Source: Myxococcota bacterium (GTDB lineage Bacteria > Myxococcota_A > UBA9160 > UBA4427). From it: a stretch of DNA of 64,000 nt. The stretch is from positions 3,200,001-3,264,000 of the forward strand of contig OZ252299.1 in assembly GCA_965250285.1 (NCBI GenBank). Reading direction: 5' to 3'. Positions 1-64,000 of the stretch are shown one piece after another. The position numbers and the translations under genes were made by a program. The notes under the pieces were generated by a model. It ran no database searches. It was not told the DNA's origin and saw only the letters and a list, made by a program, of their open reading frames with translations. The stretch's first letter is position 1; the number at the start of each line of letters is the position of its first letter.

Positions 1-436
1 CGTCTTCGATGAGCGGGGCCGAATGCTCCTGCAACGTCGCGCATCCGTGAAGTATCACTTCCCGCTGCTGTGGACGAACGCGTGCTGCGGGCACCCTCGT
101 CCGGGCGAAGACGTGAAGGTCGCGGCGCGGCGACGAGTCGGTGAGGAGCTCGGCGTCGACGTCGAGGTCGCCCCTCGCTTCACGTTCGAGTATCAGGCGA
201 CTGACCCTGCGACGCGTCTATCCGAACACGAGATCGACCACGTCTTCGTGGGTCGGCTGCGCGGGTCGCCAGACCCCAACCCGGACGAGGTCGATGCCTT
301 GGCCTGGTGGCCGATCGGCGATCTGTTGACCGACGTCGATGTTCGACCGCACGCGTATACGCCATGGTTCCGACGGGCACTCGAGGAGATGCGCACGAGA
401 GACATCATCGACCCGAGCGCGTTGATCGAGCTCTAG
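1..436 (+). CDS. idi: Isopentenyl-diphosphate delta-isomerase type 1 (Nudix fold), 5' end outside window
   Basis: Motifs LLQRRA..KYHFP.LWTNACCGHP, RR..EELG, EHEIDHVF and YTPWF; reading frame open to the window edge. Confidence 0.92.
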   Translation, partial: VFDERGRMLLQRRASVKYHFPLLWTNACCGHPRPGEDVKVAARRRVGEELGVDVEVAPRFTFEYQATDPATRLSEHEIDHVFVGRLRGSPDPNPDEVDALAWWPIGDLLTDVDVRPHAYTPWFRRALEEMRTRDIIDPSALIEL

Positions 437-1092
437 GTCTCTGCGTTCGACGCATCGTTGCGCTTCATGGCTTCGTCGTAGCTCGGGCGCGCCGCCACGC
501 GCCCGCGATAGCTCTGCAGCGCGTCGGAGACCTTCATGTCGTAGCCCAGGGCCCAGTCGAGGCACGTCACGAGCAGGATGTCGGGGACTCCGAACTCGTC
601 TCCCATGACGAACGATCGCCCGTCGGAGAGCCAGCGCTCTGCCTCGGTGAACCCCCGCTGGACATAGTTCTTTGCCGCATCGCACGCCACGGGCGCCTCA
701 CCGTAGGTCTCTGACAGCCCAAGCGGCGGCTGGGCGTGCATCCGCACCGTGTACAGCCGCGCGTCGATCTCGGTCATGATGTAGAAGACGTGGTCGTAGA
801 AGTCGGCGAGCTCGGCCGAACCGTGCTCGGGCATGCGCAGCCCCTGATCTCCGCCGTGCCGATTGGCGAGGTAGCAGCAAATGCCGGCGCTCTCGCCGAT
901 CTTGACGCGATCGTCCTCGTAGAAGGGGACCTTGTGGCGCGGACTCACGGCCAGCAGGCCGGAGTTTTCGATGCCACCGCCTCGTGGCAGGATCTTCTTG
1001 TGCTCGTAGTCGAGTCCGAGCTCGATGAGTGCCCACTGCGGACGGACCGTCCGCGACGTGCCAATGCCCCAGACCGTTCTCGGCGAGCTCAT
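433..1092 (-). CDS. Glutathione S-transferase family protein
   Basis: SRT.RP.WAL.ELGLDYE, P.HKVP and ESAGICCYL in the N-domain; F.MGDEFG.PDI and R..ARPSY in the C-domain; GGAG RBS upstream. Confidence 0.9.
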   Translation of the reverse strand: MSSPRTVWGIGTSRTVRPQWALIELGLDYEHKKILPRGGGIENSGLLAVSPRHKVPFYEDDRVKIGESAGICCYLANRHGGDQGLRMPEHGSAELADFYDHVFYIMTEIDARLYTVRMHAQPPLGLSETYGEAPVACDAAKNYVQRGFTEAERWLSDGRSFVMGDEFGVPDILLVTCLDWALGYDMKVSDALQSYRGRVAARPSYDEAMKRNDASNAET

Positions 1093-1253
1093 GGTGTTCT
1101 CCGTTGTGTGATGTGCGATTGAGTGGCGACTCCGAGTCGCGCGGCGTGTCGCAACCGGACAGGCCCAGTGAACCAGCGTAGTTCTCAGCGTCCGAGCAAC
1201 CCTCTCCGGTTGTTGGGGATTTATGTGGGAGTCGGCGTGCGGGGGATGGCCAT

Positions 1254-1475
1254 CTACCCGGTCATCGTGACCTCGACGATCGGAAGGTTGAGGTCGTGCA
1301 GAGCGGTCAGCACGCCGATCAGCTGAGCCTGGTCCTCGATCTCGCCCGAGAGGATCGAGGTTGGTGCGTCATCGTCCCTCGTTGCGCTCTGGATCTGCAA
1401 GCCAGCTACACGCGCACTCATCTCGGGGTCGACCCATCCGTCGACCACGGTCCGGAAGTGACCGGGCGTCCACAT
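1254..1475 (-). CDS. Small hypothetical protein of the type often found beside MalT-like LuxR regulators
   Basis: About 73 aa from ATG 1475; motif LSGEIEDQAQLIGVLTALHDLNLPIVEV; divergent from the LuxR gene. Confidence 0.6.
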   Translation of the reverse strand: MWTPGHFRTVVDGWVDPEMSARVAGLQIQSATRDDDAPTSILSGEIEDQAQLIGVLTALHDLNLPIVEVTMTG

Positions 1476-1975
1476 TCGTCGTCGCCCGCGCTCCAAGCCC
1501 TCTCCTCACCCAACGTGCATTGGGCGCCTCGAGCCCCGTCGACTCGAGTGACGAGCGGTCACGCTAACCACCGACTCACGCGCCGCCCTCTCCCCAAACC
1601 GGACAATCTCGGTTTACCTGCCCCACGCGGCGCGTGACTGCATCGCGCGTTCTCGATCTTCTGACGCGCGTTCGCGGGGCGTGGCTCCCGAAGCCGGATC
1701 TGGACAGAACGGATCGCCGTGCGCGGGGGCGACACGGGCCATTCCCTGCCTCGATGGGCGCCCGGGCGACTCTGCGAGACGGCAAGACGCGCTCCTTCAT
1801 CTGATTCTGATTGTCGCCTCGGACTCGCGATCTAGAATGTGTCGCCCGCGGGCGCGGGTCGACGGACGCCCTCGAGCTGGGTGTCTCGCCCTAGCGGGAT
1901 GGGGCGAGACGGCCTCACAGGTGCGAGCCCACTCGACTCGCAGAGTGCGGTCCGCGATCGCCGAGAAGGAACGCA

Positions 1976-4684
1976 TTGAATCCGGATGTTCTGAAATCCA
2001 AGCTCAACCGTCCGTATGTCGGTCGCGAGCACACGGTCCGGGAGCGGCTCTGGCATCAGCTCGACGGCGCCGCGACCGCCCCGTTCGTGCTCGTGTCGGC
2101 CCCCGCCGGGTTCGGCAAGACGACCCTGGTCAGCAGCTGGCTCGACACGCGCGGAGAACGCTTCGCCTGGCTCTCGGTCGATGCGGGTGATGACGACCTC
2201 CGGACTTTCCTCCGCTATCTGCTTGCCGCGGTGCGCACCGTCGCGCCCGATACAGCCCGGCGAACCGGCGTGTTGTTGCAGGAGCCTGCCCTCCCCCCGG
2301 TGGCCGAGCTGAGCGCAGCGCTCAGCAACGACCTCGACGAGCTGGAGATGCCATTCCACCTGGCGCTCGACGACTACCATCACATCAAGGCGAGCGAGGT
2401 GCACGAGCTCGTCTCGTCGCTCGTCATGCGCCCCCCTCGAACACTGCGGCTGATACTCCTCGCGCGCCATGACCCTCCCCTGCCGCTGGAGACGCTCCGA
2501 GCTCAGAACAGAATCGCGGAAGTCCGTGCCCAACAGCTTCGGTTCACGCGAGAAGAAGCTGCGGACATGGTCGCCACACTGTCGGGGACAGTCCCCGGAG
2601 ATCGAGCCCTCGACAACCTCGAGGTGCAGAACGACGGCTGGGCCGTTGGGCTGCAACTGATCTCGCTGGCGGCTCGGGAGCGAAAGGATGTCGATGCGTA
2701 CCTGCGTGATCTGCAGGTGGGGCCACGTACGACCCGGGACTATCTGGCTCGTGAGGTGCTCGACGCTCAGCCGCCGCAGTTGCAGGCGTGGCTCCTCAGG
2801 ATCTCGATTCTGGACCGCTTCTGCGCCCCGTTGTGCGAGACCCTCAAGCCCACAGCCGACGGAGAGCCAGACGATGGATCGGACTTCCTCGCGCTCTCGG
2901 GAGCGGACTTCGTCGCTGAGTTGGAGCATCGCGGCCTCTTCGTGATCGCACTCGACGACCAGAACGAGTGGTTTCGGTTTCACCACGTGTTCCGCGATCT
3001 ACTCAGCAGCGAGCTGAACGGACGAGAATCTCCGGGCGGTGTTCTAGACCTCCACAGCAGCGCCAGCGCGTGGTTCGCCGAGCACGACTTCGTCGAAGAG
3101 GCATTGGATCACGCGTGTACGGCAGGCGACATGGATTCGGCGACTTCGATCGTCGCCGAACGTCGTCACGTAGCGACGGGCCTCGAAGACTGGCACCGCC
3201 TGAACGCATGGCTCGAGCGACTCCCGCCCGCGGACCTCGAAGCCGATCCGAGACTCGTTCTGGCCCGAGCCTGGTTCGCGTCGTTTTGCGCTCAGTTCGA
3301 TCTCATGATCGAGTACATGGTCAAGGCAAGCGGCTTCGAGCTCGACAGCCGCCCGGACGGTCCGAGCCTCGAAGGAGAGATTCGGGCGCTGGAGGCCTCG
3401 ATGTACTTCATCGGCCTCGATGCGCCAGGCGTCATTCGCAGCGCAGAGCGGGCGCTCGAGCTACTGCCCCTCGACTTCGAATGCGTGCGGGGCTACGCCA
3501 TATTCCTGCTCTCCTGGGGCTACAGTGCGAGCGGACGCGGTCGCGAGGCGCGTGAAGCCCTCTGGCGTGAGATGGATGCGGGACGGAATGCGGGGCCCGC
3601 GTTCCGCGGGCGCGTTCGCGGCGGCCTGGCCCACGTGTTGCTGCGAGAGGGAGATCTCGCCGGCAGCCTGACCGCCGCCCGCCAGCTGTTCGAGATTGGC
3701 GAGGAGCATGACCTCCTCGAGACCGTCATCATGGCGCGGTCTTTCATGGCGTGGGCACACTACCTCCGCGACGAGCTCGAAGAAGCGGAGGCGCACTTCA
3801 AAGCGATCCTCCTGACCAGACGCTCGGCCATTCATATCGGCCACGTGGAGGGACACATCGGGCTGGCGCTATGCATGCAAGCTCGAGGGCACTACGAGAA
3901 GGCTCGACAGTGGGCCCAGGAGATGACCGCCCTGGGCATCGCGCGGGATCAGCCCATGTGGATCGAAGAAGGACGCATCTACGAAGCAGAGATCGCGCTG
4001 CGTCAGGGCGGGGTCGACGAAGCGAAGACCCTGGTCGAGCACCACCAGGCACTTCAGCCGCGTTGGGGATTCATGTACGAGCCCCAGCTCACTCGCCCGC
4101 GACTGTGGCTCGCCGAGGGCACACCTGCGTCTCTCGAACGGGCGAAGGCGGAGCTCGCGCCGATCCGCGAACGCTTCGAGGCATCGAACGATCGGATGCG
4201 CCTGGCCGAAGTGCTGGCCGTGGAGGCCCTGGTCGAGGATGCGCTCGGCCATGCGGAGATCGCGCGCGATCGCCTGTCGATGGCGCTTCCGCTCACGCGG
4301 CAGGGGGGAGCCATACGGCCCTACCTCGACCGCGGGCCTTCGATGGCATCGTTGCTGCGAAAGGTCGAGCTGCCACCCGAAGAGTCGGAGCAGGTCGACC
4401 GGATTCTCCAGGCTCTGGGAAGCACGACGGCGACCGAACGATCGACTTTGCAAACGGAGCGCCCGAGCGGCGAAGAGCTCGTGGAGCCTTTGACCAACCG
4501 CGAGCTCGATGTTCTCGAGCTACTCGACGAGCGCTTCCGAGACAAGGAGATCGCGGAGAGGCTGTCGATCGCACCGGGGACCGTGCGATCCCACCTCAAG
4601 TCGGCCTACCGCAAGCTGGACGTGAACGGTCGGCGGAGCGCCGTCGAGCGAGCGCGCGAGCTGGGGATCTTGAAGAAGAACTGA
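1976..4684 (+). CDS. MalT-like (STAND ATPase-TPR-LuxR HTH) transcriptional regulator
   Basis: Walker A APAGFGKTT, Walker B LALDDYHHI, GWAVGLQL, WFRFHHVFRDLL; C-terminal LuxR HTH LTNRELDVL..KEIAERLSIAPGTVRSHLKSAYRKL. Confidence 0.93.
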   Translation: MNPDVLKSKLNRPYVGREHTVRERLWHQLDGAATAPFVLVSAPAGFGKTTLVSSWLDTRGERFAWLSVDAGDDDLRTFLRYLLAAVRTVAPDTARRTGVLLQEPALPPVAELSAALSNDLDELEMPFHLALDDYHHIKASEVHELVSSLVMRPPRTLRLILLARHDPPLPLETLRAQNRIAEVRAQQLRFTREEAADMVATLSGTVPGDRALDNLEVQNDGWAVGLQLISLAARERKDVDAYLRDLQVGPRTTRDYLAREVLDAQPPQLQAWLLRISILDRFCAPLCETLKPTADGEPDDGSDFLALSGADFVAELEHRGLFVIALDDQNEWFRFHHVFRDLLSSELNGRESPGGVLDLHSSASAWFAEHDFVEEALDHACTAGDMDSATSIVAERRHVATGLEDWHRLNAWLERLPPADLEADPRLVLARAWFASFCAQFDLMIEYMVKASGFELDSRPDGPSLEGEIRALEASMYFIGLDAPGVIRSAERALELLPLDFECVRGYAIFLLSWGYSASGRGREAREALWREMDAGRNAGPAFRGRVRGGLAHVLLREGDLAGSLTAARQLFEIGEEHDLLETVIMARSFMAWAHYLRDELEEAEAHFKAILLTRRSAIHIGHVEGHIGLALCMQARGHYEKARQWAQEMTALGIARDQPMWIEEGRIYEAEIALRQGGVDEAKTLVEHHQALQPRWGFMYEPQLTRPRLWLAEGTPASLERAKAELAPIRERFEASNDRMRLAEVLAVEALVEDALGHAEIARDRLSMALPLTRQGGAIRPYLDRGPSMASLLRKVELPPEESEQVDRILQALGSTTATERSTLQTERPSGEELVEPLTNRELDVLELLDERFRDKEIAERLSIAPGTVRSHLKSAYRKLDVNGRRSAVERARELGILKKN

Positions 4685-4797
4685 GCGCACCGGCGGGGGC
4701 GGCAAGCGCCGCAGCTGACGGTCATCGCGATCGCCTGCGAGGCGCAGCCCGACCTCGACGTCCCGTGGCTCGGCGGGGAGGCCACATCGGCAAGCGT

Positions 4798-5676
4798 GTG
4801 CTGAGACGGGCTGAAAGGCACTTTGTCCTTCATCGTCGCGATGGAGTTCGTGATGGCGACCGTGAGCAGCGCGCCCACGTCCGGGCCCGACGGATCGTCC
4901 CGACGAGAGCGGGGGCGCAAGGCCTCGCCTACCTCTGGGCACTGCTCGGGTGCCTCTCGGGTGCATGCGCGCTCGAGCCTCCGGGTGAACCCACGCTCGG
5001 CCTGTTCGGCAACGCCGACCCCCGCGTCTTCTACGGGCGCGAGATCGCCGAGCCTCTGATCGCGCTCACGATCGACGACGCGCCCGATCGCGAGTCGACG
5101 CCGCGCATCCTCGACGCGCTCCGCGCGCACGATGCCCGCGCGACCTTCTTCGTCATCGGTGATCAGGTACCCGGCAACGAGATGCTCCTTCGACGGATCG
5201 TCCGGGACGGGCACGAGATCGGCAATCACATGGCGAGCGACGTCAAGAGCGTCGATCTCGACCCGAGCGAGTTCGAACGGCGGCTGGTGCACACGCAAAG
5301 AGAGCTCTCACGCTTCGCGCCGGTGCGCTGGTTTCGCCCCGGCTCCGGCTACTACAGCACCGAGATGCTCGACATCCTCGACCGCCACGATCTGCAGTGC
5401 GCCCTCGGCAAGGTGTACCCGCTCGACGCACAGCTACGTTGGGGCTGGCTCGTCAGATCCTGGATCGGCTGGCGCAAGAGGCCAGGCGCCGTCGTCATTC
5501 TGCATGATCGAGGTTCCCGGGGCCTACGCACGGCGGCCACCTTGGAGCGTGTGCTGCCCCGTCTTCGGGAGGCCGGCTATCGCGCCGTCACACTCAGCGA
5601 ACTGGCCGACTGGTCCGGAGCTGAGCCCCCCGCTTGGGACGCCGGCGTCGCCCCCCACCCAACGCACGGCGGCTAG
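4798..5676 (+). CDS. Polysaccharide deacetylase (CE4/NodB family); start uncertain
   Basis: IALTIDDAP, ATFFVIG, GHEIGNH, WFRPGSG, GAVVILHD; hydrophobic Cys-containing segment before the domain; nearest in-frame start is GTG 4798. Confidence 0.85.
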   Translation: MLRRAERHFVLHRRDGVRDGDREQRAHVRARRIVPTRAGAQGLAYLWALLGCLSGACALEPPGEPTLGLFGNADPRVFYGREIAEPLIALTIDDAPDRESTPRILDALRAHDARATFFVIGDQVPGNEMLLRRIVRDGHEIGNHMASDVKSVDLDPSEFERRLVHTQRELSRFAPVRWFRPGSGYYSTEMLDILDRHDLQCALGKVYPLDAQLRWGWLVRSWIGWRKRPGAVVILHDRGSRGLRTAATLERVLPRLREAGYRAVTLSELADWSGAEPPAWDAGVAPHPTHGG

Positions 5677-5682
5677 ACGGGC

Positions 5683-7053
5683 TCAGTTCATCGTCGACGA
5701 TGACTCTTCCTCGCGGAGCTCCCGCCTGCGTCGATCCCAGGCTTCGCTCGACTCTCTCAGCATCTCCCGACGAAGCCCCTCGATCTCGCGAAATCTCTCG
5801 GCGGCATCGATGGTGCGATTTCGGGCATTCTCGATGTACTCGTAGTAGATGCCTCGATCTTCGAGAAAGCGTTTGCTCCGGACGGCGTCCGTCCAGCTCT
5901 TGGCTTCCTCGCGACCCTCGAGGATCTCGTCGTATCTCGTCACGAAGTAGCGGAGATTGGCGTCGATCCGGAGGTAACGACCATCGGCGAGCAGCTTCTG
6001 AGCATGCTTCCGCGTGCCATTGCTGAACCAGCCACCGAGCACGAACATGCGCTGCTTCGTGTCGTAGAGCGAGTTGATCTGAAGAACCGGGAGCGTGACG
6101 AGCAGCGCGCCAGGCACGGCAGGCAGCCACTGATGCTCGGTCAGGCCCTTCCAGCGTAGGTCGTCTCGCTGGATCTTCGGAAAGTCCTCGATCGGGTACT
6201 CGTTCGACAGCATCGCGAGATCGATGACGGTGTTGGCGGGCACGGCCAGATTGAAGAACTGACGGAGCTTCGTCGCGCGCACCGACTTCGGCTTCCACAC
6301 CCCCGCTGCGGCGAGCGCGTTGTGTAGCGTGTGGACGCAGTTGTCCGAGAGCCCGTTCCAGTCGTAGTCGGCCTCGCCGTTGTAATATTCTTCGTTGAGG
6401 CCGTTCAGGTAGTCCATCGCCGCAACGAGCATCTCCTCGCGGAGCGGCAGTCGCGCGCAGTAGGCTGTCCGCCCGAATCGAACCGCGAAATCGGTTCCAA
6501 TGCCGTCGGTGCGCACGAACTCTTCGAGCGAGGGCGCTTCGGAGGCATCACGGATCGGGCGCAGCTCGATGCCGTCATAGAGCCCGAGATCGACCGCGCG
6601 CTGCACCGCCTGATCGAAGCGCTCCTGGTCGAGCATCTCGAACGTCTCGACACCGCCATTGAAGAAGAGGAAGCGAGTCGGGGTCGCCACCCAGTTGGCG
6701 TTCTTGAACCAGCGATTCACGCTCACGCCCGCGCCGTGCTCCGGATCTCGTGTGTCGCCGGTTGCGTACCTGCAGCGACGAAGCCTCGGGTAGTCGGCTG
6801 TCTCATCGACGCAGGCGCCCTTGATGTACATGGCCGCGTGCCCGGGCGATCCGCCCATGACTCCGTCCCTCGGCCGGTATTGCGTGACGGCACACAGCTC
6901 GACGTAGTGGTCGACGATCTCCTCGTAGATCGCGTCGGGCTCACTGAGCGGCGCGATCGCCTCCCGCGGACCGCGGAAGAGTTCCCCCACCGCGCAGCCG
7001 AGCGACTGAGAGACGAGACAGACAGCGACGAGCAGAAGGATGCGAGCTTGCAT
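5683..7053 (-). CDS. Hypothetical lipoprotein, possibly a permuted papain-like (His...Asn-Cys) enzyme
   Basis: Signal MQARILLLVAVCLVSQSLGC with lipobox; GHAAMY and YDWNGLSDNCVH motifs; charged helical C-terminus. Confidence 0.65.
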   Translation of the reverse strand: MQARILLLVAVCLVSQSLGCAVGELFRGPREAIAPLSEPDAIYEEIVDHYVELCAVTQYRPRDGVMGGSPGHAAMYIKGACVDETADYPRLRRCRYATGDTRDPEHGAGVSVNRWFKNANWVATPTRFLFFNGGVETFEMLDQERFDQAVQRAVDLGLYDGIELRPIRDASEAPSLEEFVRTDGIGTDFAVRFGRTAYCARLPLREEMLVAAMDYLNGLNEEYYNGEADYDWNGLSDNCVHTLHNALAAAGVWKPKSVRATKLRQFFNLAVPANTVIDLAMLSNEYPIEDFPKIQRDDLRWKGLTEHQWLPAVPGALLVTLPVLQINSLYDTKQRMFVLGGWFSNGTRKHAQKLLADGRYLRIDANLRYFVTRYDEILEGREEAKSWTDAVRSKRFLEDRGIYYEYIENARNRTIDAAERFREIEGLRREMLRESSEAWDRRRRELREEESSSTMN

Positions 7054-7295
7054 CGGCAGAATGGTCTCCGGTTTCGAAATGTTCTCGAGGCTGACCGTAG
7101 AGGTCGACCCATACCGCGCCTTCCCGAGTGCGCGTCGTAGTCGGGGTTGCCGCATGAGAGGACGGTTGCGACACGGCCTCATGCTCGACTGAAGATCCTG
7201 ATGACTCGGCGCTCGTCGCTGCCTCACGTCACGTGCGGGCGGCGTGAGATCGAGCGTCGACCATCACGCAAGCAGCGGATGATCGGACGCCCAGC

Positions 7296-7903
7296 TCAGT
7301 TTCTCCGATCGAGGTAACCAGCGGGGAGCTCACTCGGAGCACAGTTGATGACTTCGTCGTTGTCGCGTCCTCGATCCTCCATGAAGGTGATCTCGGCGTA
7401 GTCCCAGTTCACGAACATGGGGAGCACGGGACCCTTGTCGCGGTGTTCCCGCATCGCGGGAAGGTGCTCGTTCTGGTGGACGGTCGTGACCTCCGGATTC
7501 TTGGTGATCCATTGCGCCATCGTGAAGAACCCGTGAATGAACCGCTTTGCGAAGTTGAAGTTGAGCACGCAGATGGATCCGGTCGGTTCGCACCACGCAA
7601 CCTTGTAGTTGCCGTCCCCCAGATTGGTCGTCAGCAGTCGCTGGTGCGTCGTCCATCGCTCCGCAACCAGCCCGCTCGAGATGCGGTAGTCGCCGAGCTT
7701 CTCGTTCCGGAAGTAGAACTCGTAGTGCCATCCGTTCGCGCATGTGTAGATGATGTGTTCCCCACGATCTCGCTCAGATCATTCGCTTCGGGCGGCTCGG
7801 TCTTGACCGGCTGCTGGGGATCCGTGTTGTCCTGCCAGTCGCAAACGGGGTTGTCGGTGGGCTGCCAGCTCGAGTAGTCCGTGACGATCACCTTGTCGGC
7901 CAT
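7296..7903 (-). pseudogene. Phenolic acid decarboxylase (PadC-like), split by a 1-nt frameshift at about 7760-7763
   Basis: Frame A gives MADKV...DLSEIVG. The shifted frame continues EHIIYTCANGWHYEFYFRN..DYRISSGLVAERW..YKVAWCEPTGS..QWITKNPEVTTVHQNEH..AEITF..DNDEVINCAP, colinear with PadC. Confidence 0.85.
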
Positions 7904-8432
7904 GCTCTTTCTCTCCTTGGGCGAGGCTTGCCTCGTCTTCCATCTGAGCGCCGTTGTCCTCGCTACGACTGTGGCAGCGCACCGAGTAGGGGCGGCGACG
8001 GCAGTGGGCTCCAGATGCCCACCCGCGGCTCAGCTCCAATCTATGGGGCCCGCGAGTAATCAAGTTAGAGAGGACCGATCGCAGGAGACTCTCTCACTTT
8101 GAGGGGTTTTTCGGAGGGTCGGCGCCCTCGTGGATGCTCACGCAGCTTCGAAGCCGAGCGTTGGCGAGGCGCTACTCCGCGCCTGACGCACCCTTCGCGA
8201 ATCGATCCAGCTCGAGCGCGAGAATCGAACAAGTGGAAGAGACCACCTGGTGAGGTGGCGCCACACATCCGAGTGGGGCAGCCAGCGGCTACGCGAGGCC
8301 GACGCCGAATCAGCTGCTGGAGGCCTCAACGCCTCGGGTCCCCGCGCGGAGTGATCGGATCCGGAACGAGACACGGGCCTGACGCTGCTCCTCCGCACCG
8401 ACCGACCGATCAAGCTGACGGGCCCGATGACG

Positions 8433-8455
8433 TGAAGCACGAGACCAGACTCGAA
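8433..8455 (-). repeat. Degenerate copy of the tRNA-Gly 3' end (att-like site)
   Basis: tgaagcacgagaccagactcgaa versus tRNA tggagcacgagaccagattcgaa, 21/23 identical. Confidence 0.75.
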
Positions 8456-8605
8456 GGGGCGTTATTGCCGCAGGCGTCGTCGAAACACGCAGTCGCGCCA
8501 TCCACGAGACGGCACAGGCGGAGAGGCCCCGTAGTGTGGCAGTTGCCGAAGCTTGATCATCTTCCTCGTGACAGCCGCCCGAACCTTCGCAGGCTGCGGA
8601 ACTCT

Positions 8606-9280
8606 TCACTTGGAATCAGAACGGTCGGAGTAGCCATCCCTGATGCGGTGCAGCAGCGGAGCGAGCAATGGGAAGGCCATCCACACGAACGGGGCGCGGC
8701 GTGGTGCGGCCCATCCAGCCAGGCACGCGACAACGGTGATCACGAGCATCAGAATCGTCGACGACCGCGGCGAGGTGACCGCGCGGTTGGTCAGGGCCTG
8801 TTGGACGAAAAAAGAGCGTTCGACGCTCCACATGCGGTCCAGGGCGATTCCGCCCATGATCAGCGTCAGGGAGAACACGACCACGGACCACGGATTGTTG
8901 CGGTGCTCCGCGATCAATGCGGTGGTGAAAGGAATGACGGACACAGCGGCCAGGAAGGCGAAGTTCCAACCCATGAATGCCCTCGACCGGTGACCACCCC
9001 CTACGAGCAGTGCGTGCTGGACGATCCACAGTCGCGCCAGGATCGCGAAGCTCAAGACCCAGGCCAGGAAGTGAGGAAGCTGCCTCAACAGCGCGCGTTC
9101 GGTGAACTCGCCGGTCGCTTCAGGCTCGAGGTTCAGGGGATCGAGGGCGGGCAACTTCAGATCGAGCACGAGAAGGGTCAGCGCAATGGCGAAGACCCCA
9201 TCGCTCAACGCGGCAAGGCGAGACGAGTCGAACCGAGCCTGCCTCATCCCCTGATCGCCATATGGAACCCCTCCATCCAT
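8606..9280 (-). CDS. TMEM175-family (DUF1211) potassium channel
   Basis: Signature RLAALSDGVFAIALTLLVLDL, SF...W..QH and N..FL...S.IPFTT; about 6 hydrophobic helices; start may be the second Met. Confidence 0.88.
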   Translation of the reverse strand: MDGGVPYGDQGMRQARFDSSRLAALSDGVFAIALTLLVLDLKLPALDPLNLEPEATGEFTERALLRQLPHFLAWVLSFAILARLWIVQHALLVGGGHRSRAFMGWNFAFLAAVSVIPFTTALIAEHRNNPWSVVVFSLTLIMGGIALDRMWSVERSFFVQQALTNRAVTSPRSSTILMLVITVVACLAGWAAPRRAPFVWMAFPLLAPLLHRIRDGYSDRSDSK

Positions 9281-9416
9281 CGAAGGCTAGCTTGCCGTTG
9301 ACGTCTTAATCAGGCGGCCCCCTGACTGCGCGGGGGTGGTCGTGGATCGCGTGGTGCGGCTATGTGAAGAGAGCCGCTCCGGAAAGCTAAAGGCCTGGCG
9401 GGGTGACTTCTTGACA

Positions 9417-9919
9417 TGGAGCACGAGATCAGATTCGAACTGGCGTTCCCTTCGCGACGGCGCGCGGGGCTGGCGCGCGAACTGGCATCCCCTTCGCACA
9501 CTGGGCGCGCCCTTTCGGGCACACCCAGCGCGCTCATACGATCTGCTCGCTCATCGCTCGCAGATCGCCCTCAAGTTGGCATGCCTTGAGCGCACGAGCC
9601 TCTAGCCCGAAACCGGCTTCGAGCTCTGGATACAAAAACGGCCCGCCCCACTACGTGGGACGAGCCGATTTTGTATGGAGCACGAGACCAGATTCGAACT
9701 GGCATTCCCTTCGCACATCAGTCCGCCGCTTCGCGGCGAACCGATGCGCTCATACGATCTGCTCGCTCATCGCTCGCAGATCGCCCTCAAGTTGGCATGC
9801 CTTAAGCGCACGGGCCTCTAGCCCGAAACCGGCTTCGAGCTCTGGATACAAAAACGGCCCGCCCCACTACGTGGGACGAGCCGATTTTGTATGGAGCACG
9901 AGACCAGATTCGAACTGGC
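9417..9919 (-). repeat. tRNA-linked tandem repeat (216-bp period) carrying the tRNA 3' end and terminator
   Basis: 9530-9703 matches 9746-9919 with 2 mismatches; the last 28 nt of the tRNA recur at 9676-9703 (exact) and 9417-9444 (1 mismatch). Confidence 0.92.
9847..9891 (-). terminator. Intrinsic terminator immediately after tRNA-Gly (second copy at 9631-9675)
   Basis: On the minus strand, a GC-rich hairpin cggctcgtcccac-gta-gtggggcgggccg followed by ttttt. Confidence 0.75.
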
Positions 9920-9967
9920 GACCCTCACGTTGGCAACGTGATGCTCTACCAACTGAGCTACTCGTGC
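9892..9967 (-). tRNA. tRNA-Gly (anticodon GCC)
   Basis: GCACGAGTAGCTCAGTTGGTAGAGCATCACGTTGCCAACGTGAGGGTCGCCAGTTCGAATCTGGTCTCGTGCTCCA; 76-nt cloverleaf with encoded CCA. Confidence 0.97.
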
Positions 9968-9988
9968 TTGAAACGGGTCGGGAGGCAG

Positions 9989-10017
9989 TTTTTAGGGAAG
10001 GGGGTCGGCGGCGTCAA
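9989..10017 (-). promoter_or_regulatory. Sigma70-type promoter of tRNA-Gly
   Basis: TTGACG, 17-nt spacer, TAAAAA on the minus strand, about 20 nt upstream of the tRNA. Confidence 0.55.
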
Positions 10018-10202
10018 CCATCGACGGCGGCTCATTTTTTTCCTTGCTCGCCGAGCCCGGCGGCTCGACCTCTTCGGCCGGGTGGGCCCCGTGGGGTTCG
10101 GGCGGATCGGGCGGATCCGGGGGCGCGCCTTGGCCGATCGGCTGTTCGCCGCAGCTGGCTCGTCCGAGACTGCCGAAGATCGCCACCGCGCCGGCCGCCG
10201 AC

Positions 10203-11519
10203 CTAGAGCTTCGTGACCTTCTCGCCGTCGTGCTCGATACCGGCGGTCGCGTTGCGCGTATCGAAGACGCGCGGCACGTGGCGGATGATGCGCTCGTAGT
10301 CGGTGCCGTCGTGGTCGGTGAGGATCACGGCGATGTCGGTCGCATCGAGCAGCTCGTCGGTCATGTCGACGTTCTTGTAGCGGGCGCCGTCGATCTCGCA
10401 CTCGCTCACGAACGGGTCGTGGTACTTGATCTCGGCGCCGCGTGTCGCCAGCTGTGCGATCACGTCGAGGGCCGGTGACTCGCGCATGTCGCCGACGTTC
10501 TTCTTGTAGGCGATGCCCACGATCAGCACGCGCGCGCCGTTCACCGCGAGGCGGTCTTCGTTCAGCAGCTCGGCCACGCGATCGGTCACGTGCTCGGGCA
10601 TGCGCGAGTTGATCTCGATGGCGAGGTCGATGAAGCGGGCCGGGAAGTTCAGGCTCTTCATCTTCCAGGCGAGATACGAAGGATCGACGGGGATGCAGTG
10701 GCCGCCGAGGCCGGGCCCGGGCAGGAACTTCATGAAGCCGTAGGGCTTCGTCGCCGCCGCCTCGATCACCTCCCAGACGTCGAGGCCGAGGCGCTCGCAC
10801 ATCAGCGCGATCTCGTTGGCGAGGCCGATGTTGATGGCGCGGAACGTATTCTCGAGCAGCTTCACCATCTCGGCCGCCTGGGTCGAGCTGACGGGCACCG
10901 TCTCGTCGAAGACCGTGCCGAAGACCTTGCAGGCGAGCTCGGTGCAGATCGGCGTCTCACCGCCCACCACCTTCGGCACGTTCTGCACCTTGTAGGTCTG
11001 GTTGGCGGGGTCGATGCGCTCGGGCGCGAACGCGAGCGAGAAGTCGCGTCCGACCTTGAGGCCGCTCTCTTCGAGGGCGCCCACGAAGAGGTCGTGGGTC
11101 GTGCCGGGGTAGGTCGTCGAGCCGAGCACGACGAGCTCACCCGGGTGCAGCCGGTCGCGAATCTGCTCGACCGCCTGGGCCATGAACGAGACGTCGGGGT
11201 CCTTCGAGCGCGTGAGCGGCGTGGGCACGCAGACGTTCACGACCTGCACGCCGTGCAGGTCGTCGAAGTCGGTCGAGGCGCGCAGCTTGCCGGCCTCGAC
11301 CATCGCCGCGATGTCCTCGGTCGGAACGTCGCCGATGTACGACTGGCGCTGATTGATGAGCCGCACCTTCTCGGCGTCGATGTCGAAACCGATCACCGAG
11401 AAGCCGGCCTTCGCGAACTCGACGGCGAGCGGCAGGCCCACGTAGCCGAGGCCGATCACGCCGATGCAGGCGCTGCGGTCATCGATCTTGCGGCCGAGCT
11501 CTTCGAGGGGAGCGGACAT
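10203..11519 (-). CDS. Nucleotide-sugar dehydrogenase (UDP-GlcNAc/UDP-ManNAc 6-dehydrogenase type)
   Basis: GLGYVGLPLA, CVPTP, STTYPGTT, PERIDP, KLLENTFRAINI, PGPGLGGHCIPVDP, AYKKNVGDMRESP; start MSAPLEEL. Confidence 0.93.
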   Translation of the reverse strand: MSAPLEELGRKIDDRSACIGVIGLGYVGLPLAVEFAKAGFSVIGFDIDAEKVRLINQRQSYIGDVPTEDIAAMVEAGKLRASTDFDDLHGVQVVNVCVPTPLTRSKDPDVSFMAQAVEQIRDRLHPGELVVLGSTTYPGTTHDLFVGALEESGLKVGRDFSLAFAPERIDPANQTYKVQNVPKVVGGETPICTELACKVFGTVFDETVPVSSTQAAEMVKLLENTFRAINIGLANEIALMCERLGLDVWEVIEAAATKPYGFMKFLPGPGLGGHCIPVDPSYLAWKMKSLNFPARFIDLAIEINSRMPEHVTDRVAELLNEDRLAVNGARVLIVGIAYKKNVGDMRESPALDVIAQLATRGAEIKYHDPFVSECEIDGARYKNVDMTDELLDATDIAVILTDHDGTDYERIIRHVPRVFDTRNATAGIEHDGEKVTKL

Positions 11520-11599
11520 GAGAAGGGACTCCTGGGGAGCCGGGTCTTCACCCGGGCGTTCAGGGATGAGTAACCGGTGGGGGACGGGCGGTGACGCCC

Positions 11600-12331
11600 T
11601 CAGGCCTCGTTTCCGAAATAATCGGAGAAGTACACCCAGCCCGACCAGAGGGTCAGGACCGAGGCCGCGAACAGCAGCACGAGCCCCAGCATGTGCGAGT
11701 CGATGCCGATCGTCGTGTAGTGGAAGAGCAGCGCGCCGACGGCGACGTTCTGCACGAAGGCCTTGAGCTTGCCCTGCCAGGCGGCGCCGACCGCGTGACC
11801 GTCGGTCGAGGCCATGCCCCGCAGGCCGGTCACCGCGAGCTCGCGGCCCACGATCACCACGACCATCCAGGCCGCCTCGACCGGGATGCGCCCGGCCGCC
11901 AGCAGCATGATGAGGGCCGTGCTGACGAGCAGCTTGTCGGCGAGGGGATCGAGCAGCTTGCCGAGTCGCGTGATGCCCTCGCCCCCGCCGCGCCGGGCGA
12001 GCCAGCCGTCGACCAGATCGGACACCGCCGCCACGATGAAGCACCAGGCCATGACCTGACTGCCGAACTTGGTCATGAAGAAGGGGAACGGGATCAGCAG
12101 CATCACCGGCACCATGGCGATGCGCGCGAACGTGATCGCGTTCGGCAGGTTCCAGATGACCTCGCGGCCCTGGCGCGTGCCGGCGAACTCGGAGCGACCC
12201 GACTCGGCGGCCGGCGGCACCACGGGATCGACCGTGGGCGGCAAGGCGCCCGGCGCCTGGGAGGCGTCTTCACCCGCAGTGGGGGCGATCGGCTGGGTGC
12301 TCTGGTCGGGCGGCAAGGGCTCCCGCTCCAT
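11600..12331 (-). CDS. pgsA: CDP-diacylglycerol--glycerol-3-phosphate 3-phosphatidyltransferase
   Basis: NLPNAITFARI, DLVDGWLAR..T.LGKLLDPLADK, RELAVTGLR, GKLK. Confidence 0.92.
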   Translation of the reverse strand: MEREPLPPDQSTQPIAPTAGEDASQAPGALPPTVDPVVPPAAESGRSEFAGTRQGREVIWNLPNAITFARIAMVPVMLLIPFPFFMTKFGSQVMAWCFIVAAVSDLVDGWLARRGGGEGITRLGKLLDPLADKLLVSTALIMLLAAGRIPVEAAWMVVVIVGRELAVTGLRGMASTDGHAVGAAWQGKLKAFVQNVAVGALLFHYTTIGIDSHMLGLVLLFAASVLTLWSGWVYFSDYFGNEA

Positions 12332-12460
12332 CCCGGGCCGGCCGCGGCCCGGTGGTGATGCGCTGGTTGGCCAGCGGTCGACTCGATTTGCCGAGATCGG
12401 CCTCTCTGGCGCTTCTGGCGCTTCTGGCGGCGAGATCGGCGATCGCCCGTCGCCGTGCGG

Positions 12461-13114
12461 CTAGCGGCTCGCGAACTCGCGCAGGTAGCCGCGATAGTAA
12501 TCCAGAACCCGCACGACGTAAGCCTGGGTCTCGCGGTACGGAGGAATCCCGTCGTAGCGGTCGACGGCGGTCGGGCCGGCGTTGTACGCCGCGAGCGCGC
12601 GGTGGACGTCGCCGTAGCGGTCGAGCATGGCCCGCAGGTATCGCACGCCGCCGTCGATGTTCTCGGCCGCTTCGAACGGGGCGACGACACCCATCTCGTC
12701 GGCGGTGGCGGGCATCAGCTGCATCAGCCCCTGGGCCCCCGCGCGGCTGACGGCGTTCGGGTCGAAGGCCGACTCGGCGGCGATCACCGCCTTCACGAGG
12801 GCCGGCTCGACGCCGTGGCGGCGCCCGAGATAGTGGATCAACGCGTCGTAGGTGTCGTCCGCCGGCGCTCGCTGGCGACGCGGCTTCGCGAGCGAGGCCC
12901 CGCGGCGGCCGCGCGGCACACGCACCTCGCGGTACCGCCGGTCGGTGGGTCGGTCGCTGAAGTGCAGCACGCCGCGCTCGTCGATGTAGGTAAAGATGCC
13001 GCTACCGGCTTCGGCCGGCGTCGCTCCGCCCAGCACGAGCCCGACGCACACCGCCACCCAAGCGAGCGAGCGCACGGCGAGCCGGCGAGATCGATGCGTC
13101 GTGGGCGGGGACAC
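12461..13114 (-). CDS. Lytic transglycosylase (SLT domain) with N-terminal DUF4124-like segment
   Basis: Signal peptide; IFTYIDERGVLHFSDRP; AVIAAESAFDPNAVS.AGAQGLMQLMP, ALAAYNAG, PPYRETQAYV. Confidence 0.92.
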   Translation of the reverse strand: MSPPTTHRSRRLAVRSLAWVAVCVGLVLGGATPAEAGSGIFTYIDERGVLHFSDRPTDRRYREVRVPRGRRGASLAKPRRQRAPADDTYDALIHYLGRRHGVEPALVKAVIAAESAFDPNAVSRAGAQGLMQLMPATADEMGVVAPFEAAENIDGGVRYLRAMLDRYGDVHRALAAYNAGPTAVDRYDGIPPYRETQAYVVRVLDYYRGYLREFASR

Positions 13115-13386
13115 GGGGCGGCGACTCCATCGAGGGCGCGGCGCTCGCGCCGCGGTTTCGCGCGTCGGATGAGGCGGACTTGCCCCGCGGGAATCGACCC
13201 TGGGCCATCGTCCCGTTAGACTCGCGTTTGATTCGTGATCCTTCTCCTATCGGAGCCCTCGCGAATCGGCCTGAGTCCCCTTCGCCCCCTCTTTGCTTCG
13301 CCTCGGTTCTCACGCCTGTGTCACACTGAGCGTCCCCGAGGGCACACCGACCTCGATGCCCGCTCCCCCCGGCCGGGCCCGCCACG

Positions 13387-15042
13387 ATGAGCACGTCCCC
13401 GATGACCGATCCTCAGCGATTCGACTTTCTCGTGCTCGGCAGCGGCCTCGCCGGCCTGCACTTCGCGCTGCGCGTGGCCGACCAGGGCGAGGTCGCGATC
13501 GTCACGAAGCGGCTCAGCAGCGAGGGGGCCACGAGCTGGGCCCAGGGCGGCATCGCTGCCGTCATGGCCGAGAGCGACAGCTTCGATGCACACGTGCGCG
13601 ACACGCTCGATGCCGGCGCCGGGCTGTGCGACGAAGACGTCGCGCGCTTCGTCGTCGAACGCGGTCCCGAGGCGATCGATGCGCTGCTCAAGTGGGGCGT
13701 CGAGTTCGACCGCCACGAAGATCCGGCCGTCGTCGAAGCCAACCAGACCCCCTTCGACCTTGGCAAGGAAGGCGCGCACAGCTTTCGCCGCATCCTGCAC
13801 GCCGCCGATGCGACCGGGCGCGCGATCAGCGAGAGCCTGCTCGCCCGTGCGCGGGCGAACCCGCGCATCCACTTCTTCGAGAATCACTGCGCCGTCGATC
13901 TACTGACGTCGCACAAGTCGGGCCGCACCGAGGCGAACCGCGCGCTCGGCGCCTACGTACTCGACGCGGGCACGGGCGAGGTGGTGCGTTTTCAGGCGCC
14001 GATCACGCTGCTCGCCACCGGCGGCGCGGGCAAGGTCTACCTCTACACGTCGAACCCCGACGTCGCGTCGGGCGACGGCATCGCGATGGCGTACCGCGCC
14101 GGCGCCACCGTCGCGAACATGGAGTTCATGCAGTTCCACCCGACCTGCCTCTACCACCCCGAGGCGAAGTCGTTCCTCATCACCGAGGCCGTGCGGGGCG
14201 AAGGCGGCGTGCTGCGCAGCGAATCGGGCGAGCCCTTCATGTCGAAGTACCACCCGCTGCGCGACCTCGCGCCCCGCGACGTGGTCGCCCGGGCCATCGA
14301 CACCGAGCTCAAGCGTTCGGGCGACGACTACGTGCTGCTCGACATCACGCACAAGCCGGCCGACTTCATCCGCAAGCGCTTTCCGACGATCCACCGGCGC
14401 TGCCTCGAGTTCGGTATCGACATGACCGAACGACCGATCCCCGTGGTGCCCGCCGCGCACTACTGCTGCGGCGGCGTGCGGACGAACCTGTCGGGCGAGA
14501 CCGACCTGCCCAACCTCTTCGCCGCGGGCGAGGTGACGAGCACCGGCCTGCACGGCGCAAACCGCCTGGCTTCGAACTCGCTGCTCGAGGCGATCGTCTT
14601 TGCCGAGGCCGCCGCGACGTCGGCCATCGAGCGCCACGGCGACGTCGAGATGCCCGAAGACGTCGCCCCCTGGCGCCACGGTGACGCGATCGAGAGCCAC
14701 GAAGCAGTGATCATCACGCAGAACTGGGACGAGATTCGGCGCTTCATGTGGAACTTCGTCGGCATCGTCCGCAGCGACCGGCGCCTCGCGCGCGCGTTCC
14801 ACCGCATCGAGATGCTCGACGACGAGATCAACCAGTACTACTGGAACTACCGTCTCACGCCCGATCTGGTCGAGCTGCGCAACCTCGCGGTCGTCGCCCG
14901 ACTCGTGGTCGAGTCGGCGCGGTTCCGCGACGAGAGTCGCGGCCTGCACTACAACCTCGACCATCCGAACCGCGACGACGGCCGATTCGCCTCCGACACG
15001 CTGATGCAGCGCGGCGAAGGGCCGCGGATCCGGCCGCGCTGA
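13387..15042 (+). CDS. nadB: L-aspartate oxidase
   Basis: [72 protein letters not shown]. Confidence 0.96.
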
Positions 15043-15064
15043 GCCCGGCCCCCGCTTCGACCCG

Positions 15065-17005
15065 ATGAAAGCAGACGGTGGCTTCGCGGCGACGTGCGCG
15101 CTGATGCTCGTGCTCTGCTGCTGCGTCTTCGGCTGCGCGTCGAAGGCCCCACCCGAGACGGCAGCGGCCCCCGAGCGCAGTCGGGTGCTTGCATCGCTGC
15201 CGAGCAGCGAGGCGGCCGAGCGCGAGCGAGCGGCGCGCCGCTCCGTGCAGGATGCGAGGGCGTTCCTCATGCAGGGCCGGCCCGAGGCGGCGCTGCGTGC
15301 GACCACCCGCGGCCTGCTCGCTCGCCCCGACGACGCGGCGCTGCTGCGCGAGCGGGCAAGGGCGCTGACGTGGCTCGGTCGCGTGGCCGAGGCCGAGACG
15401 GCCCAGGCGAATGCCGATCGACTCGATCCGCCCGCCCCACCCTTGCCCGATACGCCCCGCGCCGGCGCCTTCGACGATCTGCTGATCGTGCTGCAGGCGC
15501 CCGATATCGACCTCGGCTCAGAGCGTGCCGTCGCCGATGCGCGCGCGGCCCGCGCAGGAAGGCCGGCCCTCGTTGCGCGCTTGCGCACCCGACTCCCCGG
15601 CGTCGCTCTCGTCGAAGAAGCAAAGGCCGGCACCGACACCGTGCCCGACGCACGCGCCTGGCTCGTCGCTGCCGGTCGACCTCGCATCGCGGGCGTGCGC
15701 ATCGTGCGCGCGCTCTGCGGCGAGTCGGTCAAGGATGGGCGCTACGCCATCGCCAGCCTGCACCGCACCGAAGCGAGCCCGGCAGCGGCCACACCCGTCG
15801 ATGGCCCGGTGCGCTTCAGCGGCGCGCGCGAAGCCGACGACGCGGCGATCTGCGCGGAGCACGCGCTGGCCCGGGCTCTCGAGCGCTGGCTCGCATCGCC
15901 CTTCTTCGATGCGGGGACCGCGTCGCCTCAGTCTGCGGATGTCGCCGCTCCGGCCCCGCGGCCCGCGACGCCCGATCGTGAAACGGTGCTCGCCCTGATG
16001 CCGGGTCTCCGCGGGCGCATCGAGGCCGAGCACGCCTCGGCGCGGCGTGCCCTCTTCGTGGGCGACCTCGAGCGGGCGCGCGCCGCCTACACGCGCATTC
16101 GCACGCTCGACCCCGAAGACACCGACGTCACGGCGCACCTCGAAGAGATCGACGCGACGATCGAGCTCGGCCGCGAGCTCGCGGCGCTCGAAGCCGCCCA
16201 GCGAGGCGACGCTGCGGCGCCGCGCGCCCAAGACGCCCAGGCGGGGCTTCCGCCGGCGCTGACGCCAGCTCAGCGTGCGGCCCTCGAGGCCCAGCTCGAA
16301 GACGAGCGCCGCCGACGCGACGATCTGCTCGCCACCCTGGCCACCGTCAGCGGGGACCGGCGCGCCGCGCACGTGCCCGAGGCCGCGCTCCGCTCGACCG
16401 ACGTCGTCGATCCGCAGGCACCGGGCGTGCGCCGCGCGCTGGCGGCGCTCGAGTCGGGGGCCCCAGGCGGACCGATCGTCCCGGATCGGCTCCGGGTGAA
16501 GACGCTGCACGCGCCGAGCGGCGCGCTCCTCGCCCGCTACTACTTCGACGCACATGCCACGGCGCAGACCGTTGATGCACCGGCGCCGCCGCTCCTCGTC
16601 GAAGAAGACGTGAGCGGCGATGGCCAGCTCGATCGCTGGACGAGCTACCGAGACGGGATCCGCACGGCCGTCTGGGAGCAGCGTCGCGGCGACGACCTGC
16701 CCGATCTGCACGTGCACTACGACGCCGACGGCAGGTCGCCCGAGCGGCTCGAGCTCGATGCCGGGCTCGACGGTCGGCCCGACCGCGTGTACGAGTACGA
16801 GCGGGGCCGTCTGGTGCGCGCGGCCCGGGATACGAATGACGACGGAATCCCCGACCGATTCGATACGTTCGACGCCGACGGCCGCGTCGCCCTGCGCGAA
16901 GAAGACCTCACGGGCGACGGCCAGATCGATATCCGCACCACCTTCGTCGAAGGGCGTCTCGTGAAGCGCGAGCTGATGGATCCGGAGACCGTGATCGCGA
17001 GATGA
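15065..17005 (+). CDS. Hypothetical lipoprotein with TPR-like helices and C-terminal DxxGDG repeats
   Basis: Lipobox VFGC; TPR-like segments; repeats DVSGDGQLDRW, DAGLDGRPDRV, DTNDDGIPDRF, DLTGDGQIDIR. Confidence 0.65.
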   Translation: MKADGGFAATCALMLVLCCCVFGCASKAPPETAAAPERSRVLASLPSSEAAERERAARRSVQDARAFLMQGRPEAALRATTRGLLARPDDAALLRERARALTWLGRVAEAETAQANADRLDPPAPPLPDTPRAGAFDDLLIVLQAPDIDLGSERAVADARAARAGRPALVARLRTRLPGVALVEEAKAGTDTVPDARAWLVAAGRPRIAGVRIVRALCGESVKDGRYAIASLHRTEASPAAATPVDGPVRFSGAREADDAAICAEHALARALERWLASPFFDAGTASPQSADVAAPAPRPATPDRETVLALMPGLRGRIEAEHASARRALFVGDLERARAAYTRIRTLDPEDTDVTAHLEEIDATIELGRELAALEAAQRGDAAAPRAQDAQAGLPPALTPAQRAALEAQLEDERRRRDDLLATLATVSGDRRAAHVPEAALRSTDVVDPQAPGVRRALAALESGAPGGPIVPDRLRVKTLHAPSGALLARYYFDAHATAQTVDAPAPPLLVEEDVSGDGQLDRWTSYRDGIRTAVWEQRRGDDLPDLHVHYDADGRSPERLELDAGLDGRPDRVYEYERGRLVRAARDTNDDGIPDRFDTFDADGRVALREEDLTGDGQIDIRTTFVEGRLVKRELMDPETVIAR

Positions 17006-18081
17006 GACACCGCCCGCCCCGTTCACCCACGCGGCGAGTCGCGCACGCGCTCGTGTGCGGCGGGCTCGCGCTTGGCCTGTTCGTCTGCGCCGCGCTCACC
17101 GCCGAGCCGGCGCGCGCCGTCATCGTCGACTCCGGCGATGGCGCGGGCAACATCGATCCGCCCGACGACCTGCCCTGGTGGGATCACGTCAACGAACGGC
17201 TCGGCGGCACCACGATCATCTACCTCGGTCATGGCTGGGTGCTGACGGCCCGGCACGTCGGGATGGGCAGCCTGCTGATCGGAGGCAAGCGCTTCGAGCC
17301 CGACCCCGAGACCCTCATCGAGTTCGGCGAACCAGGTCGCCCCGCCGACCTGATCGCGTTCCGCCTCAAGGCCGATCGCGTCTGGCCCGACCTGCCGCTG
17401 CTGCCGATCAGCGAGGTGACACCAGCGCGCGGTGAAGAGGTGCTGATGGTCGGCAACGGGCGCAACCGCGGCAAGCGGCTGCGCGCCCGCCGCGAGGGCG
17501 AGACGCGCGCGACCGGCTGGAGCTGGGGCCCCGGATCGAAGAAGCGCTGGGGGACGAACTCGGTCGACCTGGTCGACCAGGTCATCGAGCACTCCGATAC
17601 GTCGACGCCCTCGTTCGCGACGCGCTTCGAGTCGATCTTCATGGGCGACACGACCATGCACGAGGCGCAGGCGGCGAGCGGCGACAGCGGCGGCGCCGTG
17701 TTCAAGCGCGTCGACCCCGATGATCCCGAGAGCGAGTGGGTGCTCGCCGGCGTGATGTTCACCGTGCGTCATCCCTACGGCGGCCCCGACAAGGCTGCGC
17801 TCTACGGCGACTTCACCTACATCGTCGACGTGGCGCGGTACCGCGACGAGCTGATCGCGGCCGTGCGTCCGGTCTGTGCGAACGAGCGCGACGACGACGG
17901 CGATGGCCTGATCGACCACCCCGACGATCCCGACTGCGTGAGCCCGTTCACCCTCGACGAGGGCAGCGGTGAGGTCGGCCCCGGCCGGTGGACGCTGTTG
18001 CAGGTTCAGATTGTGTCGATCGCGGCGGTCGCGCTGTTCGGCCTCATGATGCTGACGGTTGCGCTCTGGCCGCGGCGCTGA
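17002..18081 (+). CDS. Exported trypsin-like serine protease with C-terminal membrane anchor
   Basis: Signal ending ARA; WVLTARH, ADL, SGDSGG; CANERDDDGDGLIDHPDDPDC motif; terminal hydrophobic helix followed by RR. Confidence 0.8.
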   Translation: MRHRPPRSPTRRVAHALVCGGLALGLFVCAALTAEPARAVIVDSGDGAGNIDPPDDLPWWDHVNERLGGTTIIYLGHGWVLTARHVGMGSLLIGGKRFEPDPETLIEFGEPGRPADLIAFRLKADRVWPDLPLLPISEVTPARGEEVLMVGNGRNRGKRLRARREGETRATGWSWGPGSKKRWGTNSVDLVDQVIEHSDTSTPSFATRFESIFMGDTTMHEAQAASGDSGGAVFKRVDPDDPESEWVLAGVMFTVRHPYGGPDKAALYGDFTYIVDVARYRDELIAAVRPVCANERDDDGDGLIDHPDDPDCVSPFTLDEGSGEVGPGRWTLLQVQIVSIAAVALFGLMMLTVALWPRR

Positions 18082-18121
18082 CGCCACGGGCCGCTCACAC
18101 CGACCGGCGCTTCGCCATCGA

Positions 18122-18901
18122 TCACTCGGGTGTGACGTAGGCGGCGTTGATGCCGCCGTCGACGAGAAACGTCGTCCCGGTCACGTACGACGCCTCGTCG
18201 CTCGCGAGAAAGAGCGTCGCGTTCGCGATCTCGTCGGCCTCGGCGAGCCGACCGAGCGGGATATGGACGAGGCGGCGCGCGCGCTGCGCGGGGTCGGCGA
18301 GGAACTCTTCGAGCAGCGGCGTGTTGACCGGCCCCGGGCAGAGCGCGTTGGCCCGCACCCCCTGGCGCGCGTACTCCACCGCGATCTCGCGGGTCATCGC
18401 GAGCACGGCCCCCTTGCTCGCCGTGTAGGCGATCTGCGAAGTCGCCGCGCCGACCACGGCGACGAACGACGCGGTGTTGATGATCGAGCCGCCGCCCGAC
18501 TCGAGCATGGCCGGCAGGCCGTGCTTGCAGCCGAGGAACACGCCCTTGGCGTTCACGTCCATCACGAGATCCCAGGTGGCGAGCGGCGTGTCGACCGGCG
18601 AGCCGTCGTCTTCGGGGAAGATGCCCGCGTTGTTGAAGAGCACGTGCAACCCGCCGAGCTCGCGCGTGCAGGCCGCGACCGCGGCCTGCACCTGGTCGTC
18701 GACCGTGACGTCGCAGGCGACGTCGATGGCGCGCCCCCCGGCATCGCGAATCTGCTCTGCGGTGTGGCGGCCGGCATCGGCGTCGCGGTCGCAGACCGCC
18801 ACGGCGGCGCCCTCCGCTGCGAAGAGCAGCGCCGTCTTGAGGCCGATGCCGCTGCCCGCGCCGGTGATCAGCGCCGCCTTGCCTTCGAGTCGCTTCGTCA
18901 T
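18122..18901 (-). CDS. Short-chain dehydrogenase/reductase
   Basis: TGAGSGIG, NNAGI, YTASKG, ALCPGPVNTP; start MTKRLEGK overlaps the upstream stop codon. Confidence 0.93.
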   Translation of the reverse strand: MTKRLEGKAALITGAGSGIGLKTALLFAAEGAAVAVCDRDADAGRHTAEQIRDAGGRAIDVACDVTVDDQVQAAVAACTRELGGLHVLFNNAGIFPEDDGSPVDTPLATWDLVMDVNAKGVFLGCKHGLPAMLESGGGSIINTASFVAVVGAATSQIAYTASKGAVLAMTREIAVEYARQGVRANALCPGPVNTPLLEEFLADPAQRARRLVHIPLGRLAEADEIANATLFLASDEASYVTGTTFLVDGGINAAYVTPE

Positions 18902-19509
18902 GCGGGGTCTTCCCAGCTGGTGACGGCCGTGCAGAGGCCGTCGATCAAGGTGTGCAGGTCGGGGCTGCGCGAGATCCCCTCGTGATCCGACCAGCCCCAC
19001 TCCTTGCGATTCCACCGGATGGTCGGCGGCAGCTCGATCTGCACGCCCGACTCGGGCGGTCGGTTGACCGGGTTGCGTGGATGCTGCCCACGCAGCTCCT
19101 TCGGGATCGTCTCGAGGTCGTCGACGACCTGATAGGGGGCGCGCAGCACGTCGCGCAGATGTTCGGAGATGTGGGCGGCGAGCGTGCGATTGCGCCCGCC
19201 GACGAGCAGATGGTGCCAGGACGTCTCGCGACCGTAGCCGTGGATCGAGATCGCGACGTCGACGTGCCCGAGAAACCGAGCGAGCGCGTCCGATTCGGCC
19301 GGGTCGAAGGCGAGCGACGAGATGTGGCGGCGAAGCGGCGCGCGCTGCAGCACCGCGTAGAGCGAAGAACCGGTGCGCTCGGCCACCTCGCGGGCGACCG
19401 CGTCGGTGCTGCGTTCGAGGTTGCCCCCGTGGTACGCCATCAAGCCGATGCGACCGCGCAGCTCGCACACTTCGGTCACGTCGGGATGGGCGAGCAGGGC
19501 AGCCAGCAT
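18898..19509 (-). CDS. Poly-gamma-glutamate hydrolase-like (PghP/DUF867) Zn peptidase
   Basis: AYHGGNLE..T, HISS..FD, ISIHG, LRGQHPRNPVNR, GVQIEL. Confidence 0.8.
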   Translation of the reverse strand: MLAALLAHPDVTEVCELRGRIGLMAYHGGNLERSTDAVAREVAERTGSSLYAVLQRAPLRRHISSLAFDPAESDALARFLGHVDVAISIHGYGRETSWHHLLVGGRNRTLAAHISEHLRDVLRAPYQVVDDLETIPKELRGQHPRNPVNRPPESGVQIELPPTIRWNRKEWGWSDHEGISRSPDLHTLIDGLCTAVTSWEDPA

Positions 19510-19516
19510 CCGTCGT

Positions 19517-19939
19517 CTACTCCGCCACCTCGGCGTGGCCGAGACCGCGGAGCGCGTCGCGCACGCGCACCGCGGCGGCAGCGAGCGCGTCCTGCCCGAC
19601 CGACGCATCGGCCCGACTGAAGTTGACGTCGCCCTCGCTGTCGATCGGCACCACGTGGACGTGCACGTGGGGCACCTCCATGCCCAGCACCATCGTCGCG
19701 ACCCGCGCTGGCTCGAAGGCCTGCATCAGGGCCTGCCCGACCTTCTGCGCGACGCGCGTGAGGTGCGCGTTGATTTCAGGGTCGAGGTCGAGCCAGTGAT
19801 CGACCTCGGCGCGCGGCACCACGAGGCAGTGCCCCGGCTTGAGTGGCGCGATCGAGAGAAAGACGACGCAGTGCTCGTCCTTCCAGACGAAGTGCGCCGG
19901 CAGCGCCCCTTCGATGATCTTCGTGAAGATCGTCGGCAT
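19517..19939 (-). CDS. HIT family protein
   Basis: [21 protein letters not shown], histidine triad [17 protein letters not shown]. Confidence 0.93.
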
Positions 19940-20253
19940 GCTTGCTGTGCTCCCTTGCTCCCGCGCGGCGCGGTGGGTGGCGTATCTCGGGCGGCTTCCG
20001 ACGTGTCCGAAACGCGGCGAGCGAGCCCCGGCGCACCGGCAAAAGTGCCGCAACGCCGGAGAGTTGCGCCACCCCTCGACGTGACGTTCCCGGCGCGGGC
20101 CACACGCACCGGCAGGCCGCACTCTGCTACGCTGCACGTCTCGCGGGCGCGCCCCCCGCGGCGATCATCCAAACGTCTTCAACCGCAGCGCGCGGGACCG
20201 ATCTCGGCCCGCAGCCGCGATCCCCACTCGGGGACCGACAAGGGAGCACCCAC

Positions 20254-21444
20254 ATGAGCAGGAAGGTCTACGTCGTTGGCGTCGGCATGACGAAGTTCGA
20301 GAAGCCCGGCGGCCGAGATTGGGATTACCCCGACATGGCCCGCGAGGCCGGCACCAAGGCGATCGAAGACGCCGGCATTCAGTTCGACGACATCGAGCAA
20401 GCGGCGGTCGGTTACTGCTACGGCGACAGCACGACCGGTGAGCGCGCCTTCTACGAGCTCGGCCACTCGGGCATCCCGATCTACAACGTGAACAACAACT
20501 GCTCGACGGGCTCGACGGCGCTCTTCATGGCCAAGCAGTTCATCGAGGGTGGGCTGGCCGACTGCGCCATGGCGCTCGGCTTCGAGAAGATGGAAAAGGG
20601 CTCGCTCGGCATCAAGTACACCGACCGAACCAACGCCCTCGACAAGCACTTCACCGTGATGAACGAACAGCGCGGCTTCGCCAAGGCGCCGCCGGCGGCT
20701 CAGATGTTCGGCAACGCCGGCATCGAGCACATGGAGAAGTACGGCACCAAGCCCGAGCACTTCGCGAAGATCGGCTGGAAGAACCACAAGCACTCGGTCA
20801 ACAACCCGTACTCGCAGTTCCAGGACGAGTACAGCCTCGAAGACATCCAGAACGCGCCGCAGGTCTTCGGCCCGCTGACCAAGCTGCAGTGCTGCCCGAC
20901 GAGCGATGGTTCGGGCGCCGCGATCCTCGCGAGCGAAGACTTCATCAAGAAGCACGGCCTCGAGGCCAAGGCGGTCGAGATCCTCGGCATGGCCATGACC
21001 ACCGACTACCCGTCGAGCTACGAGGGGTCGATGATCAAGATGGTCGGTCAGGACATGACCATGAAGGCCGCCCAGAAGGTGTACGAGCAGGCCGGCTACG
21101 GCCCCGAGAACGCCGACGTGGTCGAGCTGCACGACTGCTTCTCGTGCAATGAGCTGGTGACCTACGAGGGTCTCGGCCTCTGCCCGGAGGGCAAGGCCGG
21201 CGAGTTCGTCGACGCCGAAGCCTTCACGTACGGCGGTCAGTGCGTCGTGAACCCGTCGGGCGGCCTGATCTCGAAGGGCCACCCGCTGGGTGCCACCGGT
21301 CTGGCCCAGTGCGCCGAGCTCAACTGGCAGCTGCGCGGCGAAGCCGAGAAGCGCCAGGTCGACGGCGCGAAGATCGCGCTTCAGCACAACCTCGGCCTCG
21401 GTGGCGCCGCCGTGGTCGCGATGTACAAGAAGGCCGAGCTCTAG
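20254..21444 (+). CDS. SCP2-type thiolase (lipid-transfer protein)
   Basis: [63 protein letters not shown]. Confidence 0.94.
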
Positions 21445-21468
21445 CGTCGAGCCCAGCCGAGTCGATTC

Positions 21469-21506
21469 GGGCCCCGGTGGCGTCGCCACCGGGGCCCTTG
21501 TCTTTT
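21469..21506 (+). terminator. Intrinsic terminator after the thiolase gene
   Basis: Perfect stem gggccccggtggc/gccaccggggccc followed by ttgtctttt. Confidence 0.8.
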
Positions 21507-21564
21507 CGAACGACACGAAGTGCGGTGGGTGTGCACCACGCCGCCCCCTACCCTCCCGGCACCG

Positions 21565-22944
21565 ATGCCCTCGCCTTCGACCGAGCTCGCGAAGATCCCG
21601 ACGTGGCGAAAGACCGTGTTCGCCCTGGGCGACCACACGGTCAACGTCGCACTGTCTGCGCTCTCGCTCGTCTTCTTCTTCTTCTTGACCACCGTCGTCG
21701 GCCTCGAGCCGTGGCGCGCGGGCGCCCTGGTCGGCGCGGCCCGGTTCATCGACGCCATCAGCGACCCGATGATGGGTCGCATCTCGGATCACACCCGCTC
21801 GCGCTTCGGTCGCCGACGCCCCTGGTTCTTGATTGGCGCCCTGCCCTTCGGCCTGTCGTTCGCGCTGCTCTGGCAGGTACCGTTCAGCGGGCAGACGGCG
21901 ATGATGCTCTACTACCTGGTCGTCTACGTCGCGGTGGCCGTTTCGATGACCGTCGTATCGGTGCCCTACATGGCGCTGATCCCCGAGTGGAGCCGCGACT
22001 TCGACGAGCGCACATCGCTCAACACGGTGCGGTCGGCCTTCGCCGTAATCGGCACGATGGTCGCAGCCGGCATCCTCAAGCTCGCCGACGTACTCGGCGG
22101 CGACGCCGCGGCGTACGGCTGGATCGGCGCGGGGCTCGGCGTCTGGCTCGCGGTGCCGTGGCTCGCCGTCTTTTTCGTGTGCGACGACCCGCCGCGTCCC
22201 CCCGACGACGCACCGCCGACGCCGCTCTTCGAGAGCCTCCGCACGCTCGCCGGTCACGGCAACTACCTGCGGCTCTGCGGCCTCTACATCGCCGCGCGCA
22301 TCTCGGTCGACCTGCTCGGTCTCGCGTTTCCGCTCTACATGGCGATCTGGCTCGGTCGCAAGAGTGAGACGACCTGGGTACTGCTCGTGATGCTCTGCGT
22401 CGTGGTCGTATCGCTGCCGATCTGGCTGCGCGTCTCGCGCGAGACCGAGAAACACAAGGTCTTCATCGCGGGCGCGGCGTGGTTCGCGCTCGTGCTGTTC
22501 GGCGTCGGCTTCGCCCGACCCGATTGGCCTGTCTGGGCCACCTTCGCCCTCGCCGCGCTGCTGGGGGTCGGCTACGCGATCTGCGATCTGATGCCCTGGG
22601 CCATGGTGGGCGAGGTGATCGACGAGGACGAGCTGCGCACGGGCGAGCGCCGCGAGGGGCTGTACAACGGCACGTTCACATTCCTGCGTAAGGTGGGGGG
22701 CGCCGCCGCATCGGGCCTCGCGGGTGTCGCCCTGTCGGCGGCCGGCTACGAAGCCGAACGTGAAGTGACGCCGGCGGCGCGTGAGGTCGTGCGCGGGCTC
22801 ACGTCGGTCATCCCGGCGCTGTTCCTGGTCGGCTCGATCGGCCTCGCGATCGGCTACCCGCTCTCGCGGGCGCGCCACGACGAGATCCTCGCGGCGCTTG
22901 CGGCCCGTGAGCGCGGCGGGGCCCTCGGCGGGGGCACCGACTGA
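21565..22944 (+). CDS. MFS transporter, glycoside-pentoside-hexuronide (MelB-like) family
   Basis: DAISDPMMGRISDHTRSRFGRRRPW, VPYMALIPE..D.DERT.L, D.DELRTGERREG; about 12 TM segments. Confidence 0.9.
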   Translation: MPSPSTELAKIPTWRKTVFALGDHTVNVALSALSLVFFFFLTTVVGLEPWRAGALVGAARFIDAISDPMMGRISDHTRSRFGRRRPWFLIGALPFGLSFALLWQVPFSGQTAMMLYYLVVYVAVAVSMTVVSVPYMALIPEWSRDFDERTSLNTVRSAFAVIGTMVAAGILKLADVLGGDAAAYGWIGAGLGVWLAVPWLAVFFVCDDPPRPPDDAPPTPLFESLRTLAGHGNYLRLCGLYIAARISVDLLGLAFPLYMAIWLGRKSETTWVLLVMLCVVVVSLPIWLRVSRETEKHKVFIAGAAWFALVLFGVGFARPDWPVWATFALAALLGVGYAICDLMPWAMVGEVIDEDELRTGERREGLYNGTFTFLRKVGGAAASGLAGVALSAAGYEAEREVTPAAREVVRGLTSVIPALFLVGSIGLAIGYPLSRARHDEILAALAARERGGALGGGTD

Positions 22945-23039
22945 GCCGCCATCGGCGCGTGGGTCCATCCTCACACTTCGGCGTCGGTCCCGGTCGAGCG
23001 CGCTTCCGATTCAGGGTGCGCGGGTGATAGACTCAGCCG

Positions 23040-25433
23040 ATGCCGTCGCAGGGCCCCACGACGCACACACCGCCGGCCCCCGCCTGGCCCACCGTGGCCG
23101 ACGACGCGCCGGTCCTCTTTCTACTCGACGCTTCGAGTGCGCTCGAGCGGCGGCGGCTGGTGCAGTGGATCGAAGAGACGCGGCCCGCCGGCCGCGCCCC
23201 CGAGCACGACAGCTGGACCCAGATCCCGCCGAGCCGACGCCGGCGCGCGTCGACCCACCCGCCGGCCGAGCTCGAAGCGGCACTTGCGACGCAGGACGAC
23301 CCGCTGCTCGTGCCGCTGCGCATCGCGTGGCTGCCGGGCCTCAAGGACGGCGAGCGCCAGGTGCGCCTCACCGACGTATTGAGCTTCGGCGACCCGCGCG
23401 ATCCCGGGCCCCTGCGACAGCGCTGGGTCGCGATGCGCTTCAAGGATCGCGTGCGCGTCGTGCAGGGCGAGCCCGCCCATGCACGCGAGCTGCGCGAACG
23501 CTGGGCCGACGCCTGCCGCACCGACACCGGCGCGACCACCGGCCTGGCCGAGTTCGTGAGCGCCCAGGCCCAGCTCGCGCTCGAGCGCTCGGAGCGGCGA
23601 CTGCGCGGCAATCGCTACAAGGTGCCGCGCCTCGTCGGCGAGCAGATTCTGTCGAGCCCGGCCTTTCGCGGCGGGCTCTCGCGCATCGCGCAGCAGACCG
23701 GACGCAGCGAAGCCGACGTCTCACGCGAAGCAGGCCGGATCCTCAAGGAGATCAAGGCGACCCACAGCCCCTTCGTGATCGACATCGCGTCGCACCTCAT
23801 CAAGTGGATGTACACGCAAGGCTACGCCGAGAGCCTCGAGTACGACCGCGAGCAGCTGGCCGGCATTGCCTCGCTCGCCCAACGCAACCCGGTCGTCTTT
23901 CTGCCGACGCACAAGTCGAACCTCGACCATCTGGTGCTGCAGTTCATGCTGCACGAGAACGGGCTGCCGCCGAATCACACGGCGGGCGGCATCAACATGA
24001 ACTTCTTCCCAGTGGGTCCGATCGTGCGGCGCAGCGGTGTGTTCTTCATCCGCCGTACGTTCAAGGACAACGAGCTCTACAAACACGTGCTCGGCAGCTA
24101 CATCGACTACCTGGTCGAGAAGCGCTTCTCGCTCGAGTGGTACATCGAGGGGGGCCGTTCTCGCTCGGGCAAGCTGCTGCCGCCGCGCTTCGGCCTGCTC
24201 GCCTACGTCGTCGACGCCTATCGCCGCGGCAAGTCGGACGACGTGCACCTGATCCCGATCTCGGTGGCCTACGACCAGATCCAGGATCTCGGCAGCTACG
24301 TGAACGAGCAGCTCGGCAAGCAGAAAGAGAAGGAGAGCCTCGGCTGGTTCATCGGTGTGATCCGCGGCCTGCGCAAGCGCTACGGCAAGGTACACATCCG
24401 CTTCGGCGAGCCGATGAGCCTGCGCGCCGCCCTCGGGCCGCCCGATCCGTCGAGCCTGCCCGACCCCGACGAGCGCAACGTCGAGCTCCAGAAGCTCGCC
24501 TTCGAGGTCTCGGTGCGAATCAACCGCGCCACGCCGATCACACCCACGGCGATGCTGACGATGGTGCTGCTCGGCGCAGGCGACCGCGCGAGCACGCTCG
24601 AAGAGATCCGCGTGCGCATGCGCAACTCGCTCACCTACGCCGAGGAGCGCAAGCTGCCCGTCAGCGCCGACTTCCACGACCTCGAGACCGACGCGGGCGT
24701 GCTGCGGACCCTCGACGAGCTGATCGAGAACGACGTCGTGAGCCGCTACGACGGCGGGCCCGACGCCGTGTACCGAATCGGCCCCGATCAGCAGCTCGCG
24801 GCCGCGTACTATCGCAACACGATCGTTCACTACTTCGTGAACGAGGCCATCGTCGAGCTCGCTGTGCTGCGCGCGGCCGAGATGGAGACCGACGACCCCG
24901 TCGAGTCGTTCTGGGACGAAGCGTTCCGACTGCGCGATCTGCTCAAGTTCGAGTTCTTCTTTGCGGAGAAGGACATCTTCCGCGCCGAGCTGCGCGCCGA
25001 GATCGAGCGCATCTCGCGCACGTGGGAGGACGACCTGCGCGAGGGCAACGCAAGGCAGCTCACGGTTCAGCTGCGCCCCTACATGGCGCACCGCGCCCTG
25101 CGTCCCTTCCTCGAGGCGTACCAGGTGGTCGCAGACCGCCTGCAGATCTGCGACCCCGACAAGCCCTTCAACGAACCGATCTTCGTGCCCGGCTGCCTGG
25201 GCCTCGGATCACAGTATCTGCTGCAGGGTCACATCCACAGCGCGTCGTCGATCTCGAAGGCGCTCTTCGAGACGGCCCTCAAGCTCGCGCGCAACCGCGG
25301 CCTGCTCGAGGGCAGCGGCGAAGAGCTGGCAGCGCGCCGCCACGCGTTCAGCGAGGAGATCCACGACGTGCTGCGGCGGGTCGACGCCATCGAGGCGCTC
25401 GCTGCGAGCCGGCGAGCCGGGTTGATCGCCTAG
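23040..25433 (+). CDS. plsB: Glycerol-3-phosphate 1-O-acyltransferase
   Basis: LPTHKSNLD (HX4D), GGINMNF, FFIRRTF, YIEGGRSRSGKL, PISVAYD, LRDLLKFEFFF. Confidence 0.9.
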   Translation: MPSQGPTTHTPPAPAWPTVADDAPVLFLLDASSALERRRLVQWIEETRPAGRAPEHDSWTQIPPSRRRRASTHPPAELEAALATQDDPLLVPLRIAWLPGLKDGERQVRLTDVLSFGDPRDPGPLRQRWVAMRFKDRVRVVQGEPAHARELRERWADACRTDTGATTGLAEFVSAQAQLALERSERRLRGNRYKVPRLVGEQILSSPAFRGGLSRIAQQTGRSEADVSREAGRILKEIKATHSPFVIDIASHLIKWMYTQGYAESLEYDREQLAGIASLAQRNPVVFLPTHKSNLDHLVLQFMLHENGLPPNHTAGGINMNFFPVGPIVRRSGVFFIRRTFKDNELYKHVLGSYIDYLVEKRFSLEWYIEGGRSRSGKLLPPRFGLLAYVVDAYRRGKSDDVHLIPISVAYDQIQDLGSYVNEQLGKQKEKESLGWFIGVIRGLRKRYGKVHIRFGEPMSLRAALGPPDPSSLPDPDERNVELQKLAFEVSVRINRATPITPTAMLTMVLLGAGDRASTLEEIRVRMRNSLTYAEERKLPVSADFHDLETDAGVLRTLDELIENDVVSRYDGGPDAVYRIGPDQQLAAAYYRNTIVHYFVNEAIVELAVLRAAEMETDDPVESFWDEAFRLRDLLKFEFFFAEKDIFRAELRAEIERISRTWEDDLREGNARQLTVQLRPYMAHRALRPFLEAYQVVADRLQICDPDKPFNEPIFVPGCLGLGSQYLLQGHIHSASSISKALFETALKLARNRGLLEGSGEELAARRHAFSEEIHDVLRRVDAIEALAASRRAGLIA

Positions 25434-25672
25434 TCGACGGCGCACGGGCGCGGCGCCGGTTGCCCCGCCGTCGGCGCTCGGGTGACGTCGGCCCCCGGCT
25501 AACCAGAAGCGAGCCGATCTCGTATCCTTCGCCCCGGGATGGGGGGCCCGCGGCGCGCCCTCGTCTTCACGCACGCCCGGCTTGCGCGCGCCGCGCCAAC
25601 GAGGAGACCCGCGATGACGACGGCCTCACCGAGGCCTCGGGCGCAGCATCTGCGTCGCGCGGGGCCCGTATC

Positions 25673-26338
25673 ATGCTGCGTCTGATGCTCGTCCTCGTCG
25701 TCCTCGTCCCGCTCGGCACCGTCGCCGTGCTGCTCGGCGCCTACGTCGCCATCGCGCGCGCCACGGACGGCCTCGTATTCACCGAGGTCGAGCGGCTCCC
25801 CGACCGACAGTTCGGCCTCGTGCTCGGCACGACCCCGCGGTTGCGCGACGGCAACGCCAACGCCTACTTCGACTACCGGATGGACGCCGCGGCCGAGCTC
25901 TGGCGCACCGGCAAGGTCGAGCAGCTCATCCTCTCGGGCGACAACACCGACCGGCGCTACGACGAACCGAGATACATGCGCGACGCCCTGCTCGCGCGCG
26001 GCGTCGCCGAAGACGCGCTGATCCTCGACGGCGCGGGCGTGCGCACGTTCGACTCGGTGCTGCGCGCGCGCGTCACGTACGAGGTCGAACAGCCGATCGT
26101 CATCTCGCAGGAGTTCCACAATCGCCGCGCGCTCTTCATTGCACGGCACTACGGCATCGACGCGATCGGCTTCAATGCCCGCGACGTGGCCCCCGACCAG
26201 GGCCTGCGCACGAAGACCCGCGAAGCCTTCGCGCGGGTGAAGACGCTGCTCGACCTCTGGGTGCTCGGCACCCGGCCCGCCGACCTCGCCGAGAGCCGCT
26301 CGCGCCAGAAGGCGGCCGAGGAGGAGCGCGCCTCTTGA
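25673..26338 (+). CDS. SanA/YdcF (DUF218) family protein
   Basis: N-terminal TM; GLVLGT, NAYFDYRMDAA, LILSGDN..YDEP..M, G.RTFDSV.RA, SQEFHNRRA, REAFARVK. Confidence 0.9.
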   Translation: MLRLMLVLVVLVPLGTVAVLLGAYVAIARATDGLVFTEVERLPDRQFGLVLGTTPRLRDGNANAYFDYRMDAAAELWRTGKVEQLILSGDNTDRRYDEPRYMRDALLARGVAEDALILDGAGVRTFDSVLRARVTYEVEQPIVISQEFHNRRALFIARHYGIDAIGFNARDVAPDQGLRTKTREAFARVKTLLDLWVLGTRPADLAESRSRQKAAEEERAS

Positions 26339-28998
26339 GTTCCCCTGGAGCCGGCGCCGACGCCTCTGCGGCCGGCGCGGCCCCGTCGGCCGCGGCGATT
26401 CGGCGCGCGCGACGTTTTCGACTGACGCCCGACGTCCGCCCGAACGACGTCGATATCCACCTCGAGATCGACCCGAACCGCCCCACCTTCAGGGGACACG
26501 TCGCCATGGGCCTCGTGCTCGAGCGCGGCAGCCGCACGCTCACGCTGCACGCCGCCGAGCTCGAGCCGAGCCGGGCAAGGGCGCTGATCGGCGAGCGCGC
26601 CGCCGATGCCGAGATCGAGATCGATCCCTTGCGAGAGGTCATGCGACTGCGATTCGCGCGCCCCCTGCCTCGCGGCCCCGTGCGGGTCGAGATCGAGTTC
26701 GAGGGCCGCGTGCGCGACGATCTCGAAGGGCTCTACCGGGTCGAATGTGGCGGGCAGCGCTTCGCGTTCTCGCAGCTCTGCACCACGCGCGCGCGCAACT
26801 TGTTCCCGTGCTTCGACGAGCCCGGTTTCAAGGCGCGCTACGCGCTCACGGTCGCGACCCCCGCGCCGAACGACGTCGTATCGAACATGCCGGTGGCGTC
26901 GATGCGAGTCGATACAGCGGGGCACCGCACGTTCGAGTTCGAGCGCACGCCGCTGCTCTCGACCTACCTGCTGACCGTCGCGGTGGGCGAGCTCGAGCGC
27001 TCGCCCGTCGCCACGGCGGGCGAGACGCCCATCACGGTCATCACCACCCCTGGCAAGACGGCGCTGACCGATATCGCCCTCGACGTCGCGCAGCGCGCAT
27101 TGCCGGTGCTCGAGGCCTGGTTCGGCATCCCCTACCCCTACCCGAAGCTCGACCTCGTCGCCGTGCCCGACTTCTCGTTCGGCGCGATGGAGAACGCGGG
27201 CGCGGTGTTCTTTCGCGAGACGCTCCTGCTGGCCGATCCGGCAACCACGAGCTTCGACGAGCGGAAACGACTCACCGAGACCATCTGCCACGAGCTCGCC
27301 CACATGTGGTTCGGCAACCTGGTGACGATGGCCTGGTGGGACGATCTGTGGCTCAACGAGTCGTTCGCCACCTGGATGGCGTTCCACGTCGTCGACCAGA
27401 TCTGGCCCGAGTGGTCGACCTGGCAGACGTTCCAGCACCGGAAGGACGCGGCGCTCGACCTCGACGCGCTAGCGCACACCCACCCCGTCTACGTGCCCGT
27501 CGCGAGCGCCGAGGAGGCGAACGAGAACTTCGATCTGATCACCTACGAGAAGGGCGCGTCGGTGATCCGCATGCTGGCCGGCTATCTCGGCGCCGAGGCG
27601 TTTCGCGACGGCGTACGGCGCTACCTGGAAGCGAACCTCGAGGACAACGCCGTGGCCGCCGACCTGTGGTCGGCGCTCGAAACGGTCTCCGACGTCCCGG
27701 TCGCGCGCATCATGCGCGCATGGGTCGAGCGGGCCGGCCACCCCCGCGTGCGCATCGAGCGAAGCGACGCGGCGGGCGAGCCGGTGTTTCGGCTCAGCCA
27801 GACGCTGCACCAGACGGTGCCGGCGCGCCGCGCCCGGGCGACCGAGCAGCGCAGCGCCGACGAGACGCCGTGGCCCGTGCCCGTCATCGCGCGCATCGGC
27901 GACGCGCAGGGCGACGCGGTGCGCACCGAACGCCTCCTGCTCGAACCGCGCGACGCCACGCTGAGCGCGCAGAACGCAGGCTGGATCCACGGCAATGCCG
28001 GCGAGGCGGGCTTCTACCGCCCCTGGCTCGACGAGGCGCAGGAGGCGGCGCTGCGCAGCGCGACGGATCGGCTCGAGCCCGTCGAGCGCCAGGGCTTGGT
28101 CGGCCACACCTGGGCGCTCGTGCAGGCGACCGTCACCCCGGTGGCGTCGCTCCTCGCGCTCATCGAAGCGCTCGGCGACGAGCGTGATCCCGACGTGCTG
28201 AAGGCGATCGTCACCCCGGTCACGCTCCTTTCGCGCGGCCTGGTCCACGACCTGTCCCCCGACACCGCGCCAGCGTTTCGGGGCTGGGTCGAGGCGACCT
28301 TCTCGGGGGCGCTCGACGCGGTGGGCTTCGCGGACGCCGCGGCCCGCGCTCCCGTGCACGATTCGAGACGACGCGCCCGCGCCGAGCTGCTCGCGTTGGT
28401 CGGCGGTGTGGCCGAGCGCACATCCGTCGTCGAGGCCGCACCGGGCTGGGCCGCACGCGTGCTCGACGGCGACGCATCGGTCGACGCCGAGCTCACGGTG
28501 CCCTGGCTCTCGATCGCCGCCGCTCATGGCGACGCCGCGCTCTACGATCGATGCGTCGCGGCGCTCCAACATGTCCACACGCCCCAGGGCCGGCAGCGCG
28601 CGCTCTTCGCACTCACCGAGTTCACGCGGCCCGAGCTGATCGCAGAGACCCTCGACCGCTGCGCAACGGGTCGGGTATCGAGTCAGGATCTCGTCTTCGT
28701 GCTCGGCCGTTTGCTCGCGCACCCGAAGGCCCAGGCCGAGACCTGGTCGTTCATTCGTGCGCGCTGGGCCGAGATCGCCGCCCATCTGCCGGGCATGCAC
28801 GTGCCCCGCTTGATCGCGGCGACGCCGGCGCTGCGATCGAGCGCGCATCGCCGCGAGGTCAGTCGCTTCTTCAAGTCGCTCGACCTGCCGTCGACCCGAC
28901 GCGCGATCGATCAGGCGACCGAGCGATTCGAGGCCCAGGCGCGCCTGCGCGCCCATGCGGGGGCCGATCTCGAACGCTGGCTGGCCGCCCGAAGCTGA
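26335..28998 (+). CDS. M1 family aminopeptidase (PepN/ERAP1-like)
   Basis: FPCFDEP, GAMEN, HELAHMWFGNLVTMAWWDDLWLNE (HEXXH..E), ITYEKG. Confidence 0.95.
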   Translation: MSSPGAGADASAAGAAPSAAAIRRARRFRLTPDVRPNDVDIHLEIDPNRPTFRGHVAMGLVLERGSRTLTLHAAELEPSRARALIGERAADAEIEIDPLREVMRLRFARPLPRGPVRVEIEFEGRVRDDLEGLYRVECGGQRFAFSQLCTTRARNLFPCFDEPGFKARYALTVATPAPNDVVSNMPVASMRVDTAGHRTFEFERTPLLSTYLLTVAVGELERSPVATAGETPITVITTPGKTALTDIALDVAQRALPVLEAWFGIPYPYPKLDLVAVPDFSFGAMENAGAVFFRETLLLADPATTSFDERKRLTETICHELAHMWFGNLVTMAWWDDLWLNESFATWMAFHVVDQIWPEWSTWQTFQHRKDAALDLDALAHTHPVYVPVASAEEANENFDLITYEKGASVIRMLAGYLGAEAFRDGVRRYLEANLEDNAVAADLWSALETVSDVPVARIMRAWVERAGHPRVRIERSDAAGEPVFRLSQTLHQTVPARRARATEQRSADETPWPVPVIARIGDAQGDAVRTERLLLEPRDATLSAQNAGWIHGNAGEAGFYRPWLDEAQEAALRSATDRLEPVERQGLVGHTWALVQATVTPVASLLALIEALGDERDPDVLKAIVTPVTLLSRGLVHDLSPDTAPAFRGWVEATFSGALDAVGFADAAARAPVHDSRRRARAELLALVGGVAERTSVVEAAPGWAARVLDGDASVDAELTVPWLSIAAAHGDAALYDRCVAALQHVHTPQGRQRALFALTEFTRPELIAETLDRCATGRVSSQDLVFVLGRLLAHPKAQAETWSFIRARWAEIAAHLPGMHVPRLIAATPALRSSAHRREVSRFFKSLDLPSTRRAIDQATERFEAQARLRAHAGADLERWLAARS

Positions 28999-29061
28999 CA
29001 CAAACCCCTGATTTCAATGCGCAAATGGAATCTTCTTTTTTTGTGATCAGCGTTTATTTTT

Positions 29062-29080
29062 TGCTGTTAGACTAACTGCA
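29062..29080 (+). promoter_or_regulatory. Extended -10 promoter overlapped by a palindrome (putative TetR operator)
   Basis: TGtTAGACT 6 nt before ATG 29080, inside the palindrome TGC-T-GTTAG-A-CTAAC-T-GCA; AT-rich intergenic region. Confidence 0.6.
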
Positions 29081-29733
29081 TGGGACGCCCCGCCCTCCAG
29101 CCCGACGAGATTCACGCCTTCCGCGAGCGGCTGTGCGACGCCGCGCTCCATCTCTTTGCCGAGCATGGCTACGACGGGTTCACCCTGCGCGCGCTCGGCG
29201 ACGCGCTCGGCTGCAGTCCGGCCACGCCGTATCGCTACTTCGAGAACAAGGCCGAGATCTACGCGGCCGTCTGTGAGCGCGCGTTCGAAGCGCTGTGCCG
29301 CTTCCAGGAGGAGGCTGGGCGAGACGTGCCCGACGTCTGGGAGGGCATTCGCCGACAGGGCCGCAGCTATGTCGCCTTCACGCGCCAGAACCCCCACGCC
29401 TATCGCGTGATGTTCGACCTGCGCGACGTCGGCGAGACCCGCGCGTTGATCGGCGCGGACGGCGTCGGCTCGCAGGTGCGTCGTTCGTGGGAGCTGCTCT
29501 TCGAAGCGTTCGATCGCGCGCACCAGACCGGCGAACTCGACGGCGACCCGCAGCACCTCGCCCTCTCGTTCTGGGCCTCGATCCATGGCGTGATGTCGCT
29601 CGAGCTCGGCGGCCGCATCATCATGGGCGCGAGCGGCGACGACCTGGTCGCCGAGATCTTCGATCGCTTCGAGCGGGCCTACGGGCCCGGCGGCCGAAGC
29701 CACCCCCCTTTCCTGACCGGAGACCCGTCATGA
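29080..29733 (+). CDS. TetR/AcrR family regulator (WHG-type C-domain)
   Basis: AALHLFAEHGYDGFTLRALGDALGCSPATPYRYFENK; FWASIHG. Confidence 0.92.
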   Translation: MGRPALQPDEIHAFRERLCDAALHLFAEHGYDGFTLRALGDALGCSPATPYRYFENKAEIYAAVCERAFEALCRFQEEAGRDVPDVWEGIRRQGRSYVAFTRQNPHAYRVMFDLRDVGETRALIGADGVGSQVRRSWELLFEAFDRAHQTGELDGDPQHLALSFWASIHGVMSLELGGRIIMGASGDDLVAEIFDRFERAYGPGGRSHPPFLTGDPS

Positions 29734-30896
29734 AGCACGACGAGCAGGTCCGACTTCTCAAGCACCTGATCCATCAGCTCGATACGGGCACGAATCTCGA
29801 TGCCGGTCACGTCGTCAAGAACCCCGCGAGCGCGTACACGTGCCCCGAACGGGCGAAGAAGGAGCGCCAGCTCTTCTTCGACGAGCAGCCGCGCATGATC
29901 GGCATGAGCGGCGACCTGCCCGAGAACGGCTCGTTCCTGACCCACGACGAGCTGGGCCTCTCGGTGCTGGCGACGCGCGACCGCGACGGGCGCTTTCGGG
30001 CTTTCCTCAACGGCTGCCGCCACCGCGGCGTGGCGATCGAGTCGGAAGAGCGCGGCAAGCGCACGCGCTTCATGTGCCCGTTCCACGCCTGGACCTACTC
30101 GAGCGAAGGCGAACTCGTGAAAGTGCCGCGACCCGAGCACTTCGGCGAGATCGACAAGAGCTGCCACGGGCTCGTCGAGCTGCCGGCCGTCGAGCGCTAC
30201 GGCGTGCTGCTCATTCACCCGAACCCGTCTGCCACGATCGATGCCGAGAAGACACTCGAGGGCCTCGGCGCCGACTTCGACAGCTGGGGCTTCGACGAGT
30301 ACGCCTACGTCGGATCCGACGCCTACGACATGCCGCTCAACTGGAAGCTCGCCGTCGACACGTTCGGCGAGACGTACCACTTCAACGCGCTCCACAAGGA
30401 CACGCTCAACCTGAGCTTCCACGGCAACGTGCAGGGTTGGGATCACTGGGAACGAAACCACCGCATGGTGCTCTGCACGCGCATGATCGACGTGATGCGT
30501 CACCAGCCCGAGAGCGAGTGGAACATCCGCGGCCCGGCGTTCCCCGTCTACTGGATGTTCCCGAACGTGCTCTTCAACATCGGCGAGCGCGTGGTCATCG
30601 TCGTGCGCGTGCTGCCGCACGAGAGCGAAGTCGGGCGCTCGACGTCGAAGCTGTCGTTCTATGCGAGCCCCAGCGTCTTCGACGAGATCAGCGGCGACGA
30701 GCTGAGCTTGCAGATCAAGCAGACCTTCTCAGACATCATCCGCGACGAGGACTACGCCGCGGCCTCGCTCTCGCAGCGCAGCGCCGAGTCGGGTCTGATC
30801 GACCACTTCGTCTTCGGCCGCAACGAGCCCACGCTCCACCACTACCACTCGACGTACAACCGCCTGCTCGGCCTGCCGCCGCTCGAGAAGATGTAG
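29730..30896 (+). CDS. Rieske aromatic ring-hydroxylating oxygenase alpha subunit
   Basis: CRHRG...CPFHAW Rieske motif; NWKLAVDTFGETYHFNALH; ED motif; ATG overlaps the tetR stop codon. Confidence 0.92.
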   Translation: MKHDEQVRLLKHLIHQLDTGTNLDAGHVVKNPASAYTCPERAKKERQLFFDEQPRMIGMSGDLPENGSFLTHDELGLSVLATRDRDGRFRAFLNGCRHRGVAIESEERGKRTRFMCPFHAWTYSSEGELVKVPRPEHFGEIDKSCHGLVELPAVERYGVLLIHPNPSATIDAEKTLEGLGADFDSWGFDEYAYVGSDAYDMPLNWKLAVDTFGETYHFNALHKDTLNLSFHGNVQGWDHWERNHRMVLCTRMIDVMRHQPESEWNIRGPAFPVYWMFPNVLFNIGERVVIVVRVLPHESEVGRSTSKLSFYASPSVFDEISGDELSLQIKQTFSDIIRDEDYAAASLSQRSAESGLIDHFVFGRNEPTLHHYHSTYNRLLGLPPLEKM

Positions 30897-30953
30897 GCCC
30901 GCGAGCGACCCGATCGTGGTCTAGTCTCCTCGAAACGACGAGGAGACCCCGCC

Positions 30954-31787
30954 ATGGCCGCGAGCGACGAACGCAAGTCCATCTTCATCACCGGCGCCGC
31001 GAGCGGGATCGGGCTCGCGACGGCCCGGCTCTTCGCCCACGAGGGTTGGCGCGTCGGCGGCTTCGACGTCGACGCCGCCGGGCTCGAGAAGCTCGAGGCC
31101 GAGATCGCACCGGGCGGCGGCGTCACCGGCCGACTGGACGTCACCGACAAGGCGGCGTTCGACGCCGCCATCGCCCGCTTCGGCGAGGTCACCGGCGGAC
31201 GGCTCGATCTCTTTCACAACAACGCAGGCATCGCCGAGTCGGGCTGGTTCGACGACGTGCCCCATGACCTCGTTCGACGATTGATCGAGGTCAACTTCGT
31301 CGGGGTGGTCAACGGGGTGTACGCGGCTCTTCCGCTGCTCAAGCAGACCGAGGGCTCGCTCTGCTTCAACACCTCGTCGTCGTCGGCGATCTTCGGCATG
31401 CCGCGACTCGCCGTCTATTCGGCGACCAAGTTCGGCGTGAAGGGGCTCACCGAGGCGCTGAGCGTCGAGTTCGAGCGCTACGGGGTGCGCGTCGTCGACG
31501 TCTTGCCGGGTCTCATCGATACGCCTCTGCTCGACGCGACGGCGAACCACTCGGGCGCGCCCGACGAGGCGATCCTGGCCCGCGAGAACATGGGCACCGA
31601 GGGCCCGTTTCGTCTGATCTCGGCCGACGAGGTCGCGCGCTCGGTCTGGGATGCGTACCACGACCAGACCGGCCGGCTGCACTGGTACGTGCCCCCCGAG
31701 CTCGAGCAGATCGAGACCGCCAAGGGCCAGGACGTGCTCGCGATTCGGTCGATGCTCAAGGCCCAGATCGAGGCCACGCTCGGCTGA
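30954..31787 (+). CDS. Short-chain dehydrogenase/reductase
   Basis: TGAASGIG, NNAGI, YSATK. Confidence 0.92.
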   Translation: MAASDERKSIFITGAASGIGLATARLFAHEGWRVGGFDVDAAGLEKLEAEIAPGGGVTGRLDVTDKAAFDAAIARFGEVTGGRLDLFHNNAGIAESGWFDDVPHDLVRRLIEVNFVGVVNGVYAALPLLKQTEGSLCFNTSSSSAIFGMPRLAVYSATKFGVKGLTEALSVEFERYGVRVVDVLPGLIDTPLLDATANHSGAPDEAILARENMGTEGPFRLISADEVARSVWDAYHDQTGRLHWYVPPELEQIETAKGQDVLAIRSMLKAQIEATLG

Positions 31788-31936
31788 GGCACGCCGCCTG
31801 CCACACCGGCATCCGAGGGGGACGCCGAACGAGACGCCTGCGTGATCGATTCTGTGTAGGCTCTCGATCGAAGCGCAGCGGCGTATCCTCCCATGGAACG
31901 CGCCCGCCCCCCTCTTGCCCCGCACTGGAGACCCCG

Positions 31937-33019
31937 ATGACTTCGACTGCCCCCCGCACCACCGAAGGCCGCGGCCGACGCTACGACAGCGTGATGGACA
32001 CGATCGGCAACACGCCGTGCATCCGGATCAACCGGCTCGCGCCCGAGGGCGTCGACATCTACGTGAAGGCCGAGTTCTTCAACCCCGCCGCGTCGGTGAA
32101 GGACCGCCTCGCCGTCAGCATCATCGAGGAGGCCGAACGCAGCGGCGATCTCAAGCCCGGTCAGACCGTCGTCGAGGCGACGAGCGGCAATACCGGTATC
32201 GGTCTCGCCATGGTCTGCGCGGCCAAGGGCTACCCCCTCGTCGTCACCATGGCCGACAGCTTTTCGATCGAACGCCGCAAGCTGATGCGCTTCCTCGGCG
32301 CGCAGGTCGTGCTCACGCCCCGCGCCGAGAAAGGCATGGGCATGTACAACAAGGCGGTCGAGCTCGCGGAGAAGAACGGCTGGTTCCTGGCGCGGCAGTT
32401 CGAAACCGACGCGAATGCGCTGATTCACGAGAACACGACCGGCCCCGAGATCCTCGCCGACTTCGAAGGCGAACGACTCGACTACTACGTCACGGGCTAC
32501 GGCACCGGAGGCACGGTCACGGGGGTCGCGCGCGCGCTGCGCAAGCACCGACCCGATACGAAGATCATCCTCACCGAGCCGGCCAACGCCGCGATCGTAT
32601 CGAGTGGCGAGGCCCAGGCGCGTCGCGACAGCGGCGCACCAGCCGGCAGCCATGGCCAGTGGGAGCCCCACCCCATTCAAGGCTGGACACCCGACTTCAT
32701 CCCGCTCGTCTTGCAGGAGTCGATCGACCAGAAGTTCTTCGACGAGCTGGTGCCGATCGCCGGGCCCGTGGGCATGGAGTGGTCGCGCAAGCTCGCTCAG
32801 AGCGAAGGCATCTTCACGGGCATCTCGGGCGGCTCGACGTTCGCCGTGGCGATGGACATCGCCGAGCGCGCCGAGAAGGGTTCGACGATCCTCGCGATGC
32901 TGCCCGACACGGGCGAGCGCTATCTCTCTTCCCCGCTGTTCGAAGGCATCGCAGAGGAGATGACCGACGAAGAGGTCGCCCTGTCGAAATCGACACCGGG
33001 CTACCAGATGCCCGCCTAG
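31937..33019 (+). CDS. cysK: Cysteine synthase (O-acetylserine sulfhydrylase family)
   Basis: IGNTP, NPAASVKDR (PLP Lys), EATSGNTG, GTGGT, HPIQGW, GISGG, PDTGERYLS. Confidence 0.88.
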   Translation: MTSTAPRTTEGRGRRYDSVMDTIGNTPCIRINRLAPEGVDIYVKAEFFNPAASVKDRLAVSIIEEAERSGDLKPGQTVVEATSGNTGIGLAMVCAAKGYPLVVTMADSFSIERRKLMRFLGAQVVLTPRAEKGMGMYNKAVELAEKNGWFLARQFETDANALIHENTTGPEILADFEGERLDYYVTGYGTGGTVTGVARALRKHRPDTKIILTEPANAAIVSSGEAQARRDSGAPAGSHGQWEPHPIQGWTPDFIPLVLQESIDQKFFDELVPIAGPVGMEWSRKLAQSEGIFTGISGGSTFAVAMDIAERAEKGSTILAMLPDTGERYLSSPLFEGIAEEMTDEEVALSKSTPGYQMPA

Positions 33020-33130
33020 ACGGGCTCGACCGGGCGGGGGCGCGCGCACCGCGCGCACCGCCCCGGCATCCGACACCACTGATCCGCTCCCACACGACCC
33101 GCGCGGGGGCCTGACAACCGGGGATTCCGA

Positions 33131-34129
33131 ATGCTGCGACGCCGGCTGCTGACGATCCCCGGCTACTTCATCGCTACCGCCCTCTGGCTCGGCCTGCTCC
33201 CGGTCACGCTCGTCGCCGCCGCGATCACCGATGCGGTGCGCCGGCGTGGCGCGGTGTTGCTGCGCGGCCTGGCCGCCATCACGGCCTACCTGCTCTGCGA
33301 GTCGATGGGGCTGCTCGCAGCCGCCGCGCTGTGGCTTCGCCGGGCCGTGCTGCCGATGTCGGACGAGGCCTGGGTCGACATCCACTTCAGGCTCGAGGCG
33401 TTGTGGGGCTCGACGCTCTTCACGGCGCTGAAGCACTGCTTCTCGCTCGAGTTCGAAGTGCACGGCGCGGACACCGCCGAGATCGCTCGCGGGCCGTACG
33501 TGTTGGCGCTTCGCCACTGCAGCACGGCCGACACGCTGCTTGCCTCGAAGCTCATCTCGTGGCCGCACGGCATGCGCCTGCGGTACGTCCTCAAGCGCGA
33601 GCTCTTGTGGGATCCTTGCCTCGACGTCGTGGGGCATCGCGTGCCGAACGTCTTCGTCGATCGTTTCACGGACGACACCATCGGTGAGGTGAATCGCGTA
33701 CAGGGGCTGACCCGCAATCTCGGCGAGCACGACGGGGTGCTGATCTATCCCGAGGGCACTCGGTTCACCGAGAAGAAGCGCAATCGCGTGCTCGCGAGCC
33801 TGCGCGAACGAGGGGATGCAGCGATGCTCGAGTACGCTGAGTCACTGAGCGTGCTCTTGCCGCCCAGGCCGGGCGGGCTGCTCGGCCTGCTCGATGCGGC
33901 GCCCACGGCCGACGTCGTGCTCTGCACCCACACCGGCTTCGAAGACGCCGAAACGTTGGGCGCGATCTGGCGCGGCGGCCTCATCGGCCGCAAGGTGCAC
34001 GTGCGCTTCGACCGCATCGCGCGCCCCGACATCCCCAAGGAGCCCGACGGAGCGAAGCAGTGGCTGCGCGACGAGTGGCGGCGGATGAACGGCTGGATCG
34101 AGGCGAATCGAACCCACGACACCGCCTGA
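33131..34129 (+). CDS. Lysophospholipid acyltransferase (PlsC-like)
   Basis: N-terminal TMs; RHCSTAD (HX4D), YVLKREL, FVDR, IYPEGTRF, LLPPRPGG. Confidence 0.85.
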   Translation: MLRRRLLTIPGYFIATALWLGLLPVTLVAAAITDAVRRRGAVLLRGLAAITAYLLCESMGLLAAAALWLRRAVLPMSDEAWVDIHFRLEALWGSTLFTALKHCFSLEFEVHGADTAEIARGPYVLALRHCSTADTLLASKLISWPHGMRLRYVLKRELLWDPCLDVVGHRVPNVFVDRFTDDTIGEVNRVQGLTRNLGEHDGVLIYPEGTRFTEKKRNRVLASLRERGDAAMLEYAESLSVLLPPRPGGLLGLLDAAPTADVVLCTHTGFEDAETLGAIWRGGLIGRKVHVRFDRIARPDIPKEPDGAKQWLRDEWRRMNGWIEANRTHDTA

Positions 34130-34150
34130 GCTTCGAGGCCCGGCCTGCCC

Positions 34151-35038
34151 TCAGGCGCGTTCGGGCAGGCCGAGAAGCGCAGCCGCCTCGGTCGGCGTCG
34201 CAACCGCGCGTCCGCACGCCGCGGCCAGCTCGCCCGCCCGCGCGACGGCCACCGCGTTGCTCTCGGCATCGGGGTCGTCTTCGAGTCCGACGCGCAGATG
34301 CCCACCTCGTTCGATCGCGCGCTTCGCGATCGGCGTGTTGAAGACGTCACCCCCGAGCACGGCGATCGCCCAGGGCAGGCCCGTGCCTTCGAGCATCGCG
34401 CAGTACATGTCGAGCGCCTCGGGGATCGGGGGCGCGCCGAAGATCGGCGGCCCCGAGCCGAGGAACCCGCCGAGACTGAAGTAGAGCTTCACGAGCGTGC
34501 CCGGCGGCAGCGCACCAGCCTGCTGGGCCGCGACGATCACGCGCAGAAAGCCCGGCTCGAAGATGGCGACCGACGGCCCGAGCCGATGTTCGCGGCAGAG
34601 CTCACCCATCACGCGAATCTCGTTCGGCGAGTTCGTGTAGACGTAGTCCATCGGGATCGGCCAGCCGTCTTCGCCCACCGAACCCAGGTTCACCGAACCG
34701 GGGTCGAGAATGCCGCACCGAATCACGCCCTCGCCCGCGAGCACGCGTTGGTGGCCGAGCTTCGCCTCGACACCACCCGGCCCCGCGGCCACGGTGGGAT
34801 AGAGCAGCGCGTCGGGCCGTGCGTCGATGATCGGTCGGTACGCCTCGAGATAGCGCGCCGCGCCCTCGTCGGGTGGCGCCATCGGCGTATCGCTGTGCGT
34901 GTGCACGATCGCGGCGCCGGCGTCGATGCAGGCGAGTGCGTCGCGCACCATCGACTCAGGATCTCGGGGGGCGGCCGGATTGCGCTCAGGGGTCGTGATG
35001 CCGTTCGAAGCCACCTCGATCACGACGGGATCGGACAT
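34151..35038 (-). CDS. Beta-keto acid cleavage enzyme (3-keto-5-aminohexanoate cleavage family)
   Basis: VIEVASNG, GAAIVHTH, DPGSVN, GGHLRVGLED, GRAVATPTEA. Confidence 0.9.
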   Translation of the reverse strand: MSDPVVIEVASNGITTPERNPAAPRDPESMVRDALACIDAGAAIVHTHSDTPMAPPDEGAARYLEAYRPIIDARPDALLYPTVAAGPGGVEAKLGHQRVLAGEGVIRCGILDPGSVNLGSVGEDGWPIPMDYVYTNSPNEIRVMGELCREHRLGPSVAIFEPGFLRVIVAAQQAGALPPGTLVKLYFSLGGFLGSGPPIFGAPPIPEALDMYCAMLEGTGLPWAIAVLGGDVFNTPIAKRAIERGGHLRVGLEDDPDAESNAVAVARAGELAAACGRAVATPTEAAALLGLPERA

Positions 35039-35100
35039 GTCGACTCCTCCACTTCGACCGCGCAGACTATCACGGCGCGAGATGCGCGGCGGCGTGCGGG

Positions 35101-37563
35101 GTGATCTGCGAGACTCGCCCCCTCATGGGGCCGCTCTCGACCGACAACGCTTGGGGCGCTCCGGGCCGACTCGCAACAGCGGCGCTGTGCGCGGGCTCGC
35201 TCGCGATCACGCTCGTCACCTCGGGCGCGGCGGCCGCAAACGAGGCGACCCGAGCGCCCGAGATCTTCTCGAAGCGAGCGTGGGACGACCCGCCGCGCGA
35301 CGCCCGGCCGGTGGCGCGCTGGTGGTGGCCGGGCGGCAGCGTCGACCGCGACGCGATCGACGCACAGCTCGAAGCGATCGCGGCGGCCGGCTTCGGCGGT
35401 GTCGAGCTTCAGCCCCTGCTGCTCGGCATCGGCGAAGACGATCTCGCGGCTGACCCGCGCCTGCGAAGCGTCGGCACGCCGGGCTATCGCGCGCTCGTCG
35501 CGTACGCCGCCCAGGCGGCGGGCCAGCATGGCCTGGCCTTCGACCTGACCCTCGGCAGCGGCTGGCCCGGTGGGCTGCCCACGGCCCGCGCCAACGCCGA
35601 GCGCCAGCTGCTGATGACGCATGTCGATGTCGAAGGCCCCGACCTGGTCGACGTCGCCGTACCCGCCGCCCCCGATCAGAGCTATCGGCGCAGCGTCGAG
35701 TGGGTGCTCGACGTGCTCGGCCCGATGGATGAAGAGGCCGAACTCGTGGCTGTCGTGGCCGCGCGCGTCGGCCCGAACCGCGAGGGCGTGCCGACCCTCT
35801 CACACGCGCGAGCGCTCGAAGGCGCGGTCGCAAACGGACGCCTGCGCTGGACACCCCCGTCCGGAACGTGGCGCGTCTTCATCTTCTTCAGCAACTCGAC
35901 CGAACACTTCGTGATGGGCGGCGCCTTCCCCGGCGCCGAGGCCGACGCGCGCGTCGTCGACCACCTCGCCGCACGGGGGGCCGACGCGCTGCTCGAAGGC
36001 TACGCCGATCCGCTGCTCGCCGAGGTCGGCGCTCGACACGTGCGAGACGTCTTCGTCGACAGCTTCGAGCTGATGGGCGAGCTGCCCTTCACCGCGGCGT
36101 TCTTCGATGCGTTCGAGTCGCGCGCCGGCTACGACGTGACGCCCGACCTGCCGCTGCTCTTCCGGCGCGGCGGCGAGTCGAAGTACGCCGAGATGATGGA
36201 TCTCTTCGGCCGGCTCGGCGGCCCGGTCTACGTCGACGCCGATTCGGGCCGGGCCGAACGCGTGCGCGAAGACTACGAGCGCGTCCGAAGCGGCCTCTTC
36301 GAGGAGGCCTTCGTCGCCCGCTTTGCAGGATGGTCGCATGCACGAGGGCTGGGCCTTCGCCTGCAGGCCCACGGCGGCTACGGCGACATTCTCGACACGT
36401 ACGCACTGGCCGACGTGCCCGAGAGCGAGGGGCTCTTCGCGGGCGGCGCGTTCGACTTCTTGAAGCTCGCGTCGTCGGCCGCCCACGTCGCCGGGCGCCG
36501 GTGGGCCTCATCGGAGTCGTTCATCACGTTGCGGCTGTTCGGAAGATCGATCGCGAACGAAGAGATGCAGCTGCTCGCGGGCCGGGCGTTCGCAGCGGGC
36601 ATCAACCGCATCGTCTACCACGGCGTCGCGCAGCCCTACGTGCGCGCGGACGGCGCACGCTGGTTTCCGTTCTCGGGCGGCTTCGGACGCATCCTCGCGG
36701 GCCCTCTGCCGATGTCACTCGACGTCGACGCCGCGCGGCTCGCCGCGATTGTGCCCTTCAATCGAGCGCTGGCGCGGTCGGCGGTCGCGATGAGCAGCGG
36801 CGACCCGGCGAGCGACGTCGCGTGGCTGCATCCCGACGCGACCTACCCCGACGCGGCGAGTCTGCAGCTCGGCCGCATCGAAGCCCATGCCGGCGAGTCG
36901 ACCCCGACTGCGGCACTCCGTGCGCGCGGTCTGACCCACGATCGCGTGAGTCGGCGCATGCTCACAGGCGCCCAGCCCGACGGCGACGGCTTCAGAGTCG
37001 GGGCGATGCGCTATCGCGCGCTCCTGGTCGACCCGCTCGACGTCGCCGAGCCCGAGCTCGTCGAAGCGATGGCTCGGATCGCCGAGCACGGCGTGCCCGT
37101 GTTCACGCTCGGGCAGCTGCCCGCGCGCGCCCCGGGGCTGCACGACGCCGACGGGCGCGACGCGCGCGTGCGCTCGGCGCGCAAGCGCCTCGAGGCCCAC
37201 GCGCAGCGCGTGGCCCCCGAGGCGCTCGAAGCGGCGCTCGCGCGCCGCGTTCGCGGCGATCTCGTTGCGCCAGCAGGGAACGAGCAGCTCACGGTCTCTC
37301 TCGCTCGGCGCACCCACCCGCACGGCGACACGCTGCTCGTCTTCAACGAGTCGTGGTCGCCCACTTCGGCACAGCTGCGCTTCGTTCGCAGCGGCCACGA
37401 TCTCACCCGCTGGAACCCCGAAACCGGTGCCCCCACACAGTTGCGTGCCCGGGTCGAATCGGGCGACGTCGTTTCCGTCCCACTCGAGCCGGCCGCGTGG
37501 ACGATCCTCACCCTCGGTCGCACGACCAACCCGGCCGGTCGGGGCCGCGACGACAGCCCGTAG
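35101..37563 (+). CDS. Exported glycoside hydrolase, GH106 (alpha-L-rhamnosidase-like); start uncertain
   Basis: PP.DARP.ARWWWPGG, AGFGGVE, DLTLGSGWP.G, VDSFE, VPESE, ASSAAHVAGR, GINRIVYHG. Confidence 0.85.
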   Translation: MICETRPLMGPLSTDNAWGAPGRLATAALCAGSLAITLVTSGAAAANEATRAPEIFSKRAWDDPPRDARPVARWWWPGGSVDRDAIDAQLEAIAAAGFGGVELQPLLLGIGEDDLAADPRLRSVGTPGYRALVAYAAQAAGQHGLAFDLTLGSGWPGGLPTARANAERQLLMTHVDVEGPDLVDVAVPAAPDQSYRRSVEWVLDVLGPMDEEAELVAVVAARVGPNREGVPTLSHARALEGAVANGRLRWTPPSGTWRVFIFFSNSTEHFVMGGAFPGAEADARVVDHLAARGADALLEGYADPLLAEVGARHVRDVFVDSFELMGELPFTAAFFDAFESRAGYDVTPDLPLLFRRGGESKYAEMMDLFGRLGGPVYVDADSGRAERVREDYERVRSGLFEEAFVARFAGWSHARGLGLRLQAHGGYGDILDTYALADVPESEGLFAGGAFDFLKLASSAAHVAGRRWASSESFITLRLFGRSIANEEMQLLAGRAFAAGINRIVYHGVAQPYVRADGARWFPFSGGFGRILAGPLPMSLDVDAARLAAIVPFNRALARSAVAMSSGDPASDVAWLHPDATYPDAASLQLGRIEAHAGESTPTAALRARGLTHDRVSRRMLTGAQPDGDGFRVGAMRYRALLVDPLDVAEPELVEAMARIAEHGVPVFTLGQLPARAPGLHDADGRDARVRSARKRLEAHAQRVAPEALEAALARRVRGDLVAPAGNEQLTVSLARRTHPHGDTLLVFNESWSPTSAQLRFVRSGHDLTRWNPETGAPTQLRARVESGDVVSVPLEPAAWTILTLGRTTNPAGRGRDDSP

Positions 37564-37730
37564 CGACCCGCTCGCGCCCTGATCGAAGGCCTTGCACGGG
37601 TCGGACGGAACGACTTGCCACCGGCGCGCGCAAGCTCGAAGCTCCGGCCGCGCACCCCAACGGAGAACGTCCCTTCGATGCACCCCGAGCCGAGGCACCC
37701 TGGCGCGCATCCGCGCGGCGGCGTGCGCCG

Positions 37731-39431
37731 ATGAGCCGCTCGACCCCCGCGCCCGGGCCGCGCCTTCGCGGCGCACGAACGCACCGGTGGGCTCGCGCTG
37801 CCGCGAGCCTGTTCGTGCTCGCTTCACTCGCCTGCGCCCAGAAGGGTGGACCGGTCGATCCGATCGGTCCCGACCTGATGCAGGAGCTGCCCTCGGACGC
37901 TGAAGACATCGAGATCTTCGGCGGCATCCCGCTGAACGGCCTGCGCTTCATCGGCACGCACAACTCGTACCACCTGTGGCCGCGCCTGTTCGGCCTGCCG
38001 TTTCTGCCGATCGCGTTCTCGGCGAAGCATCGCTACGCGCAGCCGCCGCTCGGTGAGCAGCTCGACGGTGTGCCGGGTGGCCCGGGCGCCGTGCGACAGA
38101 TCGAGCTCGACCTGCACATGCGCCGCTTCGACGACTCGATCCGGGTGCTGCACGTGCCGTGGATCGACAACCACACGAGCTGCAAGACCCTGCAGATCTG
38201 CCTCGAGCAGGTCATGGACTGGTCCGAGAAACGCGGCGGGGTGCACGCCCCGGTTCTCATCTGGCTCGAGCCCAAGGACAAGACGCCCATCGACCGCTGG
38301 ATGTCGCTCGGCTTCTACGAGCGCGTCGACCTGATGCGCGTCGAAGAGGCGGTGTTCGAGGTCATCCCACGAGAACGCATCCTCATGCCGGATGACCTTC
38401 GGCGCGGCGAGCGCACGCTGCCCGACGCCATCACTCATCATGGCTGGCCCACACTCGATGCGCTCGAAGGCAAGTTCATCTTCGCGCTGCTCGACGAGAG
38501 CGAGCATCGACAGGAGTACGTCGGGCTGAGCCCGCTGCGCAATCTCGAAGGCCGGCTCATGTTCGTGCGCTCGAGCGCACCGACCGAGCCCTGGGCCGCG
38601 ACGTTCAAGATCGACAACTCGGTGCCGACCCTCGAAGACATGCAGGTCTTCGGGCAAGAGGCCCTCGCCGATCCCGAGCTCGCGGCCCTGCAGGTGTACC
38701 CCGAGCCCCCGACGACCGACAACGCGTTCGTCGCCTGGTGGAAGAACCTGTGGCTGATCGCGCAAGGCCAAGGCGACGAGACGGGGTCGAGCGAGAACGA
38801 AGACGAGGACGCAGCCCGACAGAACCGGTCGAAGGGCGATACCGAGCCCTCGCCCGACAGGCAGAGCGTGGTCAACGGCGAGCCCTCAGCCGATGCTGAT
38901 GCCGGCGCAGAGAAAGACCTCACGAGCGAAGCCAAGGCGCCGACGCCCGAGGTCGATTGGCGGCTGCGTCGCGAGCTGCGCTCGGTCTCGTTCGACACGC
39001 GCGACGAGGCGCGCCAGCGTCACCTCGAAGCCGTCGATGCGCTCGAAGAGCGGATGCGCGCCGAGGTCGCGCCCGAGAGCGAGGATCTCGCCATCGTGCT
39101 CGAGAACGCGCGGCGATCGCGCGACTACCGGGACGTGCTGCGCGAGCGCCTGCGCGGCTTCATCGGCGACCACCGTCGCGCGCGAATCCTCGCGCTCGTG
39201 CGCGACGGTTTCCTCGTCACGACGACCGCCGACGACCCCCACCGCGACGCCGACACCAACCGCCGCGTCGCGCTCTCGTCGCTGCTCTCGGGCGCTCAGT
39301 ACGTGAGCACGAACGCGCTGACGCCGAGCGCGCGAGATGGCTATCTGCTCGAGGTGCCCGGCGCTTCGATCCGCTGCAACGTGCTCGTCGACCCCGACGG
39401 CTGCGCCAACGCCGTCGACGACGAGCGCTGA
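37731..39431 (+). CDS. Ca2+-dependent phosphoinositide-specific phospholipase C-like lipoprotein
   Basis: Lipobox SLAC; GTHNSYH, VRQIELDLH, VLHVPWID..TSC, H.PVLIWLEPKD, GWPTLD.LEGKFIF, SGAQYVST. Confidence 0.82.
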   Translation: MSRSTPAPGPRLRGARTHRWARAAASLFVLASLACAQKGGPVDPIGPDLMQELPSDAEDIEIFGGIPLNGLRFIGTHNSYHLWPRLFGLPFLPIAFSAKHRYAQPPLGEQLDGVPGGPGAVRQIELDLHMRRFDDSIRVLHVPWIDNHTSCKTLQICLEQVMDWSEKRGGVHAPVLIWLEPKDKTPIDRWMSLGFYERVDLMRVEEAVFEVIPRERILMPDDLRRGERTLPDAITHHGWPTLDALEGKFIFALLDESEHRQEYVGLSPLRNLEGRLMFVRSSAPTEPWAATFKIDNSVPTLEDMQVFGQEALADPELAALQVYPEPPTTDNAFVAWWKNLWLIAQGQGDETGSSENEDEDAARQNRSKGDTEPSPDRQSVVNGEPSADADAGAEKDLTSEAKAPTPEVDWRLRRELRSVSFDTRDEARQRHLEAVDALEERMRAEVAPESEDLAIVLENARRSRDYRDVLRERLRGFIGDHRRARILALVRDGFLVTTTADDPHRDADTNRRVALSSLLSGAQYVSTNALTPSARDGYLLEVPGASIRCNVLVDPDGCANAVDDER

Positions 39432-39688
39432 GCGCCCGCCCGGCCGCGCGGCCACGAAGTCGAGCCAGACCGGCGAGTTGCGACTCGGCCTGCGCCGTCG
39501 CGACGACTCGGGCAGCGCGCTTTGCCCCCCATCCATCCACACCCGTGCCATTCGGCCCATGGGTGGCTGCGCCGAACCACCCGATGATGCGACCCGACGC
39601 TGCCAACCGGCAGCTCGATCGATCGGCAGCCCGCCGATCGCCGCGGCCGATGGTGGGCGCGATCCAAGTGAAACGGAGTGGTTGGAAC

Positions 39689-40708
39689 ATGCTGGGGTTC
39701 GACGTGCGCAACGGCTGGGCGGTCCTGGGTCTTCTGCTGGTGAGCTTCTTCGGCATTGCATGCGGCGAAGAAGGAGGCGAAGCCGGCGCCGTCCCGCAGG
39801 CCGACTTTGCCGCGATCTTCGAAGGCGAAGCGGTCGAGATCGAAACGCAGGGCACCGAGACGCGGCTGACGTTCCAGGACATCCGCTACGACTTCGGCAC
39901 GGCGTTCGGCCTCGACCCTGTCTCGCACCCGACGCTCGACAAGTTCGCCATGGTCTTCGCGACGATGCCCGCGGCCCGGTACATGGTCGTGGGGCACACC
40001 GACGACCGCGGTGACGCCGATGGTCGAGTCGAAGAATCGAAGCAACAGGCCGGCGCCGTCGCCAGCTATCTGATCGGGATCGTGGGCGGCGAACGGCTCG
40101 CGTTCGACTCCGACGGCGTCGGCGGCGCTTTCCCGATCGCGACCAATGCCACCAAGAACGGCCGAGCGCTCAACCGTCGCATCGAGATCATCGTCGAGGC
40201 CGATCCGCCCGGCCGTACATATCGTCTGACGATGGCGGCCGACGTGCTCGACGTCATCGAAGACTGCGACGATTTCACGGGCTCGCCGTCTGCGGCCGCC
40301 GGCGACTTCTTCATCCAGACCGAGTTCGCGTTCTTCAGGAGCACACGGATCACCAACTCGCCGAACGTCGAGGTCCCCGCCAACGCCGGCGAGACCATCG
40401 ATCTCGACATCGCAGCCGAGACGCTCTACTGGACGTCTCGTAGCGGGAGCCTCGACTACCGCGTCGACTGGTCCGAGGCCGATACCGAGGGCCCGCAGTT
40501 CGAGTTGTCGGCGGGGAGCGACATCCGGTGGTCCGAGTCGGACGGATGCTGGCTCGTCAACGTGGGACCGCCCGGCGGAAGGTGTCTCTCGCGCACCGAG
40601 GGCGTGATCGACTCCGGCACGTCGATCGTCGCGATGCCCGGCACCGCGACCCAGGATGCATGCTTCGTCGAGCTCGACTGGTCGCTGACCGCTGAGCGGG
40701 TTCAGTAG
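39689..40708 (+). CDS. Lipoprotein with OmpA-like C domain plus an unrecognised beta-rich, Cys-containing domain
   Basis: Lipobox GIAC; VVGHTDDRG, PIATNAT..GRALNRRIEI. Confidence 0.78.
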   Translation: MLGFDVRNGWAVLGLLLVSFFGIACGEEGGEAGAVPQADFAAIFEGEAVEIETQGTETRLTFQDIRYDFGTAFGLDPVSHPTLDKFAMVFATMPAARYMVVGHTDDRGDADGRVEESKQQAGAVASYLIGIVGGERLAFDSDGVGGAFPIATNATKNGRALNRRIEIIVEADPPGRTYRLTMAADVLDVIEDCDDFTGSPSAAAGDFFIQTEFAFFRSTRITNSPNVEVPANAGETIDLDIAAETLYWTSRSGSLDYRVDWSEADTEGPQFELSAGSDIRWSESDGCWLVNVGPPGGRCLSRTEGVIDSGTSIVAMPGTATQDACFVELDWSLTAERVQ

Positions 40709-40829
40709 GTGGCGGTCGACCGACCGCGTGTGGCTGCCGATCGTTTGCGCAAGAGCTGCCGGTCGCGCGCCCGCGCAGCGATCTAGGGGCACACGATCAC
40801 AAGGTCGACCGCGCTCCAACCGATGAGGT

Positions 40830-41438
40830 GTGGGTGCAGCCCGGCCGCGGCGTGCACCTGCGACGTCTCTGGAGCCCATGTTGCACGCCCCCGCCCCGCC
40901 CTCCCCCGATACGCGACCGACGCCTCCCTTCTTCGGCGCGCTTCGACGCGCGACGGCGCGTGTCGGCTCACCCGAAGCGCGAAGCCTCTCGGCGGAGCTC
41001 GCCGCCGACGTGGTCGAGGGGGGATGGCGGGTCGTGCAGTCGATCCGTTGGCCGACCTGGGGCGGCGCCGTCGACTTCTTCACGCACCAGGTGGTCGTGA
41101 ACTTGGTCGGCTGGATGGCGGGCTTCGCGACCGCGCACCTCGTCACGCGCTGGTTCGAGGTGCGCGGGCTCCGCAATCTCTGGGGCCTCGTCGCATCGGG
41201 CGACCGCACGCTCGTGAGTGCCGATCACCATCGCTTGATCATGACGTTCACCGGCTTCACCGTCGGGCTGCTCATGATGCTCTTCGTTCGGCACTGCTTG
41301 ATGCGCTGGATCGCCGAGACGCGCTCGCTCCGCGCCGACCGACGCGGCGGCCACGTGGCGACGCGCGAAGAGCACGCTCCTTCGAGTGGCGTGCCCCTCG
41401 CGCACTTCGAAGCACTCGAAGCCGAGCCCGAGCAGTAG
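40830..41438 (+). CDS. Hypothetical membrane protein (2 TM); start uncertain
   Basis: Two hydrophobic helices around FEVRGLRNLWGL; GC3-biased codon usage. Confidence 0.55.
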   Translation: MGAARPRRAPATSLEPMLHAPAPPSPDTRPTPPFFGALRRATARVGSPEARSLSAELAADVVEGGWRVVQSIRWPTWGGAVDFFTHQVVVNLVGWMAGFATAHLVTRWFEVRGLRNLWGLVASGDRTLVSADHHRLIMTFTGFTVGLLMMLFVRHCLMRWIAETRSLRADRRGGHVATREEHAPSSGVPLAHFEALEAEPEQ

Positions 41439-42020
41439 CGAGCCCACACCGCGGTCCACGCCCTTTCGTCGCGCGCTCAGCCCAACGACGCGAAGGGATC
41501 GATACGTCTCGCACACGCACGAAGCTGTTTGTCGAACCAACGCAGCGTGGGTCGGCATCCGTCGTCGTTCGCGCCACGATTTCGATGCGCGCGTATCGCC
41601 CCGCGAACGGGTCGTAGCGCGAGCAAGCCGTCCGGTCGACATCTCGGTGTCGCCAGCGCGTTCGATTGACGGCTTGCACCGATCGATGACGTTGTAAAGA
41701 AGCGAAACAACATCACCACAGCATGTCTCGAGCGCATGATGTCACGAAACCCGCACACCTCAGGGGTCGTCATGCGTCGAGCGCAACCTATGCCACAAAC
41801 AATCTTTGCACTGACTCGGCGTCCACGCGCTCAACGCGATCATGACGATTGGACCGATGGAACTGAAAGATTTCGGCTGCACACTGTGTGCACGTCGAAG
41901 CGAACCGAGCTCGTTCGGCGCTTCGACGTCAATTGCGCTGTGTGCGGCGTGGTAGGATCCACGAGCGACGCGCAGTCGAAGCGACTCTGTTGAATCGAGT
42001 CTGTCCTGGAGACACCGTCG

Positions 42021-42512
42021 ATGAAGCCCTGCGCGTTGATCCTGTCGATCCTGCTCACGATCGCGAGCAACCCGGCCTGGGCCGATGACGAGATCGTCTC
42101 GGGCCCCGACCGGCGCCACGAACTGGACCTTCGGATCAAAGAGATCGAAACCGAGCGAGATCAGATCTCGGTCGCGGCACCGGCGGTCTACACCTTCATT
42201 GGGCTCGGCATCGCCGCGGTCGGGGCTTTGGTTCTCGGAGGCGGGATCGCCCGCAACAACGATCCCGACGGCTCGCCTTCAGGCACCGCTGCCATTGGCG
42301 GCGGCGCGGCGCTCATCGCCATTGGCGGTGTGACCAGCTTCATCAGCGGCACCGTATGGAGTCGCCGCTCCGACAAGCGCAATGCGCTCGATGCCGAGCG
42401 CGAGTCGCTCATCAAAGAGCGCGGGACGCTCAGCGAAACGCTCTCCCGCGTCGAGATCCGAAGCCCACACCGTGACGGCACCCAGTTCGTGACGCTCGGC
42501 GTTCGCTTCTGA
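42021..42512 (+). CDS. Tandem paralogue 1: exported Gly-rich hairpin protein with C-terminal beta-signal-like motif
   Basis: GGAG RBS; MKPCALILSILLTIASNPAWA signal; ends LSRVEIRSPHRDGTQFVTLGVRF. Confidence 0.85.
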   Translation: MKPCALILSILLTIASNPAWADDEIVSGPDRRHELDLRIKEIETERDQISVAAPAVYTFIGLGIAAVGALVLGGGIARNNDPDGSPSGTAAIGGGAALIAIGGVTSFISGTVWSRRSDKRNALDAERESLIKERGTLSETLSRVEIRSPHRDGTQFVTLGVRF

Positions 42513-42666
42513 GACAGCGCGCTCTTGGGGCTGCACGATGCGAGGGCCGCACCCGCCCCATCAGCTCACCAGAGACACGCCTTCGCGGCATTCATTCTTG
42601 ATCGGCATGCGACGATCGACATCGAATCGACCCTCGAACGCCGATTCGGTCTGGGAGGAAAGCTCG

Positions 42667-43149
42667 ATGAAGCCCTGCGCGTTGATCCTGTCGATCGTCG
42701 TGACTCTGACCGGCAGCCCTGCTTGGGCCAACGACGAAGTGCTCCTACCGACCGACGTTCGCAGGTACATCGACCTCCGCGTAGAGGAGCTCGATGCCGA
42801 GCGCGATCAGATCTCGACGACAGGACCGCAGCTGGCCACGATCTTCGGCGTTCTGGGGGTCGTGGGCGGCACGGTGGCGCTGCTCGCTGCGCCACAGGCC
42901 ACGAACGACGAGAACGCTCCAGTCGGCGCCATCACAGCGGGCTTGATGCTCATGACGGCGGGCGGCGCCTCGACGGTCGTCGGCGCGATCTTGTGGGGAA
43001 AGCGTGCGAAACGGCGCCGAACGATCGACGCCGAGCGCGAGCTGCTGATCAAGGAGCGCAACGCCATCACCGAGTCGCTCTCGCGGATCGAGCTGAGCGC
43101 CCCGTTCCGCGACGGCACCCATTTCGTCACGCTCGGCGTTCGATTCTGA
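42667..43149 (+). CDS. Tandem paralogue 2
   Basis: GGAGG RBS; MKPCALILSIVVTLTGSPAWA; ends LSRIELSAPFRDGTHFVTLGVRF. Confidence 0.85.
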   Translation: MKPCALILSIVVTLTGSPAWANDEVLLPTDVRRYIDLRVEELDAERDQISTTGPQLATIFGVLGVVGGTVALLAAPQATNDENAPVGAITAGLMLMTAGGASTVVGAILWGKRAKRRRTIDAERELLIKERNAITESLSRIELSAPFRDGTHFVTLGVRF

Positions 43150-43304
43150 GACCGAATGGCGTCTGACTTTCGAACATCGAAGCGGTCCATCCGCGCCACG
43201 CCTTCAAGGGCGATGAGGTTTCGGATCACACATCCACATTCGGCCGCAACGAACGACATCGAAACCGCCCTCGGGCATCGACTTCGTTCAGGGAGAGAAC
43301 CTCG

Positions 43305-43799
43305 ATGAAGACCTGCGCGTTGATGTTGTCGCTCATTTTTTCCCTCGCCAGCTGCCCGGCATGGGCGAACGACGAAGCGCTGGCGCCGACGGACGTTCGC
43401 AGGCACATCGACCTGCGCCTCAAGCTGCTCGATTACAAGCGCGAGCAGATCTCGACGACGGCGCCAAAGGTGGCGACGTTCGCGGGCATCGGAGGGTTGC
43501 TGGGCGGTGCGATCGCGATCGTCGTCGCAACGCAGGGGTGCCGAAGCGCCGACCGCTCTTGCGGAGACCGCTGGGGTGCATCCATTGCAGGGATCACCTT
43601 GCTCTCGGTCGGCGGCGTCACGACGCTCATCAGCGGCATCGTGTGGGGCACGCGGGTCAAGCAACGCAACAAGATCGATGCCGAGCGAGAGCTGCTGATC
43701 AAGGAGCGCAACGCCATCACCGAGTCGCTCTCGCGCATCGAGCTGAACACCCCTTTCCGCGACGGCACCCAGTTCGTGACGCTCGGCGTCCGGTTCTGA
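43305..43799 (+). CDS. Tandem paralogue 3
   Basis: MKTCALMLSLIFSLASCPAWA; variable loop CRSADRSC; ends FRDGTQFVTLGVRF. Confidence 0.85.
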   Translation: MKTCALMLSLIFSLASCPAWANDEALAPTDVRRHIDLRLKLLDYKREQISTTAPKVATFAGIGGLLGGAIAIVVATQGCRSADRSCGDRWGASIAGITLLSVGGVTTLISGIVWGTRVKQRNKIDAERELLIKERNAITESLSRIELNTPFRDGTQFVTLGVRF

Positions 43800-43952
43800 G
43801 ACCGCCTCGCGCCTGATCGACGCGCGTCGAAGCGGGCCATCGACCCAATGACCTCACCCACGAAACGGCTTCAAGTCACGCATCCATCTTCGGCCCTACA
43901 GAATGACATCGAGCCCGGCTCGGGCACCGACTTCATTCAGGAGGCAACACCG

Positions 43953-44447
43953 ATGAAGACCTGCGCCCTCATTCTCTCGATCGTGATGACCCTCGCAAGC
44001 GCCCCAGCTTGGGCGCTCGACGACGTCGCAACCCGACCCGACCGCCGCCATGAGATCGACCTGCGCATCGAGGCCCTCGAGGCCGAGCGCGAGGAGATCT
44101 CGACCAAAGGCCCCAAGGTGGCCACGATCTTCGGGATCACATCCCTCCTGAGTGGCGTGGGTGCGTTGGCTTCGCTCGCCCGACCGTGTCGCGAGGCATT
44201 CGATGAATGCGCACCCCGCGTGGGCGCAGGCGTCACCGGGATCACATTGTTCGGCGTCGGCGGCATCTCGACCATCGTCGGCGGCCTCCTCTGGAACAAG
44301 CGCGCGAAACGTCGCCGCGCCATCGAGGCGGAGCGTGAAGCGCTGATGCACGAGCGCGAGGCGCTCGCCGAGGCGCTGTCGCGCATCGAGCTGAGCACCC
44401 CGTTCCGCGACGGTGCCCGGTTCGTGACGCTCGGCTTCACCTTCTGA
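43953..44447 (+). CDS. Tandem paralogue 4
   Basis: AGGAGG RBS; MKTCALILSIVMTLASAPAWA; loop CREAFDEC; ends FRDGARFVTLGFTF. Confidence 0.85.
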   Translation: MKTCALILSIVMTLASAPAWALDDVATRPDRRHEIDLRIEALEAEREEISTKGPKVATIFGITSLLSGVGALASLARPCREAFDECAPRVGAGVTGITLFGVGGISTIVGGLLWNKRAKRRRAIEAEREALMHEREALAEALSRIELSTPFRDGARFVTLGFTF

Positions 44448-44510
44448 AACGCGTCGATCGATCAGCCGAAACCCGAATCACCGAACGGAACTGTCTTGGA
44501 GAATCGAATC

Positions 44511-45023
44511 GTGAAGTCGTGCGCCCTGCTCTTGTCGCTCCTCCTGACCTTCATCAGCGGCCCCGCCTGGGCGGAGGAATCGCTGGTCACCGGGCCCGAT
44601 CGTCGCCAAGAGATCGATCTGCGCCTCGAGTCGCTCGACGCCGAACGCGCGAAGATCTCGACGCGCGGGCCTGCGATCGGAACGGCCGTCGGGCTGGGCA
44701 CGGTCGCCCTGGGCGGGGTCTTGCTCGGCGTCGGGGTCGCTCAGTGCGACGGGCGAGCGAGCGAATACGGACCGTGTACCGGCCCAGGCTCGGGGATCGG
44801 CGCACAGGTCGGCGGCGTCGTCATGATGATCGCGGGCGGCTCGATCACGCTCATCAGCGGCATCGTCTTGGGCCGTCGCGCCAGCCGCCGCGACAAGATC
44901 GACGCCGAGATCGAGTCGCTCATCGACGAACGAAAGGGCCTCAAGGCCACGCTCTCACGGCTCGAGCTGAAGAGCCCCCACCGCAACGGCACTCAGTTCG
45001 TGACGCTCGGGTTCGACTTCTAG
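44511..45023 (+). CDS. Tandem paralogue 5
   Basis: GTG start, (M)KSCALLLSLLLTFISGPAWA; loop CDGRASEYGPC; ends HRNGTQFVTLGFDF. Confidence 0.85.
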   Translation: MKSCALLLSLLLTFISGPAWAEESLVTGPDRRQEIDLRLESLDAERAKISTRGPAIGTAVGLGTVALGGVLLGVGVAQCDGRASEYGPCTGPGSGIGAQVGGVVMMIAGGSITLISGIVLGRRASRRDKIDAEIESLIDERKGLKATLSRLELKSPHRNGTQFVTLGFDF

Positions 45024-45083
45024 GCGGCGTCGGGTGACTCACCCGCGCACGTACCAGATCGAACCAACATGGAGACGGGCATC

Positions 45084-45146
45084 GTGAAGCTCCTTGCGTT
45101 GATCTCATCGCTCCTCCTGACCTTCATCAGCGGCGGCGCCTGGTGA
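45084..45146 (+). pseudogene. Tandem paralogue 6, truncated at the end of the signal peptide
   Basis: (M)KLLALISSLLLTFISGGAW-stop; tcgctcctcctgaccttcatcagcggc is identical to copy 5, then the sequence becomes unrelated. Confidence 0.75.
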
Positions 45147-45637
45147 ATGACGGAGACCCCACCCCGATCATCGTGATACTGAAGGTCATGTCCGGAGTTC
45201 GTATCGACGCTTCGGACCCGATGCATGAACGGCTCCAAGCCGTCGTCCAGTTTCCGGGCGTCGACCTCGACGATCTCGACGACTCGGAGCCGCCCTTCTT
45301 CACGTATCTCCCAGAAGTCGTTGCTCACACGTCCGACGAGGACTTCTGTGCGGCGCGCGACGAGCTGCGAGAGCTTCTGAGGCTCGCCGATCCGGTGGCC
45401 GAGAAGATCGGCGATCGGCTGCATCCGCTCGCTGCCAGGGTCGCCCTCAGCTACCGCGAGGACTTCGACCCGTTCATGTGCAAGCTGCTCGTGATCACCT
45501 GGGCGGGGTTCAGGCAGGTCGAGCATGGACGCGAGCAATACACTCGCGCGCGCGACTGGCTCGTGACGACGAATGCGCTCACGGAGCGACCGCAGCTATC
45601 GACCGAGGAGAGAAGCGATGCCCGTCATTCTCGATGA
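45143..45637 (+). CDS. Hypothetical protein upstream of cas1, possibly a 5'-truncated fragment
   Basis: 164-aa open frame starting at the junction with paralogue 6, no RBS; stop codon overlaps the cas1 start region. Confidence 0.5.
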   Translation: MNDGDPTPIIVILKVMSGVRIDASDPMHERLQAVVQFPGVDLDDLDDSEPPFFTYLPEVVAHTSDEDFCAARDELRELLRLADPVAEKIGDRLHPLAARVALSYREDFDPFMCKLLVITWAGFRQVEHGREQYTRARDWLVTTNALTERPQLSTEERSDARHSR

Positions 45638-46844
45638 ATCACCCGTCAAGTCCGGCACACTGATGCTCCGCGGCTACGGAATCCGCATCGCGGTCGAGCG
45701 TGGATATCTCGTTGCGGAGGACGGCGTCGGCCGCGATCGACGCCGGATCCGCATTCCCCGGCCATCTCGCAACCTCGACCGCGTGATTGTCATCGGGCAC
45801 ACCGGCGAGATCACGTTCGACGCTCTGCGCTGGCTCTCGGACATCGGTGTGGGGTTCTCTCAGATCGACAACGACGGGAACGTGATCGCGGCAGTTGGCC
45901 CTCTGGGCCTTCGCGACCCCAGGCTGCGGCGTGCTCAGGCGATGGCAGCCGATACGGGTCGTGGCCTGGAGATTGCGCGGGATTTGATCCTCACAAAGCT
46001 GGAGTCACAGGCATCTGTTGTGTCTCGTCTCTGCCGAGCGCCCGCAAATGATGTAGGTGAAGCCTTCGAGAAGGCGCGGGGCGCGGAGTCGATCAAAGCC
46101 TTGCGTTCGCATGAGGCGACCGGAGCGCTGTCCTACTGGTCGGCCTGGTCGGATCTGCCGATGCGGTTTATCGGCAAGGATGAGAAGCGCGTACCCGAGC
46201 ACTGGAAGGCCTTCGTGCAGCGCACTTCGTACGTGACGAAGAGTCCGCGCAAAGCGATGAATCCGATCAATGCGATTCTGAACTACCTCTACGCGATCCT
46301 CGAAACAGAGGCCCGGATCGCCTGCCTGGGAGTAGGCCTCGACCCCGGCATCGGGCTCATGCACGCGGACCTGCAGTCGCGGGACTCACTGGCCGCAGAT
46401 CTCATGGAGCCGATCCGTCCTGAGGTCGATGCATGGGTGCTCGACCTCGTCCAGAGCAACATCTTCCGGAAGGCTGACTTCTTCGAGACTCGCGACGGGG
46501 TCTGCCGTCTCATGCCACCGCTCACCGAACAGCTCATGAAGACCGAGAATCATTGGCGGAGGCTGATCGCGCCAATCGCGGAGTACGTCGCGAAGCGGCT
46601 ACTAGTCGATCCCACCGCGGGGAGTCGCCGCACCGACAAGATCAAGCTCAAGACACCTCTCACGCAGGAGAATCGGAGCCGAGCGCGGGATGGGGTTCGC
46701 CGGCGACGAAGGCCCTCCAGCAAGCGACCGAGGCATCTGCTCGATCGCATCTGCGCCGACTGCGGGGCCAGCGTGGGACCGAGTACCGAACGCTGTCCGT
46801 CCTGCAGGCCTCCGTGTCGATCCAGCCAGACGGTGCGCGGCTAG
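45618..46844 (+). CDS. cas1: Stand-alone Cas1 (casposase-like) with C-terminal Zn ribbon
   Basis: GAGGAG RBS; G.ITFDALRWL..IGV, LRRAQ, catalytic E (LRSHEA..A.SYW), NPINAILNYLY, GLDPGIGLMH (H), SLAADLMEPIRP (D/E); CADC...CPSC. Confidence 0.9.
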   Translation: MPVILDESPVKSGTLMLRGYGIRIAVERGYLVAEDGVGRDRRRIRIPRPSRNLDRVIVIGHTGEITFDALRWLSDIGVGFSQIDNDGNVIAAVGPLGLRDPRLRRAQAMAADTGRGLEIARDLILTKLESQASVVSRLCRAPANDVGEAFEKARGAESIKALRSHEATGALSYWSAWSDLPMRFIGKDEKRVPEHWKAFVQRTSYVTKSPRKAMNPINAILNYLYAILETEARIACLGVGLDPGIGLMHADLQSRDSLAADLMEPIRPEVDAWVLDLVQSNIFRKADFFETRDGVCRLMPPLTEQLMKTENHWRRLIAPIAEYVAKRLLVDPTAGSRRTDKIKLKTPLTQENRSRARDGVRRRRRPSSKRPRHLLDRICADCGASVGPSTERCPSCRPPCRSSQTVRG

Positions 46845-48005
46845 ACAAGGGGGCCGAAAACCCCGCATTCACACCGAACCCAATACCGGGACGAGTCGAG
46901 GGCGAGGCGCCACATCAGCGCTAGGCCGAACGATCGCCGCACCAGAGCCAAGACGAGAGAGCGGGGCTGTGGATCCCCGCAAGACCGAAAGCGGCTTTGT
47001 TGGACCCCCTACCTACTATTCCAGCTGACGGCGGAAACGATCAGCGACTGCCTCGCGCTCAGCGCTAGGATCCCGCGGCATTCACTTGCTCGACCGATAC
47101 AACTGGCGATTCACCAGGTACTCGAGCAGCCAGATTTCCACAGGAGTCGATCCATGATTCGCTTCGTTGCGGCCACGGTTTCCCTGATCACCTCACTCTC
47201 GATGGTCGCCCCCGTGCGGGCCGAGAGCGCAAAGAAGGTCGACGACCCGACCGGCTGGTCAGTGGGCGGGGGCATCGGCGCCGCCGCCAGCCCCGGACAG
47301 TTCGTGCTCCAGCTGGATGCGCCGTACCGCTTCTCCGAGTTGTTCTCAGCGGCTCCGACCTTCCAGCTGCTGGCGGGCAGCAGCTTCACGCGAATCTCGA
47401 TGTCACTCGACGGAGTGGTGCACCTGAACCTCTTCGACGAGAGCGACAACGTCGTCCTCGCGAATCTGACGCCTCACGTCGGCCTCGGTGCAGGCTTCAC
47501 TCACTTCAGTGCGTTCGGCTTCAACGAAACGAATTTCCTCCTCCCTATCATCATGGGGCTCGAGTTCGATCTCACGGAGGAGATCGCGCTGACGAACGAG
47601 ATGCGGTTCAACATCGTAGTCACCAGCGATTTCGACACCTTCTACTGGTCATGGCAGCTGATCGGGGTCCGGTACCGGTTTTGAGTCGAGAGCCCGAATC
47701 TCGCGCCGGTTACACAGCACGATCCCTCAGAGTACAGCCGGAGATCTAGTCCTCGAATGCGTGAATGGGGTTACTCACGTCTGCGTGAGCCAGCCTGGCT
47801 GCTCGGTCGACTTCTTCTCAGGCCACGGCCTCTCGAATACGTATGGCTACTACATTGGCCGTATCGCTACATCCTGATCTGAGCCGCGATTGAGGAGCGA
47901 TCCGCCTGCCTCTCTACCTGCTGACCTAACTAGAATCAAGATTCGAACGGATTGAGTTCAGTTTCCCGCAGGAGCCAAGGCGGCCCTTTTCGACCCCCTT
48001 ATCTA
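46842..48005. mobile_element. Possible non-autonomous element bounded by 19-bp inverted repeats
   Basis: tagacaagggggccgaaaa (46842-46860) and ttttcgacccccttatcta (47987-48005) are 17/19 reverse-complementary; no transposase inside. Confidence 0.4.
47154..47684 (+). CDS. Small outer-membrane beta-barrel protein (8-stranded type)
   Basis: AGGAG RBS; signal ending VRA; alternating amphipathic strands, PHVGLGAG; C-terminal IGVRYRF. Confidence 0.78.
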   Translation: MIRFVAATVSLITSLSMVAPVRAESAKKVDDPTGWSVGGGIGAAASPGQFVLQLDAPYRFSELFSAAPTFQLLAGSSFTRISMSLDGVVHLNLFDESDNVVLANLTPHVGLGAGFTHFSAFGFNETNFLLPIIMGLEFDLTEEIALTNEMRFNIVVTSDFDTFYWSWQLIGVRYRF

Positions 48006-48056
48006 CTAACCCTCAGGCGAGTTGACCGGAACCGACTTTCGTCTTATTTTCGCCTC

Positions 48057-49244
48057 ATGTCGACGATCCCGAAGCCCACCCTGCCTCTCTCGCAGACGCC
48101 CGCCCCACGCGTGGCCCAGACCGCTCCGGCGGGCGCCCTGCGCGGCCGTGGGGCGCTCGACAACCCCACGAATCGCTTCGAGCGGTACCACTACGACCGC
48201 GATGAAGAGGCGCTCGCGGCGATCCGCCTGGCGGATCACGTCGACGACGCGCCCGAGGCGGCGGGGCTCGACGGCGAAGACGAAGCGGCGCTGCGCCCCC
48301 ACCCCGACACCCTCTTTCTGCGCGACCCGACGCGCAAGATCCTCAGCCGCAACGCGAGCCCCGACGTGCCGTTCGACGTCAGCATCAATCCGTATCGCGG
48401 CTGCGAGCACGGTTGCATCTACTGCTACGCCCGGCCTGGCCACGAGTTTCTCGGCTTTTCGGCCGGGCTCGACTTCGAGACCCGCATCCTCGTGAAAGAG
48501 GACGCACCCGAGCTGCTGCGCGACGAGCTGCTGAAGCCGAAGTATCGGCCGAAGCTGATCGGGCTCTCGGGCGTGACCGACCCGTACCAGCCGATCGAGC
48601 GAAAGACTCGGCTCACCCGGCGCTGCCTCGAGGTGCTCGCCGAGTTTCGCAACCCAGTCGGGCTCATCACGAAGAACGCGCTGGTGCGACGCGACGTCGA
48701 CGTGCTGCGCGAGCTGACCGATCACGGGGCGCTGGCGGTCAGCCTGTCGATCACGACGCTCGACGACGAGCTGCACCGGGTGCTCGAGCCCCGCACGTCG
48801 TCGCCCCGCATGCGACTCGAAGCGGTTCGGGTGCTGGCCGACGCGGGGATCCCCGTCGGCGTGAACGTGGCCCCGGTGATCCCGGGGCTCAACTGTCACG
48901 AGATCCCGTCGATCCTCGAGGCGGCCGCGGCGGCCGGGGCTCGCACGGCGGGGCACATCGTGCTGCGGCTGCCCCATGGCGTGAAAGAGCTCTTCGAGGC
49001 CTGGCTGCGCGAGCACCGCCCCGAGCGCGCCGACAAGGTGCTCAACCGGCTGCGCTCGATGCGCGGCGGCGCGCTCGACGATTCACGCTTCGGGACGCGC
49101 ATGAAGGGCGAAGGCATCTTCGCGCAACAGATCCACGATCTGTTCGATGTGTCTTTGCGGCGCGCGGGCCTCGCGCGCGAACGCACGACGCCGACGACCG
49201 AACACTTTCGCCGCCCGCCCGCGCCGCAGCTCGAGCTCTTCTGA
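48057..49244 (+). CDS. Radical SAM protein, PA0069/Rv2578c family
   Basis: GRGA..NP.NRF, SINPYRGCEHGCIYCYAR, TDPYQPIE, LEPRTS.P; C-terminal QLELF. Confidence 0.93.
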   Translation: MSTIPKPTLPLSQTPAPRVAQTAPAGALRGRGALDNPTNRFERYHYDRDEEALAAIRLADHVDDAPEAAGLDGEDEAALRPHPDTLFLRDPTRKILSRNASPDVPFDVSINPYRGCEHGCIYCYARPGHEFLGFSAGLDFETRILVKEDAPELLRDELLKPKYRPKLIGLSGVTDPYQPIERKTRLTRRCLEVLAEFRNPVGLITKNALVRRDVDVLRELTDHGALAVSLSITTLDDELHRVLEPRTSSPRMRLEAVRVLADAGIPVGVNVAPVIPGLNCHEIPSILEAAAAAGARTAGHIVLRLPHGVKELFEAWLREHRPERADKVLNRLRSMRGGALDDSRFGTRMKGEGIFAQQIHDLFDVSLRRAGLARERTTPTTEHFRRPPAPQLELF

Positions 49245-49282
49245 GCCGGGTCGTTGGCGGCGCCCGCGCGGGCAGCGCGGCT

Positions 49283-49777
49283 ATGCTCTCGCCACCTCGT
49301 TCGCGTACGCCACGAAGCAGCGTGCGCCTGCACCCGGGAGCGCACGTCATCGCCTTTCTGCCGCCGACCTGGCCTCGCGTCGTCGTGCTGCTGCTCGTCT
49401 CGGTGCTGTTCACCGTGACGGGCATCATGCACTTCACCAACACCGCGTTCTTCTCGGCGATCGTGCCACCGTACCTTCCAGCGCCCGACATGCTCGTCTA
49501 TGTGAGCGGCGTGTTCGAGATTCTCGGCGGCATCGGCGTGCTTGTGCCGGCCACCCGGCGCTTCTCGGGCTACGGCCTGCTCGCGCTGCTCGTCGCCGTG
49601 TATCCGGCGAACATCCACATGGCACTGAACCCCGAGCTTTTCCCCGACGCGTCGGCGGGCGCACTCTACGCCCGCCTGCCCTTCCAGTTCGTCTTCGCGG
49701 CGCTCGTCTGGTACGGCGCCTGCTCGCCCAAGAGCGCCGCGCGCGGCGAAGTCGCCGAAGCGCCGAGCGCCGCCTGA
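49283..49777 (+). CDS. DoxX-like membrane protein; start uncertain
   Basis: GIMHF....F..IVPPYLP, LVYVSGVFEILGGIG, VYPANIHMA, RLPFQ. Confidence 0.85.
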   Translation: MLSPPRSRTPRSSVRLHPGAHVIAFLPPTWPRVVVLLLVSVLFTVTGIMHFTNTAFFSAIVPPYLPAPDMLVYVSGVFEILGGIGVLVPATRRFSGYGLLALLVAVYPANIHMALNPELFPDASAGALYARLPFQFVFAALVWYGACSPKSAARGEVAEAPSAA

Positions 49778-51574
49778 GTGGCGGCCGCTCGCCCCGAAGG
49801 CGAACTCGGCCGCACGCTGCGTCGACTCGACGGCGGCTCGTACAAGGCGTACAGAGATCTGCGCGGGGCCTGGGCGGTCGACGGCGCCACCCTCTTCGTC
49901 GATCGCGTTCAGGGCGACCCGTTCGCGGCCCCGTCTCGTGTGCGTCTGCGCGTGGCGCTCGAAGACGCGGCGATCCCCGGCGAACTCCACGCGAACCGCA
50001 CGCGCGCCGTCGCGCTTCGCGATGCGCTCGCCCGATCGGTGGCCGACGCGATCGCACTGCGCGGCTGGAGCCGTCAGGGCAGCGGCAAGAGCGGCCTGCT
50101 CGAGATCGACGACGGTGCACAGACGGTGCTCGAGCGCAGCGCGGTGGTGCTGGGCGACGACTTCGTCGAAGCGCGCCTCGAGGTCGGCCTGCCCGCCGCC
50201 GGGCGTCGCATTCTCGGCGGCGCCGCCGAGACGCTCCTCTGCGAGACGCTCCCCCACCTCGCCGACTCGGCGCTTCGCTGGGGCGCCCTGCCCCAGGCAT
50301 CGATTCGCCGCTTCGTCGCGTGTGTCGAGAGTCAGGCGCACCTGCGAGATCAGCTCGCGGCGCGCGATCTCGTGGCGTTCGTCGCGAACGGATCGGTGCT
50401 GCCGCGACGCGCGGGCGACAGCGATCAACCGATGCGTGCGGGCGACGCGATCGCGTTCGAGAGCCCGCCGTCGCTCGAGGTCGAGCTCGAGCTGCTGCAC
50501 CCGGTCGACGGCGATGTCGAAGACGGGCCGAGCACGATCCGCGGCATGGGCATCTCGCGCGGCGTCACGTTGATCGTCGGCGGCGGCTATCACGGCAAGT
50601 CGACGCTGCTGCAGGCGCTCGAGTGCGGGGTCTTTCCGCACGTGCCGGGCGATGGCCGCGAGTGGGTCGTATCAGCGCCCGATCTCGTCAAGGTGCGCGC
50701 CGAAGACGGCCGGCCGGTGACCGGCGTCGATCTGCGCGCGTTCATCGACCACCTGCCGGCGCCCGCGAGCGGCGAGCCGCGATCGACCGAGCACTTCACG
50801 ACGCCGGACGCGAGCGGCTCGACGAGCCAGGCGGCGGGGATCATCGAAGCCATCGAATCGGGGGCGACGGGCCTGCTGCTCGACGAAGACACCTGTGCCA
50901 CCAACTTCATGCTGCGCGACGCACGCATGCAGGCGCTCATCGCCGACGGCGACGAGCCGATCACACCGTTTCTCGATCGCGTGCGCGCACTCTTCGAAGA
51001 GCGCGGCATCTCGACCGTGCTCGTCATGGGCGGCAGCGGCGACTACTTCGATGTTGCGGACACCGTGATCGCGATGAAGGCGTACCGGGCGAGTGATGCC
51101 ACCGAGCGGGCGAAAGCAATCGCCCAGTCGGAAGAGACGGGCCGACGGCCGGCCGCCAGCGCGGCGACCGGCTGGGGCTCTGAGCGCAAGCCCCGCGCCG
51201 AGAGCCTCGACGCTCGCAGCGGGCGGCGCGAGACCGCCATCAAGGTGCGCGGGCGCGACGTCATCGCCTGGGGCGAGCGCGAGATCGACCTGCGCGGCGT
51301 GGCCCAGATCGCCGATGCGAGCCAGGCGCGCGCGATGGCCGGGGCACTGCTTCGCATCAGCCAGTCATTGCGCGCGCGCCGGCGCGGCGCGTCGGTCGCC
51401 GACTTGCTCGACGAGGTCGAGTCGCTGGTCGAGCGCGCCGGTCTCGACGCACTCGCGCTCGATCCGCGCGACCGCGACGGCCCACATCCTGGTGCGCTGG
51501 CGCGCCCGCGGCGACACGAGATCGCGGCGGCGCTCGCGCGACTGCGCGACCTCGAGATCGAGCCGGCGAGCTGA
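49778..51574 (+). CDS. Predicted ABC-class ATPase domain protein (soluble, not a transporter)
   Basis: LDG.SYKAY.DL, DRVQGDPFAAPSR, GGGYHGKSTLL, RAEDGR, ASGSTSQAA, LLLDEDTCATNFM.RD. Confidence 0.9.
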   Translation: MAAARPEGELGRTLRRLDGGSYKAYRDLRGAWAVDGATLFVDRVQGDPFAAPSRVRLRVALEDAAIPGELHANRTRAVALRDALARSVADAIALRGWSRQGSGKSGLLEIDDGAQTVLERSAVVLGDDFVEARLEVGLPAAGRRILGGAAETLLCETLPHLADSALRWGALPQASIRRFVACVESQAHLRDQLAARDLVAFVANGSVLPRRAGDSDQPMRAGDAIAFESPPSLEVELELLHPVDGDVEDGPSTIRGMGISRGVTLIVGGGYHGKSTLLQALECGVFPHVPGDGREWVVSAPDLVKVRAEDGRPVTGVDLRAFIDHLPAPASGEPRSTEHFTTPDASGSTSQAAGIIEAIESGATGLLLDEDTCATNFMLRDARMQALIADGDEPITPFLDRVRALFEERGISTVLVMGGSGDYFDVADTVIAMKAYRASDATERAKAIAQSEETGRRPAASAATGWGSERKPRAESLDARSGRRETAIKVRGRDVIAWGEREIDLRGVAQIADASQARAMAGALLRISQSLRARRRGASVADLLDEVESLVERAGLDALALDPRDRDGPHPGALARPRRHEIAAALARLRDLEIEPAS

Positions 51575-51818
51575 CGGTTTCGACCGCCCCTCCCGAGTGA
51601 TGCTGACCAGCGACGCGACTTGTCCGGAGCGAGCAGCGGGCGCGCACTCGACCGGCAGATGGACGGGATTGCCCGCTCACCTCCACGCATTCGAGTTGTT
51701 CGGCGTCGAGGAATGCGAGATGATGAACGCGGACCGCAACGCACCTTACACCGCCGATCCACGCCGCGGGTCGTTCTGCGACCCCCGCTCGTCTCATGCC
51801 GCCACTGGAGACCCGATC

Positions 51819-52385
51819 ATGAAGCGCTCGCTCAAGTACGCCCTTCCCGCCGTCGCCCTCATTGCCCAGGGCATCGATGAGCCCGCCCACGCCGACGACC
51901 TGTTCCTCCAGATCGATCCCGCCGAGGGCGAGTCGGTCACGCAGGGGTACGAGGGCCAGATCGACGTGCTCGCCTGGTCGTGGGCTGCAGAGAACTCGGG
52001 CGACGCCATCGGGATCGGGGGCGGGGGTGGCGGCGGAAAGGCCAACCTCTCGAGCCTCAAGATCATCAAGAGCGTCGACGCGGCCACGCCCGTGCTGGTG
52101 ACGTACGCGACCGAGGGCACCTTCTTCGACGAAGCGATCCTGACGGCGACGCGCCAGACGAGCAAGGGCAATGCGGAGTTCATGAAGATGACGCTCACGA
52201 CAGTGCTCGTCTCGAAGGTGGCTCATGGCGGGCGAGCGGGCGACGGCGACGACGGCGTAGCCGAGACACTCACCCTCGACTACGTGAAGGTCTGCCTCGA
52301 GTACCGCAAGTTCAACACGAAGACGGCGGAGTTCGATCTGTGGCAAGAGTCGTGCTGGGATCGCGCCAAGAACGCCTCCTTCTAG
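51819..52385 (+). CDS. hcp: Hcp (type VI secretion tube protein) homologue with N-terminal signal-peptide-like extension
   Basis: GGAG RBS; D.FLQID..EGES....YEGQIDVLAWSW, GGGGGKA, K.VDAATP.L, G..FDEA.L, E.LTLDY.K..LEY, WD..KN. Confidence 0.85.
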   Translation: MKRSLKYALPAVALIAQGIDEPAHADDLFLQIDPAEGESVTQGYEGQIDVLAWSWAAENSGDAIGIGGGGGGGKANLSSLKIIKSVDAATPVLVTYATEGTFFDEAILTATRQTSKGNAEFMKMTLTTVLVSKVAHGGRAGDGDDGVAETLTLDYVKVCLEYRKFNTKTAEFDLWQESCWDRAKNASF

Positions 52386-52412
52386 ACCGACCGTCCCGAA
52401 ACGGGTTCGTTC

Positions 52413-53384
52413 ATGCTGCGCGCGCTCTGCTCTCGCCCCGTGTTCTCGCGATCGCTCCGTCGATCGCCGATCGGCCTCATCAGCCTCGTCGGTTGCGTGA
52501 GCGTCTTGGCGCTGACGAGCGTGCCCGCTCAGGCGGAGTACGTGCTGGTCAGCGGTGAGACCTGGCGGGCCCACACGCTGGCCGGCGTGATCCTGCTGCC
52601 CTCGGGTTCGGTGTTCGACGTCGAGGCCGAGCAGCTCGCGCTGATCACGACGTCGGTCGAGCCCGCCGACACGATCGTCTTCGACGTGTCGGGCGGAACC
52701 GCGCGACTCGAGAGCGACCCGCCCTCGGTGCTGCTCGACGACGATCCCTTCTTCGCGCCCTTCGCACCCGAGAGCGAAGTGCAGACGCTGACGTCGGCGG
52801 CCGGGCTCTTCGAGCCCGGGCCCTCAGCCGCCGCGGTGGACGCGGCCGGAAGCCTCACCTGGGTCGGCGAGATCACCGCCCCGGCCCCAGCCGGCGGCGG
52901 AGGCGGCGGGGGGCCCACCGACAGCGATGGCGACGGTGTGCCCGACGCGAGTGACAACTGCCCGAACGTCGCCAACGCCTCACAGACCGATACCGACGGC
53001 GACGGCCTCGGGGACGCGTGCGATCTCGACGACGACGACGACGGCGTGCCCGATGCCAGCGACAACTGCCCGACGACGCCGAACCCGTCGCAGGCGAACT
53101 TCGATGGCGACGCGCTCGGCGACGCCTGCGATCCCGACGACGACGGCGACGGCCTGTCGGACGTGCTCGAGATCGGCACCTACGCCACCAACCCGCTCGA
53201 CCCGGACAGCGACGACGACGGCTTCGACGACCTCGAAGAGGTGCAGGCGGGCACCGATCCCAACGACGAGAACTCGTTCCCGAGCCCGCCGGTGCCGGTG
53301 CTCGGCACAGTGGGCGGGCTGCTCGTAGGCGCGGCCCTCGCGACGCTCGGCGCGCGCCGGGCGCGGCGACTCGGCCGACGCTGA
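52413..53384 (+). CDS. Exported thrombospondin type-3 repeat protein with C-terminal sorting/anchor segment
   Basis: Signal ending AQA; DSDGDGVPDASDNCP..Q.D.DGDGLGDACD repeats; TNPLDPDSDDDG; VPVLG, TM helix, RRARRLGRR. Confidence 0.85.
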   Translation: MLRALCSRPVFSRSLRRSPIGLISLVGCVSVLALTSVPAQAEYVLVSGETWRAHTLAGVILLPSGSVFDVEAEQLALITTSVEPADTIVFDVSGGTARLESDPPSVLLDDDPFFAPFAPESEVQTLTSAAGLFEPGPSAAAVDAAGSLTWVGEITAPAPAGGGGGGGPTDSDGDGVPDASDNCPNVANASQTDTDGDGLGDACDLDDDDDGVPDASDNCPTTPNPSQANFDGDALGDACDPDDDGDGLSDVLEIGTYATNPLDPDSDDDGFDDLEEVQAGTDPNDENSFPSPPVPVLGTVGGLLVGAALATLGARRARRLGRR

Positions 53385-53391
53385 TCGGCTC

Positions 53392-54711
53392 TCAGCCCGC
53401 TTCGCCGGGCTTCCTCGCCACGACGATCCAGCTGGCAACGTCTTCGCCAAGCTCCTTGCGCAGCGTAGCCCGTTCGATCTCGAGCACTTCGAGGCCGGCT
53501 TCGGCGAGAACACGCTCGATGTAGAGCCGCGCGTGCGCGAAGCGGCCGCTCGGGCGCAGCTCGTAGCCCGACCCTTCTTCGGGCTCGCACGCCTCGGCCG
53601 AGAACGCGACGACCCCACCGGGCGCGAGCCGCGCAGCAATGCCGCCGAAGACGGCGTCGAGCCGGCCGAGATAGATGAGGACGTCGGCCGACACCATCAC
53701 ATCGAACGCACCCACGTCGCCGCGCAGGTAGTCGCCGAGTTCGGCCACGACGAGCTCGGCGTACACCTCGCGACGCGACGCCTTCTTGAGCATCTCGGGC
53801 GAGAGGTCGACGCCGATCAGCTCCCGCGTGCGCGATGCCAGGAGCGGACCGCAGAGCCCCGTGCCGGCGCCGAGATCGAGACCGCGCAGGTCGCCTCGGT
53901 CGCCCGGCACGTGTCGAAGCGCTGCGTTCACGACCAGCTCGGGCCCGGCGTAGTCGAGCTGCGCGAGCTTCTGATCGAAGGTCTCCGCGAAGTCGTCGAA
54001 CGTACTCGTCACGTACTCGGGCGGGCAGCGCTCGGTGGCCGTGTCGCCTGTCACCGCGGCGATCATGTGCGGGGCGACCGGGTTCTCGGGGTCGAAGTCG
54101 AGCAGCCGCCGAAAGATCATCTCGGCGCGCTCGAGATCGCCGCGAGCGTAGTAGGCGAGGCCGAGCATGCGATACGCCTCGTCGAGCCGCGGGTTGGCCT
54201 CGACGGCTCGGTTGTAGGCACCGATCGCCTTCTCGTGGTTGCCGCTCTGCGCGAATGCGTTGCCCAGATTCAGCTGGGCCGTCGCCCAATCGGGGGCGAC
54301 CTCGGTGGCGACCAGCAGATGGGCGATCGATCCAGCGAGATCCCCCGCGTAGCGCAGCAACACGCCGAGGTTGTTCTGCGCCTCGGCGTGGCTCGCGTCA
54401 ACGGCCACCGCGTTCTCGTACGATCGCCGGGCGTCGTCGCGCTCGCCCAGCTCGACGAGCGCGGTGCCGAGGTTGCAGTGGGCGCCCGCGTACTCGGGCG
54501 CGACCTGCGTCGCGCGCATGATCAGCTGCGCGCCGACCTTCCGGTCACCGAACTGCACGTGCAGCATGCCGAGCAGGTTGAGCGCCGTGGGCTCATCGGC
54601 GTTCGCCTGCAGCACCTGGGCGTAGCCCTGCAGTGCCGCTTCGATGCGACCGTTTCGGTGATGGTCGATGGCTTCTGCGAGCGCGGTGTCGGTTGACGCG
54701 GGAGGAGGCAA
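53392..54711 (-). CDS. TPR repeat protein fused to a class I SAM methyltransferase
   Basis: About 6 TPRs; PPEYV..TFDDFAETFD, LDLGAGTGLCG, GVDLSPEML, ADVLIYLG.L, SGRFAH. Confidence 0.9.
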   Translation of the reverse strand: MPPPASTDTALAEAIDHHRNGRIEAALQGYAQVLQANADEPTALNLLGMLHVQFGDRKVGAQLIMRATQVAPEYAGAHCNLGTALVELGERDDARRSYENAVAVDASHAEAQNNLGVLLRYAGDLAGSIAHLLVATEVAPDWATAQLNLGNAFAQSGNHEKAIGAYNRAVEANPRLDEAYRMLGLAYYARGDLERAEMIFRRLLDFDPENPVAPHMIAAVTGDTATERCPPEYVTSTFDDFAETFDQKLAQLDYAGPELVVNAALRHVPGDRGDLRGLDLGAGTGLCGPLLASRTRELIGVDLSPEMLKKASRREVYAELVVAELGDYLRGDVGAFDVMVSADVLIYLGRLDAVFGGIAARLAPGGVVAFSAEACEPEEGSGYELRPSGRFAHARLYIERVLAEAGLEVLEIERATLRKELGEDVASWIVVARKPGEAG

Positions 54712-54893
54712 CGCGATTCCTGCTTGGGGAGGCCGCGGATCGTACTGCGCACCGCACAGGTTGCCAGCGCTGGGCGCATCGCGCGCCGGGCTCGGTCAGG
54801 GCCCTCCGACCCCGGGCCGAGGCGAGTCGCCGCGCTGGGCGCGCGACGAGGTCGCGGCGACCGGAACGAGCCCGGTCGCCGCGACGAAGCCCC

Positions 54894-55970
54894 CTACCAG
54901 CCGGCCATCTGGGCCTGACGCTCGCGGTGCACCGACGGCGAGCCCAGCCAGGCGCGGTCGAACATCGCGCGCTTGAACCAGATCTGCACGTCGCACTCCC
55001 ACGTGAAGCCGATGCCGCCGTGCGCCTCGACCGCATCACGCGAGATCTGCATCGACCGATCGGTGATGTGCGCCTTGGCGACGGCGGCCACCCGCGCCGC
55101 CTCGTCGTCGACGTGATCCTGCGCGTGCGCGGCGTACCAGAAGAGGCCGCGGCTCGGCTCGTTCGCCAACGCCATGTCGGCCAGCTGATGCTTCAGCCCC
55201 TGGAAGTGGCCGATGGTCACGCCGAACTGCTCGCGCGTCTTCGCGTACTCGACCGAGTCGCGCACGAGGCGGTCGGCTGCGCCGAACGCGTCGGCGGCGA
55301 GCAGCACGAGCGCGATGTCGCGCACCTTGCCCGAAGCCGCTTCGCCGTTCGCCAGCACCTCGGCCGGCGTGTTCGAGAGCGCGAGCTCCGAGAGGCGCCG
55401 GGTGCGGTCGGCTCCGGCCTCTTCCTTGATCTCGATGCCGGCTGCGCTCTTCTCGACGACCGCGAGCCCGCCGCCGGCGAGCCCGACGATGATCAGGTCG
55501 GCCTCGGCGAGATGCGGCACGTGGGCCTTGGTGCCCGAGAGAGCCTCACCCGACGCGACCGTCCACTGATCGGGCTGCCAGGCGCCGCCCGCTTCGGCGA
55601 ACGCCACGGTGCCGATCTTCTCGCCCGCGGCGAGGGCCGGCAGCCACTTCTCCTTCTGGGCATCGCTGCCGCCGAGCAGGATCGCCTGGCTGGCGAGCGC
55701 ATGCCCGAAGAAGGGGCCGGGCGTCGCGTGGAAGCCCAGGGTCTCGGCCGCAACCGCGAGATCGAGGATCTCGAGACCCGCGCCGCCGTACTGCTCGGGC
55801 AGCGCGAGACCGGTCATGCCCATCTCGGCCAGGTTGCCCCAGAGCGCGGGGTCGTGGCCCTCGTCGCCCTCGAAGATCTCGCGCACGCGCGTGATCGGGC
55901 ACTCGTTTTCGAGGAGCTGACCGAGGGTCTCGGCCAGCAGCTGCTGTTCTTCGGTGAGATCGAAATTCAC
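54894..55970 (-). CDS. Acyl-CoA dehydrogenase family protein (short partner subunit)
   Basis: GTG start (M)NFDLTEEQQ overlapping the upstream stop; LPEQYGGAG, REQFG..IG.FQ.LKH.LADM, HGGIGFTWE. Confidence 0.92.
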   Translation of the reverse strand: MNFDLTEEQQLLAETLGQLLENECPITRVREIFEGDEGHDPALWGNLAEMGMTGLALPEQYGGAGLEILDLAVAAETLGFHATPGPFFGHALASQAILLGGSDAQKEKWLPALAAGEKIGTVAFAEAGGAWQPDQWTVASGEALSGTKAHVPHLAEADLIIVGLAGGGLAVVEKSAAGIEIKEEAGADRTRRLSELALSNTPAEVLANGEAASGKVRDIALVLLAADAFGAADRLVRDSVEYAKTREQFGVTIGHFQGLKHQLADMALANEPSRGLFWYAAHAQDHVDDEAARVAAVAKAHITDRSMQISRDAVEAHGGIGFTWECDVQIWFKRAMFDRAWLGSPSVHRERQAQMAGW

Positions 55971-57175
55971 TTCTGCTTGCTCCGATCGGCAGCGGCGTCG
56001 CGGGGCAGCCCGAGGCCGCGCTCGGCGATGACGTTGCGCTGGATGTTGGCGGTGCCGCCTGCGACGGCGATGCCCAGCGACCACATGTACTGACTGATCC
56101 AGGCCGACGAGCCCGAGGGCATCATGCCCGCAGCGCGGTCGCCGCCACCCATCAGGCCGTCGTCTTCGAGCAGGTCGAGGGCGAGCTTCGACATCTCGTG
56201 CCCGAGGTTGGTCGAGTTCAGCTTGTTCATCATCTGGATGATGCCCGGGTTCTCGTCGCGCGCGTTCTTCGTCAGCTGGTAGTAGCCGGCGTACTTGTGC
56301 GCGGCGATGGCGCCCTCGATCTCGGCGAGCTTCTGGCGCACCGCCGGGTTCTCGATGGCCGGGGCACCGTCGCGCGTGCTGTTCTTCGCGAGCCCGACGA
56401 GCCCCTTGAACATCATCTCGCTCTGCTGCGCCGAGCCGATCGAGTTGCGCTCGTGCTTGAGCGTGGTGCGCGAGACGTTCCAGCCCTCGCCGCGCTTGCC
56501 GACGATCCAATCCTTCGGCGTGCGCACGTCGTTGAGGAACACCTCGTTGAAGTCGGCCTGGCCGTCCATCTGCTTGAGCGGACGCACGTCGATGCCGGGC
56601 TGCTTCATGTCGATCAGGATGTACGAGATGCCGGCATGCTTCGACGCGTCGGGCTCGGTGCGCACGAGGCAGAACATGTAGTCGGCCGCCTGGGCGCCGC
56701 TGGTCCAGATCTTCTGGCCGTTGATCACCCACTCGTCGCCGTCGAGCTCGCCCTTCGTCTTGAGCGACGCGAGATCGCTGCCCGAGCCGGGCTCGCTGTA
56801 GCCCTGACACCAGACGGTCTCGCCGTCGATGGTCGACTGGACCCACTTCTCCTTCATCCACTCTTCACCGCGCTCGAGGAGCGTGGGCACGAGCATCATC
56901 GTACCGATGCCGCGCGCCTCCATCGGAGCGCGTACGCGCGTGAACTCTTCGCGGATGATCGCCGCCTTCAGCACGTCGGGCGCCTGCTCGCTGCCGCCGT
57001 ACTGCTTGGGGATGTTGCGGTTCAGATAGCCAGCTTCGGTGGCCTTGCGTCGAAACTGGCGCGCCTGCGCTTCTCGGTTCGCGCCCTCGTCCTTCTTGGG
57101 CGGCCAGTTGTCGTTCAGGAAGCCGGCGACTTCGGTGCGAAAGGCCTCGAGCTCGGGCCCGTATTCGAGATCCAT
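55967..57175 (-). CDS. Acyl-CoA dehydrogenase family protein
   Basis: WCQGYSEPGSGSDLASL, INGQKIWTS, FNEVFL, GGTANIQRNVIAERGLGLPR. Confidence 0.93.
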   Translation of the reverse strand: MDLEYGPELEAFRTEVAGFLNDNWPPKKDEGANREAQARQFRRKATEAGYLNRNIPKQYGGSEQAPDVLKAAIIREEFTRVRAPMEARGIGTMMLVPTLLERGEEWMKEKWVQSTIDGETVWCQGYSEPGSGSDLASLKTKGELDGDEWVINGQKIWTSGAQAADYMFCLVRTEPDASKHAGISYILIDMKQPGIDVRPLKQMDGQADFNEVFLNDVRTPKDWIVGKRGEGWNVSRTTLKHERNSIGSAQQSEMMFKGLVGLAKNSTRDGAPAIENPAVRQKLAEIEGAIAAHKYAGYYQLTKNARDENPGIIQMMNKLNSTNLGHEMSKLALDLLEDDGLMGGGDRAAGMMPSGSSAWISQYMWSLGIAVAGGTANIQRNVIAERGLGLPRDAAADRSKQK

Positions 57176-57389
57176 GGATTGCCCCTGTCTGGGATTCAGT
57201 GATTGGAACAATGATTCCAACCTCCGAGTAGAACGGCAAGCGCTCGAATCTGCACGGGATTCTTTCGTCTGCCTCGACGCCCGCGGGCGTCCGGACCGCT
57301 GACACGCCGCACGGCGCGTGGCACCTTGTGCGGCCCTTCTGACCCATCTCGGCGCGACCCAGCGCCCCCCAACGCCATGGAGTCGTCCG

Positions 57390-58850
57390 TTGAATGCTCC
57401 CTCCGAACTCCGCGTCGCGGTGATCGGCGCCGGTCCGGCCGGCCTCGCCGCCGGTCACGAGCTGCTGGCGCGCGGCTTCACGACGTTCACGATCTTTGAA
57501 GCGACCGACGCCGTCGGCGGCACGTGGCACATCCACACCTACCCGGGGCTCGCCTGCGACGTCTGGGCGCACTCGTACAGCTTCTCGTACCGCCCGAACC
57601 CCGATTGGAGCGCGAGCTTCGTCGAGCAGCCCGAGATCGAAGCGTATCTGCAGCAGTGCGCGAAAGAGTTCGGGCTCGAGCCGCACATCCGGCTGAACAC
57701 GCGCATCGCGAAGGCCCACTATCAGGCGGGCGGGACGTGGCGACTCGAGAGCGATTCGGGCGAACGCTTCGAGTTCGACGTCGTCATCAACGCGATGGGC
57801 AACCAGCACACGCCGCTCTACCCCGACGTGCCGGGCATCGACACGTTCGAAGGCGACCAGTTCCACGCCACGCGCTGGAACCACGACGTCGATCTCACGG
57901 GCAAGCGCGTCGTCGTCGTGGGCTCGGCAGCGAGCGCCGTCCAGGTCGTGCCCGAGATCGCGAAAGAGGTCGGGCATCTCACGGTGCTGCAGCGCACGGC
58001 GAACTGGATCATGCCCCGCGGCCGCAAGCCCTACTCGGCGACGCGGCGCTGGCTCTTCAAGCACTTCCCAGCGACGATCCGCTGGACGAAGAACTTCCAG
58101 CGCTTCCTGATGAGCTTCGTGCACCAGGCCGCCACGATGGGGCACAAGCGCATGGACGACTTCGAGAAGCGCGCGCGCGGCTTCATCGACAAGGCCGTCG
58201 ACGACCCGGTGCTGCGCGAAGCCCTGACTCCCGACAGCCACTACGCCTGCAAGCGCGGCCTCGTGAGCGACGACTTCTACCCGGCCCTCTGCCAGGAGCA
58301 CGTCGAGCTCGTCGCCGAGGGGCTCGCCTCGGTTCGCCCGACCGGCATCACGACCGCGAGCGGTCGTGAGATCGACGTCGACGTGATCGTGTACTGCACG
58401 GGCTACCGCATTCAGGATTTCGATCGCATCGAGGTGACCGGCGAAGACGGCCAGTCGCTGGCCGGTGTGATGGAGAAGGCGCCCGAGTCACACAAGGGCA
58501 TCGCCACGCCCGGGTTCCCCAACTACTTCTTTGCCGTCGGCCCGAACGGCCTGGTGCTGAACGTCTCGTACTTCATCACCGCCGAGCGCAACGTGAAGAG
58601 CATCGTGCGGCGGCTCGAGGAGAAGCAGCGCGCGGGTCTCGGGGCCATCGCGGTCAAACCCGACGTCCACCGCGAGTACAACGACTGGATGGGCGAGCGC
58701 TTCCCGCTCTTCTCGTGGGGGCACGAGAGCTGCAACAGCTACTACCGCGATGCGTCGGGCCGCGCGCCCTTCCTCTTCCCGGGCTCGTTCGACGAGTACG
58801 AGGCCCTGCACGAGGCGGGCGGGCTGCACGAGTACGAAGCGCGTCCCTAG
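57390..58850 (+). CDS. Flavin-containing monooxygenase (Baeyer-Villiger type)
   Basis: GAGPAG, GGTW...TYPGLACD, FEGDQFHATRW (FxGxxxHxxxW), GSAASAVQ, CTGY; TTG start after GGAG. Confidence 0.92.
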   Translation: MNAPSELRVAVIGAGPAGLAAGHELLARGFTTFTIFEATDAVGGTWHIHTYPGLACDVWAHSYSFSYRPNPDWSASFVEQPEIEAYLQQCAKEFGLEPHIRLNTRIAKAHYQAGGTWRLESDSGERFEFDVVINAMGNQHTPLYPDVPGIDTFEGDQFHATRWNHDVDLTGKRVVVVGSAASAVQVVPEIAKEVGHLTVLQRTANWIMPRGRKPYSATRRWLFKHFPATIRWTKNFQRFLMSFVHQAATMGHKRMDDFEKRARGFIDKAVDDPVLREALTPDSHYACKRGLVSDDFYPALCQEHVELVAEGLASVRPTGITTASGREIDVDVIVYCTGYRIQDFDRIEVTGEDGQSLAGVMEKAPESHKGIATPGFPNYFFAVGPNGLVLNVSYFITAERNVKSIVRRLEEKQRAGLGAIAVKPDVHREYNDWMGERFPLFSWGHESCNSYYRDASGRAPFLFPGSFDEYEALHEAGGLHEYEARP

Positions 58851-58889
58851 CGTAGAGGGGCTCCGGCGCGATGGCGCTTCGCTCGACCG

Positions 58890-61988
<3,099 letters not shown>

Positions 61989-62158
61989 GTCCGTCCTCCC
62001 GGTGCAAGCGGGGAAAGCCCTGCACCCGACCACCCGCCGGCGCAGTCCGAGGCCGTGGGCGGCGGAATCATAACGGCCCATCGGCGGGCCTGCGGTCTGA
62101 CTCGAGCCGATTTCACCGCCTTCGTTGGATGGCGGCCGGGCTCGCGTAGATTCACGGC

Positions 62159-62830
62159 ATGCGACTCGGACGCCCCCTGCCCCGCGCCTTCTTCGCTCGC
62201 CCCTGCCTCGACGTCGCGCACGACCTGATCGGCTGCACGCTCGTTCGCCGCACGGCCGCGGGCGCGCGGCTCGCCGGCCGCCTCGTCGAGGTCGAGGCCT
62301 ACCTCGGCGACGGCACCGACCCGGGCTCTCACGCCCACCGAGGAGAGACCCCGCGAAATCGCACCATGTTCGGCCCACCCGGGCACCTGTACGTCTACCT
62401 CTCGTATGGGATGCACGTGTGCGCAAACCTCGTCGCCGAGCCCGAGGGCCGGGCGGGCGGCATCCTGCTGCGCGCCGTCGAGCCGATCCTGGGCATCGAG
62501 GCGATGCAACGCCGGCGCGGCCTCGAGCGCCAGAAGGTCGACCGCCGCCTCGCCGGCGGCCCCGGGCGCCTGGGCCAGGCCTTCGGCATCGAGCTCGCGC
62601 ACGACGGCCTCTCGGCGGTCGCAGGTGAATGGACGGTGCGCGCGCCGGCGGTGGGCGCGGCAGACGGCGTGTCGGTCGAGCGCGACACCCGCATCGGCCT
62701 CACGCACGGCGCCGAGCTGCCCTACCGATTCGTGGCGTCGAAGAGCCCGTGGCTCAGCCGCCCGGTGAGCGGCGGGCGACCCAAAAGCGGCGGAACGAAG
62801 ACGAAGCGGAAGCCCGAGCGGCGGCGATGA
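62159..62830 (+). CDS. mpg: DNA-3-methyladenine glycosylase (AAG/MPG family)
   Basis: VEVEAY.G..DPGSHA, MFGPPGHLYVYLSYGMH.C.N, LLRAVEP, GPGRL.QAFGI, RIGL. Confidence 0.93.
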   Translation: MRLGRPLPRAFFARPCLDVAHDLIGCTLVRRTAAGARLAGRLVEVEAYLGDGTDPGSHAHRGETPRNRTMFGPPGHLYVYLSYGMHVCANLVAEPEGRAGGILLRAVEPILGIEAMQRRRGLERQKVDRRLAGGPGRLGQAFGIELAHDGLSAVAGEWTVRAPAVGAADGVSVERDTRIGLTHGAELPYRFVASKSPWLSRPVSGGRPKSGGTKTKRKPERRR

Positions 62831-62840
62831 TCCCGTCCGG

Positions 62841-63791
62841 TCACGCGTTGGACGAGCGCCCGGCTTCGAGCGCACGTTCGATCAGCCCCATCACGAGGTC
62901 GGGCGACTGCATCAGCATCAGGTGCCCGGCGTCGGTCTCATCGAGCCAGCCGCGCGGGATCTCGTTCACGACCCGAGCGTGCATCTCGATGGGGAAGTTG
63001 CCGTGCAGCGCGTGCGCTACGACGACGCTCGCCTCGACCCGCTTCGCCTCTTCGGCGATGTCGAAGGCGACCCCCGACTCGAACACGGTGGCCTCGACCA
63101 TCCGCGGACAGCGCAGGGTGACGTGCCCCGCCGGCGTGTCGCCGAGCCCGTAGGTGCAGTAGAGATCGAGGGCGCGGTCGGTCCAGCCTTCGAAGAGGGG
63201 CTTGCCCTCGAAGCTGGCCCGGGCCTCGGCCCGACTGCCGAACACGTCCCGCCGACGGCGGGTGCGCGCCGCCAGCTCGTTGCCGCGGCCGGCCCCTTCG
63301 ACCAGAGGCGGCAGAAAGACCGGATCGAGGGCGAGCACGTGCGCGTATCGCGTCGGCGCCCGCGCCGCCGCGAGCAGGCTCAGCGTGCCGCCGAAGCTGT
63401 GGCCGACCGCGAGCGCGATCTGATCGCGGCCGAGCTCGTCGCACAGCCGCTCGCCGAGGTCGGCGAGATCGTCGCGCAGCTCGAGCCAGCCGAACGCTTC
63501 GGGCACGATGCCGGCCGGGGGGATCGGCGCATGACCATGCCCCCGTGCATCGATCGCCACGACGCGAAAGCGCTCGGCGAGCCGCTCGGCCACCTCGGCC
63601 CACTGCGCCGCGCAGAAGCCGTTCGCGTGGTGCAGCACGGCGAGGGGATTCGCCGGGTCGCCCCACTCGAGCACCGAGGTCGAGATGCCCCGGGCTTCGA
63701 GCGCGACCTCACGACGGGTCGAGCCAGGCGGCGCGGCGGGCTCGCGGTCGAGCTCGGCCTTCGGCGGGGCAGCAGGGAGCGACTGAGACAT
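62841..63791 (-). CDS. Alpha/beta hydrolase
   Basis: HHANGF, DARGHG, GHSFGG nucleophile elbow, AGHL; GGAG RBS before MSQSLP. Confidence 0.9.
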   Translation of the reverse strand: MSQSLPAAPPKAELDREPAAPPGSTRREVALEARGISTSVLEWGDPANPLAVLHHANGFCAAQWAEVAERLAERFRVVAIDARGHGHAPIPPAGIVPEAFGWLELRDDLADLGERLCDELGRDQIALAVGHSFGGTLSLLAAARAPTRYAHVLALDPVFLPPLVEGAGRGNELAARTRRRRDVFGSRAEARASFEGKPLFEGWTDRALDLYCTYGLGDTPAGHVTLRCPRMVEATVFESGVAFDIAEEAKRVEASVVVAHALHGNFPIEMHARVVNEIPRGWLDETDAGHLMLMQSPDLVMGLIERALEAGRSSNA

Positions 63792-64000
63792 GGTTCTCCG
63801 GCGAGGGCATACGGGGCGCGAGCGCCCCGGAGAGTGCAGAACCCCGAGCGCTCCAGCCACACGGCGTGCGCGCACGAACTCGCCTTTCGAGTCGGGGGCG
63901 TGCCGGCGCCTGGTGTAGTGTGATCCGATGCCCGAGCCCGGCGATGCGATCCACCGGCACGAAGACGCCCTGCGCGAAGCCATTCGAGATCGCCTCGACG

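Follow-up and report, generated by a model that had tools for sequence, protein, structure and literature searches.

A truncated casposase, likely inactive, in a probable broken stack of bacterial casposons before a predicted radical SAM promoter, in a family whose intact members appear to insert at promoter −35 boxes

The lone cas1 gene at 45618..46844 (+ strand) of the window, i.e., the whole 64,000-nucleotide stretch of Myxococcota bacterium DNA analysed here (GCA_965250285.1, contig OZ252299.1, positions 3,200,001 to 3,264,000), is most likely a truncated casposase gene stranded in a broken stack of bacterial casposons before the predicted promoter of a radical SAM gene, with a product that is likely inactive. 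At the level of sequence, we could show (i) its membership of a casposase family, (ii) the loss of an HTH tail, (iii) three casposon ends, (iv) a 14-bp target that ends in a predicted −35 box, and (v) the absence of polB. A previous sequence-only reading of this DNA had offered a casposon remnant or a minimal PolB-less Cas1 element, with a more speculative link to a neighbouring array of variable genes; from that interpretation, the remnant and the casposon nature of three repeats stand, and the PolB-less type and the array link are not supported.

The window Cas1 is a protein of 408 amino acids that matches PF01867 in Pfam over residues 17-302 (E 9e-43). Its catalytic residues (E166, H249, D261, and E264) are all present and are invariant across 120/120 aligned sequences, with the core followed by a basic linker and a CxxC..CxxC zinc ribbon (C379, C382, C393, and C396); Pfam match and alignment thus confirm these features, which had been seen from the letters alone. 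Its fold is predicted with confidence (mean pLDDT 85.8), with casposase 6opm as its top fold match (E 3e-18) and 4n06 as the next (E 1.5e-15). Compared with the best 119 homologues, to which it is 46-58% identical and which have a median length of 522 amino acids, the window protein ends after the ribbon and has lost its last ~110 residues. In 102/119 homologues, the ribbon is followed by a helical linker and an HTH-like motif, both of which are missing from the window copy while its catalytic residues are intact; likewise, 118/132 Cas1 copies across the related loci extend to the end of the profile. The stop codon of the window gene falls within a casposon end repeat (end C, below), which supplies it. 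No frameshifted or remnant cas1 tail was found in any frame near the window copy, and an alignment extension past the stop was judged spurious. Across 98 conserved sites, the core carries only 2 changes, both conservative, with at least as many present in 73/102 full-length homologues; since the core is uneroded, either the truncation would be recent or the core would still be under selection. As removal of the HTH abolished integration by the Methanosarcina mazei casposase (PMC6977970, available text), the window protein is, by analogy, probably dead as an integrase.

The arrangement does not stem from misassembly. One X1 contig covers 43706-49500 of the window with zero differences, and pieces from X2 and X3 cross both junctions of the locus; these agreeing contigs rule out an assembly error, with X1, X2, and X3 being runs of one study and X1 possibly the source sample.

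To place the gene, we examined 162 loci, comprising the best 80/287 genome matches, the best 80 of at least 462 metagenome matches, and two stretches of G018, a genome of the same family; the search query was an alignment of 43 sequences drawn from the 120. The relatives are 510-530-residue casposases of Cas1-zinc ribbon-HTH architecture residing in bacterial casposons of 11-18 kb. Within this set of best matches, an ORF of the polB cluster occurs in 75 of the 82 loci whose flank upstream of cas1 reaches 7 kb or more, a c0 gene in 72/82, and an HNH-like gene in 65/82, the last label denoting a Cys/His pattern read by eye with no Pfam HNH match. The usual order is polB-HNH-c0 on the opposite strand, followed by a variable gene and then cas1, with the polB of L052 and L170 found away from its standard place. 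PF03175 scored above its cut-off in three of four full-length polymerases of relatives, a PDB search with one relative's polymerase gave no match, and the c0 protein yielded weak HTH matches only (E 0.03). The survey of neighbourhoods proposed in the sequence-only reading hence returned both polB, at the frequency above, and inverted termini, in 26 complete elements. A minimal PolB-less Cas1 element is therefore not supported as a type: polB is normal in this family, and its module is missing at a junction in the window.

Named hosts of the relatives include Acidobacteriota, Chloroflexota, Actinomycetota, and Gemmatimonadota. A quick tree of 54 rows, built from relatives and CRISPR Cas1 outgroups, joins the window Cas1 to L169 (from G018), L110, and L111 at a support of 90, all three being full-length casposases beside polB. 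The same tree separates the window protein from 8/9 outgroup sequences, six of the outgroups being annotated beside cas2; the remaining outgroup row, L007, falls with the casposons at the tip of a very long branch. Five loci (L026, L052, L058, L097, and L149) hold two cas1 copies each, in opposite orientation in four, and are likely stacked or rearranged elements. A Mom-family gene lies between c0 and cas1 in L010, L020, L115, and L129 (PF25680, scanned for L010). The contigs of L055 and L058 are labelled Patescibacteria and Micrarchaeota, and their copies group with acidobacterial ones in the tree, which would reflect either transfer or a binning error.

Searches of the host genome, which is 95% complete, bear out the view of a solo Cas1 with no CRISPR array, cas2, or PolB. 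The window gene is the sole PF01867 match, a genome-wide search for Cas2 (PF09827) gave zero matches, and a crude 20-mer scan found no repeat-spacer array, the first two units of each of its 10 candidate bins being whole-unit tandem repeats. Profiles of polB, the HNH-like gene, and c0 built from the relatives found nothing credible in the genome (best polB-profile match E 0.007). Rfam identified a single tRNA in the window, far from the cas1 locus. Apart from this, repeats of 40-196 nt at 8432-9967 resemble the end of the tRNA at 9895-9967 and are possible integration scars. Elsewhere in the window, 51794-53384 holds what we take by eye to be an Hcp-like gene, beside a gene with Asp-rich 36-residue repeats, presumably thrombospondin type 3-like. 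Beyond the host, a single-sequence search of genome contigs with the window protein returned nothing, with matches obtained from the alignment-based search, and plasmids yielded only distant Cas1 proteins, mostly of CRISPR type. Over 68 genomes of the host family, a 14-base end pattern matched at the level of a reversed control, exact matches being present in G000, G001, and G018, plus one site in G006.

Three repeats around the 3′ end of the gene, proposed in the sequence-only reading as donor ends (46842-46860, 46976-47022, and 47965-48012), proved to be real and to correspond to casposon ends by alignment or by a matrix built from 25 hand-picked elements of relatives (50 ends, several candidate pairs having been dropped as other repeats). 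The best-preserved is end B (47965..48012, − strand), a right end and the top matrix match of the 6.2-Mb genome at 32.6 bits versus 16.5 for the next. End A (46976..47022, − strand) is a worn right-facing end whose 11.4 bits lie within the background (21 genome matches at ≥11 bits); its support comes from alignment to end B and to the corresponding end in G001, a genome of the same genus, and no clean 14-bp target lies behind it. End C (46842..46866, + strand) faces left and has lost its first 7 bases, including terminal bases that are invariant in 50/50 training ends; over 19 bases, it agrees with the inverted core of repeat B at 17, and the 19-mer at 46842 is the sole match to that core in 6.2 Mb at up to 3 mismatches.

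Immediately beyond end B lies the surviving copy of a 14-bp target (48013..48026, + strand), which ends in TTGAC. There is no second copy in the window at up to 2 mismatches, and so no paired duplication; four scattered matches with 3 mismatches were judged to be chance. Upstream of cas1, a left casposon end was sought and not found, with a best matrix score of 5.9 bits. The TTGAC of the target opens a predicted sigma-70 promoter (48022..48050, + strand; −35 at 48022-48027, 17-bp spacer, −10 at 48045-48050), the only promoter-like site in 44900-48200; as shuffled sequences give 0.6 such sites, the prediction is weak alone, and it is conserved after the same end in G001. The target is intergenic, 30 bp upstream of the start of a PA0069-family radical SAM gene (48057..49244, + strand; NF033668, 461 bits against a cut-off of 360). 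This is a host gene outside the element, present in 25/41 genomes searched, and no casposon end was found near 23 other radical SAM loci. End B is thus followed by the geometry seen across the family (below), namely a TTGAC-ending target, a 17-bp spacer, a −10 match, and a gene start.

On the other side of cas1, five tandem paralogues of 160-170 residues, 43-59% identical and belonging to no Pfam family, occupy 42021..45023 on the + strand (42021-42512, 42667-43149, 43305-43799, 43953-44447, and 44511-45023). By eye, each has a signal peptide, two Gly-rich hydrophobic segments, and a C-terminal Phe, and they differ most in their middle part; an Atlas search returned look-alikes that are unnamed proteins of no named family. 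The first three spacers of the array align with one another and so were duplicated along with the genes, and no Rfam match occurs in the spacers. A sixth paralogue is reduced to a stub (45084..45146, + strand) of 20 codons and a stop, which runs into a 3′ remnant (45143..45637, + strand) of the c6 gene that precedes cas1 in relatives; here we place a putative deletion junction. The remnant matches positions 232-324 of the 362-position c6 profile and is its only match genome-wide (E 4e-4), full-length c6 proteins having about 340 residues and one of them a weak MerR-type HTH match. Between ends A and B lies an outer-membrane beta-barrel-like gene (47154..47684, + strand; PF13505, E 0.0013, below cut-off) of a type common in the host family, with matches in 48/67 genomes. 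Upstream of the array, an OmpA-domain protein is encoded at 39689-40708, and similarity to G001 stops near 39405; the start of a variable island may lie somewhere in 39400-42000.

Two related genomes suggest how this arrangement could have arisen. In G001, the same end, target position, and promoter are present as at end B of the window, with a single copy of one array paralogue ~80 bp inside the end. No cas1 was found in this genome, which is 83% complete and in which the contig stops 500 bp beyond the paralogue; upstream of the latter (L197:2200-2500) lies a short reading frame that we take by eye to be a broken fragment of a succinate dehydrogenase iron-sulfur subunit. In G018, an intact element is followed by a second across a common target, with the end of the second nearly equal to end B, and a cas1 fragment is cut off at another end repeat, as in the window. 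The intact casposon there (L169, from 7522 onward) carries cargo weakly resembling a SMODS-like nucleotidyltransferase, and the tandem 8.5-kb second element (L170:1-8968), with a NERD gene and a transposase, ends against the cas1 fragment.

We infer the following history for the window. An older unit containing a paralogue would have inserted at the radical SAM promoter, giving the state seen in G001, and a later, polB-bearing casposon would have used that target again. A deletion running from the sixth paralogue into the gene before cas1 would then have taken out the polB-HNH-c0 module along with the left end and the left copy of the target, with a second rearrangement at an end repeat cutting off the tail of cas1. 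As neither the left end nor the left target copy was found, both the extent of the element and the order of these events are inferred. The array is, as judged from its sequence, an ordinary tandem duplication of gene plus spacer; because one paralogue lies ~80 bp inside the same end in G001, the array is likely cargo of the older unit, expanded in this way.

Intact relatives reveal where such elements land. An unbiased search for inverted termini flanked by a 14-bp direct repeat found 26 complete elements of 10.9-17.8 kb within the 162-locus set, 24 of them from the 54 loci that have 9 kb of sequence to either side; these are mostly acidobacterial, some with a common target gene, and so are not independent counts. 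Among the 25 hand-picked elements, for which repeats of 5-29 bp were allowed, the longest exact flanking repeat measures 14 bp in 23 elements and 15 bp in the other 2. TTGAC closes the 14-bp target in 20/26 complete elements, with a near match in 4 and another sequence in 2. A −10 match (TAnnnT) follows at a spacer of 17 (14 cases) or 18 (6 cases), again 20/26 in all; across spacers of 8-29, it is otherwise seen only once, at 22, and the opposite side of the elements shows at most 1 TAnnnT at any spacer. Of the 6 elements with no −10 match at 17-18, 3 then show an apparent further end, leaving 3/26 with neither a −10 match nor a subsequent end. By comparison, a −10 match follows 52/934 intergenic TTGAC sites in G000 and 32/261 of those upstream of gene starts (6-12%, from one other genome and with a crude gene caller), and 125/3775 TTGAC sites in the loci themselves. 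The elements lie in either orientation relative to the target (14 one way, 12 the other).

A replicate with 64 further ends outside the 26 loci gave 28 with the motif facing away from the element, 21 with it facing inward, and 15 with neither, several of these last being one-base shifts or variant −35 boxes; a −10 match follows 16/28 outward-facing ends, and 9 of the 12 misses are then followed by another end. The genes downstream are diverse, the 7 scanned including class I and class II tRNA synthetases, RNase P protein, malic enzyme, thiolase, and rhomboid. We are thus confident, from the sequences, that intact relatives insert at the −35 box of predicted host promoters. Smaller units also occur between ends of this kind: a 1.5-kb unit at L067:18445-19984, stacked behind a casposon, has an NAD synthase gene, an end on either side, and a 14-bp duplication whose copies differ at one base, and single genes lie between ends in L023 (a beta-helix gene) and L071 (a TPR gene).

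In such relatives, Cas1 would join the element ends to a staggered 14-bp cut, of which the promoter-side edge would be the fifth base of the −35 hexamer. Fill-in would duplicate the target, leaving the host promoter whole on one flank and open to further insertions, which would build stacks. As for how the promoter is found, we lean slightly towards the −35/−10 region being read directly, probably by means of the HTH, over a somewhat less likely guidance by RNA polymerase-sigma bound there; a survival bias acting on insertions of lower specificity is an improbable source of the pattern. HTH-less relatives comprise L068 (beside polB), L167, L090, and L101. The casposases L068:14904 and L167:3658 terminate in a pair of zinc ribbons and have no HTH, and neither TTGAC nor a −10 match accompanies the 14 bases next to the end repeats of these two loci, a hint from two kindred copies that the HTH may set promoter targeting.

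A broader model, which we regard as tentative and rather doubtful, is that the clade recognises sigma-70 promoters and collects elements and gene units there as a CRISPR-like gene array, of which the window would be one stack. Recognition would occur via the protein's own zinc ribbon-HTH tail or via bound RNA polymerase, with the cut always duplicating the −35 box. Each promoter would thus act as leader plus repeat, collecting full elements and small gene units in order; the window stack would consist of the paralogue unit, the casposon, and the beta-barrel unit, and the HTH-less Cas1 may still serve it. Neither a working gene-array system nor activity of the window protein is well supported.

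Among alternatives to a broken, inactive remnant, the one that survives best, itself unlikely, is that the 408-residue protein has stayed functional as an integrase, retained in the absence of polB, and mobilises small units bounded by ends, e.g., 46842-48012 with its beta-barrel gene. The intact core and catalytic residues, the confident predicted fold, and the facing of ends C and B as an inverted pair would all suit this, as would the 1.5-kb NAD synthase unit of L067 with its near-perfect duplication; moreover, HTH-less relatives exist, a family 1 casposase works with no HTH (PMC8464041), and the proposed family 5 mostly lacks both PolB and HTH (PMC9755687), as far as the available text of both papers goes. 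Against it, the unit 46842-48012 begins at an end C that supplies the cas1 stop codon, is missing invariant terminal bases, and has no target copy to its left; the genome contains no other strong end, and the nearest relatives in the tree are full length and beside polB.

Far less probable is that Cas1 built or maintains the five-gene array in the manner of integron cassettes, the link suggested in the sequence-only reading for a retained integrase with both the array and the beta-barrel gene. Adjacency of cas1 to the array, the variable middle part of the copies, and the paralogue within the same end in G001 could be read in its favour. Yet no end-like site above 6 bits occurs between or within the paralogues, whose spacers were copied along with them; the 162 related loci contain no homologue of either the paralogues or the beta-barrel protein (0/162), so that a functional link is not supported, and no end lies near the weak homologues of the paralogues found in 7 other genomes. 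That the gene is an orphan Cas1 of CRISPR type, stranded when a CRISPR locus was lost, is a negligible prospect: although the protein passes the general cas1 model TIGR00287 and scores alike by sequence profile against 6opm and 4n06, it fails all subtype models save one type II model over 88 residues only, its place in the quick tree is among polB-linked proteins and apart from 8/9 outgroups, no cas2 or array was found, casposon ends adjoin the gene, and the neighbourhoods of its relatives (polB in 75/82 loci; 26 complete casposons) refute the idea. We therefore retain the reading of a casposon remnant, which family membership, the three ends, and the missing polB module support; presumably descended from family 3 casposons but lacking polB, the HTH, and a paired duplication, the window copy is, on its sequence, filed as such and not as an intact member.

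By published description, the relatives would be bacterial casposons of family 3 type with the domain order of AceAut-C1, an element in a bacterial host with polB and with a zinc-binding domain and HTH fused at the C-terminus of its Cas1 (PMC4046053, available text). There, the first bases of the end repeat are those of the ends described here, and the 15-bp direct repeat begins CGTCAA, the reverse of TTGACG; judged by these letters, the published AceAut-C1 repeat fits the −35 rule unnoticed, its target being given only as "intergenic" in that text. The window copy differs from AceAut-C1 in having no HTH, polB, HNH-like gene, c0, or left end. Family 2 casposons (M. mazei, source of the best fold match of the window protein, 6opm, E 3e-18, PMC6977970; Aciduliprofundum boonei AciBoo-C1) resemble the relatives in their 14-15 bp duplications, C-terminal HTH, and tandem insertion at one site (PMC4779613), but are archaeal, lie in many cases at tRNA 3′ ends, and share about 25% identity, and a zinc ribbon before the HTH, present in the relatives here, is not described for them in the parts of the literature examined. 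HTH-less Cas1 integrases like the window copy are known from family 1 (“Candidatus Nitrosopumilus koreensis” AR1, PMC8464041) and the proposed family 5, mostly lacking PolB (PMC9755687); from the available text, both are HTH-less by descent, whereas the closest relatives of the window protein have HTH and polB, and its own HTH loss coincides with an end-repeat junction. CRISPR-associated Cas1 (Archaeoglobus fulgidus, 4n06) has the same fold and catalytic residues, and the window protein differs in having neither cas2 nor an array and in its separate branch of the quick tree.

All bacterial casposon targets were called intergenic in the available part of PMC4779613, and the word "promoter" occurs 0 times in the main text of PMC4779613, PMC9939771, PMC8464041, and PMC9755687. 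Promoter targeting by casposons was not found in the literature searched. The promoter landing rule of this family is well supported by its sequences, testable, and apparently unpublished, and on the same sequence grounds it would explain the position of the window locus.

Ultimately, the window locus itself would be an ordinary fossil that matters little; its family matters more. With insertion at a fixed base of the −35 box, one could test directly by what means a Cas1 integrase chooses its site and how the polarity of leader and repeat may have arisen; the intact relatives also offer an integrase for cargo of 11-18 kb, with the host promoter predicted to stay undamaged.
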